A stretch of DNA of 64,000 bases from an uncultured delta proteobacterium (GTDB lineage: Bacteria > Desulfobacterota > Syntrophia > Syntrophales > UBA2185): assembly GCA_963695875.1 (NCBI GenBank), contig CAVOID010000007.1, positions 64,001 to 128,000 of the forward strand, written 5' to 3'. The translations under genes and the position numbers were made by a program. This document shows, piece by piece, positions 1 through 64,000 of the stretch (within the stretch, counting starts at the first letter, position 1; each line of letters starts with the position of its first letter). The notes beneath the pieces were generated by a model. It had not been told where the DNA came from. It saw only the letters and a list, made by a program, of their open reading frames with translations, and did no database searches.

Positions 1-171
1 ACCGAGATCATGAGGGCGGAGGCGCTCCGCGAAAGCGAGATAAAATATCACGGCCTGTACGAAACCACCCAAGAGGGAATTTTGATGACCGATATGGAAG
101 GCCATATTCTTGAATGCAACCGTGCTTATCTGGATATGCTGGGCTATACTGAAACATTTGTTATCATATAA
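1..171 (+). CDS. 3' end of a PAS-containing protein, apparently truncated within the PAS domain
   Basis: Frame 1 reads ...EALRESEIKYHGLYETTQEGILMTDMEGHILECNRAYLDMLGYTETFVII*, a typical PAS S-box start that stops early. Confidence 0.6.
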   Translation, partial: TEIMRAEALRESEIKYHGLYETTQEGILMTDMEGHILECNRAYLDMLGYTETFVII

Positions 172-192
172 AAAGCTTCTGAGGAAGATACT

Positions 193-675
193 GTGACAGA
201 AACTGCCATCAAGAAATTATATGTGGACAAAGACGGGATGGTGACTTTCGTTTGTCCAAAGTGCGGTGAGTCACGAAAAGAATCTGTGGTGCAGTATAAA
301 GATCAGACAGGTACTATAAAAGTTGAATGCAAGTGTACGAATGTCTGTGAGGTACAGCTTGAATTCAGAAAATCCTTTAGAAAAGAAACATCTCTCGATG
401 GCTTATACTTCAGAACCTCTCATCCGGGTGATTGGGGAAAAATGACCGTAAGGGATCTGTCCTTGGGGGGGTGCAGGTTCGAAACGCTGACGGCGCACTT
501 GTTAGACCGGGGAGAAGAAATAAAACTCGAATTTGTACTTGATGATGTCAGACGCTCCAATATCAGAAAAAAGGCTGTTGTCTTCGACATAGATGGACGT
601 AACGTCGGCTGCAAATTTTCCGATCCTCCAGGCAGCATTGATACGGAACTTGGCTTCTACCTGAGGAAGCGTTAA
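193..675 (+). CDS. PilZ domain protein with N-terminal Zn-ribbon
   Basis: CPKC...CKC ribbon; PilZ motifs RKSFR (RxxxR) and DLSLGG (DxSxxG). Confidence 0.85.
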   Translation: MTETAIKKLYVDKDGMVTFVCPKCGESRKESVVQYKDQTGTIKVECKCTNVCEVQLEFRKSFRKETSLDGLYFRTSHPGDWGKMTVRDLSLGGCRFETLTAHLLDRGEEIKLEFVLDDVRRSNIRKKAVVFDIDGRNVGCKFSDPPGSIDTELGFYLRKR

Positions 676-856
676 CCAGATTCAAACATTTCTTCGATAT
701 TCTTTTGGGGATTCTTGCCGCAACGGCCATCCCAAAGTATCTTGATATGGGAAAAGATGCAGTAGAAAAAAAGCGGGAGGGGCTGTAACGGAGCTGAACT
801 ACAGGGAAAGAATGAAACTGTTGTAGCGGAAGATAAGGGAAAAGGAGTGAAAGCAT

Positions 857-1201
857 ATGTTACTCTCGACAAAGATCCTGATTCACGACGATAGGCCAGA
901 CACACCGGAATTCTTGTTGGAGGTCATAGTAAATCACGGTTATAAAGCAGGCTTTGCGAAAGATGGTACTGAGATTATTGCTATGCTCTCGAACGACCAG
1001 TATGACGTTGTTCTCACCAATGGTGGATATAAAGAACTTAACGCCGACCAGGATATCAACTTAAAATCTTCTTCTGTCTTCATAATCGACATTAAAGATT
1101 CACGTAACCAGAATCAAGATAAGGATTTAAAGGCTGACTTATATTTGCCAAGACCCTTTTTAATTTCTGAACTTTGGCAGGCACTGGAAAAACTATTCTG
1201 A
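857..1201 (+). CDS. Stand-alone degenerate receiver domain
   Basis: KILIHDD...YDVVLTN...ADLYLPRPF; the phospho-acceptor Asp position is Asn and the conserved Lys is Arg. Confidence 0.7.
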   Translation: MLLSTKILIHDDRPDTPEFLLEVIVNHGYKAGFAKDGTEIIAMLSNDQYDVVLTNGGYKELNADQDINLKSSSVFIIDIKDSRNQNQDKDLKADLYLPRPFLISELWQALEKLF

Positions 1202-1251
1202 TCTTTCAGGTTGGCAAGGAACCAGTAGGTCTTAACTTGATAACACATGCC

Positions 1252-1335
1252 ATGACCCCGGAAACCACCACCATGCTTCTTCTTGGTCTTGGTTTAATTT
1301 GGGTTGCAGGAGCGAGTAGGAAGTCTAAAGGGTAA
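1252..1335 (+). pseudogene. Orphan PEP-CTERM sorting-signal remnant (27 aa)
   Basis: MTPETTTMLLLGLGLIWVAGASRKSKG* resembles VPEPxTMLLLGxGLxGLAGxRRK; no cargo domain upstream. Confidence 0.7.
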
Positions 1336-1355
1336 ACTAATTTTTAACTTTCAGC

Positions 1356-1392
1356 AGAAAGGCAGGGCAATTAACTTTGCCTTTCTTTATTT
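1356..1392 (+). terminator. Rho-independent terminator
   Basis: AGAAAGGCA...TGCCTTTCT stem followed by a T-rich tail. Confidence 0.65.
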
Positions 1393-1773
1393 AAGGAAAT
1401 AAAGATTATGGGTTGAAACATTATAAGAATAAACTGGATTGAGTAAACAACATTACAGGAAGCGATCATTTGATACATCTACCATATCTTCGCTCCAATA
1501 TAACTTTGGGAGGTAATAATTATCAGATTGAAATATGTATAATAAAAAACAGAAAGGAGCGGGCTGCGGTTAATAACCCACTCAGCAATCATATTATATT
1601 GGAGGAATATTCCCACCGCGACGATGTCTTTGGGGGGATACCCCACTTATTGAAGTAGATTGACAGAGTGGTCCCGTAGTACGCATTTTTGTGTTTAAAG
1701 TCTTCCCCATGTTTAGCCGATAAAAAAGTATTACAACTAATATGAAAAATGCCAGTAATGATGGGAGACCATT

Positions 1774-3228
1774 ATGATCGCGGACGTTCGCTTATTTACA
1801 CTTAAAATTACTTCATACCTTTATGCACTCTTAAAGTTCTTCAAGGCTGCGCTGCTGTTGATGGCGCAGAGATACCGATCTGCAAGTCTACGATTCAAGA
1901 TTGCCTTCTTTGTGGTTATTCTCCTGACAAGCACCTCTTTTATCCTCTGTATCATAACGGTCCAGATAATGAATAATTACATACTGAATGAGATTATCAA
2001 GAGGGGAGAATCAGTGGGTAAGAGTATTGCTGCTTCGGCAGGATACAGCCTTCTGTCGAAGGATCTCCTGGGCCTTGACAATCTTGTCTTTAAGGCGAAG
2101 TCATCAAATACCGACATGCCTTATGTGGCCATCGTCGATCCGGTCATGAAGACGGTTGTCCATAGTGAGACACCAATGGTCGGGGAGACCATACCAGTCG
2201 CCCAGGGTCGGCTTTTTAGAGAGGCTGCTGACGGGACCACCGTAAAAGAAGTGCCAAATCCATCGGGAACTATTTTCGAAATATCATGCCCTATAGTCTT
2301 TATGAAGAAATCACTGGGTAGTGTTATCATTGGCATGAACAGGTCCATATTGGTGGAGGCACAGAGAAAAGTCGGCAACATGATATTGATCGTCTTCGGA
2401 ATCATTGTCGTTCTCGGAATATTCGCGAGTTCGTTGCTGGCATCTTTCCTGATAAAGCCCATAAAGGAGCTCTCGGCGGGCGTGGAAGAATTAAAGTACG
2501 GAACTGCAAAAGATCCTCTCAGAATCTACTCTCAGGATGAGTTGGGGAAGCTGACACGCAACTTCAATGAAATGTCAGCATTGATAGCCGAACAGCGGGG
2601 AAAACTTACCAAGTATGCTCGTGATCTTGAAGAGGCGTACGTTTCGATAGTGAAGGTGGTAGCTGCAGCCATAGATGCGAGAGACTCCTATACCCATGGT
2701 CATTCCGCACGGGTTGCTCAGCTATCTCTCCTCATTGGCAAACAGATAGGCCTTCCCAAAGGGGATCTGGGAGATCTGGAGGTCGCGTGTCTATTTCACG
2801 ATGTGGGTAAGATAAAGACACCTGACTCTATTTTGCTCAAGCCAGGAAGGCTCAGTCCGGCTGAATACAAAGAGATGATGCACCACGTGGAGTATGGAGC
2901 ATCCATCCTTAGCTGGGCGCCATCTTTAGTCAAGTACATCCCTTCCACCCGCCACCACCATGAATGGCACAACGGCAAGGGCTATCCTGATGGGCTGGTT
3001 GGCGATAATATTCCATTGTTTGCAGCGATAATAAACTTAGCGGATGCATTTGACGCGATGACTTCAGATAGGCCTTACAGAAAGGCCCTCTCTGAAGGGG
3101 AAGCGCTGCGCGAGATTGCTCGTATGTCAGGAACACAGTTCCGTCCGGATCTTGTTGCGATCTTTCTTGAGCTTATGGAAGAGAGCCACACTCAGGATAC
3201 TCAACTTTCTGCTATGAGGAACGCCTGA
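1774..3228 (+). CDS. Membrane-anchored HAMP/HD-GYP c-di-GMP phosphodiesterase
   Basis: Two TM segments, HAMP (DELGKLTRNFNEM), HDVGK and HHEWHNGKGYPDGL; true start may be further downstream. Confidence 0.9.
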   Translation: MIADVRLFTLKITSYLYALLKFFKAALLLMAQRYRSASLRFKIAFFVVILLTSTSFILCIITVQIMNNYILNEIIKRGESVGKSIAASAGYSLLSKDLLGLDNLVFKAKSSNTDMPYVAIVDPVMKTVVHSETPMVGETIPVAQGRLFREAADGTTVKEVPNPSGTIFEISCPIVFMKKSLGSVIIGMNRSILVEAQRKVGNMILIVFGIIVVLGIFASSLLASFLIKPIKELSAGVEELKYGTAKDPLRIYSQDELGKLTRNFNEMSALIAEQRGKLTKYARDLEEAYVSIVKVVAAAIDARDSYTHGHSARVAQLSLLIGKQIGLPKGDLGDLEVACLFHDVGKIKTPDSILLKPGRLSPAEYKEMMHHVEYGASILSWAPSLVKYIPSTRHHHEWHNGKGYPDGLVGDNIPLFAAIINLADAFDAMTSDRPYRKALSEGEALREIARMSGTQFRPDLVAIFLELMEESHTQDTQLSAMRNA

Positions 3229-3794
3229 TGGATAATCTTCGCAGGCCGAAACTGCTTTTCCTCGTTCTTACACTCTTGCTCATCGTCCAGTCGTGTACAG
3301 AGATGAAAAGCCGGATATCACCAAAAAGCCCTGTTCAGACCCTGGCTCATACCAAACAGCTCATGGATGCAGGCGAGTATCAGAAGGCTATTGACTCTTA
3401 CAATGTCGAGCACCGGAAGCACCCGCAGGATCAGGCTCTGGTGAAGGAGTATGTAAAGAGCCTCGAGGATATAAAGTCGGCTGCCGACAAGGCGTCAGAT
3501 AGGGAGGACTTTGCATCCGCAGGTAGGAGTTATAATGTTCTGCTGAAAAACTATCCATGCTTCAAGGGTTTTGACAAGAAGCTTTCATTTAACAGCACCC
3601 ATCTGAATGCAAAACTTTCTCACTGCAAGAAGGCTCTTTCCCAACAGGGATTTCAGGAATATCGGAAAGGCAACCTCAGCGGGGCAATCATGTTGTGGCA
3701 GGTTCTCATTGCCATTGACCCTCATAATACAGAGATCAAAGATGCCTTAAGAACAGCTAAGTTGCAGCAGAAGAACCTACAGGAAAAAGAATAG
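3228..3794 (+). CDS. TPR-like lipoprotein
   Basis: Lipobox-like VQSC; helical TPR-like segments; start overlaps the HD-GYP stop (TGATG). Confidence 0.7.
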   Translation: MDNLRRPKLLFLVLTLLLIVQSCTEMKSRISPKSPVQTLAHTKQLMDAGEYQKAIDSYNVEHRKHPQDQALVKEYVKSLEDIKSAADKASDREDFASAGRSYNVLLKNYPCFKGFDKKLSFNSTHLNAKLSHCKKALSQQGFQEYRKGNLSGAIMLWQVLIAIDPHNTEIKDALRTAKLQQKNLQEKE

Positions 3795-3843
3795 GCTTCC
3801 ATAAAGAACTTTAGGGTAGGAAAGAAGCAAGAGCGACTTATAA

Positions 3844-5361
3844 ATGAGTGGGGAAATACATAAGCAGGATGTTAAAATGAAAGCAGGAAAATCTGATAGC
3901 AGACAGACCGAGGAATTTCGGAAGGAGGATTTATCCCGAATTCTGGTTGTTGATGATTCTCCGGAAACTTTGATGTTGCTGACAGATATTCTGACGAATA
4001 ATGGATATAATGTACTCACTGCTTCCAACGGACACACTGCGCTGAAATTAGTGGAAGCTGAGCCGCCGGAACTGGTTTTGCTCGATGCAAAGATGCCGGA
4101 TATGGATGGCTACGAGGTCTGCCATAAACTGAAATCAGCCGAACATAGCTGCCGGATTCCAGTGATATTCATCAGCGGTCTTTACGACGCCGCAAGTAAA
4201 ATTAAGGGCTTCAATGCAGGGGGTGTCGATTACATCACCAAACCGTTCCAGCTCGAGGAGGTATTAGCCCGGATTGAAACACACCTGGCTCTTAGTCATT
4301 TGCAAAGACACACGGAAGAGCAAAACATCCAACTCCAGCGAGAAATCACAGAGCGAGAGCGGGCAGAAGAGGATTTGAGGAAGCACAAAGATAACTTGGA
4401 AGAAATTGTTGCCAAGCGCACCACGGAGCTTAGTGTTATCAACGCGGAACTACAAGGGGAAATCGCCGAGCGCAAACAGATGGAGAAAGCACTACAAGAT
4501 AGTGAGGAACTCTATAGAACACTGGCTGAAAGATCCTTGGCCGGCGTTTATGTAGTTCAGGATGGCATATTCCGTTTCATCAATTCCAACGCAGCATCCT
4601 ATGCGGGCTATAGAAGGGAAGAGTTACTGAATCAAAAAGTGGATCAGGTGGTACACCCGCAGGATAGAGAAAAGGTTAGGAAGGATGCCAGAGCAATGCT
4701 TCGCGGTGACCTGATTACGCCTTATGAATTCAGGGTCATAACGAAACAAGGGCAAACCCGTTGGATAATGGAAACCGTCACATATATTTCTTACGAGGGG
4801 AAACGTGCTATTTTAGGAAATTCTATGAATATCACGGACCGTAAACAAATGGAGGAACAGATCTTTGCCATCTCGATGACAGATCAACTTACAGGACTGC
4901 ACAATAGAAGAGGTTTTTTGACCCTTGCCGAGCAGCATTTGAAATTGTCAAGTAGGACGAAGATGGGAATGCTGCTCTTCTTTGCCGACCTCGATGGGAT
5001 GAAATGGATTAACGATACGCTGGGCCATGAAGAAGGTGACAAGGCACTTATTGACGTGTCTGTAATGCTCAAAGAGACCTTCAGAGCCTCCGACATTATT
5101 GCCCGCGTCGGTGGGGACGAATTTGCGATTCTCACGATAGATACAACCGGAATATCTCCGGAGATTATCATGACACGATTGCAAGATCAGATTGATAAGC
5201 ATGACAGCGAAAAAGGCCGCTATTACAAAATCTCAATGAGCATGGGCACGGCATACTATGATCCTGATAATCCCTGCTCTCTTGATGAGCTTATGTCTCG
5301 TGCGGATAAATTAATGTATGATCAGAAGAGAAGTAAAAGTCCAAGCAGGCACACCGGATGA
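3844..5361 (+). CDS. REC-PAS-GGDEF diguanylate cyclase
   Basis: RILVVDD/LLDAKMP/KPF receiver, PAS domain, intact GGDEF with RASD I-site. Confidence 0.93.
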   Translation: MSGEIHKQDVKMKAGKSDSRQTEEFRKEDLSRILVVDDSPETLMLLTDILTNNGYNVLTASNGHTALKLVEAEPPELVLLDAKMPDMDGYEVCHKLKSAEHSCRIPVIFISGLYDAASKIKGFNAGGVDYITKPFQLEEVLARIETHLALSHLQRHTEEQNIQLQREITERERAEEDLRKHKDNLEEIVAKRTTELSVINAELQGEIAERKQMEKALQDSEELYRTLAERSLAGVYVVQDGIFRFINSNAASYAGYRREELLNQKVDQVVHPQDREKVRKDARAMLRGDLITPYEFRVITKQGQTRWIMETVTYISYEGKRAILGNSMNITDRKQMEEQIFAISMTDQLTGLHNRRGFLTLAEQHLKLSSRTKMGMLLFFADLDGMKWINDTLGHEEGDKALIDVSVMLKETFRASDIIARVGGDEFAILTIDTTGISPEIIMTRLQDQIDKHDSEKGRYYKISMSMGTAYYDPDNPCSLDELMSRADKLMYDQKRSKSPSRHTG

Positions 5362-5981
5362 AGCGGATTAAAATTATAGAACTTACCACCAGATTTCTCT
5401 AATCTTCTCTCCATTTTCTCATTGTTTGATAAGAACTTCCTTTTTCCTGGGGGAAGTATAAGACTAGCGGCCTTGTGTGTCAGTGCAATGCTGCCCATTG
5501 ATTACCAACTTGAAAGGATGCACATCTGTCAAAATTACCTGATGCTCTGTTACAGAAAGGAATATTTCATCCCTGCTGCCAAGAATACCTCGCCACACCA
5601 TAAAATGATTCTCCAACTATCGAATAAAACCCTGTTCCGTTGATGCAGCGATAGAGAAAAGCAATGACGCAGCAAACTCTACTTAGCCAGAACGACATGA
5701 GAGTCATGTTTTCAATGCCTTTTTGATATCTGAATTATGAGGGTTAATGGTAAGGAGCTCCTGCCACTGCATGATCGCCCCGCGCCATCCAAGGTGGCTG
5801 GGCTAAAAGCTCCCCTCTCTCTACCCCTCGATGGATAATTCAAAACTCGGGAGTGTACTTTTAATTCGTAAATAACGCGCATTTTTTTCGAGTTGATTTT
5901 TTTTAAAATTTTGCATAAAATTTAACGAGACTGGAGAACGAAGATTAAATATCTGAGAGCAATCCGGCGAGGGGTGATATT

Positions 5982-8198
5982 ATGAAAATAAAACCCAAAA
6001 CAAACCTCCAAACAAAGCAGAAATCTCTCCTTGAGGTGGAAGAGCTTCGGACGAGGCTTGATACCACGGAGCGGCGCTTACGGGAGGCTAGCGAAATATT
6101 GCAGGCTCAAATCGCCGAGCGCGAGCGAGCAGAGGAAACCTTTGAGAAAGCTCAAAAATACACTGAGAGCATCGTGGAAACAATACGTGAACCCCTTTTG
6201 GTGCTGGCTTCAGACCTGAGGGTTCTCTCGGCCAACCGTAGTTTTTATGAATCATTCAAAGTAACGCCGAAGGAAACGGTAGGCAATCTTATCTATGACC
6301 TCGGAAACCGGCAATGGGATATTCCCAGGCTTCGGACGTTGCTTGAAGAGATCCTTCCCAAAGACAACAAGTTCGATAACTATGAAGTTGAACATGTATT
6401 TTCAAGCATCGGGCACAAAATAATGCTGCTCAATGCCCGCCGTATCATTCAAACAGAAATCGGTTCTCAGATGATCCTCCTGGCCATCGAGGACATCACC
6501 GAACGCAGGGAGATAGAAAATGGTCTGGAAAAAGCCCGCAAAGAACTGGACGCAACTAAAATATCCGAAGATGAAGCCCGCGAATACGCCGAGAGCATCA
6601 TCAACACCGTACGTGAACCCTTAATCGCTCTGGATCAAGATTTAAGGGTGGTCACCGTCAGCCGCTCCTTCTATGAAGTCTTTAAGGTAAACCCTGAAGA
6701 GACCGTGGGACAGCTTATTTATGACCTGGGCAATAAACAGTGGGATATCCCCAAGCTGCGGGAACTGCTGGAAACCATCCTTCCCCAAAAGGCAACCTTT
6801 GATAACTATGAGGTTGAACACGATTTTGCCACCATTGGCAGGCGCATCATGCTTTTGAATGCCCGGCAGATTCAAAGAGTGTTGGGAAAAGAACGGATCA
6901 TCCTCCTGGCCATCGAGGACATCACCGAGCGCAGGGAGATAGAAAATGGTCTGGAAAAAGCCCGCAAAGAACTGGAAGCAACTAAAATATCCGAAGATGA
7001 AGCCCGCGAATACGCCGAGAGCATCATCAACACCGTGCGTGAACCCTTAATCGCTCTGGATCAAGATTTAAGGGTGGTCACCGCCAGCCGCTCCTTCTAT
7101 GAAGTCTTTAAGGTAAACCCCGAAGAGACCGTGGGACAGCTTATCTATGACCTGGGCAATAAACAGTGGGATATCCCCAAGCTGCGGGAACTGCTGGAAA
7201 CCATCCTTCCCCAAAAGGCAACCTTTGATAACTATGAGGTTGAACACGATTTTGCTACCATTGGCAGGCGCATCATGCTTTTGAATGCCCGGCAGATTCA
7301 AAGAGTGTTGGGAAAAGAACGGATCATCCTCCTGGCCATCGAGGACATCACCGAGCGCAGGCGACTGGAAATCTTATTATCGGAGTCTGAAGAACGCTAC
7401 AGGCGCCTTTTTGAGACCGCAAACGACGGGATATTGCTTCTCGAAAAACGCGAAGGGAATATAACCCATGCTAATCCAGCCGTCACGGCGATGTTGGGCT
7501 ATTCCAAAGAGGAGTGCATCGGGAAAAAGCTTCAGGATATCGGTTTCTCGCATGATATGGGTGATTTTCAAGAGATAATGCATACATTGGACAGGAGCGG
7601 CATTATTTATTACGATGATGTTCCGATAAAAACCAAGGTCGGGCAAACTTTTTATGTTGATATATATCTGGTCGACAGGGCAAGGTTAGTCCAATGTAAT
7701 ATCCGCGACATCACCGAGCGCAAGCAGGCAGAAGAGGCTTTGAGGAAAAGTGAGAGGGAATTGAAGTCAAAAACTGAAAACCTTGAAGAAGTCAATTCGG
7801 CATTGAACGTATTACTGAAACGTGTGGAGGAAGGAAGAATAGAACTTGAGGAAAAGATTTTGTCTAATATCAGGGAACTTGTTTTACCCTACATTGATAG
7901 ATTGAAGAAGACACAACTATCCGATCATCAAGCCTCTTGCTTAATTGTTATTGAAACAAATCTTGACAATATCGCCTCTTCCTTCCTCTATCATTTGAAA
8001 ATGAGATATTTAAATCTTACTCACAGGGAGGTTCAGGTTGCTTCTCTTGTTAAGGAAGGGAAATCCACTAAAGAGATCGGCGAGTTGTTAAATATAGCTA
8101 TAAAAACTGTGGTATTCCATAGAAATAGTCTTAGAAATAAACTTGGTTTAAAGAATCAAAAAGCCAACCTTCGAGCCCACCTATTAACCTTCACATAA
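5982..8198 (+). CDS. Multi-PAS LuxR-family one-component regulator
   Basis: Four PAS-like domains; C-terminal LTHREVQVASLVKEGKSTKEIGELLNIAIKTVVFHRNSLRNKLG helix-turn-helix. Confidence 0.9.
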   Translation: MKIKPKTNLQTKQKSLLEVEELRTRLDTTERRLREASEILQAQIAERERAEETFEKAQKYTESIVETIREPLLVLASDLRVLSANRSFYESFKVTPKETVGNLIYDLGNRQWDIPRLRTLLEEILPKDNKFDNYEVEHVFSSIGHKIMLLNARRIIQTEIGSQMILLAIEDITERREIENGLEKARKELDATKISEDEAREYAESIINTVREPLIALDQDLRVVTVSRSFYEVFKVNPEETVGQLIYDLGNKQWDIPKLRELLETILPQKATFDNYEVEHDFATIGRRIMLLNARQIQRVLGKERIILLAIEDITERREIENGLEKARKELEATKISEDEAREYAESIINTVREPLIALDQDLRVVTASRSFYEVFKVNPEETVGQLIYDLGNKQWDIPKLRELLETILPQKATFDNYEVEHDFATIGRRIMLLNARQIQRVLGKERIILLAIEDITERRRLEILLSESEERYRRLFETANDGILLLEKREGNITHANPAVTAMLGYSKEECIGKKLQDIGFSHDMGDFQEIMHTLDRSGIIYYDDVPIKTKVGQTFYVDIYLVDRARLVQCNIRDITERKQAEEALRKSERELKSKTENLEEVNSALNVLLKRVEEGRIELEEKILSNIRELVLPYIDRLKKTQLSDHQASCLIVIETNLDNIASSFLYHLKMRYLNLTHREVQVASLVKEGKSTKEIGELLNIAIKTVVFHRNSLRNKLGLKNQKANLRAHLLTFT
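6475..7360 (+). repeat. 426-bp in-frame tandem duplication of one coil+PAS module
   Basis: TCCTCCTGGCCATCGAGGACATCACCGA at ~6475, ~6901 and ~7327; the two units are near-identical. Confidence 0.93.
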
Positions 8199-8203
8199 GA
8201 TCA

Positions 8204-8234
8204 AATTATTACCTGAATTAACCTGGTAATAATT
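8204..8234. promoter_or_regulatory. AT-rich inverted repeat (operator or weak terminator)
   Basis: AATTATTACC-N11-GGTAATAATT directly after the LuxR stop codon. Confidence 0.4.
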
Positions 8235-8409
8235 AGGCATTGCATTTACCAAAATTTAACCGGACATTTATATAAAATATTTTTACGTCAAAAGAACTGA
8301 AAGCATGAATATCTTTCTTGGCAAGCTAATACGTTTATGCATTTCGGGGTACTCGTTTCATTTTATCATACGTCTTTGTAATGAAACCTAAAGATCTTAG
8401 GCCGATCAG

Positions 8410-10065
8410 ATGATAAGTGATATTATGAAAATAAAACCCAAAACACACCCAAAAACAAAGCAGCAACTTCTCCTTGAGGTGGAAGAACTTCGGACGAGGT
8501 TTGATGCCACGGAGCGGCGCTTACAGGAGGCTAGCGAAATATTGCAGGCTCAAATCGCCGAGCGCAAGCGAGCAGAGGAAACCTATGAGAAAGCTCAAGA
8601 ATACACTGAGAGCATCGTGGAGACAATACGTGAACCGCTTATTGTGCTTACCCCCGACCTGAAAGTCATCTCAGCGAATCGTTCCTTTTATGAAACCTTC
8701 CAAGTGGCGCCTGAAGAGACTGAGGGAAGATTTATCTTTGACGTAGGCAACCACCAGTGGGATATTCCTGCATTGCGAGAGCTGTTAGAGGAAATTATCC
8801 CCCAAAATACCCACTTTAATAATTTCGAGGTCGATCACACGTTCCCACGAATTGGGCGAAAAAGGGTGCTTCTCAACGCTCGTCGGGTCTATTGGGAAGA
8901 TAAAGGCACGGATAGGATACTCCTCGTTTTTGAGGACATCACCGACCAAAGGCAGACGATGGAGGCGCTTAAAAGTTCTGAAACGCGATACCGACGCCTC
9001 TTTGAAACAGCCCAAGATGGAATATTAATCCTCGATGCCGAAACAGGACAAATATCGGATGTGAACCCGTTCTTGGTAGAAATGTTGGGTTATTTGCATG
9101 GGGACTTTTTAGGGAAAAAACTCTGGGAAATTGGAGCCTTTAAAGATATTGAAGCATCGAAGGTCGCCTTTTTGGAATTGCAGAGTAAAGGATATGTCCG
9201 CTACAATGATCTACCGCTTGAGACAAAAGATGGACGGCACATCAATGTTGAATTTGTCAGTAATGTTTATCTTGTTAATCATCATAAAGTGATTCAGTGT
9301 AATATCCGCGATATCACGAAGCGCAAGCAGGCCGAAGAGGAGCTAAAAAAACGCACAGCACAGCTTGAAGCAGCCAACAAAGAACTGGAGAGCTTCAGTT
9401 ATTCCGTCTCTCATGACCTGCGCGTGCCGCTCCGCGCCATTGACGGCTTTTCACGCATGATCCTCAAAAAACAGGGGGATAACTTTGACGAAGACACACT
9501 CTCTAAATTTAATTTAATCAGATCGAGCGCGCATATGATGGGCCATCTCATCGACGACCTCCTCGCCTTCTCCCGCCTGGGCAGGAAGCAAATATCTATG
9601 GCGAAGATAGACATGGATCAACTTGTCAGGGACGTATGGAAGGAACTGCAAGCCATCAACCCGGACAGGAACATGGAACTGACGTTAAACGGCGTTCTAC
9701 CTGGATATGGAGACGGGGCACTTATTAAACAAGTGTATTTCAACCTTCTTTACAACGCCGTCAAATTCACGAAACATAGGGATGCCGCCTATATTGAAAC
9801 CGGAGGTTACACCGAGGGAAACGAGGACGTATATTATGTTAAGGACAACGGTGTCGGCTTTGACATGGCGTACTATGATAAACTGTTCGGAGTTTTTCAA
9901 CGTCTTCGCAACGCCGATGATTTCGAAGGCACCGGTGTCGGCCTGGCAATTGTCCAGCGCATCATCCACAGGCATGGCGGGCGGTTATGGGCGGAAGGAA
10001 AAGTAAATGAGGGCGCGACATTCTATTTCACGCTACCCCATTACGGAGATAGATTAATCGCATAG
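8410..10065 (+). CDS. PAS sensor histidine kinase
   Basis: FSYSVSHDLR H-box, NLLYNAVKF, DNGVGF, GTGVGLA; two PAS domains. Confidence 0.93.
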   Translation: MISDIMKIKPKTHPKTKQQLLLEVEELRTRFDATERRLQEASEILQAQIAERKRAEETYEKAQEYTESIVETIREPLIVLTPDLKVISANRSFYETFQVAPEETEGRFIFDVGNHQWDIPALRELLEEIIPQNTHFNNFEVDHTFPRIGRKRVLLNARRVYWEDKGTDRILLVFEDITDQRQTMEALKSSETRYRRLFETAQDGILILDAETGQISDVNPFLVEMLGYLHGDFLGKKLWEIGAFKDIEASKVAFLELQSKGYVRYNDLPLETKDGRHINVEFVSNVYLVNHHKVIQCNIRDITKRKQAEEELKKRTAQLEAANKELESFSYSVSHDLRVPLRAIDGFSRMILKKQGDNFDEDTLSKFNLIRSSAHMMGHLIDDLLAFSRLGRKQISMAKIDMDQLVRDVWKELQAINPDRNMELTLNGVLPGYGDGALIKQVYFNLLYNAVKFTKHRDAAYIETGGYTEGNEDVYYVKDNGVGFDMAYYDKLFGVFQRLRNADDFEGTGVGLAIVQRIIHRHGGRLWAEGKVNEGATFYFTLPHYGDRLIA

Positions 10066-10164
10066 GAGAAATCACGCGATTATTCTGAGCATTTCTTTTG
10101 GAAATATTCGCTTATGAATATTAATAATAGTATTAAGAAAAATTCAGGGAAAGGAGTAAGGATT

Positions 10165-10479
10165 ATGAAAAAGAGCTATACCGTTATCCGTTTTCTTGTC
10201 GTCATCATGATGATCGCCGCCTTTGTGGCCTGCGCATCGACACCGAAACAGGAAGGCACGGGGGAATATATCGATGATTCCGTCATCACGGCCAAAATAA
10301 AAACTCAGCTCGCAACTGATGATTTTCTCAAGTCATTTCAGATCAGCGTAGAATCCCGCAAAGGCATCGTTCAGTTGAGCGGCTTCGTTGATTCTCAAAA
10401 TGCTGTCGATAAGGCGGGCCAAATCGCAGGCGGCGTCGAAGGGGTCAAATCCGTCAGGAATGATCTCATCGTGAAATAG
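10165..10479 (+). CDS. Single-BON lipoprotein (OsmY-like), copy 1
   Basis: VAC lipobox; DDSVITAKIK...VQLSGFV...GVKSVRNDL; AAGGAG RBS before ATG 10165. Confidence 0.9.
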   Translation: MKKSYTVIRFLVVIMMIAAFVACASTPKQEGTGEYIDDSVITAKIKTQLATDDFLKSFQISVESRKGIVQLSGFVDSQNAVDKAGQIAGGVEGVKSVRNDLIVK

Positions 10480-10544
10480 GCAGCCGTTATCCTTTCTCGT
10501 GCAGAGATGTCGTATAAACAAGTTCTTATCATAAGGAGGGGGCG

Positions 10545-10718
10545 ATGAAGAGAATTATTATGTTGGCAATGGTTTTAGTGATGATGCTTGTATCCATCGG
10601 AGGATGTTGGGTAGGGTGGGAAGACAGGGGTGGAAGAGGTGGAGGATATGACAGAGGTGGAGGACATGACAGGGAAGGAGGTCATGACAGGGATCAAGGG
10701 CATGGAGAACGACGTTAG
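10545..10718 (+). CDS. Small Gly/His/Arg-rich lipopeptide, copy 1 (57 aa, not in ORF track)
   Basis: AAGGAGG RBS; MKRIIMLAMVLVMMLVSIGGCWVGWEDRGGRGGGYDRGGGHDREGGHDRDQGHGERR. Confidence 0.8.
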   Translation: MKRIIMLAMVLVMMLVSIGGCWVGWEDRGGRGGGYDRGGGHDREGGHDRDQGHGERR

Positions 10719-10865
10719 GAAAGAAAGGAGAACGTCACAGGGCAACGCCTGATTGTGGATCACTCCACAATTAGGTATCCGGAAACTGCAATAAGAGCGA
10801 TTTATTAACCCGAGTCGGCTCGCCCATTTGTGTGATAGTTACGGCTTTAAAGGAGGGATATCAAC

Positions 10866-11826
10866 ATGCTACATGTTGTTTTTTCGATTGTGTTTGCTCT
10901 TCTGGCTTGTCCGATCTATGCTGGGGAAATCCACTTTCTAGGCGGTTACGGGGTGACAAATAACCCCGTGCAGAATACCGGAGCATGGGAAGTCCGATAC
11001 ATGGAGGGGCTTGGCGAGAATTTCGCCTATAGTCTTTCGTATGTGAACCAGGGACACTTTATCTCGCACCATCGAGACGGTACTGCCGCCAATCTATGGG
11101 TCCGCACAAATCAAATCCACAAGCAGCTATCACTGGCCGTCGGAGCCGGCCCCATATTCTATTATGACACCGTACGCCCTCCTGACGGAGCCCCTGCGGA
11201 TGTTCACGGATGGGGGACCATGGTCAACCTGTTGGCAAGCTGGTACACAAAAAATCGTTGGATTTATCAACTGCAAGGCTACTGGGTGAGGGGTGGCAAC
11301 AGTTTCGATACCCTATCGGTGCTCGCCGGCATTGGCTACGAGCTCGACGCTCCACCCTCGCCAGGTCCTGATGTCAAGGCGCCTCGCCAGACCGAGGAAA
11401 CGACCAACAACGAACTGACAGTCCTGGGTGGTCAAACGGTCGTAAATCTCCCGGGTAATGGGAGTTCGACCGCAGGCAGCATTGAATACCGGCGAGGGAT
11501 TTGGCGATACGTGGAGTGGACCGCAGGAGTGCTTTACGAGGGTAAAAGCTCCCTGATCGACCGGTATGGGCTGACCACCCAGATCTGGTTAGCAAAGCCC
11601 TTTTTCGATGACCGCCTGGCTCTCGGTGCCGGCTTTGGTTTTTATTTAGCCGAAGATAGCCTCCGTGAACAGCGCAATGGCGGATTTTTTTCCGAAATCG
11701 TCTCGATAACTGCCAGCTACCGAATCAGCCCACACTGGGACATACGAGGCACATGGGACCGGATCATCACGGATTATGACCGGGACTCCGACATTTTTCT
11801 CGGCAGGTATCGGTTACCGGTTTTAA
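10866..11826 (+). CDS. Putative outer-membrane beta-barrel protein, copy 1 (+1 frameshift near 11801)
   Basis: Near-identical to 31095..32054; an extra G removes the GIGYRF* end. Confidence 0.7.
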
Positions 11827-11968
11827 AGTTTGCCTTTCCTATCTCCACGCTCGTGGCAAGGACTCCTGATTTCTAACTGGCCAAAGTGTCGGCAAACTTT
11901 TTGAGCATCGTGATACCGTTTCATTGTTGTATAAACAAAAAAACAAATTCTTATCAAAGGAGGGGGCG

Positions 11969-12151
11969 ATGAAGAGAATCATTTTGTTAGCAATGGTTCT
12001 AGTGATGCTACTTGTATCAATTGGAGGATGTTGGCCATGGTGGTGGGAAGATGGTAGGGGTGGAAGAGGTGGTGGTGGACATGACAGGGATGGTGGACAT
12101 GACAGGGGTGGTGGACATGACAGGGGTGGTGAACATGGAGAACGACATTAG
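11969..12151 (+). CDS. Small Gly/His/Arg-rich lipopeptide, copy 2
   Basis: AAGGAGG RBS; IGGCWPWWWEDG followed by GGHDR repeats. Confidence 0.8.
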   Translation: MKRIILLAMVLVMLLVSIGGCWPWWWEDGRGGRGGGGHDRDGGHDRGGGHDRGGEHGERH

Positions 12152-12183
12152 GAAAGAAAGGTGAGTATCACTACAACGCCGGT

Positions 12184-12307
12184 TAAACTGCGGAGAATCT
12201 TCGATCCACAAGGAATAATAATGTTCCCCATTCGCTTGCTTACCCCGCAGCAAGCTACGGGGGATGCGATCACTACCGGATTCAATTTTCCCGCGGAAAG
12301 CTTCAAT
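12184..12307 (+). mobile_element. ~120-bp hairpin miniature element, copy 1 (rearranged)
   Basis: Shares CTGCGGAGAATCTTCGATCC...AAGGAATAATAATGTTCCCCATTCGC...CCCCGCAGCAAGC with 35081..35199 and the reverse complement of 32452..32572. Confidence 0.8.
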
Positions 12308-12335
12308 CTGCGCAGTTAAATATATCGCATATGTA

Positions 12336-12393
12336 CCGCCTCCACCGCCGGGCATTAGTATCTTTTTTCCACCCATCTTTATTCGTCCCTAAG
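12336..12393 (+). pseudogene. 3' remnant of the Pro-rich protein gene
   Basis: Encodes PPPPGISIFF...IFIRP*, matching the end of 33247..33567. Confidence 0.75.
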
Positions 12394-12423
12394 GACGTTG
12401 TGATCTAAAATAGGAGGAGAGAA

Positions 12424-12987
12424 ATGAAGAAAGATATTTTATTGACAGTACTAATGGTTTTTGGATTAACCTTGTTTACGGGCTGCGTCACTATGCAAAC
12501 ATGGCCAAATAATGAAAGAAGTGCAGAGAACAAGATGGTTGTAATCCAGGAGAAGATTGGGGATGGGTTGAAAACCGGCGCGCTTACCACCGATCAGTCC
12601 CAGATGTTTCTGACGACACTGAAGGGTATTCGAACAGACTATGAGGCGCTGAGAGACAAAAGGGTCTCCCGGGAAGAATGGAACAGCCTTCATGGAAGAC
12701 TTGATGTGCTTGGAGAGGAGATAAACAGGGCGCTTGCCCGGACTACAAGAATTGAAGAACCAAGGAATGGGGACAGGATTGTCGCACTCCAAAGGAGAAT
12801 TGATGATGGAAGAATCAGCGGGCGCTTGCCTCAGACAGAGGGGAGAGAATTTCAAGCCAGACTAGACTCCATTCGGAGTGATTATTTGCGGATGACGGAA
12901 GGAGGCAGATCCACCACGTACGAGGAGAGAACAGACATTTCCCGTCGGCTTGACTCATTGGAAACGGATCTAAATCGGTTCCGGTAG
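12424..12987 (+). CDS. Helical lipoprotein with an internal duplication
   Basis: FTGC lipobox; IQEKIGDGLKTGAL...IRTDY and LQRRIDDGRISGRL...IRSDY repeats. Confidence 0.8.
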   Translation: MKKDILLTVLMVFGLTLFTGCVTMQTWPNNERSAENKMVVIQEKIGDGLKTGALTTDQSQMFLTTLKGIRTDYEALRDKRVSREEWNSLHGRLDVLGEEINRALARTTRIEEPRNGDRIVALQRRIDDGRISGRLPQTEGREFQARLDSIRSDYLRMTEGGRSTTYEERTDISRRLDSLETDLNRFR

Positions 12988-13163
12988 AATCTTTATAAAA
13001 TCGGCATCCAGGGTTGACTTTCTGGAGTAGTGGGGAGGGCCCTGCTACGACCATCCCCTTCGGGGAAGGATAAGGTATTGGGTTCAATATACGCACGTGA
13101 GGCTCTATGGAGAGGGGAAAGTATCCCTTCTACTTTAATGCGCAGCATGAAAGGAGAAATACT

Positions 13164-13356
13164 ATGCCATTAATTCAATTAGTGATTGTTTTGGTTGTCG
13201 TTGGGGTGATTCTATGGGTGATTAACAGCTACATACCGATGCAGGCCACCATAAAGAAAATCCTCAATGTCGTCGTGATTATTGCAGTGATTATTTGGCT
13301 ATTGAGTGTCTTCGGAATCATAGGACAAGCTCTCAACGATTCACATTGGGAAGTAA
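13164..13356 (+). CDS. Thivi_2564-like small membrane protein (+1 frameshift near 13326)
   Basis: MPLIQLVIVLVVVGVILWVINSYIPMQATIKKILNVVV; removing one base gives ...GKLSTIHIGK*. Confidence 0.7.
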
Positions 13357-13458
13357 ATGACAAAAAAAATATTATGGCAGTTGTATTTATTGCTCGCTAT
13401 AGGCGGCCTTTGATAGCTAAGAAACAAGAAAATCAAATAACAGGAAAGGAGGAAAAAC

Positions 13459-13611
13459 ATGGGTACGATACTGATCGTTATTTTGATTCTCGTCCTCGTC
13501 GGCGTACTGCCCACCTGGCCTCACAGTAGGAGTTGGGGATACTATCCCAGCGGTGGTCTTGGATTGATTCTTCTGATTTTGATCATCCTGCTGCTGATGG
13601 GGCGGATATGA
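13459..13611 (+). CDS. DUF3309 family small membrane protein (not in ORF track)
   Basis: MGTILIVILILVLVGVLPTWPHSRSWGYYPSGGLGLILLILIILLLMGRI; AGGAGG RBS. Confidence 0.88.
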   Translation: MGTILIVILILVLVGVLPTWPHSRSWGYYPSGGLGLILLILIILLLMGRI

Positions 13612-13802
13612 AGTTAGTTTAGTACACGAGAAATCACTATGAATTCGTCTAACACAGGAGAATATTTTTGAAGACATCTCAATCGGCTCGCTTCACAGAG
13701 TACGCGGCCTCTCTGGCGGATTTCAGGCAGCTGTGTGTGGCCCCAGAAGTACCACTTCTTCAGAAAGGCTTCGGGAAAAGCCAAATAATAAGGAGGAATA
13801 CC

Positions 13803-13982
13803 ATGAAATCAAGTACGAAGGACCAGGCGGAAGGCACGTTGCACGAACTGAAGGGTAAGATCAAGGAGGTCGCCGGGAAACTCAGCGACAATCCTGAGTT
13901 GGAAGCCGAAGGCACCGGTGAAAAGATAGCCGGTAAAGTTCAGGAAAAGATCGGCCAGGTTAAGAAGGTCCTGGGTAATTGA
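13803..13982 (+). CDS. csbD: CsbD family stress protein, copy 1
   Basis: MKSSTKDQAEGTLHELKGKIKEVAG...GKVQEKIGQVK; AGGAGG RBS. Confidence 0.88.
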   Translation: MKSSTKDQAEGTLHELKGKIKEVAGKLSDNPELEAEGTGEKIAGKVQEKIGQVKKVLGN

Positions 13983-14046
13983 ATAGTGGGCCGCCGTCTG
14001 CCTGAATAATTTTTTATCAACACATTAGAATGAAAGGAGAAACAAA

Positions 14047-14601
14047 ATGAAACAAGCAAGAGTGAGATTTTTTTTCGTTGTATGCATGGCCTTGATTATA
14101 GGAATCTTCCCGGTTTCCTCTTACGCGGCCACAGCCAATGAGATCGATGCCAATGTAAATGCATCCCTCGAACGATTTGTCAAGGAAGTCAAGGGTGCGA
14201 AGGAGTTTCTTGCCGCCGCCAAGGGGGTCCTTATCATCCCCAAGGTCATACAGGGGGGGCTCATGGTCGGCGCCGAGTATGGCGAGGGAGCCTTAAGGAT
14301 CGGTGGGAAAACGGTCGGTTACTACAACATCGTTTCGGGATCTTTCGGCTATCAGATCGGAGGCGAGGAGAAGGACATCATCCTTGTCTTCATGAGCAAC
14401 GCGGTCTTGAAGAAATTCCGTACCAGCGAAAACTGGCAAGCGGGTGTTGATGCCAAGGTAACCGTGGTCAATGTCGGCGTCGATGATTCCTTAAGCACGA
14501 CAAAATTCAAACAACCTGTTGTCGGGTTTGTCTTTAGCCAGAAAGGGCTTATGGCCGGCGCCACGATAGAAGGTTCGAAATTTACCAAACTGAAAAAGTA
14601 A
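14047..14601 (+). CDS. SYLF/Ysc84 domain secreted protein
   Basis: Signal peptide; AKGVLIIP, GAEYGEGAL, SFGYQIG, KGLMAGATIEGSKF. Confidence 0.85.
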   Translation: MKQARVRFFFVVCMALIIGIFPVSSYAATANEIDANVNASLERFVKEVKGAKEFLAAAKGVLIIPKVIQGGLMVGAEYGEGALRIGGKTVGYYNIVSGSFGYQIGGEEKDIILVFMSNAVLKKFRTSENWQAGVDAKVTVVNVGVDDSLSTTKFKQPVVGFVFSQKGLMAGATIEGSKFTKLKK

Positions 14602-14786
14602 ACAGCTATGAAAGCAGGCAACTGAAGAGGGCTCCCCGGCACTGCAGGATGAATTTACTGCCGGCCACGGGCAGTTCCCTTCAGTTATAAAAAATAAGAA
14701 AGTCAAATTGAATCAATTCATTAACTTGGTTTATAACCTCTTAGCGCTTGCAAGCGCTAAAGATTAAACTTATAAGGAGACAGATC

Positions 14787-15271
14787 ATGAAACAAAAGGC
14801 TTATCAAGTTGCTTTTCCAGTTACACTCGTTGTTGTGATGGTGGCGTTTCTATCCACTATCTTTTTCGCCAATGCAAATCTTTCTTTTGCAGCCTCAGGC
14901 AAAAAGAAATCGTCGGCAGTTGCTAGAACCTCTGCTGTCGAGCTATACTGAGGCCCAGATCAAACAGCTTCAAGGCGCGCTAAATATCACCGAGGCCCAG
15001 AAAGAATTATGGAATAACCTTACTCAGGTGATGCGGGAAAATGCGAAAGACATGGACGCCCTTACCAAGGAAAGGGCTGAAAACAACTAAGACCATGAAC
15101 GCTGTCGAGCATATGAAATTCCACAGTGAAATTACCGAAGCCCATTTAGATCAACTGAACAAGTTGATCCCGCCTTTCGAGGCGTTCTATGCCAGTATGT
15201 CGGATGAACAGAAGAAGATTACCGATACAATATTCCGGACAGGGAAACATGGAAAACACAAGAGGAAATGA
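14787..15271 (+). CDS. Spy/CpxP (LTXXQ)-like periplasmic protein, copy 1 (two +1 frameshifts)
   Basis: Near-identical to 32692..33174; extra bases at ~14942 and ~15082. Confidence 0.75.
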
Positions 15272-15343
15272 TCGGTAATATTATACAATTAAAGATTGAC
15301 GCCAAACAGGCGATTGGAATCGATCCAAGAATGGAGTGACTTT

Positions 15344-15665
15344 ATGAAAACATCAAGTACATGGAATTTTAGATCCATAGTGGGCAAGATTATGATGGGG
15401 CTTGTTTTAGCCGCAATGATCGGCAGTATAGACGTGGCGCCGGCCCTCGGCAAAGATGACCATAAAGATAAGGGAAGACATGACAACGGCCGTTACGAGC
15501 ACAGAGGGCGTGGGTATGACCGCGACCGCTATGTGCAAGGCAGGCCTTATGGCTACTATGGCCACCGGGAGCGAGTTTATTATCCCCCGCCGCGGGTCAT
15601 CTATGCACCGCCTCCACCGCCGGGTATCAGGTATCTTTTTCCCACCCATCTTTATTCATCCCTAA
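15344..15665 (+). CDS. Secreted Arg/Tyr/Pro-rich small protein, copy 1 (frameshift near 15630)
   Basis: Paralog of 33247..33567; signal peptide and YYPPPRVIYAPPPPPG. Confidence 0.7.
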
Positions 15666-15848
15666 GGGGATTGCTTAGTGTCGGCTGCCCAGCGTTCAAG
15701 CTGAGTTGATCTGGGCTGTCGCAAGTAATGCCGTTTGTTATGAGTGAACGGACAGCGCGGGAACTATGTGCCTCGACAAAAAAACAAGTTCTTAGTGTGC
15801 CTGGGCTCACCGACAGCTATTGGCAGACCATTTGCTATTACTATTTTT

Positions 15849-16154
15849 ATGATCCTTGTAATCACACAAATGAATGTCCTTTCTGAGAAGCGCCTGGAGT
15901 TGTCACAGACAATTGCTTCACTGTCCGGTTCCATCAGGATGGAGAAGGGCTGCCAGCGCTGCGACTTCTGCCAGAGTATCGGGGATGAAAATCGACTCTT
16001 TCTTCTTGAAGAATGGGATACCCAGGAGAACCTTATGATCCACATGAAGTCGGAGCATTTTAGGGTGCTCCGGGGGGCGATGAATCTTCTCAAAGAGCCC
16101 TATGAAAGGATGTTCCATACCGTTTTCCATCCGGCGGGTATGGCGGAGATTTAA
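15849..16154 (+). CDS. ABM/putative quinol monooxygenase family protein
   Basis: IRMEKGC...LLEEWDTQENLMIHMKSEHF. Confidence 0.8.
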   Translation: MILVITQMNVLSEKRLELSQTIASLSGSIRMEKGCQRCDFCQSIGDENRLFLLEEWDTQENLMIHMKSEHFRVLRGAMNLLKEPYERMFHTVFHPAGMAEI

Positions 16155-16334
16155 GGAGGTAATAAGTGCGGTAGGTGGAAGTCGTTATTGATCCGGGTGT
16201 GGTCCAATCTCTTAACCGGGCTATGGAAAAGAGATTAAAATAGTACAAAAGAGAAGGTGTGGGAGGATGTCTTAAGGGCCTCCAAAGTAGATTGAACTGG
16301 ATGGACGAATTCTGTCCCCAGAAAGGAGAATCAC

Positions 16335-16484
16335 ATGTTGTGGACGATTGCTGTGGTACTGGTAGTTTTGTGGCTGTTGGGATTGGTGAGCGGCTATACG
16401 ATGGGTAATTTTATTCATATCCTGTTGGTCATTGCCATTATCATTGTGCTGGTCAGAGTCATTCAGGGGCGAAAAATATTGTAG
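16335..16484 (+). CDS. lmo0937-family small membrane protein, copy 1 (not in ORF track)
   Basis: MLWTIAVVLVVLWLLGLVSGYTMGNFIHILLVIAIIIVLVRVIQGRKIL; AAGGAG RBS. Confidence 0.85.
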   Translation: MLWTIAVVLVVLWLLGLVSGYTMGNFIHILLVIAIIIVLVRVIQGRKIL

Positions 16485-16554
16485 CGATTTGAACCCTTAC
16501 CGGAGAAGGTGAGGTATTTGGATCTGATCGTGATATAGGCGAAGGAGTAATACC

Positions 16555-16734
16555 ATGAAATCCAGCACGAAGGACCAAGCGGAAGGCACGTTTCACCAAG
16601 TGAAGGGTAAGCTCAAGGAGATCGCCGGGGAACTAAGCGATAATCCAAAGTTGGAAGCTGAAGGTACCGGCGAAAAGATAGCCGGTAAAGTTCAGGAAAA
16701 GATCGGTCAGGTCAAGAAGGTTTTGGGGAAGTAG
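16555..16734 (+). CDS. csbD: CsbD family stress protein, copy 2 (not in ORF track)
   Basis: MKSSTKDQAEGTFHQVKGKLKEIAG...; paralog of 13803..13982. Confidence 0.88.
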   Translation: MKSSTKDQAEGTFHQVKGKLKEIAGELSDNPKLEAEGTGEKIAGKVQEKIGQVKKVLGK

Positions 16735-16885
16735 TGAGAGCGGCGTATCATGCACCGGCGTGTCCTTGGCCCCCCGGCTGCAGTTGCATGATACACCACA
16801 ACCAGGACTTCGAAAGGCATGAGGTCTTCGGAGTAAAAGAGTTCAAAAAACAACAGTAACAACAATAAAAAAGGAGAACGTACAA

Positions 16886-17641
16886 ATGAAAACAATGTAT
16901 ACAATAGTAGTAATGATGGTGGCGGTTGTCGCTCTGCTGGCGCTCAGCGTGCCTGTGCACGCGTCCAAGATGGATGACCGCATCGAATCATCCGCCAAGA
17001 AGTCGTATGTGTTCAAGACCTACCTCAAGGGTGATGATATTAAGATCCAGTCCAAGGATGGCGTTGTTACCTTGACGGGAACTGTCTCCGAAGAATCCCA
17101 CAAATCATTGGCCCAGGAGACCGTAGCAGGCCTTCCCGGGGTCAAGAGTGTGGACAACAGGCTGGAAGTCAAAGGTGAACGCCCCGCTGAGAACTCGGAT
17201 GCGTGGCTCACAACAAAAGTGAAAACCATGCTCTTGTTTCATCGGAACGTGAGCGCCATGACGGAGGTTAACACCAAAGACGGAATCGTCACCCTGCAAG
17301 GCGAAGCGACCAGCCAGGCACAAAAGGATCTGACGACCGAATACGCCAAGGATGTCGAAGGGGTTAAAGACGTAAAAAATGAGATGACAGTAGCAAAGAC
17401 CTCGAAAAAGACGCAAACGGTAGGCGGAAAGATTGATGACGCTTCCATCACCGCCCTGGTCAAGATGACGCTGCTCTATCACCGCTCGACCAGTGCCCTC
17501 AATACCTCGGTCACCACGAAGAAGGGTGTGGTTACATTGAGTGGCAAGGCGAAAAACGCAGCTGAAAAGGATCTGGCCACCAAATTCGCCAACGACGTAA
17601 ACGGTGTGAAGAGTGTAAATAACCGGATGACCATCGAGTAG
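16886..17641 (+). CDS. Triple-BON periplasmic protein (OsmY-like), copy 1
   Basis: Signal peptide plus three GxVTLxG...GVKxVxN units. Confidence 0.9.
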   Translation: MKTMYTIVVMMVAVVALLALSVPVHASKMDDRIESSAKKSYVFKTYLKGDDIKIQSKDGVVTLTGTVSEESHKSLAQETVAGLPGVKSVDNRLEVKGERPAENSDAWLTTKVKTMLLFHRNVSAMTEVNTKDGIVTLQGEATSQAQKDLTTEYAKDVEGVKDVKNEMTVAKTSKKTQTVGGKIDDASITALVKMTLLYHRSTSALNTSVTTKKGVVTLSGKAKNAAEKDLATKFANDVNGVKSVNNRMTIE

Positions 17642-17656
17642 TCCGAGTCCAAGACA

Positions 17657-17820
17657 ATCGTGCAATAGGAGCATCGGGTCAAGGGTCCGGAAAGGTGCTT
17701 TACATTGATCCGAACCCTTGCGTTTGAAACAAAATAGCCCGGAAAAGGCTACGGCATGTCAAAACCGGTCGACAGCAATATAGTACAGGCAGAGGGCAGG
17801 CATGATGAACGACCGGGTGC
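17657..17820 (+). repeat. Intergenic segment duplicated at 22208..22370
   Basis: ATCGTGCAATAGGAGCATC...AAGGGTCCG...ACCCTTGCGTTTGAAACAAAATAGCC...GAACGACCGGGTG at both sites. Confidence 0.85.
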
Positions 17821-17909
17821 AGATGAAATGGCATCACCACATTAATTTCCCGATGAGCCAGAAGAGGCCATTACATGATTATACTCTCGTTATATAGGAA
17901 GGATCTGTC

Positions 17910-19589
17910 ATGGAGAACACCTACGCCGTCTGTGAGGGCACGCTCGCCCATGCGATAGGTCTGAGTGGATCCCGGTATGCCGGTGCCCGCCGATGCCTAC
18001 TGGCTATCCTCGTGGTACTTACCATGTTCGGAACGAGCGCTTGCCTTGCCGGGGAGCCCCCATCCAGCGACGCGCCCAATTTGCCGCTGCCGGCACTGCA
18101 TCCGTATCAGGAACCTATCTATCACGGATTTGCACGGTCAGCCGGCCTCAATTACCGGGAGGCCCTCTCTCAGATCGCATCGGATAAAGGCCTTGCCGGG
18201 GAGCCCATTGCTACAGGCGCTCCCGAAGCGCCCAAGCCGGTTCTGTCTTGGGAGACTGGCGCCGGCAAGAGCTACCTTGTCCCGGCGCTTGAGATCCCGA
18301 GCTTCATCCTTCTCCTCAACGGGTTCGACCGGCTTGCCTACCCCAACGAGGTTGAAGGGGGGAAAAAAGTCTACGACACGAACCTGTCGACCTTCTGGGA
18401 CCACGTCGTCCATGGCCCCTGGGGGTCTGACCAGGACAACTTCTCCACGAACCAGTTCAAGCATCCTTATCAGGGATCCATCTACTACGGATTCGCACGA
18501 TCGGCCGGCCTCGGCTTCTGGGAGTCCTCCGCCTATACCTTCGCGGGCAGTTTTCTCTGGGAGACGGCCGGTGAGACCACGTCACCTTCCGTCAATGACC
18601 AGATCGCCAGCGGCATTGCCGGAAGCTTCTTCGGGGAGCCACTCTTCCGGATGGCCAGCCTGGTTCTCGAAGGCGATGGCGGCAAGCCTGAGATCTGGCG
18701 TGAGCTGGGCGCAGCAGTGCTTTCGCCACCCCCGGGCTTCAACCGCCTCGTCTTTGGCGACGATTCAAAGCCGTCTTCCCGAGCCATAATCCGGCCACCT
18801 TCTGGCGCCTGCGGTTCGGCGCGAGTTTGCAGCCGCTTGAATGACCAGGGCGGACTGAGCCCAGACGACAGGAAGGATGCGACTATCGACTTCTCCATGG
18901 CCTATGGGCTCCCTGGGAAGCCGGGCTATAGCTATACGCGCCCCTTTGATTACTTCCACTTTGAGTTCATAGCTGTCAGCAGCTCAGACAACCCCTTCGA
19001 GGACGTCATGATCCGTGGCCTCCTCTTCGGAAAGAAATACGAAGTGGGCGACTCCTATCGAGGGATATGGGGACTTTACGGCGGCTATGACTACATATCG
19101 CCGCAAATCTTCCGTGTCTCGAGCACGGCCGCCTCTCTCGGCACCACCTTCCAGTGGTGGCTCGCTCAAGCGGTGGCGCTCCAGGGCTCGGTCCTCGGCG
19201 GCGTCGGCTACGGCGCGGCCGGCAACATCTCCGGATGGGGGAACGGGACTACCACTACGGCCTCGCCCCGCAGGGACTCCTCGCGCTCCGCCTCATCTTT
19301 GGCGACAGGGCCATGCTCGACGCGACGGGTCGCGGGTACTATATCAGCGGCCAGGGCTCCACCGAGACGGGAGGGGAACGAGACCATCGGCCGCCTGAAC
19401 GCGGGGCTCACCGTTCGCATCTACGGCCGCCACGCCCTCGGGATCCAATACATGGCGTCGAGCCGGGATGCGCACTATCCCGACCGGGCCGACAGTCACC
19501 AGACAACGGGAACCTTCAGCCTCGTTTACACCCTACTCGGCGACACCGGGTTCGGCGCTGTCGAGTGGCGCGACGCTGACAGCCGCTGA
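17910..19589 (+). CDS. DUF3943-like outer-membrane protein with compensating frameshifts
   Basis: NQFKHPYQGSIYYGFARSAG...LWETAGETTSPSVNDQ; out-of-frame-looking patches near 18760-18830 and 19240-19370. Confidence 0.7.
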   Translation: MENTYAVCEGTLAHAIGLSGSRYAGARRCLLAILVVLTMFGTSACLAGEPPSSDAPNLPLPALHPYQEPIYHGFARSAGLNYREALSQIASDKGLAGEPIATGAPEAPKPVLSWETGAGKSYLVPALEIPSFILLLNGFDRLAYPNEVEGGKKVYDTNLSTFWDHVVHGPWGSDQDNFSTNQFKHPYQGSIYYGFARSAGLGFWESSAYTFAGSFLWETAGETTSPSVNDQIASGIAGSFFGEPLFRMASLVLEGDGGKPEIWRELGAAVLSPPPGFNRLVFGDDSKPSSRAIIRPPSGACGSARVCSRLNDQGGLSPDDRKDATIDFSMAYGLPGKPGYSYTRPFDYFHFEFIAVSSSDNPFEDVMIRGLLFGKKYEVGDSYRGIWGLYGGYDYISPQIFRVSSTAASLGTTFQWWLAQAVALQGSVLGGVGYGAAGNISGWGNGTTTTASPRRDSSRSASSLATGPCSTRRVAGTISAARAPPRREGNETIGRLNAGLTVRIYGRHALGIQYMASSRDAHYPDRADSHQTTGTFSLVYTLLGDTGFGAVEWRDADSR

Positions 19590-19607
19590 GCCTGAAAAGG
19601 AAAAGTC

Positions 19608-19862
19608 ATGAGAAATAGAATATTTCCACTCCTTACTCTGTTTTTAGTTAGCACTTTATCATCAGGATGCGCTGCATTCCCATTTTTATCATTTCTTCCA
19701 ATTATGGGATCCGCCTACGAGGGTTCACTCGAAAAGAGTGTCACCACAGTCGTCATCAGTATCCCTACATTCGGAGATAAGCATTACGTCGAACTATTTT
19801 ACAGACTTGTCGATGACAATCTCCCCAAGAAGGCAGCCGTTGGCAAAGAGAAAACCCAATGA
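19608..19862 (+). pseudogene. Internally deleted paralog of the lipoprotein at 33665..34129
   Basis: SGC lipobox N-terminus joined directly to EKSVTTVVISIPTFGDKHYVELFYRLVDDNLPKK. Confidence 0.65.
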
Positions 19863-20046
19863 AGGTTGTCATAAACGCGGAAAGTACCATGATTTCAGTT
19901 TGAAATAGGCGGCCGTTATCCTTTCCCGGATGGAGCACGGCGGCCGCCGTTGATCCGAATACTGGATTTCTGAGAGACCCGTTTGAGAGGTTAGTTAAGA
20001 GTTTAAAAAACAACAGTGACAACAGTAAAAAAAGGAGAAAGTGCAA

Positions 20047-20811
20047 ATGAAAACAATGTATAGACTAGTAGTAATGATGGTGGTGGCTGTGGTTGTCGCT
20101 CTGCTAATGACCAGTGTTGCTGTGCGTGCGTCCGAGATGGATGACCGTATCACAACATCGGCCCAAAAGTCGTATGTGTTCAAGACCTACCTTCAGGGTG
20201 ATGATATTAAGGTCCAGTCCATGGATGGCGTTGTTACCTTAACGGGAACTGTCTCCGAGGAATACCACAAATCATTGGCCCAGGAAACCGTAGCAGGCCT
20301 CCCCGGTGTCAAGAGTGTGGACAACAGGCTGGAAATCAAAGGTGCACCCCCCACCGCAAACTCGGACACATGGCTCCGTGATAAAGTGAAAGTCACGCTC
20401 TTGTTTCATCGTAGCGTGAGCGCCAGTACAACCGAGGTTGACGTAAAAGACGGCATCGTGACCCTGCGAGGCGATGCTGCCAGTCAGGCACAAAAGGAAT
20501 TGACGACTGAATACGCCAAGGATGTCGAAGGGGTTAAAGGTGTAAATAATGAGATGACCGTGACAAAGACCTCGAAAAAGACGCAAACGGTAGGCGAAAA
20601 GATTGATGATGCTTCCATCACCGCCCAGGTCAAGCTGACGTTGCTATATCACCGCTCGACCAGTGCCCTCAAGACCAAAGTCGAGACGAATAGTGGCGTG
20701 GTAACATTGTATGGTAAGGCCAGCAACGTAGCCGAATTGGACCTGGCCACCAAACTCGCCAACGACGTAAACGGTGTTAAGGGTGTAAAGAATCGGATGA
20801 CCATTAACTAG
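20047..20811 (+). CDS. Triple-BON periplasmic protein, copy 2
   Basis: Paralog of 16886..17641 including upstream leader. Confidence 0.9.
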   Translation: MKTMYRLVVMMVVAVVVALLMTSVAVRASEMDDRITTSAQKSYVFKTYLQGDDIKVQSMDGVVTLTGTVSEEYHKSLAQETVAGLPGVKSVDNRLEIKGAPPTANSDTWLRDKVKVTLLFHRSVSASTTEVDVKDGIVTLRGDAASQAQKELTTEYAKDVEGVKGVNNEMTVTKTSKKTQTVGEKIDDASITAQVKLTLLYHRSTSALKTKVETNSGVVTLYGKASNVAELDLATKLANDVNGVKGVKNRMTIN

Positions 20812-21012
20812 TCCGAGTCCAAGAACAAAGGGACTGTATGATCACTGCCGGCTATCTGATGACTGGTGTCTGGGTGCGTCGGCCGGCAACGGTGCGGGAA
20901 AAGACAGACCGCGGTAAAAATTGTATTCCCCGCAGTTCCACGAATTGAGAATTTGCATTCAGCGGAAGTGATAAATGAATAATAACAACTAAAATGTAAA
21001 GGAGACCTTATT

Positions 21013-22220
21013 ATGAGAAGAATCGGTTATGGATTATATTTTTTTGATGTTTTTCATACTGTTTACCGGTTGTGCGACATTTAAACCGGTTGATCTTAAC
21101 CCGCGGATTAAATCAGGGCAATTGGTTCAGAAAACGGACAATTTCATTGTCCTCTTTGACAAATCTGCTTCCATGGGTGAGTCGAAGAAGACGGAGCTGC
21201 TAGACGATCCGCTGTCGCAGAAAGTTGGTGCATCCACTCGTCTGATACATGGGAAAGATGCTACAAAAAACATGATAGCGACGATTCCAGAAATCAGGTT
21301 GAACGCAGGGCTCAGGACTTTCTGGTCCGAAGAAACTGCTCTTATTTATGGAATGAAGTCCCTTGTCAAAGAAGATTATACGAAGGCAATAAACTCTATC
21401 GAACATGTCAACGGTAGAACTCCTATGGGAGAGGTTATTACGGCAGCAGGCAATGATCTCAAATCGGTGGAGGGTAATTCGGCCATTATTATTGTCAGTG
21501 ATTTTTCTGAAATTCCGGGTGTTGATGACATCAGGCCCGCAGAGGTCATGAAGGCCATAACCAAAGTTAACGCAGACTACGGCGACAAGCTCTGTGTTTA
21601 TGCTATTCAGGTAGGATATACTCCCGATGGGAAAGAACTTTCAGAACAGATTGTGCAGAACGTTATAGGCGGATATACCGTAAATGCTGATAAACTGGTA
21701 ACCCCGGCAGCCATGGCCGCTTTTGTGGAAAAAGTAATCTCCGGAAATTGCTCTCGTTATCAAGAGCTGTTTGCAAAGCGAAAGGAGAAGGTCGTTATCC
21801 TGGCGTCTGAACCAAAGGTCGAGGAGAAGGTAATGGTCGCCGCAGCTGAGCCGAAGGTCATTATTCTTGCTTTTGAGGACGTACATTTTGATTTCGATAA
21901 GTCGACCCTTAAGCCAGAAGCACAGACGATCCTGAAAAGGAATATCCAGCTTCTGAAAGATAACCCTAAAGCTAAAGCTCCGCATTGCAGGGTATACCTC
22001 TGCTTCCGGCACTGATGCTTACAATCAGAAGTTAAGCGAAAGAAGGGCAAATGCTGTCCAGGCATACCTTATTAGCGAAGGCGTTATTGCACCGGACAGG
22101 CTTTCCACAATCGGCTATGGCGAGACAAACCCGGCAATGTATGAAGCAGCGCCTAAAGAGCTTTACTCAAAAGAAGCAAAGGCAAACATGAGGGTTCTTT
22201 TTGAAATCATCGTGCAATAG
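21013..22220 (+). CDS. vWA-like plus OmpA_C lipoprotein (frameshifts at ~21040 and ~21975)
   Basis: FTGC lipobox; LFDKSAS MIDAS-like motif; VHFDFDKS; shifted frame continues RIAGYTSASGTDAYNQKLSERRA...FEIIVQ*. Confidence 0.8.
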
Positions 22221-22391
22221 GAGCATCAGGTTAAGGGTCCGTAAAGGTGTTTTACGTTGATGCGGACCCTTGCGTTTGAAACAAAATAGCCTGGAAAAGG
22301 CTACGGTATTTCAAAACCGGTCGACAACGATATAGCACAGGCAAAGGTCAGCATAAAGAACGACCGGGTGACAACAGAAAGGAGGCGCGAA

Positions 22392-22613
22392 ATGAAAACA
22401 TATACGTTAGCAGGGATCATCCTTATCGTGATCGGAATCGCCGCGCTCGCGTATCAGGGTATCACCTACACGACCAGGGAAAAGGTCGTCGATATCGGTC
22501 CCATCCAGATGACTGCCGAGAAGACGAAAACGCTTCCCCTGCCGCCGATCGTGGGAGGGGTCGCGCTCGTGGGCGGCATTGTATTGCTGGTCATGGGAAG
22601 CAAGAAGAGCTGA
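22392..22613 (+). CDS. DUF3185-like small membrane protein, copy 1
   Basis: GIILIVIGIAALAYQGITYTTREKVVDIGP...LPPIVGG; AGGAGG RBS. Confidence 0.8.
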   Translation: MKTYTLAGIILIVIGIAALAYQGITYTTREKVVDIGPIQMTAEKTKTLPLPPIVGGVALVGGIVLLVMGSKKS

Positions 22614-22649
22614 TCAAAGGCAAAACATTTCAACTACGAGTCGATTAGT

Positions 22650-22712
22650 ATGAAGGAGAAAGAAAAGCATACGAAGAAAAGATAGATGCGCAGTTGGCGG
22701 AATGGAATCATT
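22650..22712 (+). pseudogene. 5' remnant of a small coiled-coil stress protein gene
   Basis: Encodes KAYEEKIDAQLAEWN, then breaks off. Confidence 0.45.
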
Positions 22713-22772
22713 GGAGAGCGGCAGAGAAGCATATAGTAAAATGAGCTTAAAACATTCTGTAGGAGATAAATC

Positions 22773-24069
22773 ATGTTAAAAAATTTCTTAAGAAAGTTTT
22801 CATTTTTGATGGTGAGTTTATTGCTTGTCAGTTGTGCTTCTCAAAAATCCATTACCCCAATTAGCGCCGCAGACCTCAATCCAGAATTGAATTCAGGCCA
22901 GCCTACCCAGAAGGTCGATAACCTTATAGCTGAAAAACCGATAGCTGTTCCCCCATCTCAACCTGTTGAAGTTGAAAAAGAGGTGAAGCCTGTAAAAGAA
23001 ACCGGCTCAGCAATAGAGCAGACACCAGTTTCTAAAACGGAACCTGTGCCAGAAAATGTTTCCATTACCCTGAATGTACAATTTGACACCGGCAAAGCAA
23101 ACATCAAACCAAAGTATCACAATGACATTAAGAGAATTGCCGACTTTATGAGCAAATATCCCTCAACGTCGGCGATCATCGAAGGACATACAGATAATGT
23201 CGGCAAAGAGGCGGTCAATGTTAAACTATCCTAGCGACGTGCCGCTAATATAAAAGCGTATCTTGCAGAGAAGTTTGGTATCGACAGTTCACGCATTAAG
23301 GTGATTGGCTATGATTACCAAAAACCCATCGCAAGCAACAAAACGGCGGAAGGAAGACAAAAGAACCGTAGAGGCGAAACCCACATTGAAACTAATGTAA
23401 TCCCGAATAGTTTATACTCTTTTTTTGAAGATTCAGATCTTCCTAAAGGTGGATTTTCTATAGTAAATCAAGAAACAATTGATGCAAAGATTAAATCTTT
23501 TAAGGAAAAACAGGGAGTCGCATCCTATTCTTCAAAAATAGTTAAAGGGCCTACGCTGGAACTTTATGCAATGTGGGGGGGGATCTTTTCTCACTGTGCC
23601 ATTCGTATCGAAACAGATCCACATTCATTTTATCAGCTTGAGTTACAAACTTTGCCTGATTTAAAAAAAGCGGGCATGAAAGATTATCATAAAATTGGGG
23701 CGGCAATAAATTTATTAGGTGTGACCAAAGATCAATTTGATGTTGTGGAATTTACCGACAAAAATGAACGAGAATAAATTGGATAATTCAGAACCCAATT
23801 ATGCAACAATGCCAATTTGCATTGACAAAAAAGCCACCAAGAAAACAACCCAATGGTATAAGGATTGCCTAAGTCGCTATGCCGGAAGTTACAATCCTGA
23901 AAATGCACTAAAAGCTGGGAAACCAACAAAAGTATTCGAATATGATCCGCCTACCCACAATTGCTGTAACTTTGCAGAAGAGGCTTTAAAAGCTTGTGGA
24001 TTAGCACATTGTTTTGATTTGGGAAAAAGCACCGGCCTTTATCACAAAACTGGCCCGCTGGAAGAATAA
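22773..24069 (+). pseudogene. OmpA_C lipoprotein fused to a putative permuted papain-like peptidase (in-frame TAG 23232-23234, frameshift ~23770)
   Basis: LVSC lipobox; IEGHTD...KLS*RRA...NRR in one frame; then FSHCAIRI and YDPPTHNCCNFA. Confidence 0.7.
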
Positions 24070-24199
24070 CTACAGTGCTGATGCTATTAAAGGGATCATG
24101 CTTTAGTTTTTGGATAGGTGTGCACATCCGAAAGGAACAATCGAAAAAGTAGGACCGATTTTTCGAGGATAGCTCAGACCTAAACATAAGAATTTTATC

Positions 24200-25087
24200 T
24201 CAAAACCTGAAATGTTCCTTACTCATATTGTCGGTCTTACTCTCAAGTTCTGCTATGACCTGTGCGCCCAATAGGATGATTAATGCAGCGGCTTCTATAC
24301 TGAGAAGGAAGACCACCGTTGAGGCCACAGAACCGTAGATGATATCTACGAAAGATACTGACTTGTAGTACCAGACAACGATGCGACGGGTTATCTCCCA
24401 CAGAATCGTGGCGGTCAGACCTCCAATCAATGCGTGATGGAACGTGATTCGCCCAATGGGCATTACAAGATATAGGGAGGTGATCATAAGCATTTCACCA
24501 ATTAACCCCGATAAATAGAATACAATTCTAGTGGCGCCTTCGGGGCTGAGAGTCCATCCAAAAAGTATTAATTGCCTGTTGTCCATTGCCTCCAATAGTC
24601 CAGCAATAAACGACATTGACAATATAGCCAAACCAATTAAAAAAATGTACACATAAGGAATAATGACTGAAATGAGAACGTGCCGACGCTGAATTCTGCG
24701 ACGGTGAGAAAAAATCGCCATCATCGCATTTTCAAACACGGTGAAGGCTATAGAACTAAAAAACAACATGGAGAGAAATCCGATCAAACCATACAAGCTA
24801 CGATGTTCAAGAAATACACGGACGTGTTCAGCCAAAGTAGCTGCGTACCCGGGAATCGCCATCTCCAGGTATATCGAAATAATTTGGAACAACTGTTCCT
24901 GTTCCATAAAATGCGACAGCAATATTAGAGTGAGAGTTGACAAGGGAACGATCGACAAAAGAGTATAATAAGCAATGGCACCGGATAACAAGAGCCCCTG
25001 GTTGCGTCTGAAACTTCGCACTACCCGCAGCAGGAAGCTAAAGAAACGACCCATGATCCAATTTATATTTTGAAATTTGTTCTTCAT
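24200..25087 (-). CDS. YihY/BrkB family membrane protein
   Basis: SGAIAYYTLLSIVP, ALIGG...LWE, IYGSVASTVVFL...LLGA. Confidence 0.88.
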   Translation of the reverse strand: MKNKFQNINWIMGRFFSFLLRVVRSFRRNQGLLLSGAIAYYTLLSIVPLSTLTLILLSHFMEQEQLFQIISIYLEMAIPGYAATLAEHVRVFLEHRSLYGLIGFLSMLFFSSIAFTVFENAMMAIFSHRRRIQRRHVLISVIIPYVYIFLIGLAILSMSFIAGLLEAMDNRQLILFGWTLSPEGATRIVFYLSGLIGEMLMITSLYLVMPIGRITFHHALIGGLTATILWEITRRIVVWYYKSVSFVDIIYGSVASTVVFLLSIEAAALIILLGAQVIAELESKTDNMSKEHFRF

Positions 25088-25180
25088 GAGTCCACCAGCC
25101 TGATATTCCAGTCCTCCGGAAGGATGGCAGCAGCAGGTCATGAATAACATAGAATTGGTAGTCTTTCACAATGAGACGAA

Positions 25181-26496
25181 TTGCCTCAAATTAAATGTTA
25201 CCCAAGAGGTGTTTAAAAAAGGATCGTTGACTCATAAATAGGTGTTACCGAACACCGACTCCAAAAAGGAGGATAATCTATGAGTCCACGATCGAAAAAA
25301 GAGTACACTAAGGCAATCCATTTACGCTATAAAAATGCTTCCCGCTATGAAAAAACAATTATCCTGAACGAGTTCTGCACAACGTGCGGATACCATAGAA
25401 AACATGCCATACGCCTTCTCAGGAGATTTAAACGCTTCACGAAGCCAAGACCGAAGAAACGAGGGAAGCCTCCCGTTTATCAAAATGAGGAGATTCTGAA
25501 GCCCTTAAAACAGATATGGCTGGCAGCAAATCTCCCCTGTTCAAAGCGTCTAAAAGCCATTTTACCTATCTGGTTGCCAGGATATATTCAACTCTACGGT
25601 GAACTCCTTCCACCGATCACAGAAGCTCTGGTAAAAATCTCACCAGCTACCATAGATAGACTTCTTAAACCCACCCGCATCCACTATAAAAAACGCGGCA
25701 GATCTACAACAAAACCGGGAACTCTCTTAAGGAAACAAATACCTATACAAACAAACCAATGGGATGAATCAAAACCGGGATTCCTTGAAGCCGATACCGT
25801 AGCCCATTGTGGAGAGTCATTGCTGGGAATGTACGCATATACCATAGACTGCGTGGACATTGCCACGGGATGGACGGAACAAAGAGCTGTGTGGGGTAAA
25901 GGAGAAACAGGCGTCCTCAAACAAATCAAAAACATAGAAAAAATGCTCCCCTTTCCACTCCTTGGCTTCGATTGCGATAACGGATCAGAGTTCTTAAATT
26001 ATCACCTCGTGAGACATTTTACCCGACGAAAACACCCCGTAAAATTTACCCGCAGCAGACCGTACCACAAAGATGATAACGCACATGTAGAACAGAAAAA
26101 CTGGACGCACGTACGCCAATGGCTCGGTTACCAGAGATTAGATAATCCCAGGGTCATCGCCCTTCTTAATAACCTCTACCGCAATGAATGGAGACTCTTC
26201 CACAACTTCTTCTGCCCGTCCGTGAAACTCATTGCCAAAGAACGCATCGGTTCTAAAACCACCAAACAACATGACTCGCCGAAAACCCCTTGTCAGAGAG
26301 TCATGGAATCTCCCCATATATCTGAATCAGTAAAACTCTCGCTCTCCAAACAGCTTGAAAACCGTAACCCATTTCTGCTAAGAAATGCTATGGAAACAAA
26401 ACTTAAAAAAATCTTCTCCCGCTGAGTAACATGTTTTATGAGTCAACGATCCTTACTTACTTCTATCCTTCGGTAACATTTATTTATGAGTCAACA
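25181..26496 (+). mobile_element. Insertion sequence with DDE (rve-like) transposase and doubled subterminal inverted repeats
   Basis: TTG(C/A)CTCA...TGTTACC at 25181 and 25227; inverted copies ending at ~26446 and ~26494. Confidence 0.85.
25280..26425 (+). CDS. DDE integrase-core transposase
   Basis: PGFLEADTVAH, DCDNGSEF, KDDNAHVEQKN. Confidence 0.9.
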   Translation: MSPRSKKEYTKAIHLRYKNASRYEKTIILNEFCTTCGYHRKHAIRLLRRFKRFTKPRPKKRGKPPVYQNEEILKPLKQIWLAANLPCSKRLKAILPIWLPGYIQLYGELLPPITEALVKISPATIDRLLKPTRIHYKKRGRSTTKPGTLLRKQIPIQTNQWDESKPGFLEADTVAHCGESLLGMYAYTIDCVDIATGWTEQRAVWGKGETGVLKQIKNIEKMLPFPLLGFDCDNGSEFLNYHLVRHFTRRKHPVKFTRSRPYHKDDNAHVEQKNWTHVRQWLGYQRLDNPRVIALLNNLYRNEWRLFHNFFCPSVKLIAKERIGSKTTKQHDSPKTPCQRVMESPHISESVKLSLSKQLENRNPFLLRNAMETKLKKIFSR

Positions 26497-26680
26497 GGGA
26501 GAGATGTCCTGATTTATGGCTACGAAAAACCTTACGATGAACTTCGTAAACGCTGATCTATTTGATGGGGACTTCCTTTTGTGATGTGGCAGTATATGAA
26601 GAACGGTCTTATGTATTAAGAAGAATGGATGTCAAGGTTGGTATTACCAATAGTTATCCTCAGTAATTTTAGATGGCGCT

Positions 26681-26828
26681 AATGTCGAGTATGAGGATGA
26701 CAGGTTGTGATGTTTGCTACTACTCTTTCACACACCCCATCTTATATCACATCAGGTATTTCGAAGTTAATAATCAGAGTTTCCCGTATAGCGCTCTTGT
26801 GAAAATTAATAATAATATGAGGCAAATC
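26681..26828 (+). repeat. Non-coding block duplicated at 30127..30270 (probable promoter region)
   Basis: TGTCGAG(T/A)ATGAGGAT...CATCAGGTATTT...TTTCCCGTAT...ATTAATAATAATAT(G/A)AGGCAAAT at both sites. Confidence 0.75.
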
Positions 26829-26929
26829 TTGGAGATACCGAGTTCAAGACCAACTCGACCGCTCGTTGACGGCTGTCATCAGAATGCGCCAGCCGGTAAA
26901 GAGCCTCAATAATTCGGGAGGGAGATCAT

Positions 26930-27079
26930 ATGCTGTGGATGATCGCTGTCATACTGATAGTTCTGTGGCTGTTGGGGTTGGTGAGTGGCTATACGATGGG
27001 TAATTTTATTCATATCCTGCTCGTCATTGCCATTATCATCGTCCTCGTCAGAGTCATTCAGGGGCGAAGGCCCATCTAG
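26930..27079 (+). CDS. lmo0937-family small membrane protein, copy 2
   Basis: MLWMIAVILIVLWLLGLVSGYTMGNFIHILLVIAIIIVLVRVIQGRRPI. Confidence 0.85.
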   Translation: MLWMIAVILIVLWLLGLVSGYTMGNFIHILLVIAIIIVLVRVIQGRRPI

Positions 27080-27244
27080 CTGTCAGTTCGAATGGGAAGA
27101 GTGGAAAGAAAGACCCTTGTTCTCGAAGATGAGGGAATGGTTTGCGCATTTATTTGACCACTGGATGTGAACCGAGAATTAAGCCGATGAAGGCCCGGGA
27201 AGGTCGTCAACCCGTGCAGGGTGACAACAGAAAGAAGGTGCGAA

Positions 27245-27466
27245 ATGAAAACATACACGTTGGCAGGTATCATCCTTATCGTGATCGGAATCGCCGCGCT
27301 CGCCTATCAGGGCATTACTTATACGACCAGGGAAAAGGTCGTCGATATCGGTCCCATCCAGATGACTGCGGAGAAGACAAAAACATTTCCCCTGCCGCCG
27401 ATAGTGGGAGGGGTCGCTCTCGTGGGCGGCATTGTATTGCTGGTCATGGGAAGCAAGAAAAGCTGA
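27245..27466 (+). CDS. DUF3185-like small membrane protein, copy 2
   Basis: Differs from 22392..22613 by one residue. Confidence 0.8.
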   Translation: MKTYTLAGIILIVIGIAALAYQGITYTTREKVVDIGPIQMTAEKTKTFPLPPIVGGVALVGGIVLLVMGSKKS

Positions 27467-27632
27467 TCAAAGGCAACAGCTACTCTTATAACTTACGGCC
27501 CAAATTTTGCCAATCAGCCCACCACTAACGTCTAAACCCTTGAGGAAGTATCCGAGAGGCTGCCCTGTTCCGGCGAAATCGGCCTTGGGATGCACACGGT
27601 GGTATTTTTTTACGAGATGAATAGGAGGACGT

Positions 27633-28082
27633 ATGATTTCAAAACTTCTTGTTCCGACAGACGGGTCAAGGGCAGCTCAGAAGGCAGCCATGTATGCGGT
27701 TGACCTTGCAAAACAGTTAAGTGCCTCAGTAATTGTCCTGAGCGTTATTGATAAGCGCTCATTTACAGGCCAGACAGTTCCCGCCAGGGAGACGGCAAGG
27801 CATGTAATAGAACCTATCGAGGATTATTTGAGAGAGGCTGCCGAAGGGTATGCTGAAGAAGTAAGAAAGCTCTGCGATAAAAATGGAGTCAAATCAAAGA
27901 CTGTTATAACAGCAGGGCATCCCGTTAAGGATATCGTGAAAGAGGCTTCCAGGGCAAAGGCAAATCTGATTATTATGGGTTCTCACGGGAAGAGCGCCCT
28001 AGCAGCCGCGGTCCTCGGCAGTGTTACATATGGCGTAATCCACAAAGAAACAAAAATCCCGGTACTCATTGTGAGAAGGTGA
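27633..28082 (+). CDS. Universal stress protein
   Basis: KLLVPTDGS...LIIMGSHG...LGSVT...PVLIVR. Confidence 0.92.
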   Translation: MISKLLVPTDGSRAAQKAAMYAVDLAKQLSASVIVLSVIDKRSFTGQTVPARETARHVIEPIEDYLREAAEGYAEEVRKLCDKNGVKSKTVITAGHPVKDIVKEASRAKANLIIMGSHGKSALAAAVLGSVTYGVIHKETKIPVLIVRR

Positions 28083-28546
28083 TGAATGGGAGCCGTCAGG
28101 CTTTTGATGCGTATACGTTTGCTGATATCGTAATATGAGTGATTATTAACATAGGAATGAAGTAAACAGCAAATGCAGACCGATATTAGGCAACACTGCT
28201 CTATTTTACGGAGAATTGCCCACAGGGCGATGCTTGATAGGGCATTGATGTCGGCACTCTGATTCGCGTATTCCTAAAACCTATCTTGGACAGATGATAA
28301 TCATCGAGATAATGGCAGGCATAAACAACCAGTGCAGAGAATAGAGACGAAGCCTTAAGGCAAAGGCGTAAAATAAAAAACCATGCAAACATAATTCTCT
28401 CTATTGTGGTAGGTTTGACCTACAAATACCCTCACAATCAATCAGCGTTGCTTTCAGTCCAATCCATCAATAAGATTACTTACATGGTTTTTTACCCAAT
28501 CTAAACCTAATAGAAATACAACAAATAAAGAAAAGGAGAAAAGAAT

Positions 28547-28840
28547 ATGGCAGCAAATGATTGTTTTAAGGGGCTGATTGTAGGCGGCTTGATCGGTGCA
28601 GCATTGGGCATCCTTTATGCTCCCAAAAGCGGCAAAGAAACAAGAGAGGAAATACGCAATTCTGCAGAGGAATTATTAGAAAAAGCAAAGAAACAGTATG
28701 AGGAGGCATGCAAAAGAATTGAGAAAGTGACAGTCCGTGAGAAGGAATTATATGCTGAGAAAAAGGAGAGACTAAAGGAAGCCGTAGAGGCTGGTGTAAA
28801 AGCCTTTAAGCAAGCGAAAACCGATGCTCCTCAAGCATAA
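28547..28840 (+). CDS. YtxH-like general stress protein
   Basis: GGLIGAALGILYAPKSGKETREEI. Confidence 0.88.
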   Translation: MAANDCFKGLIVGGLIGAALGILYAPKSGKETREEIRNSAEELLEKAKKQYEEACKRIEKVTVREKELYAEKKERLKEAVEAGVKAFKQAKTDAPQA

Positions 28841-28886
28841 CACATGCTATTTTGAGCTGATGGCTTTCTGACGGAGAAAGGGATCC

Positions 28887-29216
28887 ATGAAAAACAACAA
28901 AACAAATAAAATGAAAATTTCAGACTGGTTGGATGAAAAGGAAGCAGAGAACTTGGATGTATCTCAAATTGCATTGCCTGAAGACCTGTCTTATGATGAA
29001 GTCCCGGATGAAACTATTTTTTTCGAAGAGATTAATCCTTGCGGGATTCTCTGTTCAGAAAATCATCCCTTTTCTACGGTCGAGCGATTTGGACACTGGT
29101 ATTATTGCAGAGGTCGAGACAAGGAGGCCGGTATTCATTCATCAAAAATGGAGTGGGGGCTGTTTACAAAAGATAGAGATCTTGCTGTCCAAACGGCTAA
29201 AGCACACATAGAATAA
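28887..29216 (+). CDS. Hypothetical protein with Cys/His cluster
   Basis: 109-aa ORF containing PCGILCSENHP...HWYYC. Confidence 0.55.
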   Translation: MKNNKTNKMKISDWLDEKEAENLDVSQIALPEDLSYDEVPDETIFFEEINPCGILCSENHPFSTVERFGHWYYCRGRDKEAGIHSSKMEWGLFTKDRDLAVQTAKAHIE

Positions 29217-29492
29217 AGAATACCAGGACACCGAGGAACAAATTAGAATACTGGAAAGGGATCCAGAATATTATTTTTATTTGAAAGATGAAGCAATAAT
29301 ACATAAGCCACCGCCACAAAATAATTTGACAGGCTGGGGTAGGATTGAGGATCCAAATACTGGGGAATTGAGAGAAGGCCGGCTCCGCTAAAATCTGCTA
29401 GGTCAATCCATTGGTAGCTAAGTCGTTGGTATCGTGGTCTGCCTTGCGTCTTAATATCGTATTTACTGCTTTATAATATTGGAATGTCAGAT

Positions 29493-29846
29493 TTATTCTG
29501 ACCCGCCTCCAAGATCCAAATGAAATTTATGCAGAAACCGATGATATACAGGTGCAAAGAGAATAGCCACAAAGGTCAGAAACGATACCCCGCTGAATAA
29601 GGCATATAAAGCCGAAAATATTTTCCCAGCACTTGTGTTCAGATGATCAACCGGTCCCATTCCGGTCAGTATCATTGAGGCATTGAGAAATGAGTCAATC
29701 CAAGTCAATTCACCGAATACATTATATCCGACAGTACCTATTCCGATCGAAAAGAGTAAAATGACCATAGAAAAGAGAGTGTACCTGATCTGGCGGCGGA
29801 TAAACTGTCTGCGGCTGAGAAGCGGTTTCCTGTGGTGTTCTAGCAT
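29493..29846 (-). CDS. Two-TM ion-channel-like small protein
   Basis: GTVGY...WIDSFLNASMILTGMGP pore-helix pattern; likely start MLEHHRKPLL. Confidence 0.75.
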   Translation of the reverse strand: MLEHHRKPLLSRRQFIRRQIRYTLFSMVILLFSIGIGTVGYNVFGELTWIDSFLNASMILTGMGPVDHLNTSAGKIFSALYALFSGVSFLTFVAILFAPVYHRFLHKFHLDLGGGSE

Positions 29847-30290
29847 ATTCTTCTTTTGTTTATCGATGAATTTACTCGATTGAATTGATATTAATTGAGA
29901 TGAGTAAACCAAGTTCTCTCAATACCATAGGTTGATTGTTGTTTATTTTGTTAGTCGCTCGGTTTTCCGTCAGTGTCACAATATTGTAATATTATATCAG
30001 ATTTCTTATGGCTTTGTATACCAATAACTACAAATTGTAATCTACGACTAAACGCCAAAATGCTACTCCAACAGTTAAAGGAAGAAACAAATGCTGTATC
30101 CACTTACAAGCCACCAATCATGGATATTGTCGAGAATGAGGATCACAGGTCGTGACGTTTGTTACCGCTCTTTCACACCCATCTTACATCACATCAGGTA
30201 TTTGGAAGTTAAAAATCAGAATTTCCCGTATGGCACTTTTATGAATATTAATAATAATATAAGGCAAATTCAGAGAAAGGAGTGAGGATT

Positions 30291-30605
30291 ATGAAAAAGA
30301 GCTATACCGTTATCCGTTTTCTTGTCGTCCTGATGATGATCGCCGCCTTTGTGGCCTGCGCAGCGACACCGAAACAGGAAGGCACGGGGGAATACATCGA
30401 TGATTCCGTCATCACGGCTAAAATAAAAACTCAGCTCGCAACTGATGATTTTCTCAAGTCATTTCAGATCAGCGTAGAATCCCGCAAAGGCATCGTTCAG
30501 TTGAGCGGCTTCGTTAATTCTCAAAACGCTGTCGATAAGGCGGGCCAAATCGCAGGCGGCGTCGAAGGGGTCAAATCCGTCAAGAATGATCTCATCGTGA
30601 AATAG
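30291..30605 (+). CDS. Single-BON lipoprotein, copy 2
   Basis: Near-identical to 10165..10479. Confidence 0.9.
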   Translation: MKKSYTVIRFLVVLMMIAAFVACAATPKQEGTGEYIDDSVITAKIKTQLATDDFLKSFQISVESRKGIVQLSGFVNSQNAVDKAGQIAGGVEGVKSVKNDLIVK

Positions 30606-30734
30606 GCAGCCGTTGTCCTTTCCCGTGCCGATCACGCATTTCCGAGCAACACGGCGAGAAAAACCCTGTTGTTCGAAGGTCGGGGAACGTGTCAATGGCA
30701 ACGGCCATCAGAGGATGCGCATGATCAACCGGCC

Positions 30735-30818
30735 GGGAAGGACTCGTTTACCAAACACGTCACCGACGTAAACGCTGTGAAGAGTGCAAAGGATCGGATG
30801 CTCATAGATAATCCGAGT
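30735..30818 (+). pseudogene. Decayed 3' end of a triple-BON gene
   Basis: ACCAAACACGTCACCGACGTAAACGCTGTGAAGAGTG...CGGATG...TCCGAGT aligns with 17578..17648. Confidence 0.6.
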
Positions 30819-30904
30819 TGTAGACGAGATTGACAGCTCCTTGCCGGCTGTCTTAGGACTGCGCCAGCCGACGAAGAGCTTCAACAATCCGAAAAGGAAA
30901 TTAT

Positions 30905-31054
30905 ATGCTGTGGACGCTTGCTTTCATACTGATAGTTATGTGGCTGCTGGGGCTGCTGAGTGGCTATACGATGGGTAATTTTATTCATATCCTGCTGGTC
31001 ATCGCCATTATCATTGTGCTGGTCAGAGTCATTCAGTGGCGGAGACCCGGCTAG
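30905..31054 (+). CDS. lmo0937-family small membrane protein, copy 3
   Basis: MLWTLAFILIVMWLLGLLSGYTMGNFIHILLVIAIIIVLVRVIQWRRPG. Confidence 0.85.
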   Translation: MLWTLAFILIVMWLLGLLSGYTMGNFIHILLVIAIIIVLVRVIQWRRPG

Positions 31055-31094
31055 CTTTATGTGACAGCTACGGCTTTAAAGGAGGGATATCAAC

Positions 31095-32054
31095 ATGCTA
31101 CATGTTGTTTTTTCGATTGTGTTTGCTCTTCTGGCTTGTCCGGTCTATGCTGGGGAAATCCACTTTCTAGGCGGTTATGGGGTGACAAATAACCCCGTTC
31201 AGAATACCGGAGCATGGGAAGTCCGATACATGGAGGGGCTTGGCGAGAATTTCGCCTATAGTCTTTCGTATGTGAACCAGGGACACTTTATCTCGCACCA
31301 TCGAGACGGTACTGCCGCCAATCTATGGGTCCGCACAAATCAATTCCACAAGCAGCTATCACTGGCCGTCGGAGCCGGCCCCATATTCTATTATGACACC
31401 GTACGCCCTCCTGACGGAGCCCCTGCGGATGTTCACGGATGGGGGACCATGGTCAACCTGTTGGCAAGCTGGTACACAAAAAATCGTTGGATTTATCAAC
31501 TGCAAGGCTACTGGGTGAGGGGTGGCAACAGTTTCGATACCCTATCGGTGCTCGCCGGCATTGGCTACGAGCTCGACGCTCCACCCTCGCCAGGTCCTGA
31601 TGTCAAGGCGCCTCGCCAGACCGAGGAAACGACCAACAACGAACTGACAGTCCTGGGTGGTCAAACGGTCGTAAATCTCCCGGGTAATGGGAGTTCGACC
31701 GCAGGCAGCATTGAATACCGGCGAGGGATTTGGCGATACGTGGAGTGGACCGCAGGAGTGCTTTACGAGGGTAAAAGCTCCCTGATCGACCGGTATGGGC
31801 TGACCACCCAGATCTGGTTAGCAAAGCCCTTTTTCGATGACCGCCTGGCTCTCGGTGCCGGCTTTGGTTTTTATTTAGCCGAAGATAGCCTCCGTGAACA
31901 GCGCAATGGCGGATTTTTTTCCGAAATCGTCTCGATAACTGCCAGCTACCGAATCAGCCCACACTGGGACATACGAGGCACATGGGACCGGATCATCACG
32001 GATTATGACCGGGACTCCGACATTTTTCTCGCAGGTATCGGTTACCGGTTTTAA
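31095..32054 (+). CDS. Putative outer-membrane beta-barrel protein, copy 2 (intact)
   Basis: Signal peptide, alternating aromatic strands, C-terminal GIGYRF. Confidence 0.78.
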   Translation: MLHVVFSIVFALLACPVYAGEIHFLGGYGVTNNPVQNTGAWEVRYMEGLGENFAYSLSYVNQGHFISHHRDGTAANLWVRTNQFHKQLSLAVGAGPIFYYDTVRPPDGAPADVHGWGTMVNLLASWYTKNRWIYQLQGYWVRGGNSFDTLSVLAGIGYELDAPPSPGPDVKAPRQTEETTNNELTVLGGQTVVNLPGNGSSTAGSIEYRRGIWRYVEWTAGVLYEGKSSLIDRYGLTTQIWLAKPFFDDRLALGAGFGFYLAEDSLREQRNGGFFSEIVSITASYRISPHWDIRGTWDRIITDYDRDSDIFLAGIGYRF

Positions 32055-32195
32055 AGTTTGCCTTTCCTATCTCCACGCTCGTGGCAAGGACTCCTGATTT
32101 CTAACTGGCCAAAGTGTCGGCAAACTTTTTGAGCATCGTGATACCGTTTCATTGTTGTATAAACAAAAAACAAATTCTTATCAAAGGAGGGGGCG

Positions 32196-32369
32196 ATGAA
32201 GAGAATCATTATGTTGGCAATGGTTTTAGTGATGATGCTTGTATCTATTGGAGGATGTTGGGTAGGGTGGGAAGACAGGGGTGGAAGAGGTGGAGGACAT
32301 GAAAGGGAAGGAGGTCATGACGGGGATAGAGGTCATGACAGGGATCGGGGGCATGAGGAACGACGTTAG
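32196..32369 (+). CDS. Small Gly/His/Arg-rich lipopeptide, copy 3 (not in ORF track)
   Basis: MKRIIMLAMVLVMMLVSIGGCWVGWEDRGGRGGGHEREGGHDGDRGHDRDRGHEERR. Confidence 0.8.
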   Translation: MKRIIMLAMVLVMMLVSIGGCWVGWEDRGGRGGGHEREGGHDGDRGHDRDRGHEERR

Positions 32370-32451
32370 GAAAGAAGATGAGGGCGGAGAGGATCACTAC
32401 AATACTGGTTACATGAGGTTAAATTGGGCAGGGAACATAAAAGCATGGGCA

Positions 32452-32572
32452 AATTGAATCCGGCAGCGAGCGCAAACAACTTCGCTTGCTGCGGGGTGAG
32501 CCAGCGAATGGGGAACATTATTATTCCTTGTGGATCGAAGATTCTCCGCAGCTTGCTGCGGAGAGCTTCAAT
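32452..32572 (-). mobile_element. ~120-bp hairpin miniature element, copy 2
   Basis: Reverse complement of 35081..35199; ATTGAA...TTCAAT ends; CTCCGCAGC-TT-GCTGCGGAG hairpin. Confidence 0.8.
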
Positions 32573-32691
32573 CTGCGCAGTTAAATATATCGCATATGTA
32601 GGACGTTTTTAGTTTGCGAAAGTTGAGTAATTTGGTTTATAATCTCTTAGCGCTGCAAGCACTAAAGATTAAACTTATAAGGAGACAGATC

Positions 32692-33174
32692 ATGAAACTC
32701 AAGGCTTATCAAGTTGCTTTTCCAGTTACACTCGTTGTTGTGATGGTGGCGTTTCTATGCACTATCTTTTTCGCCAATGCAAATCTTTCTTTTGCAGCCT
32801 CAGGCAAGAAGAAACCGTCGGCAGTTGCTAGAACATCTGCTGTCGACTATACTGAGGCCCAGATCAAACAGCTTCAAGGCGCACTAAATATCACCGAGGC
32901 CCAAAAAGAATTATGGGATAACCTTACTCAGGTGATGCGGGAAAATGCGAAAGAAATGGACGCCCTTACCAAGGAAAGGGCTGAAACAACTAAGCCCATG
33001 AACGCTGTCGAGCATATGAAATTCCACAGTCAAATTACCGAAGCCCATTTAGATCAACTGAACAAGTTAATCCCGCCTTTCGAGGCGTTCTATGCCAGTA
33101 TGTCGGATGAACAGAAGAAGATTACCGATACAGTATTCCGGACAGGGAAACATGGAAAACACAAGAGGAAATGA
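32692..33174 (+). CDS. Spy/CpxP (LTXXQ)-like periplasmic protein, copy 2 (intact)
   Basis: LNITEAQKELW and MSDEQKK motifs; AAGGAG RBS. Confidence 0.82.
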   Translation: MKLKAYQVAFPVTLVVVMVAFLCTIFFANANLSFAASGKKKPSAVARTSAVDYTEAQIKQLQGALNITEAQKELWDNLTQVMRENAKEMDALTKERAETTKPMNAVEHMKFHSQITEAHLDQLNKLIPPFEAFYASMSDEQKKITDTVFRTGKHGKHKRK

Positions 33175-33246
33175 TCGGTAATATTATACAAGTAAAGATT
33201 GGTGCCAAACATGTCATTGGAATCGATCCAAGAATGGAGTGACTTT

Positions 33247-33567
33247 ATGAAAACATCAAGTACATTGAATTTTAGATCCATAGTGGGCAAGATTATGATG
33301 GGGCTTGTTTTAGCCGCAATGATCGGCAGTATAGACGTGGCGCCGGCCCTCGGCAAAGATGACCATGAACGTAATGGAAGACATGACAATGGCCGTTACG
33401 AGCAAAGAGGACGCGGGTATGACCGCGAGCGCCATGTGCAAAGCAGGCCGTATGGCTACTATGGCCACCGGGAGCGAGTCTATTATCCACCCCCGCGGGT
33501 CATCTATGAACCGCCACCGCCACCGGGTATAAGTATTTTTTTCCCGCCCATCTTTATTCGTCCCTAA
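33247..33567 (+). CDS. Secreted Arg/Tyr/Pro-rich small protein, copy 2
   Basis: Signal peptide; ends PPPPPGISIFFPPIFIRP. Confidence 0.75.
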   Translation: MKTSSTLNFRSIVGKIMMGLVLAAMIGSIDVAPALGKDDHERNGRHDNGRYEQRGRGYDRERHVQSRPYGYYGHRERVYYPPPRVIYEPPPPPGISIFFPPIFIRP

Positions 33568-33664
33568 GGGGATTGCTTCGCGTCGGCTGCCCAGTGTTCA
33601 AGCTGAGTTGATCTGGGCGGCTGTCGCAAGTAAATAACAAGCTGATCTCTGCCAAGGAGGGATA

Positions 33665-34129
33665 ATGACAAGAAGAGAAATTGTTGTTTTCCTGCTTCTT
33701 ACTACAAGCCTATTATCGGGATGCGCTGTCCTTGGGTTGATTCCATTCATTCCAGTAATAGGCGGATCCTACCAGGGTTATACTGTCTGGAAGGGTCGTG
33801 AGTCGTCAAAATATTACACACATGATAGCAAAACTGTCTGTCAGGCAGTAAAGCAATCCTGTGAACAGCTGATACTTGAAACAGTGATTCAAAACCCGGT
33901 TTCAGAGAATGGATGTTCTCTGGAGACAAAGGGAAATTATCCTATGGAGATTAACGTTTCACATGTTGAAAAGAATCTCACCAAGGTCGTCATCACCATA
34001 GCCCTGTTCGGGGATAAGCAATACGCTGAATTGTTATACAGGACTATCGACGATAATATCCCTAAGAAGATGGATATTATCCCACCGACGACAGATAATA
34101 TCCATGAGACCACAACGAGTGATAAATAA
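33665..34129 (+). CDS. Lipoprotein (possibly DUF3568-like)
   Basis: LSGC lipobox; TKVVITIALFGDKQYAELL. Confidence 0.65.
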   Translation: MTRREIVVFLLLTTSLLSGCAVLGLIPFIPVIGGSYQGYTVWKGRESSKYYTHDSKTVCQAVKQSCEQLILETVIQNPVSENGCSLETKGNYPMEINVSHVEKNLTKVVITIALFGDKQYAELLYRTIDDNIPKKMDIIPPTTDNIHETTTSDK

Positions 34130-34211
34130 TCAACAGCAAATTAGCATCCTCGGTAAGTCTTACTATGCCTCCCGCCGTGGCGAGGAGTACGCAGGAGAGG
34201 GGCCGTATCGG

Positions 34212-34625
34212 TCATGAATGGTCGCCCTGTCGAGTATCTAAACGCTGCCAGCGCTGCAGTTCTTGCTTTTCCGCGAATTTTCCTCGGATGAACCTGGCGG
34301 CAAAATCAGGATGCCCGAAGTAACCGGGCGCCATGTCCAAAAACCTATCCTGCATGTCCTTGAGGATTTTGGGGGCCTCCGTTGCGGCAATAAAGTTGCG
34401 CTCGTCTTTGTGGGAGAAGATAATTTCGTCCCCCAACGCCTCCTTGACCTGGTCGGCTTGCCCTCGCAGCTCCGGCGGCAGGGTGTCGGGCCGAATCGGA
34501 ATGGCGATCCGGACCTCCAGGAGCACGAACCAGCGGTCGCCGGCTATCGGCCGGGAGTAGTCCCAAAACTCCAGGGTCAGGCCGTTATTGAGAGGATGCC
34601 GGGACATTAATCTTTCCGAGTTCAT
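34212..34625 (-). CDS. Hypothetical protein (GC-rich)
   Basis: 137-aa ORF; LEFWDYSRPIAGDRW...ERNFI...YFGHPDF. Confidence 0.7.
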   Translation of the reverse strand: MNSERLMSRHPLNNGLTLEFWDYSRPIAGDRWFVLLEVRIAIPIRPDTLPPELRGQADQVKEALGDEIIFSHKDERNFIAATEAPKILKDMQDRFLDMAPGYFGHPDFAARFIRGKFAEKQELQRWQRLDTRQGDHS

Positions 34626-35080
34626 TGCCGAACTATAACCCCGAGATTATGCGGCCACTGTGGCCACCGCAGTCCATGCAGAAAGCAGCAATTAATCCAA
34701 GTACTATTTGTCTGCGCCAAAACAGTTTTCATAAGAAAACATCCTTGTGTTTGTAAAAAAGCATGTGCTGGTTGACTTCGTGGTTACTTGTGGATTGGAT
34801 GAAATCCCCCAAAGGAGGACAGCCGCTTTGGAGGCATCATACAGGCACCTTACAGAAATTACTTCTCATAACTTCCTCTATAAGGTTAAGGGTTACGTTG
34901 TAAGTATAACGCAGGATTAGAGGGGAAGTTATATTTGTAAAAATACGCTCAAATGATTTAACCGTCAAGGGAAAAACTTCTTCGGGGAATTACTCCTCTT
35001 GCTGATTATCACTTGATGTGATGTATAAAAAGGCAGAAATTGAAAAACATCATTACAGGAAGCAGTTGAATATCAGACCT

Positions 35081-35199
35081 AATTGAAGCTCTCCGCAGTA
35101 AACTGCGGAGAATCTCCGATCCATAAGGAATAATAATGTTCCCCATTCGCTCGCTTACCCCGCAGCAAGCTTAGGGATTGCGCTCGCTGCCGGATTCAT
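35081..35199 (+). mobile_element. ~120-bp hairpin miniature element, copy 3
   Basis: AATTGAAGCTCTCCGCAGTAAACTGCGGAGAATC...GCCGGATTCAT; ends ~14 nt before the EamA start. Confidence 0.8.
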
Positions 35200-35213
35200 A
35201 TAAATGATTCAAC

Positions 35214-36089
35214 ATGGAAAATGTATGGATACTACTGGCGTTGATTGCCGCCCTCACTGGCGGAACTTGTGATGCCCTTACAAAGAAGGCTTTACAGCTT
35301 CATGATGAATACACAGTCGCATGGTTACGCCAACTGGTTGTTGTCCTGCTTCTCTCGCCATGCCTCTTCTTTATTCCGATCCCGGCACTGGATGGAGATT
35401 TTTATAAAGCGTTCTTCTCCGCATTGCCTTTTGAAGTAATTGCATATATCTTTTACATTAAAGCAATTAAAATATCCCCCCTCAGCCTTACGGTGCCGTT
35501 TCTGTCTTTAACACCTGTCTGTCTGATCATTATACCTTACATCATGTTGGGAGAATTAGTATCTTTCTGGGGTGGCATCGGCATACTGATGATTGCTTTC
35601 GGAAGTTATACTCTGAATCTGAAAGAAATGAGCAAAGGATTTATGGAACCGATTAAGGCCATCGGGAAAGAAAAGGGTTCCGTCTTTATGATCATCGTCG
35701 CCATCCTTTATGGATTCACCAACACTTTTGGTAAACATGCTCTTAACCATTCATCTGCACTTTTTTTCGGGGTTACATACAATTTGGTATTTTTCATTGT
35801 GCTAAGCCCGGTCATTTTCAAGGTTGGCAACATCTATTCACGTGGCTGCATCTGCAAAGAGTCTTTGAAAATCTCTGTTCTACCCGGAATCTTCGCAGCC
35901 ATAACTGTGATCTTCTATACCATTGCCATGAGTCTGGCTAATGTGGCCTACACGGTCGCTGTTTGTCGGCTAAGTCTCCTGGTCGGTGTGATCTACGGTC
36001 ATTTTCTCTTTAAGGAAACGGGCTTCAGAGAAAGACTGGTAGGCACGACTCTAATGCTTGCTGGATTTTTGATCATTGTGCTGGACTAA
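35214..36089 (+). CDS. EamA/DMT family transporter
   Basis: About 10 TM segments; AIKISPLSLTVPF and GHFLFKE motifs. Confidence 0.88.
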   Translation: MENVWILLALIAALTGGTCDALTKKALQLHDEYTVAWLRQLVVVLLLSPCLFFIPIPALDGDFYKAFFSALPFEVIAYIFYIKAIKISPLSLTVPFLSLTPVCLIIIPYIMLGELVSFWGGIGILMIAFGSYTLNLKEMSKGFMEPIKAIGKEKGSVFMIIVAILYGFTNTFGKHALNHSSALFFGVTYNLVFFIVLSPVIFKVGNIYSRGCICKESLKISVLPGIFAAITVIFYTIAMSLANVAYTVAVCRLSLLVGVIYGHFLFKETGFRERLVGTTLMLAGFLIIVLD

Positions 36090-36161
36090 TGTTGACTGAG
36101 ACAGGAAACAATTCTGCACTAGAAAAAAAATGAACGATGCCGCAAATAGTTTCATTGAAGA

Positions 36162-36515
36162 TTATTCAAACAATATAATAGCAATAAGCTCAAGGTCTTT
36201 ATCTCCATTGTTTTCAACAGAATGAAACTCGCCATTGCCGGTACGAACCACATCACCTTTTCTTACTGTTACTCTGATACCATTATCATTTAGAATGCCT
36301 TCTCCTTCGAGGATATAGTACAGCTCAAAATCCCCCTCGTGTTTATGATATCCTATGGAATGTCCGGGGGCTATAACCTCTCTTACACAGAGCCGTCCCT
36401 TTCCCGACAATTCATCTTTTTCAAGCAGATGGAATAACTTTATGTTTCCTTTTCCTCCCTTCATTTCATGCATATGTTCTTCTCTTGTCTCATTTTTCCT
36501 TCTAATCATCTTCAC
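36162..36515 (-). CDS. Cupin domain protein
   Basis: GYHKHEGDFELYYILEGEG...GEFHSVEN. Confidence 0.88.
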   Translation of the reverse strand: MKMIRRKNETREEHMHEMKGGKGNIKLFHLLEKDELSGKGRLCVREVIAPGHSIGYHKHEGDFELYYILEGEGILNDNGIRVTVRKGDVVRTGNGEFHSVENNGDKDLELIAIILFE

Positions 36516-36569
36516 ATCACCTCTACCTTTCTATGGCAATTTTTTTACTAAATGGATTGGTATGCACCC

Positions 36570-36765
36570 TTATCGGGCGGCTCTTCACGCGAGGGTGCTG
36601 ATCATGGGCTGGCTGCTTGGACTTGCTTCAAGCACATTCGGAATTGCCGCCTCCTATAAATGGGATCTGCCGGTGGCTCCGGTCATCGTTGCTTCATTAA
36701 GTATACTTTTTTCAGTGGTTCTATTTGTCATATCAATATTCCGAAAGACCCAACAGTCGGACTGA
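36570..36765 (+). pseudogene. C-terminal fragment of a ZnuB/ABC-3 metal permease
   Basis: GWLLGLASSTFGIAASYKWDLPVAPVIV matches the SYxxDLPxGPxIV end motif; the rest of the gene is absent. Confidence 0.55.
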
Positions 36766-36854
36766 AGGATTAAAGATTGCCAGTTGTGATGTTGAATGGA
36801 TGAGCTGCATCGAACGTGGGACACGACAGAAAGAAGCCGCTGAAACCCTATTTG

Positions 36855-37523
36855 TTATTTTTTCGTCATTTCCAGCAATCTGCGTCGATATAAGTAAACC
36901 AATAAATAAAAGACAGCTACGAGGCCCAAAATTATGAAAAGGACCACGATCCGCATGGTTCTGACACTATCTCCCGTCAGGGAAAGTAAAATGGTCCCGA
37001 ATAACCGGCCAACGGTCGAAACAGCTATAAATATCCAGATATTCATCTGGCTTAAACCTATTATGTAACAAAGTGCGGCTTTAGGAAACCCGGGAATCAG
37101 AAAAAGAACAAAGCAAACTAAAGGACCCCGCGCTTCTATGAAGTGATCATACCTCTCAATAATTGAAGGGTTTACGAGCCTTCTTACGAGCGGCATTCCG
37201 TATACCCGCGAGAGGATAAAGGCTAACCATGAACCAATACTAAGACCAATTGTGGAATAGATTGTCCCGACTACGGGACCATAGAGATAGCCACCGATGA
37301 ATCCGGAGATTTCGGCAGGTATTGCTCCCGCGACCAATACCTGGAAAATTTGGATAACAATGAAAACAAGATCATCATATGGATGAAAAGATTCAATGAA
37401 GGCGACCAGTTTTTGATTATAATATGTAAAGTATGCGTAATAATGATAACTGAAGATTAGTTTAATACCGATGACCAAAAGCAATATTAGAATAAAAATC
37501 TTGATGATGAGGCGTTTATTCAA
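36855..37523 (-). CDS. TVP38/TMEM64 (VTT/DedA) family membrane protein
   Basis: GGYLYGPVVGTIYSTIG; LFLIPGFP; VGRL. Confidence 0.85.
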   Translation of the reverse strand: MNKRLIIKIFILILLLVIGIKLIFSYHYYAYFTYYNQKLVAFIESFHPYDDLVFIVIQIFQVLVAGAIPAEISGFIGGYLYGPVVGTIYSTIGLSIGSWLAFILSRVYGMPLVRRLVNPSIIERYDHFIEARGPLVCFVLFLIPGFPKAALCYIIGLSQMNIWIFIAVSTVGRLFGTILLSLTGDSVRTMRIVVLFIILGLVAVFYLLVYLYRRRLLEMTKK

Positions 37524-37644
37524 CAGGTTTGTCCATGCATTTTGTTCATCGGATGTTCTGTCTTACAGCGACACAGTGGATAAAATAAGGGGCATGGATG
37601 AACTTTTTACTATCGAACATGCCCCTAAACCAAACCGTATATTA

Positions 37645-37836
37645 TTATTTGTTTTCGCTTTTTTTAGCCTCTGAGGTGTCCTCCGGTATATGTTCCCGCT
37701 CATCCATGGCCTTTTTGAAACCCCTTATGGCCTTGCCGATAGAGTTCCCCAATTCAGGAAGTTTACCTGGACCAAAAATAATCAGGACGATAACCAGTAT
37801 CACCAAAAGATGCATTGGTTGGAGAAGCCCACTCAT
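37645..37836 (-). CDS. tatA: Twin-arginine translocase TatA/E
   Basis: [25 protein letters not shown]. Confidence 0.93.
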
Positions 37837-37967
37837 TTTTGCCTCCTATGATAGTTTGTTAGACGCTTTTATAACATTTTCCTTGCACCGTCAAACTATC
37901 ATGTTTGTCAAAAGGCCTGTAAAATTTCCGCATGAAAAGACATAGTTCTGATTAATAGAAATCAATT

Positions 37968-40901
37968 CTATTCAGCAAAAGGCTTTTCAGTGGCTGCCCG
38001 GGCCGCGGCTTCGAGGACAATTGCCACCACAGCAGCCCCATAATCAAGGTCAATGTTTGCCACCGTATCATGACTGTCATGATATCCTTTACGGCTGATG
38101 TCATAATCTTCCATGAAAAGAACTACCGGTATACCCGCATCCGAGAAAATCTGGGCGTCGGTATTATAAAGAGTACTCTTGGGATCACAAGGCAAACGAA
38201 TTTCGCCATCAAGTTTCAGGTGTGACGCAATTTCCGGGACCGTCTTTCCATCGGAACTTCGTTTTCCTCGAGTACATCTGCGACGGGACGGCCTCACATT
38301 CCAAATATCAGTAGAGGCGTTCCATAGTTCGTTGGCCACATGGGCTTGATAGGCTAACCACAATGATCCCGCCCCCATTCCCGGAGATATTTGAAATTTG
38401 TCACGTTCACTGTCATTGTTATGTGCAACCATATCAAGAATAAACACGCCCTGAATTTGAACACCTGACAGATCTTTTTCTCTATCTTTTGATAAGCGTA
38501 ATTTCAATGTACCCTCTATAATCTGTTGGCAGAGATTGCGTGCCCCGAGACAGTCTGATGGAAATTCCTCGCCGGTCAAATGAATAAGCCAGATGTCGCA
38601 GCCGAGCTTTCCCTCCCGGCTGAGTTCGCAAAAGATCGGAGCGGCACGCATCAGCGCAGCGGTTGCGGAGTGGTTATCATCTGCCCCGGCCGACGCAAGA
38701 CGCGCGCCGGAACCACCTTGTTCCTTATAATAAATATCTTCCATGTATGCCGTGTCATAATGATCCGCCATGATAACCGCACGATGGCGATCACGTCCTG
38801 GAATCACCATTAGGAGATTACGTTCCTCAAGCCGTCCCAGCTGGTTATTTGCCCAACCTCCCCACCAGTCAAAGTCAAAATCAGTTTTCCATCGGAAAGG
38901 CAGGTCTCCGACTAGTGCCTTTCCCTGCATTCCGCATTCAGCGATGACCCGCCTATAGTAGGTAAGCAAGTAATTCCCAAGTCCTTCCAGGTCTCGATGA
39001 TGATGCTTCAACATCCTTTGAGTAACAGTGTCCAGGATGCAGTCAGAATTGGCTTTATTCGTATATTCACCTGTCGACAGATGAAGGATATCCCTCCAAT
39101 ATCTCACTTCAAAAGAACGAACAGCGGTACGGATAAAAGTCAGCGAGGACAGCAGTCTTTTTCTTCCCGAAATTGGCAGATTCGGCTTTTTGTGTTCGAT
39201 CTGATCCTGCAATTGATTGGCGAGCATTTGACCTTTTTCTTTATTGCCCGCAATCTCCGGCAAAGATTTGAGCCATGCATCAAGAGTCCTATTTTCCGGC
39301 AGCATCAATATCTGTCTTGCAAAAGTGCAAGGAAGCTTTCTATTGCCGATGAGGTCGTGCGCTTCCAACAGATTCAGCGCTCTTGTAACTGTCTTTTGCT
39401 CATGTTTTTTATCTTTGAAAAGTTCAATGACGGCCATGTGTGTGTTTCGTTCGTAAAGGCTCGGCCAGAGTTCGATTGGATTATCTAAATCAACACGCTG
39501 CTTCGCGTTATAGGCGGTAAGATATCCCATAAGAGTGTCATGTAACACGGCCGGCTTATCCGTATTGTGGGGCATGTACGCTATGAGGGGGCGATGCCAG
39601 TAGACTTGGTATGATCCTATGCACATCGGCGGATATTGAAATCTGTATCCGAACATGCCACCTCGATTGACTGACTTGACGGCAGCATCAATTTCGGCTC
39701 TGGTCGCATCTGGGCCATCGAGCAATAGCTGATAGTCCTGAGTCCAGATCTGGCTGTTGCGCGCCATGGGCTTGCCGTACAGATCCAGGTCTTTTGGATT
39801 CGTGCTGAAAAGCACGTTGGCGATATGATCCTGACGTCCGGGAGTCGCAAGCTCATCTTCGTAACGGTGCACCTTTGCCCAGCGATGGGTTCGCCGGAAG
39901 GTACTTCTAATCGGTCCAAAATCTTCATTGGGCAAAGGATGGTCTTGCCGTGGTATATGCAGCCAACCGGATTGAGGCACACGAAGTCCATAAGGAGACT
40001 CATGACGCTCCACAAGATTCAACAAGGGAATCTGATTGGCCATCGCTAATTCACGCTGCATTTTGATATAACCGGGGACACCCCAAAAAAGCAAGCTACC
40101 CGGGAAAGGCAACAAGTTTAGTTCCCCCGCGAAATAAGCCCTTTTCAAATCCGCTGGAAGCAATCTCGAATGGTTCAAAGTTCAAGAGATATTTAACACC
40201 TTTCAGCGACATTCCCCGACGCCAGACCAAGGGCGCTGCCCAGACTGGCCGCAGATTATTGTGTGGATCATCATCCCCAACAAAAATGCGGAAGCCGGTA
40301 CGCATGGAGATCAGATAATTTATCGAAAGGTTCGCCGTAGGCAGCATGGAGAAGCGTTCTGATGAAATCCATTGCTCTTTCTGAGGGGAGCTCACTGCCG
40401 GTGGGCATGAAAGAAACTCTTCCAGAAAGGACGGACGGGCCCCTGTTCACTGCCGCCAAAGAATGTCCACCGTCTCCTGCCTTTGTCGTCATGGGTGAGG
40501 GAAAGAGCAAGTGGCAGAAGCAAAACGAAGCGTTCATGATTTAACGCTCCTGCCTGCTTCGCAAGCTCCGGGGGCCAGTAGGGATTATTGACTAGTTTGT
40601 TCTTGGCAAGGTGTTTAGTGGCTTCGCCGCGAGTCAGATGAACCAGAGACTCCAAAACCTGATGGGCGATATTTTCCAGCCCCGGGCGCAATTCGTAACA
40701 CTCTTCAAACTCTGTGACCGGGAAACCATAAGGGTTCTCTTCAGAGAAGAAGCCGTATGCCCTTCCACCATAAGGTCTGCAGCCCAAATGGATCGACGGC
40801 ATAAACTCCGAATAAGCTGCTATCGGATATTGCCCTTGTCCTCTGAACGAACAACTTTCTATTAGATTCTTCAAACCCAGGGGTGGCATGTTATTTTTCA
40901 T
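37968..40901 (-). CDS. Large M28-family metallopeptidase with long unknown N-terminal region (split by frameshifts at ~40395 and ~40180)
   Basis: ADHYDT, GADDNHSA, GEEFP, LDMVAH, YHDSHD; three abutting or overlapping ORFs. Confidence 0.75.
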
Positions 40902-40983
40902 GTGGCAACATTTGCAGATTGAAACTGGATCAACCCGGCAATGGATTGAAAGATGGGCTTGCAGGTGATTCGGTTTCCTGTAT

Positions 40984-41505
40984 TTAAGTCAGTTCTTTCG
41001 AGAACACCAGCTTATCATCACCGACTCGGTAAAAATTTTTGATACGCGCCGCCAGGTGGTAGCCGTTCTTCTCGTAAAAACGAATGGTGTCGCTATAAGT
41101 TTCCTGCGATGACGTCTCGATGAGGAGCATGCGCCCACCCCGTTTTGTTACATCACGCTCAACATACTCAAGCAAATACCGTCCATGTCCCTTCCTCTGT
41201 GCTGCCGGATCGACTACAATCCAGTATAAATCATACACTCCCTGCGTGAGGGGAGTTGGACCATAACAGGCAAACCCATGTAACACAGGATGCTCTTTCC
41301 CGTATTCAAGCACAACAAAGATATAGTCACTCTCATCTCCCTCTTTCAGGGCGTCATCAGCCAGTTCCAGTGCGGTCTCTATCTCGACGTCGTTGAATTT
41401 ACCTGATGAAACAACCATCTCTTCGATTCGGGATCGATCGCGCGGTTCCAGCTGACGGATATGTTCCTTTCGATTCATCTGGTTTTCTTTCGTATACTGT
41501 TGCAT
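40984..41505 (-). CDS. GNAT N-acetyltransferase
   Basis: CYGPTPLT...DLYWIVV...QRKGHG...FYEKNGY. Confidence 0.9.
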   Translation of the reverse strand: MQQYTKENQMNRKEHIRQLEPRDRSRIEEMVVSSGKFNDVEIETALELADDALKEGDESDYIFVVLEYGKEHPVLHGFACYGPTPLTQGVYDLYWIVVDPAAQRKGHGRYLLEYVERDVTKRGGRMLLIETSSQETYSDTIRFYEKNGYHLAARIKNFYRVGDDKLVFSKELT

Positions 41506-41707
41506 GCGGCTCTAGTCCTTGCGCTTATCCTCTTTTTTCACGCCCAATTTTGTTTCGAGTAAGTTTATAGCATGCAAAATTATATAAGCCTCATCTTTTG
41601 TCTGTATGTCAATTCAAGTTAAAAGAAATACCTACTAATGTTGAAGGTCGTTAGTCGATGAGTACTGCAGATAATTGGCAGAAATATATAATCGGCCGTA
41701 AACTGGC

Positions 41708-42277
41708 TCACTTCTTTTTTGCGAGCCCAGGATATAGTTTATCCTTACATTCCGGACAAATACTGTGGCTAAATTCCGCATCTGTATTATCAATAATGAA
41801 GAGCTCTATCTGCTTCCAGTCACCAGTATCGTCACGAATTTTTTTGCAGGAAGAACAAATGGGTAACAGGCCACTTAATGTTTTTATCTCATCAAGTGCC
41901 TTCTGAAGCTGGACTATAAGTAATTTGTTATTATCCGAAATAATTTTCTCCTCAGATATCAAGTAAACAACGACTATGAAAAAGCCAAAATGGACAAAAA
42001 TATTCCAAGATTCAATCAAATAATTTTGAATAACTTTTCCAGCAAAAAGATTTGCAGTCATTATCGTTGCCGTGCTGATAACCGACATAATAATTCCGGT
42101 ATTTCTGTTGATAATCCAAGTTATAAGACTAATAGGTATTAAATAAAAGACTTCAATTCCTATTTGGTAACCTGTTAAATAATCTATAACACCTATAATC
42201 AAATTCAACAGAAGACCAATAACCCAAATAAATGATCGTGGCTTCTTTAAAAGATAGTCAATGAAATACATATTCAC
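41708..42277 (-). CDS. 4-TM protein with C-terminal Cys/His tail
   Basis: Four TM segments then LSGLLPICSSCKKIRDD...FSHSICPEC. Confidence 0.8.
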   Translation of the reverse strand: MNMYFIDYLLKKPRSFIWVIGLLLNLIIGVIDYLTGYQIGIEVFYLIPISLITWIINRNTGIIMSVISTATIMTANLFAGKVIQNYLIESWNIFVHFGFFIVVVYLISEEKIISDNNKLLIVQLQKALDEIKTLSGLLPICSSCKKIRDDTGDWKQIELFIIDNTDAEFSHSICPECKDKLYPGLAKKK

Positions 42278-42528
42278 TGTTTCATTATTGCAGGTTATTA
42301 CGAATTACTACTAATAATTTCGCACACATTCCTAAATTCTTCAAATGAAGAGTTCAGGAGGTACGTGATTGGGACTGGGCCAGCGTGATCTCTTAAGAAG
42401 TGCAGCATGCGCACCTGTGCGGCATGTGAAGATTATGAAGAATCTTTTATCAATTCGGGTTTCGCCATGGACTGCCTTTTTCAAACATCAGCTCTTTATT
42501 TTTTTGCTTTCCGGAGCCTGATCCGCTA

Positions 42529-44865
42529 TCAAGAATTCATGGCAATAAGACGTCTTCCTTCCGCCGAAAGGGCCGCTTCAATATATTCAAAACCCGTAAG
42601 ACAATTCCGGCGTTCAACCACTATGACTTTTATTTGCGAGTTCTGCAGAAGCTTCATCAACTTCGGGAGATGGCGAGAACCAATCTCTGTGACAGTTGTT
42701 CCGACTTTAATGTCGTGCAGGTTAGCATATCGCACGGCCTTGGCCATCTGACGGCTTAAATCGGCTCTTTGATCTTCCAATGGCACTCTTGCATAGATGA
42801 CGGCATTCTCACTTTCCTCACTGACCTTCGATGCTGTTTCCGCTCTGGCCTTGGCTTCAGCTTCTGCCTCTTCTCTTGCCTTCAACGCGGCGGCCAGCCG
42901 CTCAATTTCTTCCGCTTTAGCTCTGGCTTCTGTCTCCGCCTTGAACCTGGCTTCCTCTTCCGCCCTGAGCCTTGCCTCCACCTCCGCCTTAGCTATCGCT
43001 TCTTCCTTTGCTCTCCTTTCAGTCTCCTCCCTTGCTTTCGCCTCTTCTGTCAATCGTGCTTCTATCCGAGCCCTCACTTTAGCGTCAGCTTCTTCTCTCA
43101 CCTTCAACTCGGCCATCAGCCATTCGACTTCTTCCGCCTTTAGACTGAGTTCTGACTCCGTTCTGGCCTTCGCTTCAGTTTCTGCTTCGTCTCTCACTTT
43201 CAACTCGGCCGCCAATCGGGCCACCTCACCCGCTTTAGCACTAGCTTCTATCTCTGCCTTGAGCCTGGCTTCCTCTTCCGCCCTGAGCCTAATTTCTGCC
43301 TCTAACCTGGTTCTTGCTTCTTCCTTTGCTCTCCTTTCCGCTTCTTCCCTTGTCCTCGTCTCTTCTGTCAATCGTGCTTCTATCCCAGCCCTCACATTAG
43401 CTTCTGCTTCTTCTCTTGCTTTAAACTCGGACACCAGCCGCTCGATTTCTTCCGTTTTAGTCCTGGATTCTATCTCTGCCTTGAGCCCTGGCTTTCGCTT
43501 CCTCCCTTGCCCTCGTCTCTTCTGTCAATCGTGCTTCTACCCCAGCCCTCACTTTAGTTTCCGCTTCTTCTCTTGCTTTAAGCTCGGCCGCCAGCCGCTC
43601 GACTTTTTCCGCTTTATCCCTGGCTTCCATTTCAGCATTAAGCCTGGTTATCTCTTCCGCCCTGAGCCTGATTTCTGCCTCTTCTCTTGCCTTCAACTCG
43701 GCCGCCAATCGGGCCACCACGTCCGCTTTAGCACTGTCCTCCATCTTTGTTCTGAGTCCGTCTTCCACTTCCGCCCTGAGCCTAGCCTCCGCCTCCGCCC
43801 TGGCTTTCGCTTCCTCCGTTGCTCTTCTTTCAGCCTGCTCCCTTGCGCTCGTTTCTTCTGCCAGCCGTGCCTCTACTTCAGCCCTTACTTTAGCTTCCGC
43901 TTCTTCCCTTGCCTTCAACTCGGCCACCAGCCGTTCGACTTCTCCCGCTTTAGTCCATGCTTCTATCTCTGCATTAAGCCTGGTTATTTCTTCCGCCTTT
44001 AGCCTAATTTCTGTTTCTTCTTTTGCCTTCAGCTCGTCTGCCAACCGTGCTTCTACTTCAGCCCTAACTTTAGCTTCCGCTTCTTCTCTTGCCTTCAACT
44101 CGGCTACCAGGCGTTCGACTTCTTCCGTCTTAGTTCTGGCCTCTGTCTCTGTCTGAGCCTGGCTATCGCTTCCTCCCTTGCTTTAGTCTCTTCTGCCAAC
44201 CGCACTTCTACTTCAGCCCTTAATTTAGCTTCCACCTCTTCTCTTGTCTTCAACACGGCTGCCAATCGGGCTACCTCGCCCGCTTTAGCACTGGCCTCCA
44301 TCTTTGTTCTGAGTCCGGCTACCTTTTCCGCCCGTGCTCTCCTTTCCGCTTCCTCCCTTGCTTTAGTCTCCTCTGCCAACCGCACTTCTACTTCAGCCCT
44401 TACTTTAGCTTCCGCTTCTCCTCTTGCCTTAAACTCGGACACCAGCCGCTCGATTTCTTCCGTTTTGGTCCTGGCTTCTATCTCTGCATTAAGCCTGGCT
44501 TCCTCTTCCGCCTTGAGCCTAATTTCTGCCTTCGCTCTAGCCTTCGCTTCCTCCGTTGCTCTCCTTTCCGCTTCCTTCCTTGCTCTCGCCTCTTCTGCCA
44601 ATCGTGCTTCTACTTCAGTCCTCACTTTAGCTTCTGCTTCTTCTCTTGCTTTAAATTCGGACATCAGCCGTTCGACTTCTTCCACCTTGGTTCTGGCTTC
44701 CATCTCTGCCGTGAGCCTGGCTTCCTTTGCTGCCCATGTCTTTTTGCTCGTGACTACTTCTGTCTTTTCGTATTGAGCCGATTCAGAAATTATAACATTT
44801 AGTTCATCCAAGAGCATTCTATCACTTAGTGGGAGCCAGTTATTGCATGTATCCGTTTTTAACAT
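42529..44865 (-). CDS. Long Glu/Ala/Arg/Lys repeat helical protein with C-terminal degenerate IS607-type serine recombinase domain (two frameshifts)
   Basis: Three consecutive ORFs share the ERLxxExKAREEAE repeat; the last ends AVIYARVPLEDQRADLSRQ...VIVVERR...IEAALSAEGRRLI. Confidence 0.75.
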
Positions 44866-44935
44866 ATATTTCCCTTCTTTAATTCAGCTTTTAACCCTTT
44901 AATCATACAGGTTATGACTTTACATAGGTTAACAG

Positions 44936-44972
44936 TATAAAAAACCCCGCACTCTTCTGAGAAACGGGGTTT
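44936..44972 (-). terminator. Rho-independent terminator or attenuator
   Basis: Minus strand AAACCCCG...CGGGGTTT followed by a T-run. Confidence 0.65.
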
Positions 44973-45228
44973 AACTAATTAATCCATAGCACCCTCATGC
45001 GGGGTTAATAATTAAAAAATATAATCTGTTGAAAACGTATTTTTATTATCACGCTTTCTCGATGAAATCTACTATAAAAGAAAAATCACGGTAGCAATAA
45101 TTACAGGAAACACTAAAAAAGACTTTCTCGATCAATTGCCCGGAATGAGCTGATGGTGCTACTTTAGCCCAATCGACAGTGACGGATAAGCTTCGCGAAG
45201 TTCATGGAGCTAATCCCGGAAAATGTAA

Positions 45229-45886
45229 TTATTTTTGTGAAAAGACGACATCCTCCGTCAATTGGTTCCCGGAATACAAACCCATCCTGTAAATATAATC
45301 CATGACAACTTTTGGGACCATATTGTCTATTGATTGATCTGTTTTTATCCTATGCCGTATGTCCGTGGAAGAGATAGATAGCGCCGGTTCTTCAATGATG
45401 GTTACATATGGCCGGAAATCATCGGGAATTCTTTCTTCTATCTCCTTTCTCTGATAGCCCGGTCTAGTGGCAGCAATAAAATTACAGAGGCCGGGATATG
45501 TTTTCGATTTATCCCAGTTAATGATTGTCAATACGGCATCTAACCCGGTTATGAAATAAATTTCACTGTCTTTGCCATACATTTCTTTAAATGCGCTGAT
45601 AGTGTCACCGGCATAAGTCGGGCAGTTACATCCCATCTCGATTTTCGACGCTTCAAAGTAAGAATTTCCCGCAATCGCTGCACTGACCATAGCAAAACGA
45701 TGCTCTGCTGCTGTTATGTCATTCATTGATTTATGGGGAGGACAGTAGGCAGGGACAAAGACAACCTTCTCCAGGTCAAATTTCGATCTGACAAATTCGG
45801 CTACTGCAAGATGACCGAAATGAATGGGATCAAAGGTGCCTCCCATGATGCCGAGCTTGCGATATATTTTTTTTCTCCAGTTCCAT
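45229..45886 (-). CDS. nadD: Nicotinate-nucleotide adenylyltransferase
   Basis: GGTFDPIHFGH, ISSTDIR; ATG at 45886 joins after a 1-nt correction in the homopolymer near 45870. Confidence 0.92.
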
Positions 45887-46949
45887 CACAGCCTCAGATC
45901 AGACAGATCCACCTTGTCAATACTATCCGGCTGCCATCTTGGTTGATTGTCCTTGTCGATAAGGCGGGCCCGAATGCCCTCACGAAAGTCCGGATGCCTG
46001 ATGATAAACTGCATGGCCATGAAGTCTGCCTCATAAACCTTATTCATGGGAAGATGTTCATTATGACGCAACAGCTTCAAGGTTAAGGCCAACGCTGTCG
46101 GAGACCTTTCTGAAAGTCCCGATGTGATGCCATCACAGGGTGAAAGCAGGATAGGCACACATGAAGAGAATCGATGATCTCCTGCAAGGATGTTTGTCCC
46201 GCAAAATATTTCTTCACCCATATATCTATATCCGGTTTTGGTACGATATTTCTATCAAAATAGAATTTGATTCTCCTCATCAGCCGGGGCAATATCTCTT
46301 TGGAGCTTGAAATTTCCTTTGTCTTGAATGTCTCGATAGCTTGTATCAGGTCATTAACCTTTTTCGAATGTGTCAAATGCGTAGCGAAACCCACACGGAC
46401 ACACTCGCTTCCCTTCATCTCAAAACTTGTGAGTCCCAGATATTCCGGATAGCCCGGCGGACATTTGCTGTACATCCATCCCGTTGCACCCACATCGGGA
46501 AAGAATCCTATCCTCGTTTCCGGCATGGCCATGCGGGTTCTTTCTGTTGCAACCACCCAGTCGGCGCCTGATGCAATGCCAAGCCCGCCGCCCATTGTAA
46601 TGCCGTCGGCGATTACAATCACCGGTTTGGGGAATTGATGAATCACCAGATCAAGGGTGTATTCCTCCAGAAAAAACTGATTTATCTCCTCCATGTTGTC
46701 GTTCTGAATACACCAGGCTACACGCTTTATATCACCGCCGGCGCAGAATGCCATCTCACCCAGACCGTAAAAAAGAATCAACTTGCATTCATCATCCGTG
46801 AGTGCCTCATTCAAATACCTGGTAATAAGGCGGATCATTTCAAGGTTGAGACTGTTCAATGCCTCTTTTCGATTTAGAATAATCGACATACCTGCGCTTG
46901 TACGACGCATTATTACAGAGGACTTTTCTGAGTCATGGTTATTCGTCAT
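45886..46949 (-). CDS. Enoyl-CoA hydratase / 3-hydroxyisobutyryl-CoA hydrolase family (frameshift ~46150)
   Basis: AFCAGGDI, GITMGGG, MPETRIGFFPDVG, DFREGIRARLIDKD. Confidence 0.88.
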
Positions 46950-47130
46950 TATGATCCGGATTTTTAAATTAAAAAATTTATTCCAATGTATATACTCTAA
47001 ATTTCATTCTGATCGCAAACTTTTCTTTAATAATAAGTTTAAAAATCTATCTCTTGCTTTGCAAAAAAGTCTTGTAATTCCATGAAAAAATCCTTACTCT
47101 AATAGAAAAGAACGGGAAAGGGGAATTGCC

Positions 47131-48437
47131 ATGGAAACACAACTTGATCCCAAACTTCCGCTTTTGCAGAATGCCGACGTGGAGAATAAAATAGTCCTTT
47201 TGCGCGTTGACCATAATGTGGTCAAGAAAGGAGCCATCGAAGACCCGTTCAGAATAGATCAAACCATTGGAACTATCTTCAATATCGTTGAAAGGGGCGG
47301 CAGACCGATCATTATGACGCATATCGGAAGGCCGCGAGACAAGACAGGCAAAATTAAAGTAGACAAATCGACCTCGGTTGAACCCATTGCGGAATATCTG
47401 GAGCGTAAGCTTCATACAAAGATCTACTGTCCCACATTCAGGCCGGAAGGTGATGAAGGAATAAAAAGCGTCGACACCTCGATAAATCTTGCCGTAAAGA
47501 ATCTGAAAGAAAAAAGGATCGGCGCCATATACCTCCCGAATACGAGATGGTTCACGGGAGAAGAATCGAAAACGGAGTACAGCGACTGACTTTGGCACGC
47601 CAATTGGCAGGCCTGGCCGATGTCTTCGTTAACGATGCGTTCGGCTCCTGGCAGCCGCATGTCTCCACCTATCACATCACGAAGTATCTCCCGTCGTTTG
47701 CGGGATATCTCATGCAAAAGGAAATACAGAATCTTTCGCAGGTTCTGCAACCCGAAAGGCCGTTCATCTCTGTCGTGGCAGGCGCAAAGTACAATACGAA
47801 GATCGGACCTCTCAATGAAATCTATAAGAAAGTGGATAAATTGATCCTCGGCGGGATCATTTACAATACCTACCTGTGTGCAAAATATGATGTCTCAATC
47901 AGCGGTATCGAACAGGAAGATATCGAAGCCGCCGGTAATCTTGTCGAGATGGACAAGGAACAGCACAAGATACTGGAACTTCCATATGTGTATGAATCGG
48001 ATACCATGGAAGGGAAGATTGAGGGAAAATACAGGATCAGGTCGATAAAGGAATTCAAAAAAGGCGCGAAACTTCCTTATATTCTGGATATTGCAAAAGA
48101 ATCGTTCGAAGATCCGGAGATATCGGAAGCTCTGAACTCGGCAAGAACCATTTTTGTTAATGCCGTCATGGGATATACGCCGTATTTTACCGAAGGCTCT
48201 GCGGCCCTGGACAGCAAAATCGATCAGAATGCAGCGGCAAATAAGCTCTATGGAGGCGGGGATACGCTTCAGGAATTTAAAAATCTGTGCCCCGGTCTTT
48301 ATCTATCGACACTTGATAATTCGAAATACTATTTCTTCACGGGCGGCGGTACGGTGTTAAAGGCCATTGAGGAAGGTACACCATACGGTCTTGAGGCGGT
48401 GAAAGCGCTCATCGATAACGGCGGAAAATCTCCGTAA
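47131..48437 (+). CDS. pgk: Phosphoglycerate kinase (frameshift ~47570)
   Basis: LRVDHNV, THIGRP, FVNDAFG, GGGDT, TGGG. Confidence 0.88.
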
Positions 48438-48564
48438 AATTTACAGGACTAATTCCAATCCCCTCTTGCATGTCTGTGGTTGTTTCCAATTTCCCACCGA
48501 TCAAGGCGGGAGAGGATGCGGCGATTCCTGGATAATATTAATTAATGTTAGAAAGGGCCATAAA

Positions 48565-49756
48565 ATGAAATTACAGATTAAAAGTAACGTATCGTGGGTC
48601 GGCAAGGTTGATTGGGAACTCAGGAAATTTCACGGGAATGAATTGTCAACGCACCGGGGATCAACCTATAATTCATACTTGATAGAAGAAGAAAAGATTG
48701 CTTTGATTGACACGGCCTGGGCTCCCTTTGCCAAAGAGTACGTATCAAACCTCGGAAATGTCATAGACTTAAAGAAGATCGACTATATCATTGCCAACCA
48801 CGCGGAGATTGATCACAGCGGTGCCCTGCCTGAACTGATGAGCTGCATTCCTGATACAGCCGATATACTGCACGGCAAATGGCATCAAGTCCCTTAAAGG
48901 CCACTACCATCAGGATTGGAATTTCCACGCAATAAGAACAGGGGAGCGTCTGAGCTTGGGGAAAAAGGAATTGATTTTTATAGAAGCGCCGATGCTGCAC
49001 TGGCCGGACAGCATGTTCTGTTATTTAACGGGCGATAATATTTTATTCAGCAATGATGCCTTCGGCCAGCATTACGCATCCGAGTTTCGATTCAATGACC
49101 TCGTTGACCAGGAGGAATTAATGGCGGAAGCCATAAAGTATTATGCCAACATCCTGACGCCTTTCAGCCGATTTGTGGACAAAAAGATCAAGGAGGTTTT
49201 ATCCTTCAAGCTGCCTGTTGACATTATTTGCACAAGCCACGGCGTTATCTGGCGGGATAATCCGGTGCAGATTATTGAGCAGTATTTGAAATGGGCAAAC
49301 AAATACAAGGAAAACCAGATCACCATCGTTTACGATACCATGTGGAACGGCACCCGTATCATGGCTGAAAATATCGCCTCCGGGATAAAGCAGGCTGATC
49401 AGAAGGTAAACGTAAAGCTGTATAATATTGCCAAATCGGACAAGAATGACGTGATTACGGAGATTTTCAAATCCAAGGCCATCCTTGTCGGCTCGCCGAC
49501 CATCAACAGGGGCATTCTGACTGCTGTTGCCGGCCTTCTGGAAGAAATAAAAGGCATGAAATTCCAGGACAAAAAGGCGGCTGCTTTTGGCTGCTACGGC
49601 TGGAGCGGCGAGTCCGTAAAGGTCATTTCACAGAACCTTGAATCTGCAGGCTTCCAAGTGGTTGACGGAGGTGTGATGAGCCTGTGGAATCCGGATGGCA
49701 AGAGCATTGAGGCCTGCATTGAATATGGTAAGAAGGCGGCCGGACTTTTTATGTAA
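48565..49756 (+). CDS. fprA: Flavodiiron protein (FprA/NorV-like; frameshift ~48860)
   Basis: [23 protein letters not shown], flavodoxin FGCYGWSG. Confidence 0.88.
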
Positions 49757-49812
49757 TTGATCTGATGCCGGCGTTTAATTGATTGGTCTTGAGAATGGGA
49801 AAGAAGTGATCA

Positions 49813-49843
49813 TCCGGGAGGCGGGAGGTTCAACCTCCCGGTT
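49813..49843. terminator. Hairpin between convergent fprA and zraP-like genes
   Basis: CGGGAGGTT-C-AACCTCCCG. Confidence 0.6.
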
Positions 49844-49863
49844 GATCGTTTGAAAGGGATTGT

Positions 49864-50417
49864 TTACTCGTTGCCGCCACCCGGGTTCATTCCTGGGCCA
49901 GCACCCGGGCCCATTCCCGGGCCACCACCATGATGGCCTGGGCCGTCATGCCATCCACGACCACCACCCATGCCAGGACCGAAGCCATGCCTCATTTTTA
50001 AAGACTTTAACTTTTCCCGCTGTTCCGGCGTCAGGACATTGAGGACGTCCAGTCGATAACTGGTCATTTTATCCTGCATCTGATCTCGCAGTGTTCCTGA
50101 TTTCTTTCTGCGCCGCAATGATCTTATCCTTGTCCGGATTCGTCTGTAACCAGAGTAACTTTAAATCGCCCCGTCTTGCTGAACATCTTATCCTGAAGGG
50201 GTTTTATGTCTTTCAGATGGGCCTCACGAAGGGCATTGATTTTAGCCGTCTGTTCGGCAGTCAGGTTAAGTTCGGACAGGGCTGTTATCTCACCACCGTA
50301 ACAGGGTCCGCCGCCGTGCCCTCTTCCCCAACCGGGACCGAAGGCGAATGCGGAAGCCGCAAAAGCTGTCACAGCAATCACTGTGACTAATGTCATAATC
50401 AATTTCTTCATTTTCAT
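49864..50417 (-). CDS. ZraP/Spy/CpxP-family periplasmic protein (frameshift ~50170)
   Basis: Signal peptide, LNLTAEQ and VLTPEQ motifs, Gly/His-rich termini. Confidence 0.82.
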
Positions 50418-50458
50418 ATCCTCCTTTAAATATTATTTGTTTTTGATATCAGTAGAGA

Positions 50459-50473
50459 GCAAGCAATGTGCCA
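50459..50473 (-). promoter_or_regulatory. Sigma-54 (-24/-12) promoter of the zraP-like gene
   Basis: Minus strand TGGCACATTGCTTGC = TGGCAC-N5-TTGC. Confidence 0.85.
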
Positions 50474-50626
50474 CATAATCGGTATGTTATGTAACATATT
50501 TATATTGCTAGCTTCTTTGCAAATCATTTGCACTTTTTAGTCGCTCTTAAATCTACCACATGAAAAAATATGGATAATAAGTATCCAGTTGTGGTATCCA
50601 GTTGACTAAAAAGTATCCAGGTAAGC

Positions 50627-52410
50627 ATGATGAATAACAAGAAATCAGAGGCAGCAGAAAGTTCTGGGCCGGTATCTCTCCATGGGTAATCATCGGGGCA
50701 GTGGTAATCATTGTGCCGATCTTTACTGCGATGACTATCGAAAGTATAAACAAACAGAAGGAATACACCATACAACTTTTGGTTGAGAAAGGGAGCGGCA
50801 CTGATCAGGTCTTTTGAAGCAGGCGCCCGAACGGGCATCGGAATGCGATGGAGCAGTTTTCAGCTCCAGAAACTATTGATCGAAACGGCACAACAGCCGG
50901 ACATCGATCATCTGATTGTCACCGATATCAATGGTACAATCGTGGCTGATAGTGACCCCTCGCTGATAGGGGAAACATACGGAACGGATCTTGATCTTAC
51001 ACGCATAGCCGCGTCGAAAAAAGTGGAATGGCGTCAGGTCCCCAATACTGAAGGCGCCGATACATTTGAAGTATATCGCCAGTTTTCCCCTACAGAGAAG
51101 CCTTTTCAGGGATTTCGCGGCGGCTCAAAGTCAGATAACCAGCCATCATCATCGGCTAATGATAAATCCGCCGGAGAATCATCAGGATTTATTATTTTTG
51201 TCGGCATGGATATGGGCCCGATCATGGCGGCAAGAGAACAGGATACAGGGCACACAATCTGGATGTCCGTCATCTTTGTTCTGATCGGCATGCTCAGGTG
51301 TCATTTCCCTCTTTCTTGCCCAGGGTTACCGCTCAGCAAAGATCTCTCTCTCGAGGATTAAGGCCTTCTCGGACAGTTTGGTCGAAAACATGCCCATCGG
51401 TCTTGTTGCCATAAATGATCGGGGAGAGATCATCTCATTTAACCAGACTGCTGAATCCGTCCTGGGATATGCCTATCAGGATGTTCTCGGGAAAAAGGGC
51501 GGATGAGATACTGCCCGCAGCCGTGCAAGGATGATACTGGGAAGCCTTAAAGACGAAAAAAAAATCATCGAAAAGGAAATAGACTGCCCGGTACACGGCG
51601 GCAGAATAGTTCCTCTGGAGGTAATTGCGGCAGACCTTGGAAGAGGATGATGGTGATTTTCTTGGTTATGTAATCCTTTTCCGGGATATTACTGAGGTTC
51701 AACACCTAAAAAAAGAAATGGAGAGGAGCCAGCGCCTTGCATCCCTCGGAGGTCTTGCGGCAGGGATTGCCCACGAAATCAGGAATCCTCTTGAGTTCCA
51801 TCAAGGGCTTCGCCACCTTTTTCAAGGAACGCTACCGGGATAATCCGGAGGATCGGAAGACTGCTGAAATCATGGTGCAGGAGGTGGAGAGACTCAATCG
51901 GGTTATCGGCCAGCTTCTTGAATTTGCGAGGCCGATGGAGATGAACAGGCAGCGGACTTCCATCAACGAGGTGATACGGCACACCCTGAAGATGATCGAA
52001 GGCGAAACGCGGGAGAGAAAAGATCGACATCCGCACGGATCTCTCCCAAGATATCGGGGATGTCCTGATGGATGCGGATAAGATTAAACAGGTACTCCTG
52101 AATCTGTACCTCAATTCCATCGGAGCCATGGAAAGCGGCGGTACACTTTCAATAGCTCGTCTTTCCGCCAGGGCAACCGCATGATCAGGATTGATGTCTC
52201 CGATACGGGAAAGGGAATTGAAGAAAGAGATCTGGCCCACATCTTTGATCCGTACTTCACGACCAAACCGTCGGGGACCGGCCTTGGACTGGCCATCGTC
52301 TACCGGATCATTGAAGCCCATGATGGTGAGATCAGGGTAAAGAGTAAGCCTGGAAAGGGACCACAGTATCGGTCTTCCTGCCGGTGGGCCATACATCTTT
52401 TACTTCTTGA
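50627..52410 (+). CDS. zraS: ZraS/HydH-like sensor histidine kinase (multiple frameshifts)
   Basis: [42 protein letters not shown] spread across shifted frames. Confidence 0.78.
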
Positions 52411-52414
52411 ACAC

Positions 52415-52533
52415 CTGTCCATTAAGTCTCCCTTTTACAAAGGGAGATTCAGAGGGATTTTTGATGATATAAAACCACCCCCTAACCCCCGCCAGCGGGG
52501 GACAGCCTCCTTGCCCCCTTTAGAAAAGAGGGT
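52415..52533. repeat. REP-like composite palindrome
   Basis: TCTCCCTTT-TAC-AAAGGGAGA, CCCCCGC-CA-GCGGGGG and CCCCCTTTAGAAAAGAGGG hairpins. Confidence 0.55.
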
Positions 52534-52561
52534 GAGTAAATCTCATGGAAGGTTACAAAGT

Positions 52562-53931
52562 ATGAAGGCAAAAAGTACTATTTTAGTTGTGGATGACGAT
52601 CTTGCGCATAGGACAATGCTGCGGACGCTGCTCGGCGGATGGGGCTATGATGTTGCTGAGGCCGATGACGGGGAGAAAGCTATCGAAGCTGTTCATCAGA
52701 AGCCTTTTGATCTGATACTGATGGATATCCGCATGGTCAGGGTCTCCGGATTGGAAGCCCTCGCAGAGATAAAGAAATTAAATCCCGCCATTCCCGTAGT
52801 AATCATGACTGCCTATGCCTCGGTAGAAACGGCTGTAAAGGCCCTGAAAGAAGGGGCCTACGATTACCTTACCAAGCCACTCGATTTCGACGAACTGAAG
52901 TTTACCATCGAGCGGGCCATGGAACACACCCGCTTGAAGGAGGAAAACCGCCACCTCCGGGAGAGTCTTGCTTCCCAATTTAACAGGCAAAACCTGATCG
53001 GGCGCAGTCCCGCTATGGCAAGACTTATGGACACTATCGCCCAGGTTGCGCCTTCCGAGGCAACGGTTCTGATTACCGGCGAATCCGGTACCGGAAAAGA
53101 AATGATCGCGGGAGCCATCCATTTTAACAGCCTGCGGAAAGACGGACCTTTTGTGAAAATCAACTGCGCAGCGATTACCGAAACCCTTCTCGAATCCGAG
53201 CTCTTCGGCCATGAGAAAGGCGCCTTTACCGGCGCCGACAGAAGGAAGGAAGGAAAATTCCGGCAGGCCGAAGGCGGCACCATATTCCTGGATGAGGTCA
53301 GCGAAATGTCCCCGGCCATGCAGGTCAAGTTGTTACGCGTTTTACAGGAAAGAGAAATCACCCGTGTCGGAGGTGATGAAGTTATCAAGGTCGATGTACG
53401 GGTTATCGCGGCCACCAATAAAGACCTGATACGTGAGATGGAAGCCGGTCGTTTCCGCGATGATCTCTATTACCGTCTGAATGTGGTAACGATTAATGTA
53501 CCTCCCTTGAGGGAGCGGAGGGAAGACATACCCCTCATTGCACAGCACTTTCTCAATATGTTTGCTGAAGAAAAATCATAAAAACATCAAGGGATTCACC
53601 CCTCAGGTCATGGATCGGCTTCTGAAATACAACTGGCCGGGCAATGTCCGGGAACTTATGAATGCCGTGGAACGGGGGGTTGTGCTTTCACGCTCGGATT
53701 ATTTGGATGAAGGAGAGTTAGTTCTCGCCCTCCGGGACCATATACTGCCGGAAGACAGCCTCTTTACTGAAAATATCAACGGAGGAGATGCCCCTGGAAG
53801 CGGTTGAGAAGGAGGCGATAATGAAAACACTGGAAATGGCCGGTGGAAACAAAAGCGAAGCAGCCAGGCGGCTCGGCATCACCAGGCGTACCCTGCATAT
53901 GAAACTAAAAAAATATGGAATGATGATGTAA
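52562..53931 (+). CDS. zraR: ZraR/NtrC-family sigma-54 response regulator (frameshifts ~53575 and ~53790)
   Basis: [25 protein letters not shown], Fis [15 protein letters not shown]. Confidence 0.88.
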
Positions 53932-53948
53932 AAGTTAATGGAGTTAAA

Positions 53949-54067
53949 TGTCATTCCGGTGAACCGAAGCCCTGAACGTAGTGAAGGGGAATGTGAGGAA
54001 TCTTTTAATATACCTTCTTTTGGTCGGGACAAAGATTTCTCAGTCACTCTGTTCCTTCGAAATGACA
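53949..54067. repeat. REP-like inverted pair between convergent genes
   Basis: TGTCATTCCG...GAGGAATCT and AGATTTCTC...CGAAATGACA. Confidence 0.65.
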
Positions 54068-54086
54068 CCCTTTTTGCAGTTTGGTA

Positions 54087-55145
54087 CTAAATCAAACCGG
54101 CAACAAGGTCGCCTACATCGCTTGTTGAATAACCCATCTGGCCGGCACTGAGGCTTTTAATTTTTCCCCCTACAACTATTTTTACAGATTTTTCTACAGC
54201 CATTGCAGCCGTTTCTTCTCCCAATGTCTCCAGCATCATCTGACCGGCCATGATCGCGGCCAGCGGATTGACTACATTCAAGCCTGTATATTTAGGCGCC
54301 GAACCGCCAATGGGCTCGAACATGGAAACACCCTGGGGATTTATATTGCCGCCTGCGGCTATGCCCATACCTCCCTGGATCATCGCCCCAAGGTCTGTTA
54401 TGATGTCACCGAACATATTATCCGTCACGATAACGTCGAACCATTCGGGGTTTTTTACCATCCACATGCAGACCGCATCCACATGGGCGTAATCGGTCTT
54501 GATATCGGGATATTCCTTAGCCACTTCGTAGAATGTCCTTTCCCATAGGTCGAATGCATACGTCAGCACATTCGTCTTACCGCAAAGCGTCAGCTTCTTA
54601 GCCTTGTTGCGCTTGCGGCAGTATTCGAAGGCAAATCTTACACATCGCTCCACTCCCTTGCGCGTGTTTACGGATTCCTGTATGGCGATCTCATCCGGCG
54701 TGCCTTTCTTTAAAAACCCGCCCGCACCCGCGTAGAGGCCTTCGCTGTTTTCCCGGACAACAACAAAATCTATATCTTCCGGTTTCTTGTCTTTCAAAGG
54801 CGTATCCACTCCGGGATACAGTATGACCGGCCTCAGATTTATATACTGGTCCAGGCTGAAACGAAGCTTAAGCAGTATGCCTTTTTCCAGGATGCCCGGG
54901 TTGACATCGGGGTGGCCGATGGCGCCCAGGTAGATTGCGTCATACTTCCTCAGTTCTTCAAGCGTTTCATCGCTCAACACTTCGCCGGTACGCTTATATC
55001 GCTCACCACCCAGATCGTAATGGGAGAGATCCAGTTTGAAGCCGAACCTTGCCGATGCAGCCTTCAGGACTTTCAGTCCTTCTGCAATAACCTCGGGCCC
55101 TGTTCCGTCTCCGGGAATAACAGCGATTCTGTATGACTTTCCCAT
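54087..55145 (-). CDS. leuB: 3-isopropylmalate dehydrogenase
   Basis: [34 protein letters not shown]. Confidence 0.92.
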
Positions 55146-55174
55146 TATTTTATCCTCCTGCGTGAATAGTTTGC

Positions 55175-55735
55175 TTATAATCCCAGCCGATCGCTGATTT
55201 CTTTCATCGCCTGCAGACATATCTCTGCAAATTCGTCTAGTGAAAGACCTAGTTTTTCACATTCCATAATCGTATCCCGATTGACGGATGCCGCAAAGGC
55301 CTTTTCCTTCATTCTTTTAGTTACTGACTTTGTCTTGACGCTCGCCAGTTTTTTATCAGGATAGACAAGGGCAGTGGCAACGATCAGGCCGGTGATGGTC
55401 TCGCCGGCGGCCAGGGCGTGATGGAATACAGAATTGCGTTTCATTCCCCAGGCCGTTTCATTGTGCATTTTGATCGCATCGATAATCTCCGGATCGATGC
55501 CTCTTTCGCTGAGAATCCTCTCTGTTTCCAGCGTATGGATGGATAGATCATCATTCACAATTTCCAAATCCAGATCATGGAGCAATCCTGCAATACCCCA
55601 CTTTTCATCATCTTCCCCCAACCTGCGAGCCAGTGCCTTCATCACCGCTTCGGATGCATAACAATGAGACAACATTCTCTCATTCTTGATGCGCTGGTTC
55701 AACAACTCAATCGCTTCTTCTCTAGTAATAGTCAT
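55175..55735 (-). CDS. HDIG/HD domain hydrolase
   Basis: GLLHDLD, KRMKEKAFAASV. Confidence 0.85.
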   Translation of the reverse strand: MTITREEAIELLNQRIKNERMLSHCYASEAVMKALARRLGEDDEKWGIAGLLHDLDLEIVNDDLSIHTLETERILSERGIDPEIIDAIKMHNETAWGMKRNSVFHHALAAGETITGLIVATALVYPDKKLASVKTKSVTKRMKEKAFAASVNRDTIMECEKLGLSLDEFAEICLQAMKEISDRLGL

Positions 55736-55996
55736 GTGTTATCCCCTGCTTTGAGTTTATTATCGGTTCGTTTTAAAAAATAGTGTCACGCGAGACACGA
55801 ACCTGCAAAACGGTAGGATAGGCATCCCGCCCGTTTGTAAAATTGAATAGAATAAAATTGGTGTTAGTTACTAACACATCCCCGCAACAGTTACAATTTG
55901 TTTCCTCTCTTATATAAAGCGAGGGGTAAAAATGTACTTGTCAAGATTATAATTAATTGTTACAAAATAATAAAAAATCTATAAGGATGGACAGCC

Positions 55997-56932
55997 ATGG
56001 GAGAAGGCATTTCGGACTATACAAAATTTACCGTCGATCTGCGCAGACACATGTGGAAGGCAGGGGTGGAAATTGAACTGCGCCGGCTCATATGGCAGAT
56101 CGCTGTCATGGGGAAATACATCTCCGCTAAAATTCATGAGTCAAATCGGAAACTGGCGGGCCTCAGGAACATTTACGGTGAAGAGCAGCTGACTCTGGAC
56201 AGAAGCGCCGACGAAATTCTCAAGAACCAGCTCGAGTATTCAGGGTTTGTCCGGGAATACGCATCAGAAGAACAGGATTCAGTGATTCAGATCGGCAAGG
56301 GAGAAGAAAAGTACTTCATCACTGCAGATCCCCTGGACGGCTCTTCCTTGGTCGATACCAATCTGGCCATAGGAACGATAATCGGCATTCATAAAGAACC
56401 GATATTGGCCGAAGGGAGAAAAACGTTGGCGGCGGCCATGTACATCACATATGGCCCGCTGATTACGATGGTCTATTCCGCGGGAAAGGGAACCCACGAA
56501 TTTGTGTTGAATAGAGAAGGGGAATACGTTCTTTCCGAGGAAAGCATCACTTTGAAGGAAAGGGGAGACATATACGGCTTGGGTGGTTTGAGAAAGGACT
56601 GGACTCCGGGACACCTCAAATATATAGAATTCTTGGAAAACGAAGGATACAAGCTCCGTTACAGCGGAGGGTTTGTGCCCGATATCAACCAGGTGCTGAT
56701 CAAGAGAGGGGGTATCTTTACATACCCTGCACTCAAGAAGAGCCCCAATGGGAAGTTACGGCTTCTGTTTGAACTTCAACCCATGGCATTCATCATTGAA
56801 CAGGCCGGAGGTATGGCCACGGACGGCAAAAGGGATATCCTATCCATCAACGTGGCGGAACTTAATCAACGTTGTCCGATTTACATCGGAAGCCGTTTTG
56901 AGGTGGAAAAGGCGAAGGAATTTCTTGCCTAA
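55997..56932 (+). CDS. fbp: Class I fructose-1,6-bisphosphatase
   Basis: SEE, DPLDGSS, LRYSG, GKLRLLFE. Confidence 0.93.
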   Translation: MGEGISDYTKFTVDLRRHMWKAGVEIELRRLIWQIAVMGKYISAKIHESNRKLAGLRNIYGEEQLTLDRSADEILKNQLEYSGFVREYASEEQDSVIQIGKGEEKYFITADPLDGSSLVDTNLAIGTIIGIHKEPILAEGRKTLAAAMYITYGPLITMVYSAGKGTHEFVLNREGEYVLSEESITLKERGDIYGLGGLRKDWTPGHLKYIEFLENEGYKLRYSGGFVPDINQVLIKRGGIFTYPALKKSPNGKLRLLFELQPMAFIIEQAGGMATDGKRDILSINVAELNQRCPIYIGSRFEVEKAKEFLA

Positions 56933-56957
56933 AAGCTAATGGTGGAGGGCGAATGCT

Positions 56958-58358
56958 ATGGCTACGACCTATGAAAGCATCGATCAATTGAAAAAAGGCT
57001 TGGAAGGGATTCTAAAGATTTCAGATGGAGATGTACATGTGCTGGATGGCGTAAAGCTGCGGAGTATCCTCATTGACGACCTTATCTTTACGGCAGTATT
57101 CAGTACTCAGGAAGAGACCAGGAAAGCCGCCCGGTGGTTGATACGCAGGGCAGGAGCTGCCCTGGAAATTCTTTCAACGTCTATCCAACCCCTTTATGAG
57201 GCCATGGGTCGTAAAGAAGTATCGGGCTTCACGGTACCGGCCATTAATATCAGGGCTCTCACCTATGATGTTGCCCAGGCCGTGCTCCGTGCCGCCATGA
57301 AGGGTAAAGCCGGTCCCGTGATCTTTGAAATTGCCCGTTCGGAAATCGACTATACCCTTCAGCGTCCCGAGGAGTATACCTGTGCAGTGACAGCCGCGGC
57401 AATCAAGGTTGGGTATGAGGGACCTCTCTTCCTCCAGGGCGATCATTTTCAGCTGAGTGCGAAAAAATTTGTCTCCGAGCCTGCTAAGGAAGTTCAGAAA
57501 GTTAAAGACCTGATCTGGGAAGCCATCGAGGCGGGGTTTTACAATATCGACATCGATTCCTCGACTCTTGTGGATTTATCAAAACCGACGGTGATGGAGC
57601 AGCAGAAAACGAACTACAGCCTTGCCGCGGAGTTGACTACAATGATAAGGGATCTTGAGCCGGCTGGTATGACGATTTCTGTGGGCGGTGAAATCGGAGA
57701 GGTTGGCGGGAAAAACAGTACGGTGGAAGAATTGCAAGCCTTTATGTCCGGCTATTTGAAGGACTTGGAAAAGGGCGGCGAAGATATGAAAGGCATCAGC
57801 AAGATCAGTGTGCAGTCAGGTACAACCCACGGAGGTGTTCCCCTGCCGGATGGAACTATCGCCAAGGTCAAGCTGGACTTTGATACCCTGGAAAAACTGT
57901 CCGAAGTTGCAAGGAAAGAGTACGGTCTTGCCGGCGCTGTCCAGCACGGAGCTTCCACTCTGCCCAATGAGGCTTTTGACAGGTTTCCGAAGACCGGCAC
58001 AGCGGAAATCCATCTGGCAACGGGATTTCAAAATATGATCTATGACAGCAAACACCTTCCGGGCGCTCTCAGGGATCAGATATATCAGTACATAAAAAAG
58101 GAGCTGATAGGCGAGAAAAAAGATACGGATACGGAAGAGCAGTTTATCTACAAGACCCGGAAAAAGGGTTTCGGTCCGTTCAAAAAAGAACTGTGGCATC
58201 TCCCCAAAGAGGCGTTACGGGCTATCAGCGATGAGCTGGAAAACCAGTTTACTTTCCTTTTTGAAAAACTGAACGTCAAAAACAACGCTGCCGTTGTTAC
58301 GAAATACATTAAGCCCATCGATGTCCCGCTAAAAGTGCCTGAAGCCCTGAAGGCATAG
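56958..58358 (+). CDS. Class II fructose-bisphosphate aldolase family protein
   Basis: QGDH, GEIGEVGG, GTTHGG, VQHGAS; adjacent to fbp. Confidence 0.85.
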   Translation: MATTYESIDQLKKGLEGILKISDGDVHVLDGVKLRSILIDDLIFTAVFSTQEETRKAARWLIRRAGAALEILSTSIQPLYEAMGRKEVSGFTVPAINIRALTYDVAQAVLRAAMKGKAGPVIFEIARSEIDYTLQRPEEYTCAVTAAAIKVGYEGPLFLQGDHFQLSAKKFVSEPAKEVQKVKDLIWEAIEAGFYNIDIDSSTLVDLSKPTVMEQQKTNYSLAAELTTMIRDLEPAGMTISVGGEIGEVGGKNSTVEELQAFMSGYLKDLEKGGEDMKGISKISVQSGTTHGGVPLPDGTIAKVKLDFDTLEKLSEVARKEYGLAGAVQHGASTLPNEAFDRFPKTGTAEIHLATGFQNMIYDSKHLPGALRDQIYQYIKKELIGEKKDTDTEEQFIYKTRKKGFGPFKKELWHLPKEALRAISDELENQFTFLFEKLNVKNNAAVVTKYIKPIDVPLKVPEALKA

Positions 58359-58455
58359 GCCCTTCACTTTCTTTACTAAAGTCAATCTCAGCATCCTTTT
58401 CTAACGGGGTTGGGGTATTTTAAAAGATATGGCAATTCTGGTGATATAATATCAA

Positions 58456-59397
58456 CTATTCCCCGTTCGTGACCGATTCGTCACGGACTTTCTGTTTCAG
58501 CTTCCTGGCCACGCTCAGAACGGTGCTGGCATAGATGTCACTATGATTGTAAGCAAGGATTACCCGGTGCTGTTTCTTCGCACTGATGCCGCACCTCCAG
58601 CCGTGCGCGCTCAGATAGTTGGCCACACTATGAATGGCGTCCTGTTCTGAAAAGAGGTTGATGAGTCCGTCTTTGTCCGCATCGACACCATACTCAGAAA
58701 CCTTCGAGGGCATAAACTGGCACAGTCCTATGGCCCCATAAAGTGAACCGGGAATACTTAGCGGGTCGATACCCCTTTCCGCGGAATACCTGAGCAGGGC
58801 TTTAAGCTCTTCATAAGCCCATTCGGCCTTTTGGCGGCAGCGCTGCTTCGCAAAATCCTCATTTTTCTTAGTAATCAGATCGGGCGCGAGATAGGGCCGG
58901 ATGGATTCCAGATCGGAACTCGAAGCCATGCTTGCCAGCGTATTGAATGCGCCCCGGTCTCCCAGATTCCGGCCAAGCTCGGTTTCCACCAGCAGGATTG
59001 ATACGACAATTTCTTTTGGAACACAGTATTCCTCACTTATTCTCTGCAAAGTCACACTATTTTTCTCTGCATAGGAGCGTGCCCCGGCAATGACATCGGG
59101 TCTTAAGAAGCGGGCATAGGCGATCCTTATCTTGCGGGCATAAGCAGAGTCATGTTTTTTGGAGCGATTTTTTATGAGTTCCTTCAGTTTACATGACATG
59201 ACACCCGGATCGAATTGAACACCCGGCTCGGAAAAAAGTTTTCTTACCGTCTGTTCATCGAATTTATCAGCCACAAGGCGCTCAATAAGCGGTGTCCAGT
59301 CCGCACTAGCTGAAGCAGGAAAAATAAACAGAGCCGCAGAAAAAAGTAAAACCAGAATACGTGAGGATAAATGACAGGCCATCTCAAACCTCTTCAA
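58456..59397 (-). CDS. Lytic murein transglycosylase (MltB/SLT_2-like)
   Basis: ILLVETELG, GAIGLCQFMPS, SVANYL, YNHS. Confidence 0.88.
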   Translation of the reverse strand: MKRFEMACHLSSRILVLLFSAALFIFPASASADWTPLIERLVADKFDEQTVRKLFSEPGVQFDPGVMSCKLKELIKNRSKKHDSAYARKIRIAYARFLRPDVIAGARSYAEKNSVTLQRISEEYCVPKEIVVSILLVETELGRNLGDRGAFNTLASMASSSDLESIRPYLAPDLITKKNEDFAKQRCRQKAEWAYEELKALLRYSAERGIDPLSIPGSLYGAIGLCQFMPSKVSEYGVDADKDGLINLFSEQDAIHSVANYLSAHGWRCGISAKKQHRVILAYNHSDIYASTVLSVARKLKQKVRDESVTNGE

Positions 59398-59420
59398 ATG
59401 ATTTATGGAAACCCACTTTC

Positions 59421-60311
59421 TTATATATTCGGTAATCTGGAGAAAATATTTAATGCATTTTTACCCAGGACATTTTCCAGATGTTTTTCGGGAACAATCC
59501 TTTCAATAAAATCAAGGTACGCATCAATAGGGGCGAGCGGCCAATCGCTGCCGAAAAGAATTTTATCCCAGCTTATGGCATAAATAAGGGCATGGCGAAA
59601 TTCATTGAGAACGAGGGGCTCGTTCCCCATCTCCTGAAAGTAAGTGCGGCTTCCCACCAGGAGCCCCGAAATATCTGTCCATACATTCGGGTTTTTCCGC
59701 ACGATCTCTGCGGTGTCCTTTACCCACGGGTCTCCCAGGTGCGCAATGACAAAGATATTCCGCCGGTGCGTCACAGCCAGTTCGTCGATTGCGAGCGGAT
59801 GGGAATACTTGAGCAGGCCCCGATCAGAGAAGGTATCCCCGCTGTGAATGACAACAGGAAGATTAAATTGAGCTGCCAGTTCATAGATCGGAGCATAAAC
59901 CGGATCATTCACGGGGAAATGATAGTAGCCGGGATACATCTTGATTCCGACAGCCTTGGGATGCCGCAGCGCCTTTTCAATCTTTTCCAGGGACGTATTA
60001 GAAAGTTCATGAGGATTGATCCCCGGGCAGAAATAGAGCTCTTCAGGCCATGAGTCGGACATATCAAGCGTCATCGGATTCGGTGAAGCCGTGTCAGGAA
60101 ATCCAAGGCGGGATGTTTCCTGAAGCCCCATTGCAACAGCCGCCCGGACATTATTGCGCGCCAACTCTGTCCGAAGACCGGTAAATGAATAATCGCAGCC
60201 TGATTCTTTCTCAGCCGCTTCCTGGAAGCTTGCTATTTTTGAGAAATGGATATGCGCATCGATGATAAGCATTGTATGAAATCGTATAAGAGAAATATGT
60301 TTGTATGTCAA
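59421..60311 (-). CDS. Amidohydrolase_2 family protein
   Basis: IDAHIH, IHSG, AHLG, FGSDWP. Confidence 0.88.
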   Translation of the reverse strand: MTYKHISLIRFHTMLIIDAHIHFSKIASFQEAAEKESGCDYSFTGLRTELARNNVRAAVAMGLQETSRLGFPDTASPNPMTLDMSDSWPEELYFCPGINPHELSNTSLEKIEKALRHPKAVGIKMYPGYYHFPVNDPVYAPIYELAAQFNLPVVIHSGDTFSDRGLLKYSHPLAIDELAVTHRRNIFVIAHLGDPWVKDTAEIVRKNPNVWTDISGLLVGSRTYFQEMGNEPLVLNEFRHALIYAISWDKILFGSDWPLAPIDAYLDFIERIVPEKHLENVLGKNALNIFSRLPNI

Positions 60312-60509
60312 TCAGAAATGGTCAAAAAAGCTATTGTATATAGATAAGGAATTGGCGGGGGCCTTCCACCTATGGCGGAAGGTTAAATGTTACACTATAA
60401 AAGCCAAGAAGAACTGCAAGAAAGCTGTGGAAGAACCGGAAAAGACGTGTTAAGGAAGAGACCCGAATAAACCTATCCTACTTACAGCGGAAATAATACC
60501 TGATAACTT

Positions 60510-62174
60510 ATGGACTGGATCAAAAATAAAAAAATTATCTTTTTTGTCATACCATTCATAATTTATGTAGCGCTCCTGGCAGTTATGCCCTTAATGGAGC
60601 CGGATGAGGGACGCTACAGTACCATCCCCAGCGAAATGAATCATACCGGAGATTATGTAACACCCCATTTAAAGGGAACGGTCTATCTGGAAAAGCCGCC
60701 TTTGTGCTACTGGGCGACGGCTCTGGCATTTAAAATCTTCGGAGAGAATGAATTCTCTTCCAGGTTGTTTACCGCAGTATGTGCCTGGGGATGCATCCTC
60801 CTCGTTTATTCCATAGGAACTTTTTTTCATGACTCAAAAACAGGGTTTTACGCGGCCGCTGTTCTGACGACATCCCTGTACCATTTCGCTATCGGAAGGA
60901 TTAATATCCTGGATATGCCTTTGGCGTTCTTTGTCTGTCTTGCCATATGGTTTGGATATAGATATTTTTCGGGAGGCGAATATGCAAAGAAGAGGATTTA
61001 TCTTTTTTATCTTTCCTGCGCTCTCGCTTTTCTGACAAAAGGACTGATCGGTATAGTCTTTCCTTTTGCCGTTATTGTGATATGGCTTTTGTTCTCCAAA
61101 AAGTGGCGTGATATATTCAGACTTTTCTCGCCTGTAGGAATTTTAATCTTCCTGGCCGTTGCCGGGCCCTGGTTGATTCTTGTTCAAAGGGCTAACAAAG
61201 ACTTCTTCTGGTTTTTCTTTGTCCAGGAGCATTTCCTCAGATATACAACAACCATGCACTCCAGAAACGAGCCATTTTATTTTTATATCCCGATAATAAT
61301 TGCGGGTACAATGCCCTGGTGCGCATTTCTGTTGAGAGCCGTAAAAGAAAGTGGAATAAGAATAATCTCTCTTTTTGATTTCACGGAAAAGGTTTTTTTA
61401 CTCACATGGGCAGGCTTTATTTTTCTCTTCTTTTCCATTTCCTCATCCAAGCTTATTCCCTACATCGCCCCTGTTTTCCTGCCGCTGGCGGTCTTCTTGG
61501 GTCACATTTTCAGGGTCCATGACGATGACTGGGAGCGGAATCTTAACAAGAGCCGGCCATCAGGAATTCTCTATCATCTGCCAGCGGTCGTGCAATCGAT
61601 ATTATTCATTGCGGGGCTTCTCATCCCGTCCTTTCTTAATGAACACAGCATACCTTTTCGGGCGTGGTGGCCATGGGTGATCGTTCCTATTTTATTGGTG
61701 ATCGCGATGATGACTTTACCTGATATCGTCAGGAAAAAATGGGGCAGAGGCTGGTTTATGACAATTTATGCAATCTCGTTCCTTTTTTTGAGTTTGCTGG
61801 TATTCCCCATGGCCCAATTCATGACACCTTATAAATCCGCCTATCCGGTTGCCAAAATCGTAAAGGATTACGTTCCCGCCGGTAAGGAGCTTTATCAGTA
61901 TGGGATGTCGCTTTACGGTATTGATTTTTATACGGGGACGAGAACACCCGTTGTGGATGACATCGGTGAATTGCGGCCTGGTGTGGAAAAACTGCCCCCG
62001 GAAGAACGGGCTCATTATTTCCTCACTTCTGATGAGTTTTTCAGACGTTATCAGGAAAAGAAAGAAATCTTCTGCGTGACGGAACGTGAAAATGTGGAAA
62101 AGCTGAGAAAAAAGGTAAACTTTTTGAATATTCTGTGGAATAATGATAGTTATTACCTACTACACCTCAAATAG
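60510..62174 (+). CDS. arnT: ArnT/GT39-like lipid A glycosyltransferase
   Basis: EPDEGRY, YLEKPP, LTKG, multiple TM segments. Confidence 0.85.
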   Translation: MDWIKNKKIIFFVIPFIIYVALLAVMPLMEPDEGRYSTIPSEMNHTGDYVTPHLKGTVYLEKPPLCYWATALAFKIFGENEFSSRLFTAVCAWGCILLVYSIGTFFHDSKTGFYAAAVLTTSLYHFAIGRINILDMPLAFFVCLAIWFGYRYFSGGEYAKKRIYLFYLSCALAFLTKGLIGIVFPFAVIVIWLLFSKKWRDIFRLFSPVGILIFLAVAGPWLILVQRANKDFFWFFFVQEHFLRYTTTMHSRNEPFYFYIPIIIAGTMPWCAFLLRAVKESGIRIISLFDFTEKVFLLTWAGFIFLFFSISSSKLIPYIAPVFLPLAVFLGHIFRVHDDDWERNLNKSRPSGILYHLPAVVQSILFIAGLLIPSFLNEHSIPFRAWWPWVIVPILLVIAMMTLPDIVRKKWGRGWFMTIYAISFLFLSLLVFPMAQFMTPYKSAYPVAKIVKDYVPAGKELYQYGMSLYGIDFYTGTRTPVVDDIGELRPGVEKLPPEERAHYFLTSDEFFRRYQEKKEIFCVTERENVEKLRKKVNFLNILWNNDSYYLLHLK

Positions 62175-62188
62175 ATAAAAAGCATGAT

Positions 62189-63337
62189 ATGAAGATCAGA
62201 GAAGAATTCTTACCGCTGTCGAGGCCGTCTATTAGCGATAGAGAGATTGAAGGCGTTGTTGAATGTCTGAAATCCGGATGGATTACCACCGGCCCCGTCT
62301 GTAAGTCATTTGAAAATAAATTCTGTGAATTGACGGGGGCGTTCCATGCGATATCCCTGACTTCCGCCACGGCCGGGATGCACCTTGTGCTTCTTGCCCT
62401 GGGCGTCGGCGAAGGTGATGAGATCATAACACCCTCCATGACATTCGCCTCCACGATTAATATGATTGCCATGCTTAAAGCGGAACCGGTTTTTGTTGAT
62501 ATCCACTATGACACCTTAAACATAAATGCAGATAAGATAGAGGGAAAAATCAGCCGCAAAACTAAGGCCATTATACCGGTTCATTTTGCCGGCGCGCCTG
62601 TCGATATGGACGGGATTATTGAAATTGCGAAACGACACCGTCTTGCCATTATTGAGGATGCAGCCCATGCCGTCGGTACGTATTATAAAGGCATCCATGC
62701 GGGGGGATTCGGACAGATCGCCATTTTTTCTTTTCATCCGATAAAGAATATTACCAGCGGTGAGGGTGGTATGATAACGCACAGTGATGAAAAACTGGAA
62801 AATCAGTTAAGACTTTTAAGATTTCATGGTATTGAAAGAGATGCATGGAAGCGTTACGGGAAAGGGGGAAACCCGGAGTATGATATTCATCGGCCGGGGT
62901 TCAAGTACAATCTGACGGATATACAGGCGGCCCTAGGGCTTGCCCAGTTGTCAAGACTGGATGAGATCAATCATCGCAGAAGTGAAATCGCCGGATTGTA
63001 CATGGAAGGGCTGAAAGGTGCAGAAGGTCTTGAATTGCCCGGAGTACCGGATTATCCGCATGTTCATGCGTGGCACCTGTTTATCGTTAAGATTCTGTCC
63101 ATGGATCGGGGCAACTTTATGGAAAAACTCTCTCAGTACAATATCGGCTATGGTCTTCATTTCCCGGCCTGTCACCTTTTAAGTTATGTCAAAAAACAGT
63201 TTGCAACCGGCATGGGGATGCTTCCCGAAACGGAGCGCGCCGCGGATAAGATCATTTCCCTTCCGCTTTTTCCTGACATGAAGAATGATGATGTTTTCTA
63301 TGTTTGCGAGGCGATAAGGGAGATATTAAAAGGTTAG
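62189..63337 (+). CDS. arnB: ArnB/DegT-family PLP aminotransferase
   Basis: SGWITTGP, IEDAAHA, FSFHPIKNITSGEGG. Confidence 0.88.
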   Translation: MKIREEFLPLSRPSISDREIEGVVECLKSGWITTGPVCKSFENKFCELTGAFHAISLTSATAGMHLVLLALGVGEGDEIITPSMTFASTINMIAMLKAEPVFVDIHYDTLNINADKIEGKISRKTKAIIPVHFAGAPVDMDGIIEIAKRHRLAIIEDAAHAVGTYYKGIHAGGFGQIAIFSFHPIKNITSGEGGMITHSDEKLENQLRLLRFHGIERDAWKRYGKGGNPEYDIHRPGFKYNLTDIQAALGLAQLSRLDEINHRRSEIAGLYMEGLKGAEGLELPGVPDYPHVHAWHLFIVKILSMDRGNFMEKLSQYNIGYGLHFPACHLLSYVKKQFATGMGMLPETERAADKIISLPLFPDMKNDDVFYVCEAIREILKG

Positions 63338-63395
63338 TTGCCGCGGAACTGAGTTTGGCACGGCTGATTCATTCAAAAAGAATAGAGGTTATTTC

Positions 63396-64000
63396 ATGAT
63401 TTCACAATCAATGATTTCTCTGGTCATCCCTGTTTATAATGAAGAAGAGAACCTGAACAAATTGATGGAACGTATTCGGCCGGTCATGCAAAGCATGGAC
63501 AGGCCTTATGAGATAATTTTAATAGATGACGGCAGCCGGGATAGTTCCCTTTCCATATTAAGAAGTCTCACAAAATACCCCGAGGTCAGAGTTGTAGAAC
63601 TTGTCAGAAACTATGGGCAACATGCGGCAATCCTTGCCGGCTTTTCTATAGTCAGAGGCGATATTGTTATCACGTTGGATGCCGATCTGCAAAACCCTCC
63701 CGAAGAGATACCGAAGCTTGTGAAAGAGATGGAAGCCGGCAGCTATGACGTGGTGGGTACAATAAGAAAAGGCCGTAAGGATTCCTTATTAAGGATAATA
63801 CCGTCAAAGATCATTAATATAATCACGCGAAGAATAACTAAGGTCAGGATGACCGACTGGGGATGCATGCTGCGGGCTTATCGACGCCCCGTGGTCGAGC
63901 GCATGATCGCCTGTCACGAGCACGCAACGTTTATCCCGGCGCTGGCTACTTATTTGGGAAAGCGGGTGACGGAAATTGAGGTTGCCCACGAAGAGAGAGC
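63396..64000 (+). CDS. arnC: ArnC-like GT2 glycosyltransferase, running off the window end (not in ORF track)
   Basis: SLVIPVYNEEEN, IDDGSRD, RNYGQHAA, LDADLQNPPEEI, DWGCMLR. Confidence 0.85.
   Translation, partial: MISQSMISLVIPVYNEEENLNKLMERIRPVMQSMDRPYEIILIDDGSRDSSLSILRSLTKYPEVRVVELVRNYGQHAAILAGFSIVRGDIVITLDADLQNPPEEIPKLVKEMEAGSYDVVGTIRKGRKDSLLRIIPSKIINIITRRITKVRMTDWGCMLRAYRRPVVERMIACHEHATFIPALATYLGKRVTEIEVAHEER

Follow-up and report, generated by a model that had tools for sequence, protein, structure and literature searches.

The minus strand of the window (the whole 64,000-nucleotide stretch of DNA analysed here) carries, at 42529..44865, a real, single-copy chromosomal gene and not a decaying insertion sequence. 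Its product ends in a domain, here called the knob, that descends from the catalytic core of an IS607-family serine transposase (TnpA), and a charged helical rod joins this knob to a conserved head. The explanation that best covers the whole, and towards which we lean with modest confidence, is that a catalytically dead core has been co-opted as a dimerising or docking knob on a rod born from a linker, in a real gene.

Gene layout and the IS607-type tail

Three abutting minus-strand ORFs appear in the ORF list (44865-44104, 253 aa; 44098-43457, 213 aa; 43434-42529, 301 aa), and three-frame translation places the first and the third in the same frame and the second in another. Joined as a single gene they give 778 codons from 44865 to 42532, as expected from the original prediction of about 780. 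The protein of the window gene consists of a 37-aa head (44755..44865, minus strand; supported by alignment, dN/dS and AF2), a rod of ~650 aa (42805..44754, minus strand) and a tail of 90 aa, the knob (42532..42804, minus strand). The start is marked by a ribosome-binding site read from the sequence, AAGAAGGGA at 44879-44871, and an ATG at 44865-44863 (together 44863..44879, minus strand), and this stretch shows conservation across the five aligned loci. The stop codon (42529..42531, minus strand) directly follows the codons of strand beta4, and in the ortholog alignments its position agrees within 0-2 residues across all orthologs.

Upstream of the gene lies an intergenic element defined by alignment (44930..45080, minus strand), with a perfect hairpin and T-run at 44941-44972. 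It is conserved 5' of the gene among the four full orthologs and has 15 pairs and no covariation. The same element is a dispersed repeat, present at eight places in the genome to which the window belongs (G000), and contigs of four sequencing runs have only the 32-nt hairpin in common with the window (loose ends). Rfam gave zero matches over 42200-45300, and scans for promoters and terminators gave scores not above those of shuffles.

The tail was recognised by sequence and by structure. The NCBIfam profile of IS607 transposases (NF033518) matched it at E 3.2e-18 over profile positions 52-152 of 187, with a score of 65.9 bits that is below the family cut-off of 110 bits. The Pfam Resolvase profile PF00239 matched at E 2e-5 (25.2 bits, above the gathering threshold of 23.3) over positions 1-73 of 145, a match obtained solely with the last 99 aa alone and not reported for the 301-aa ORF. 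The core of IS1535 TnpA (PDB 6dgb) matched at E 4.5e-17 with 44% identity. An AF2 model of the tail reached pLDDT values mostly of at least about 90 (10-residue block means 87-95; last three residues 81), and its best Foldseek match was again 6dgb_A (E 5.7e-8, rmsd 1.4 A over 93 columns). These matches agree with the earlier reading of the tail as following the catalytic pattern of IS607 TnpA. The order of elements, from profile, structure and alignment, is beta1-alphaA-beta2-alphaB-beta3-alphaD-beta4, and the motifs YARV, DQ..DL.RQ, E.GS, IVVE and FEY.EAAL.A.GR are retained.

The lesions fall in the catalytic apparatus. The nucleophilic Ser of YARVSS is replaced by Pro (codon 42783-42781); this position is Pro in 6/6 rod-type sequences and Ser in 87% of 103 TnpA rows. 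In the DRLxR motif, whose Asp and Arg have a catalytic role in the Tn3 and gamma-delta resolvases, D has become N, R has become C and the RF stretch is deleted (2 aa); a second deletion removes 3 aa after GS. In the 103 TnpA rows, 41 positions are at least 70% conserved, and the tail retains 32 of them and has changed nine, including the Ser, the D and the R. The lesions spare helix B (79-86) and helix D (104-113). The tail ends right after beta4, helix E is absent in all orthologs, and a search of all downstream frames in every ortholog found no remnant of it. An apparent helix-E match downstream in ortholog G002 belongs to the next gene. A winged-helix or MerR-type DNA-binding domain is not detectable in rod-type proteins by hhalign or by Pfam on the heads. 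Moreover, the 82.6%-complete genome G000 gave no match to the tnpB-type domain PF07282 and a single IS607-like match, the rod gene, its other match being a classical resolvase. Alignments and genome search thus bear out the Ser to Pro change, the eroded DRL.R, the missing C-terminal helix and the want of tnpB, all of which had been proposed beforehand. With catalytic residues, helix E and DNA-binding domain absent from its sequence, the knob cannot perform recombinase chemistry.

Orthologs, selection and the frameshifts

The fusion recurs as an intact single ORF in three relatives, of 711 aa (L025), 811 aa (G002/L027) and 900 aa (L028), with the same head, the same lesions, the same junction and the same stop. 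Further fragments of the gene are L026, P0001 and P0151. In one comparison, dN/dS was 0.175 over 87 codons of the tail and 0.205 over 40 codons of the head. Over five sequences and 81 codons it was 0.07-0.20 in the tail for 10/10 pairs, with a bootstrap upper bound of at most 0.43. Judged by these substitution rates, the tail is under purifying selection, and the transposase fold has been co-opted rather than left to decay, in keeping with the original prediction. The six rod-type cores form one clade with a support of 100/100, which argues for a single origin; its stem measures 0.57 changes per column and its tips at most 0.08. Identity between the rod-type core and the nearest TnpA does not exceed 52%.

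The host is an uncultured genus labelled Syntrophales, from peat, wetland and sediment metagenomes. With the query used here, 39 of 40 relatives gave no TnpA match, the remaining match being the rod gene itself. A search for tail-bearing homologues of 460-1465 aa returned none, and the 20 runs listed for the gene include no RNA run. A 2416-aa protein with six matching stretches (P0054) proved to be an RHS/WD40 protein whose match is spurious. The flanks vary among the orthologs, and they contain no conserved neighbour that would suggest a pathway.

The two frameshifts proposed near 44150 and 43490 were located, and both are missing from contigs of other runs. At the first (44151..44156, minus strand; three-frame translation) one base is missing in the window and the first ORF runs out of frame to the stop at 44104; the case against this shift consists of one contig of run X4 at depth 4.8, in which an additional letter follows 44153 and the reading then stays in frame, together with the intact orthologs. 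At the second (43486..43488, minus strand; sequence and translation) one extra G in GGG (CCC on the plus strand) restores the first frame. X2 and X3 each cover this site with a single contig, and both contigs omit one letter at 43486; L025 is likewise without this base (gap at 43488). Run X1, the best holder of the gene, covers neither site. The next three upstream genes are also broken relative to L025: a gene of the enoyl-CoA hydratase (ECH) family at 46154, a kinase-like gene at 47589 and a nadD-like gene with a 5' indel at 45861. Since other contigs lack the shifts and neighbouring genes are broken too, assembly error is the most likely source of both window frameshifts, and a very recent loss of function in the strain sequenced is a less likely one. 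The window assembly should be regarded as flagged for frequent single-base indels. Joints between contigs (skips of 159, 882 and 1418, and one step back of 666) lie in short contigs within repeats and are not proven length variants.

These data bear directly on the possibility that the locus is a pseudogene, or a chance read-through of a repeat ORF into a decayed IS607 remnant, with two real frameshifts. The presence of both shifts in the window, the loss of catalytic residues, helix E and DNA-binding domain, a congener (G001) that holds merely a decayed relic, and the silence of X1 on both sites would all suit such an origin. It is nonetheless improbable and, at the level of the family, largely refuted: junction and stop are common to the three full-length orthologs, the low tail dN/dS holds for every pair, the shifts are absent from the X2 and X3 contigs (second site) and from the X4 contig (first site), and damage to housekeeping neighbours points to assembly error.

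The rod, the head and their origin

From ORF translations, TRF and orthologs, the rod is made of imperfect units of the ERLxxExKAREEAE type and of 60-74 aa. About 11 are counted by eye on the translations, close to the 12 or so in ~650 aa that had been proposed. TRF reports DNA repeat periods of 155-335 nt, and the ortholog units are of 60 or 74 aa. In the orthologs the rod contains 23-26% Glu, 22-24% Ala, 12-13% Arg and 10-11% Lys; it is ~49% charged, with a net charge of -18 to -29, and the 577 rod residues of L025 include 7 Gly and 0 Pro. Opposite charges at i,i+4 occur at 0.31-0.34 per residue against 0.12-0.13 in shuffled sequences (reached by 0/1000), and apolar and charged residues alternate with a period-2 power of 13-36 against 0.24 (0/1000 shuffles). 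The heptad test gave a power of 0.13-0.18 at period 3.5 against a shuffle mean of 0.24-0.26, and the power at period 3.6 likewise did not exceed that of shuffles. Of the coiled-coil or single-alpha-helix scaffold put forward earlier, the coiled coil is therefore not supported, for want of heptads, and a single alpha helix fits the sequence better. Inspection by eye shows neither a signal peptide nor a transmembrane segment.

AF2 of the L025 ortholog (3-sequence alignment) gave a helix over residues 13-604 with three low-confidence dips and a pLDDT elsewhere mostly of ~65-85. In this full-length model the knob was poor (pLDDT 30-72), and the tail model from 109 sequences was used instead. The intact relatives have a predicted helical region that spans 580-770 residues and has charge spacing like that of single alpha helices. 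The alpha helix rises 0.15 nm per residue, so that a rod helical throughout would be ~85-115 nm long. Given its strict period-2 alternation, the rod might in principle prefer a different conformation.

The head is a conserved acidic amphipathic helix, LSDRxLLDELNxII.E.AQ.EK, continuous with the rod and with 16 invariant columns in an alignment of five sequences. In the AF2 model the helix begins at residue 13 (pLDDT 71-76), and the first ~11 residues are probably disordered. The N-terminus had been suspected to be a relic of the TnpA HTH; no such likeness is detectable, since hhalign of the head with TnpA gave a probability of 0.1% and Pfam found nothing at a meaningful E-value in 5/5 heads. 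A search for head-bearing homologues of 391-1245 aa found none, and among shorter proteins its sole find was the N-terminal fragment P0151. This fragment carries the name colicin-uptake membrane protein in one source.

The suggestion that the repeat had expanded within the linker, on the other hand, gains support from the third congener. G001 holds a decayed rodless relic that consists of the head, 12 aa and the start of the core, in which Ser-Ser codons are still readable. Its head matches at E 4.5e-6, and the DNA after the head aligns with the core start of 4/4 orthologs at scores of 31-41, where shuffled sequences reach 26-28 at most (0/500); against the TnpA profile the relic reaches E 0.35, which is not significant alone. 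Because head and core start are joined here by only 12 aa, the relic suggests that the rod grew within the linker. The gene would then probably stem from a TnpA-like gene of head, short linker and core that underwent runaway expansion of the linker and lost catalysis.

Possible function and comparison with known systems

As described in parts of PMC6188088, IS607 TnpA cores dimerise via helices B and D, independently of helix E, and complexes still form with a TnpA construct that ends at beta4. Since these two helices are kept, the knob is probably a homodimerising or partner-docking module. In the mechanism we propose, the knob at the C-terminal end of the rod would homodimerise or dock a partner, the rod would serve as spacer or tether and differ in length between lineages through gain and loss of units, and the head would bind a second, separate target. 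The F126 residue of IS1535, which according to the same portions of PMC6188088 cross-links across the core interface, maps in our own count on the 6dgb alignment to the F of the deleted RF stretch. The deletion removes the equivalent of F126, and the knob interface may therefore be altered. A more far-reaching version is possible, and we advance it only tentatively: a serine-transposase core may have been exapted as a pure protein-protein module, with the linker now a variable charged helix of ~100 nm, giving a new spacer, tether or filament subunit of which the G001 relic would represent the starting state.

The same ends could also be imagined to join head to tail. Here the acidic head of one molecule would dock on the knob of another at the site of helix E and build filaments or a lattice, cytoskeleton-like. 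In TnpA, helix E is held on the core by acidic side chains that contact active-site arginines (as set out in parts of PMC4058570 and PMC6188088). In the rod-type proteins helix E is gone, yet a conserved acidic amphipathic helix stands at the opposite end, and both head and knob are under selection. Two of the receiving arginines have been lost, however, and the contact between head and knob is purely conjectural; we regard such a polymer as unlikely.

Retention of the dimer-interface helices together with loss of chemistry would also be expected of an anti-transposon decoy, a dead core that forms heterodimers with incoming IS607 TnpA via helices B and D and so poisons transposition. In the 82.6%-complete G000 neither IS607 TnpA nor tnpB was found, and TnpA is not found in 39/40 of the relatives searched. 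Relatives without IS607 would have lost the selective pressure as well, the divergence of the core from the nearest TnpA (at most 52% identity) speaks against it, and a 100-nm rod with a conserved head would be superfluous, all of which makes a decoy very improbable. Equally hard to credit is a protein that binds DNA and does not cut: no DNA-binding domain is detectable in the head by hhalign or Pfam, helix E is absent, the net charge of the rod is -18 to -29, and viral contigs yielded no relative. The weakest alternative, that the real gene consists of long Ser/Ala/Leu-rich ORFs on the plus strand (e.g. 42797-44002, 401 aa), may be dismissed: although such antisense ORFs are found at the window locus and in orthologs, they end inside the repeats and show no head, no domain and no start context, codons rich in GAR/GCN/AAR/AGR give just such a complement, and both homology and selection sit in the minus-strand frame.

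Eukaryotes offer well-documented cases in which transposase parts have been recruited to host functions. In bacteria such recruitment is, to our knowledge, rarely documented, and the cases that we know of reuse DNA or RNA recognition. The rod gene reuses only the catalytic core, without chemistry, DNA binding or helix E and yet under purifying selection. If the co-option of a dimerising or docking knob is correct, the IS607 core can act as a self-standing interaction module. The rodless relic and the forms of 711, 811 and 900 aa would constitute a natural series for following the birth of a long repetitive helix out of a linker, and the rod, with its unusual, strictly alternating Ala/charge pattern, gives biophysics a bacterial example to work on.

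Literature searches listed no paper on a fusion between an IS607 core and a helical rod, and the ESM Atlas gave nothing above 0.76. The rod gene resembles the TnpA proteins of IS607, IS1535 and ISC1926 (6dgb, 6dgc) in core fold, in sequence and in helices B and D, and differs from them in lacking the DNA-binding domain, helix E, the Ser, the D/R/R residues and tnpB, and in being single-copy. At the position of the linker TnpA has 3-11 residues, whereas rod-type proteins have a helix of 580-770 aa. This rod far exceeds in length the characterised single alpha-helix (SAH) domains known to us. It shares with ER/K domains the dense i,i+4 opposite charges, the absence of heptads and a predicted unbroken helix, and departs from classical E/R/K helices in being only ~49% charged, with ~23% Ala and strict period-2 alternation. 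SAH domains are described, in parts of PMC4183817 and PMC5378345, as linkers and constant-force springs. A weak match to the TolA model (E 1.2e-7, 31.4 bits, below the cut-off of 59.45) recalls the Ala/Glu/Lys-rich helical domain II of TolA; by eye, the rod protein is without the TM anchor and the C-terminal domain of TolA. Finally, models of OPG061 (poxvirus F16) stand at ranks 17, 20 and 36 among the fold matches of the tail. F16 is described, in part of PMC4304020, as a serine recombinase that has been inactivated and whose role is obscure, and both it and the knob keep a serine-recombinase fold without catalysis. The two are not closely related in sequence, since viral contigs contained no relative. 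The poxvirus protein is, moreover, viral and of ordinary size, whereas the rod gene is bacterial and chromosomal and combines a bare core with a giant rod.

A gene split by probable assembly errors

The rod gene occupies positions 44865-42529 of the minus strand as three abutting ORFs (ORF1, 44865-44104, 253 aa; ORF2, 44098-43457, 213 aa; ORF3, 43434-42529, 301 aa), which the original prediction had joined into about 780 codons. ORF1 and ORF3 share a common frame and ORF2 is offset by one. The join is borne out: with the frameshifts read through, the gene comprises 778 codons, beginning with an ATG preceded by a good ribosome-binding site, and in the genome G002, of the same genus, the same three parts (head, rod and tail) lie in one unbroken reading frame. 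Comparison of repeat copies within the window reveals one missing base near 44153 and one surplus G in the GGG run at 43486-43488; this extra G is also absent from the relative at locus L025 (92.5% flank identity with the window).

Logan contigs of four metagenome runs (X1-X4), from four studies, were compared with the window over 42300-45100. One letter is absent at 43486 in the single covering contig of each of X2 and X3, and the single covering contig of X4 (depth 4.8, a weak witness alone) carries a letter inserted behind 44153 and differs at 44153 itself. The frame is continuous once these changes are applied; the contigs of X1 span neither site. Adjacent housekeeping genes are similarly affected relative to L025: the nadD-like gene has a 1-nt indel in its 5' part (45861), an enoyl-CoA hydratase family gene is cut in two by a 1-nt deletion at 46154 (the resulting ORFs cover Pfam ECH_2 profile positions 4-239 and 253-329), and a 2-nt indel at 47589 leaves a kinase-like gene as ORFs of 152 and 296 aa. 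With four consecutive genes broken within 6 kb, the sequence comparisons point to assembly indel errors; that the rod gene was genuinely inactivated, very recently, in the window strain is less likely. An acyl-CoA-dehydrogenase-like gene elsewhere in the same assembly (L060, G000:C3:186058-189206) appears by eye to be in three pieces. Indel errors are probably frequent in this metagenome-assembled genome, G000 (2.86 Mb, 16 contigs, 82.6% complete; the window is C7:64001-128000), and other frameshifts reported from it call for caution.

Tail: a TnpA core that folds and is under selection but is catalytically dead

The predicted kinship of the tail with IS607-type serine recombinases is upheld by profile comparisons. 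The last 99 aa alone exceed the Pfam Resolvase (PF00239) cut-off (25.2 versus 23.3 bits, E 2e-5, profile positions 1-73 of 145), and the tail matches the NCBIfam IS607 transposase model (E 3.2e-18; 65.9 bits, below the 110-bit cut-off; positions 52-152 of 187) and the solved IS1535 TnpA core 6dgb (E 4.5e-17). An AlphaFold2 model built from a 109-sequence alignment has the order beta1-alphaA-beta2-alphaB-beta3-alphaD-beta4, with pLDDT mostly about 90 or higher across the domain. Among solved structures the model comes closest to 6dgb_A (E 5.7e-8, 44% identity, rmsd 1.4 A over 93 columns); 6dgc, 3lhk, 3ilx and 3lhf rank next.

Among the 41 positions at least 70% conserved in 103 TnpA rows, 32 are retained and nine altered, including the nucleophile Ser, replaced by Pro, and the D and R of the DRLxR motif, which have become N and C. 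Three residues are moreover deleted after GS, as is the two-residue RF stretch. The product terminates immediately past beta4, and the TnpA profile detected no helix-E remnant downstream, in any frame, in the window or four relatives. The catalytic site is therefore dead and the C-terminal helix missing, as had been read from the sequence. Neither a tnpB-type domain, likewise not seen in the original reading, nor a second IS607-type TnpA was found in G000 (82.6% complete). The sole other match there is a classical small serine recombinase (L002, G000:C9:245487-248804), with a catalytic domain followed by a C-terminal HTH, in a stretch of far higher GC content than the window, and could represent a foreign element or contamination of the bin.

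The search for orthologs with the same fusion was successful. A metagenome scan gave 31 loci, four of them rod-type (tail 78-95% identical) and the others at most 51% identical. Intact ORFs occur at L025 (711 aa), L028 (900 aa) and L027, which equals G002 (811 aa counted from the conserved Met); L026 lies at the end of a contig and comprises a C-terminal fragment. Among named genome records, a pattern scan found a protein identical to that of G002 in a Syntrophales bacterium (L006). In a set of 1.84 billion representative proteins, 254 match the tail (E <= 1e-3), of which only P0001, a 150-aa fragment with 96% identity, is rod-type, the rest being at most 52% identical. No relatives were found in viral contigs. 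Another unusual IS607-type core fusion is P0033 (379 aa), in which N-terminal pentapeptide repeats precede an apparently intact catalytic domain with Ser and helix E.

Every rod-type tail has Pro for the nucleophile and N and C in place of D and R, carries both deletions, and stops at the same point. Tail dN/dS lies between 0.07 and 0.20 in all ten pairs of five sequences (81 codons; bootstrap upper bounds <=0.43). For G000 versus G002 it is 0.175 over 87 codons (Nei-Gojobori), and 0.205 over 40 codons for the head. Maximum-likelihood analysis of 117 cores (96 columns) groups the six rod-type cores in a single clade (100/100) with a long stem of 0.57 changes per column and short tips of at most 0.08. 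By these sequence measures the rod gene is not a decaying IS, in line with the co-option originally proposed.

Rod, head and origin

The orthologous rods (577, 676 and 766 residues) consist of 23-26% Glu, 22-24% Ala, 12-13% Arg and 10-11% Lys; they contain 0-2 Pro, and their net charges lie between -18 and -29. In L025 and in each of the three ORFs of the window, oppositely charged pairs spaced i,i+4 number 0.31-0.34 per residue versus 0.12-0.13 after shuffling, and apolar/charged alternation of period 2 has a power of 13-36 versus 0.24 (neither reached in 1000 shuffles). In the same sequences periods 3.5 and 3.6 show no excess over shuffles, so that the rod is not a canonical coiled coil. The single-alpha-helix half of the predicted scaffold fits better: the charge spacing is like that of single alpha-helices, although the rod differs from these in that half its residues are apolar. 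Its strict - - + + alternation with Ala resembles self-complementary EAK-type peptides and TolA domain II; TolA models match it weakly, below their cut-off. AlphaFold2 modelling of the 711-aa L025 protein, from 3 sequences only, gave a helix at 13-604 (mean pLDDT 65, pTM 0.19) with dips at 148-168, 290-302 and 430-442. Units of 60 and 74 aa recur, and the length of the rod varies by lineage, whole proteins having 711 to 900 aa. Unit-to-unit dN/dS inside the L025 rod is 0.40-0.57, a weaker constraint than on the tail. Antisense Ser/Ala/Leu-rich ORFs of 401-592 aa cross the repeats in every ortholog (window 42797-44002, plus strand; L025 3251-5029 and L028 391-1716, minus strand), most likely a by-product of rod codon make-up.

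The head, 37 residues at the N-terminus, is conserved, with 16 columns invariant across five sequences, and is modelled by AlphaFold2 as a helix running on into the rod. It matches no Pfam family, and profile comparison with the TnpA N-terminal domain shows no similarity (probability 0.1%); the speculation that it is a relic of the TnpA HTH is not supported. In the third genome of the genus, G001 (88% complete), the head recurs (49% identity, E 4.5e-6) in an ORF of 79 aa at L058 1417-1656 (G001:C436, minus strand). Twelve residues past the head, its DNA aligns with the core start of all four orthologs (scores 31-41; shuffle maximum 26-28, 0/500 shuffles). The codons of this relic read Ser-Ser where the rod forms have Pro-Leu or Pro-Met, the frame is shifted by one extra base, and the remaining core is deleted. 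Such a sequence fits an ancestor with head, short linker and core, within whose linker the rod would have expanded, as the original prediction supposed. Secondary loss of the rod in G001 would also give a rodless copy, but is less parsimonious.

Genomic context, possible role and known systems

The stretch homologous between G000 and G002 comprises the gene with about 200 bp on its upstream side and about 50 bp on its downstream side. Since the flanking genes differ and the window neighbours are ordinary (nadD-like gene, GNAT, M28 peptidase, DedA/VTT protein), the gene stands alone and no partner can be inferred from them. A dispersed intergenic repeat at 44930-45080 (about 55-140 nt, 8 places in G000) ends in a perfect 9-bp hairpin and T-run; all four orthologs have this hairpin (44941-44972) unchanged ahead of the rod gene, despite different upstream genes. 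Unrelated contigs of four metagenomes have only the 32-nt hairpin in common with the repeat, possibly a mobile repeat of REP-like or terminator type. The rod gene is separated from a cupin gene by a variable region of ~5.8 kb (36567-42350), which is absent from the L025 relative; it encodes the DedA/VTT membrane protein, a 736-aa M28-peptidase-domain protein, the GNAT acetyltransferase and a small membrane protein, and includes a split gene at 40271-40901. A 189-aa membrane protein encoded at 41708-42277 (minus strand) matches no Pfam family and has the C-terminal motif CxxCKKIRDD...W...SHxICPxC.

In PMC6188088, IS607-family TnpA cores are described as dimerising via helices B and D, not helix E, and a TnpA construct ending at beta4 as still giving DNA complexes at high concentration. 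The rod-type tail ends exactly where that construct ends. As it retains the dimerising helices B and D, it would most likely serve as a knob for homodimerisation or docking, carried by a long spacer helix at its end; as a caveat, the IS1535 interface cross-linking residue F126 maps to the deleted RF stretch, by our own count on the 6dgb alignment.

The rod protein lacks the family cut-off score, Ser, DRLxR, DNA-binding domain, helix E and element context of an IS607 transposase. Only core homology is kept, so it is a descendant of the IS607 family, not a member. Dead serine recombinases are already known, including poxvirus F16 (PMC4304020), and OPG061 models are among the fold matches of the tail. 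Literature searches turned up no report of a chromosomal bacterial gene joining a bare core to a giant charged helix, and sequence searches gave none beyond this genus. Judged from its sequence, the rod protein carries an exapted, inactivated transposase domain, whose role as a knob is putative.
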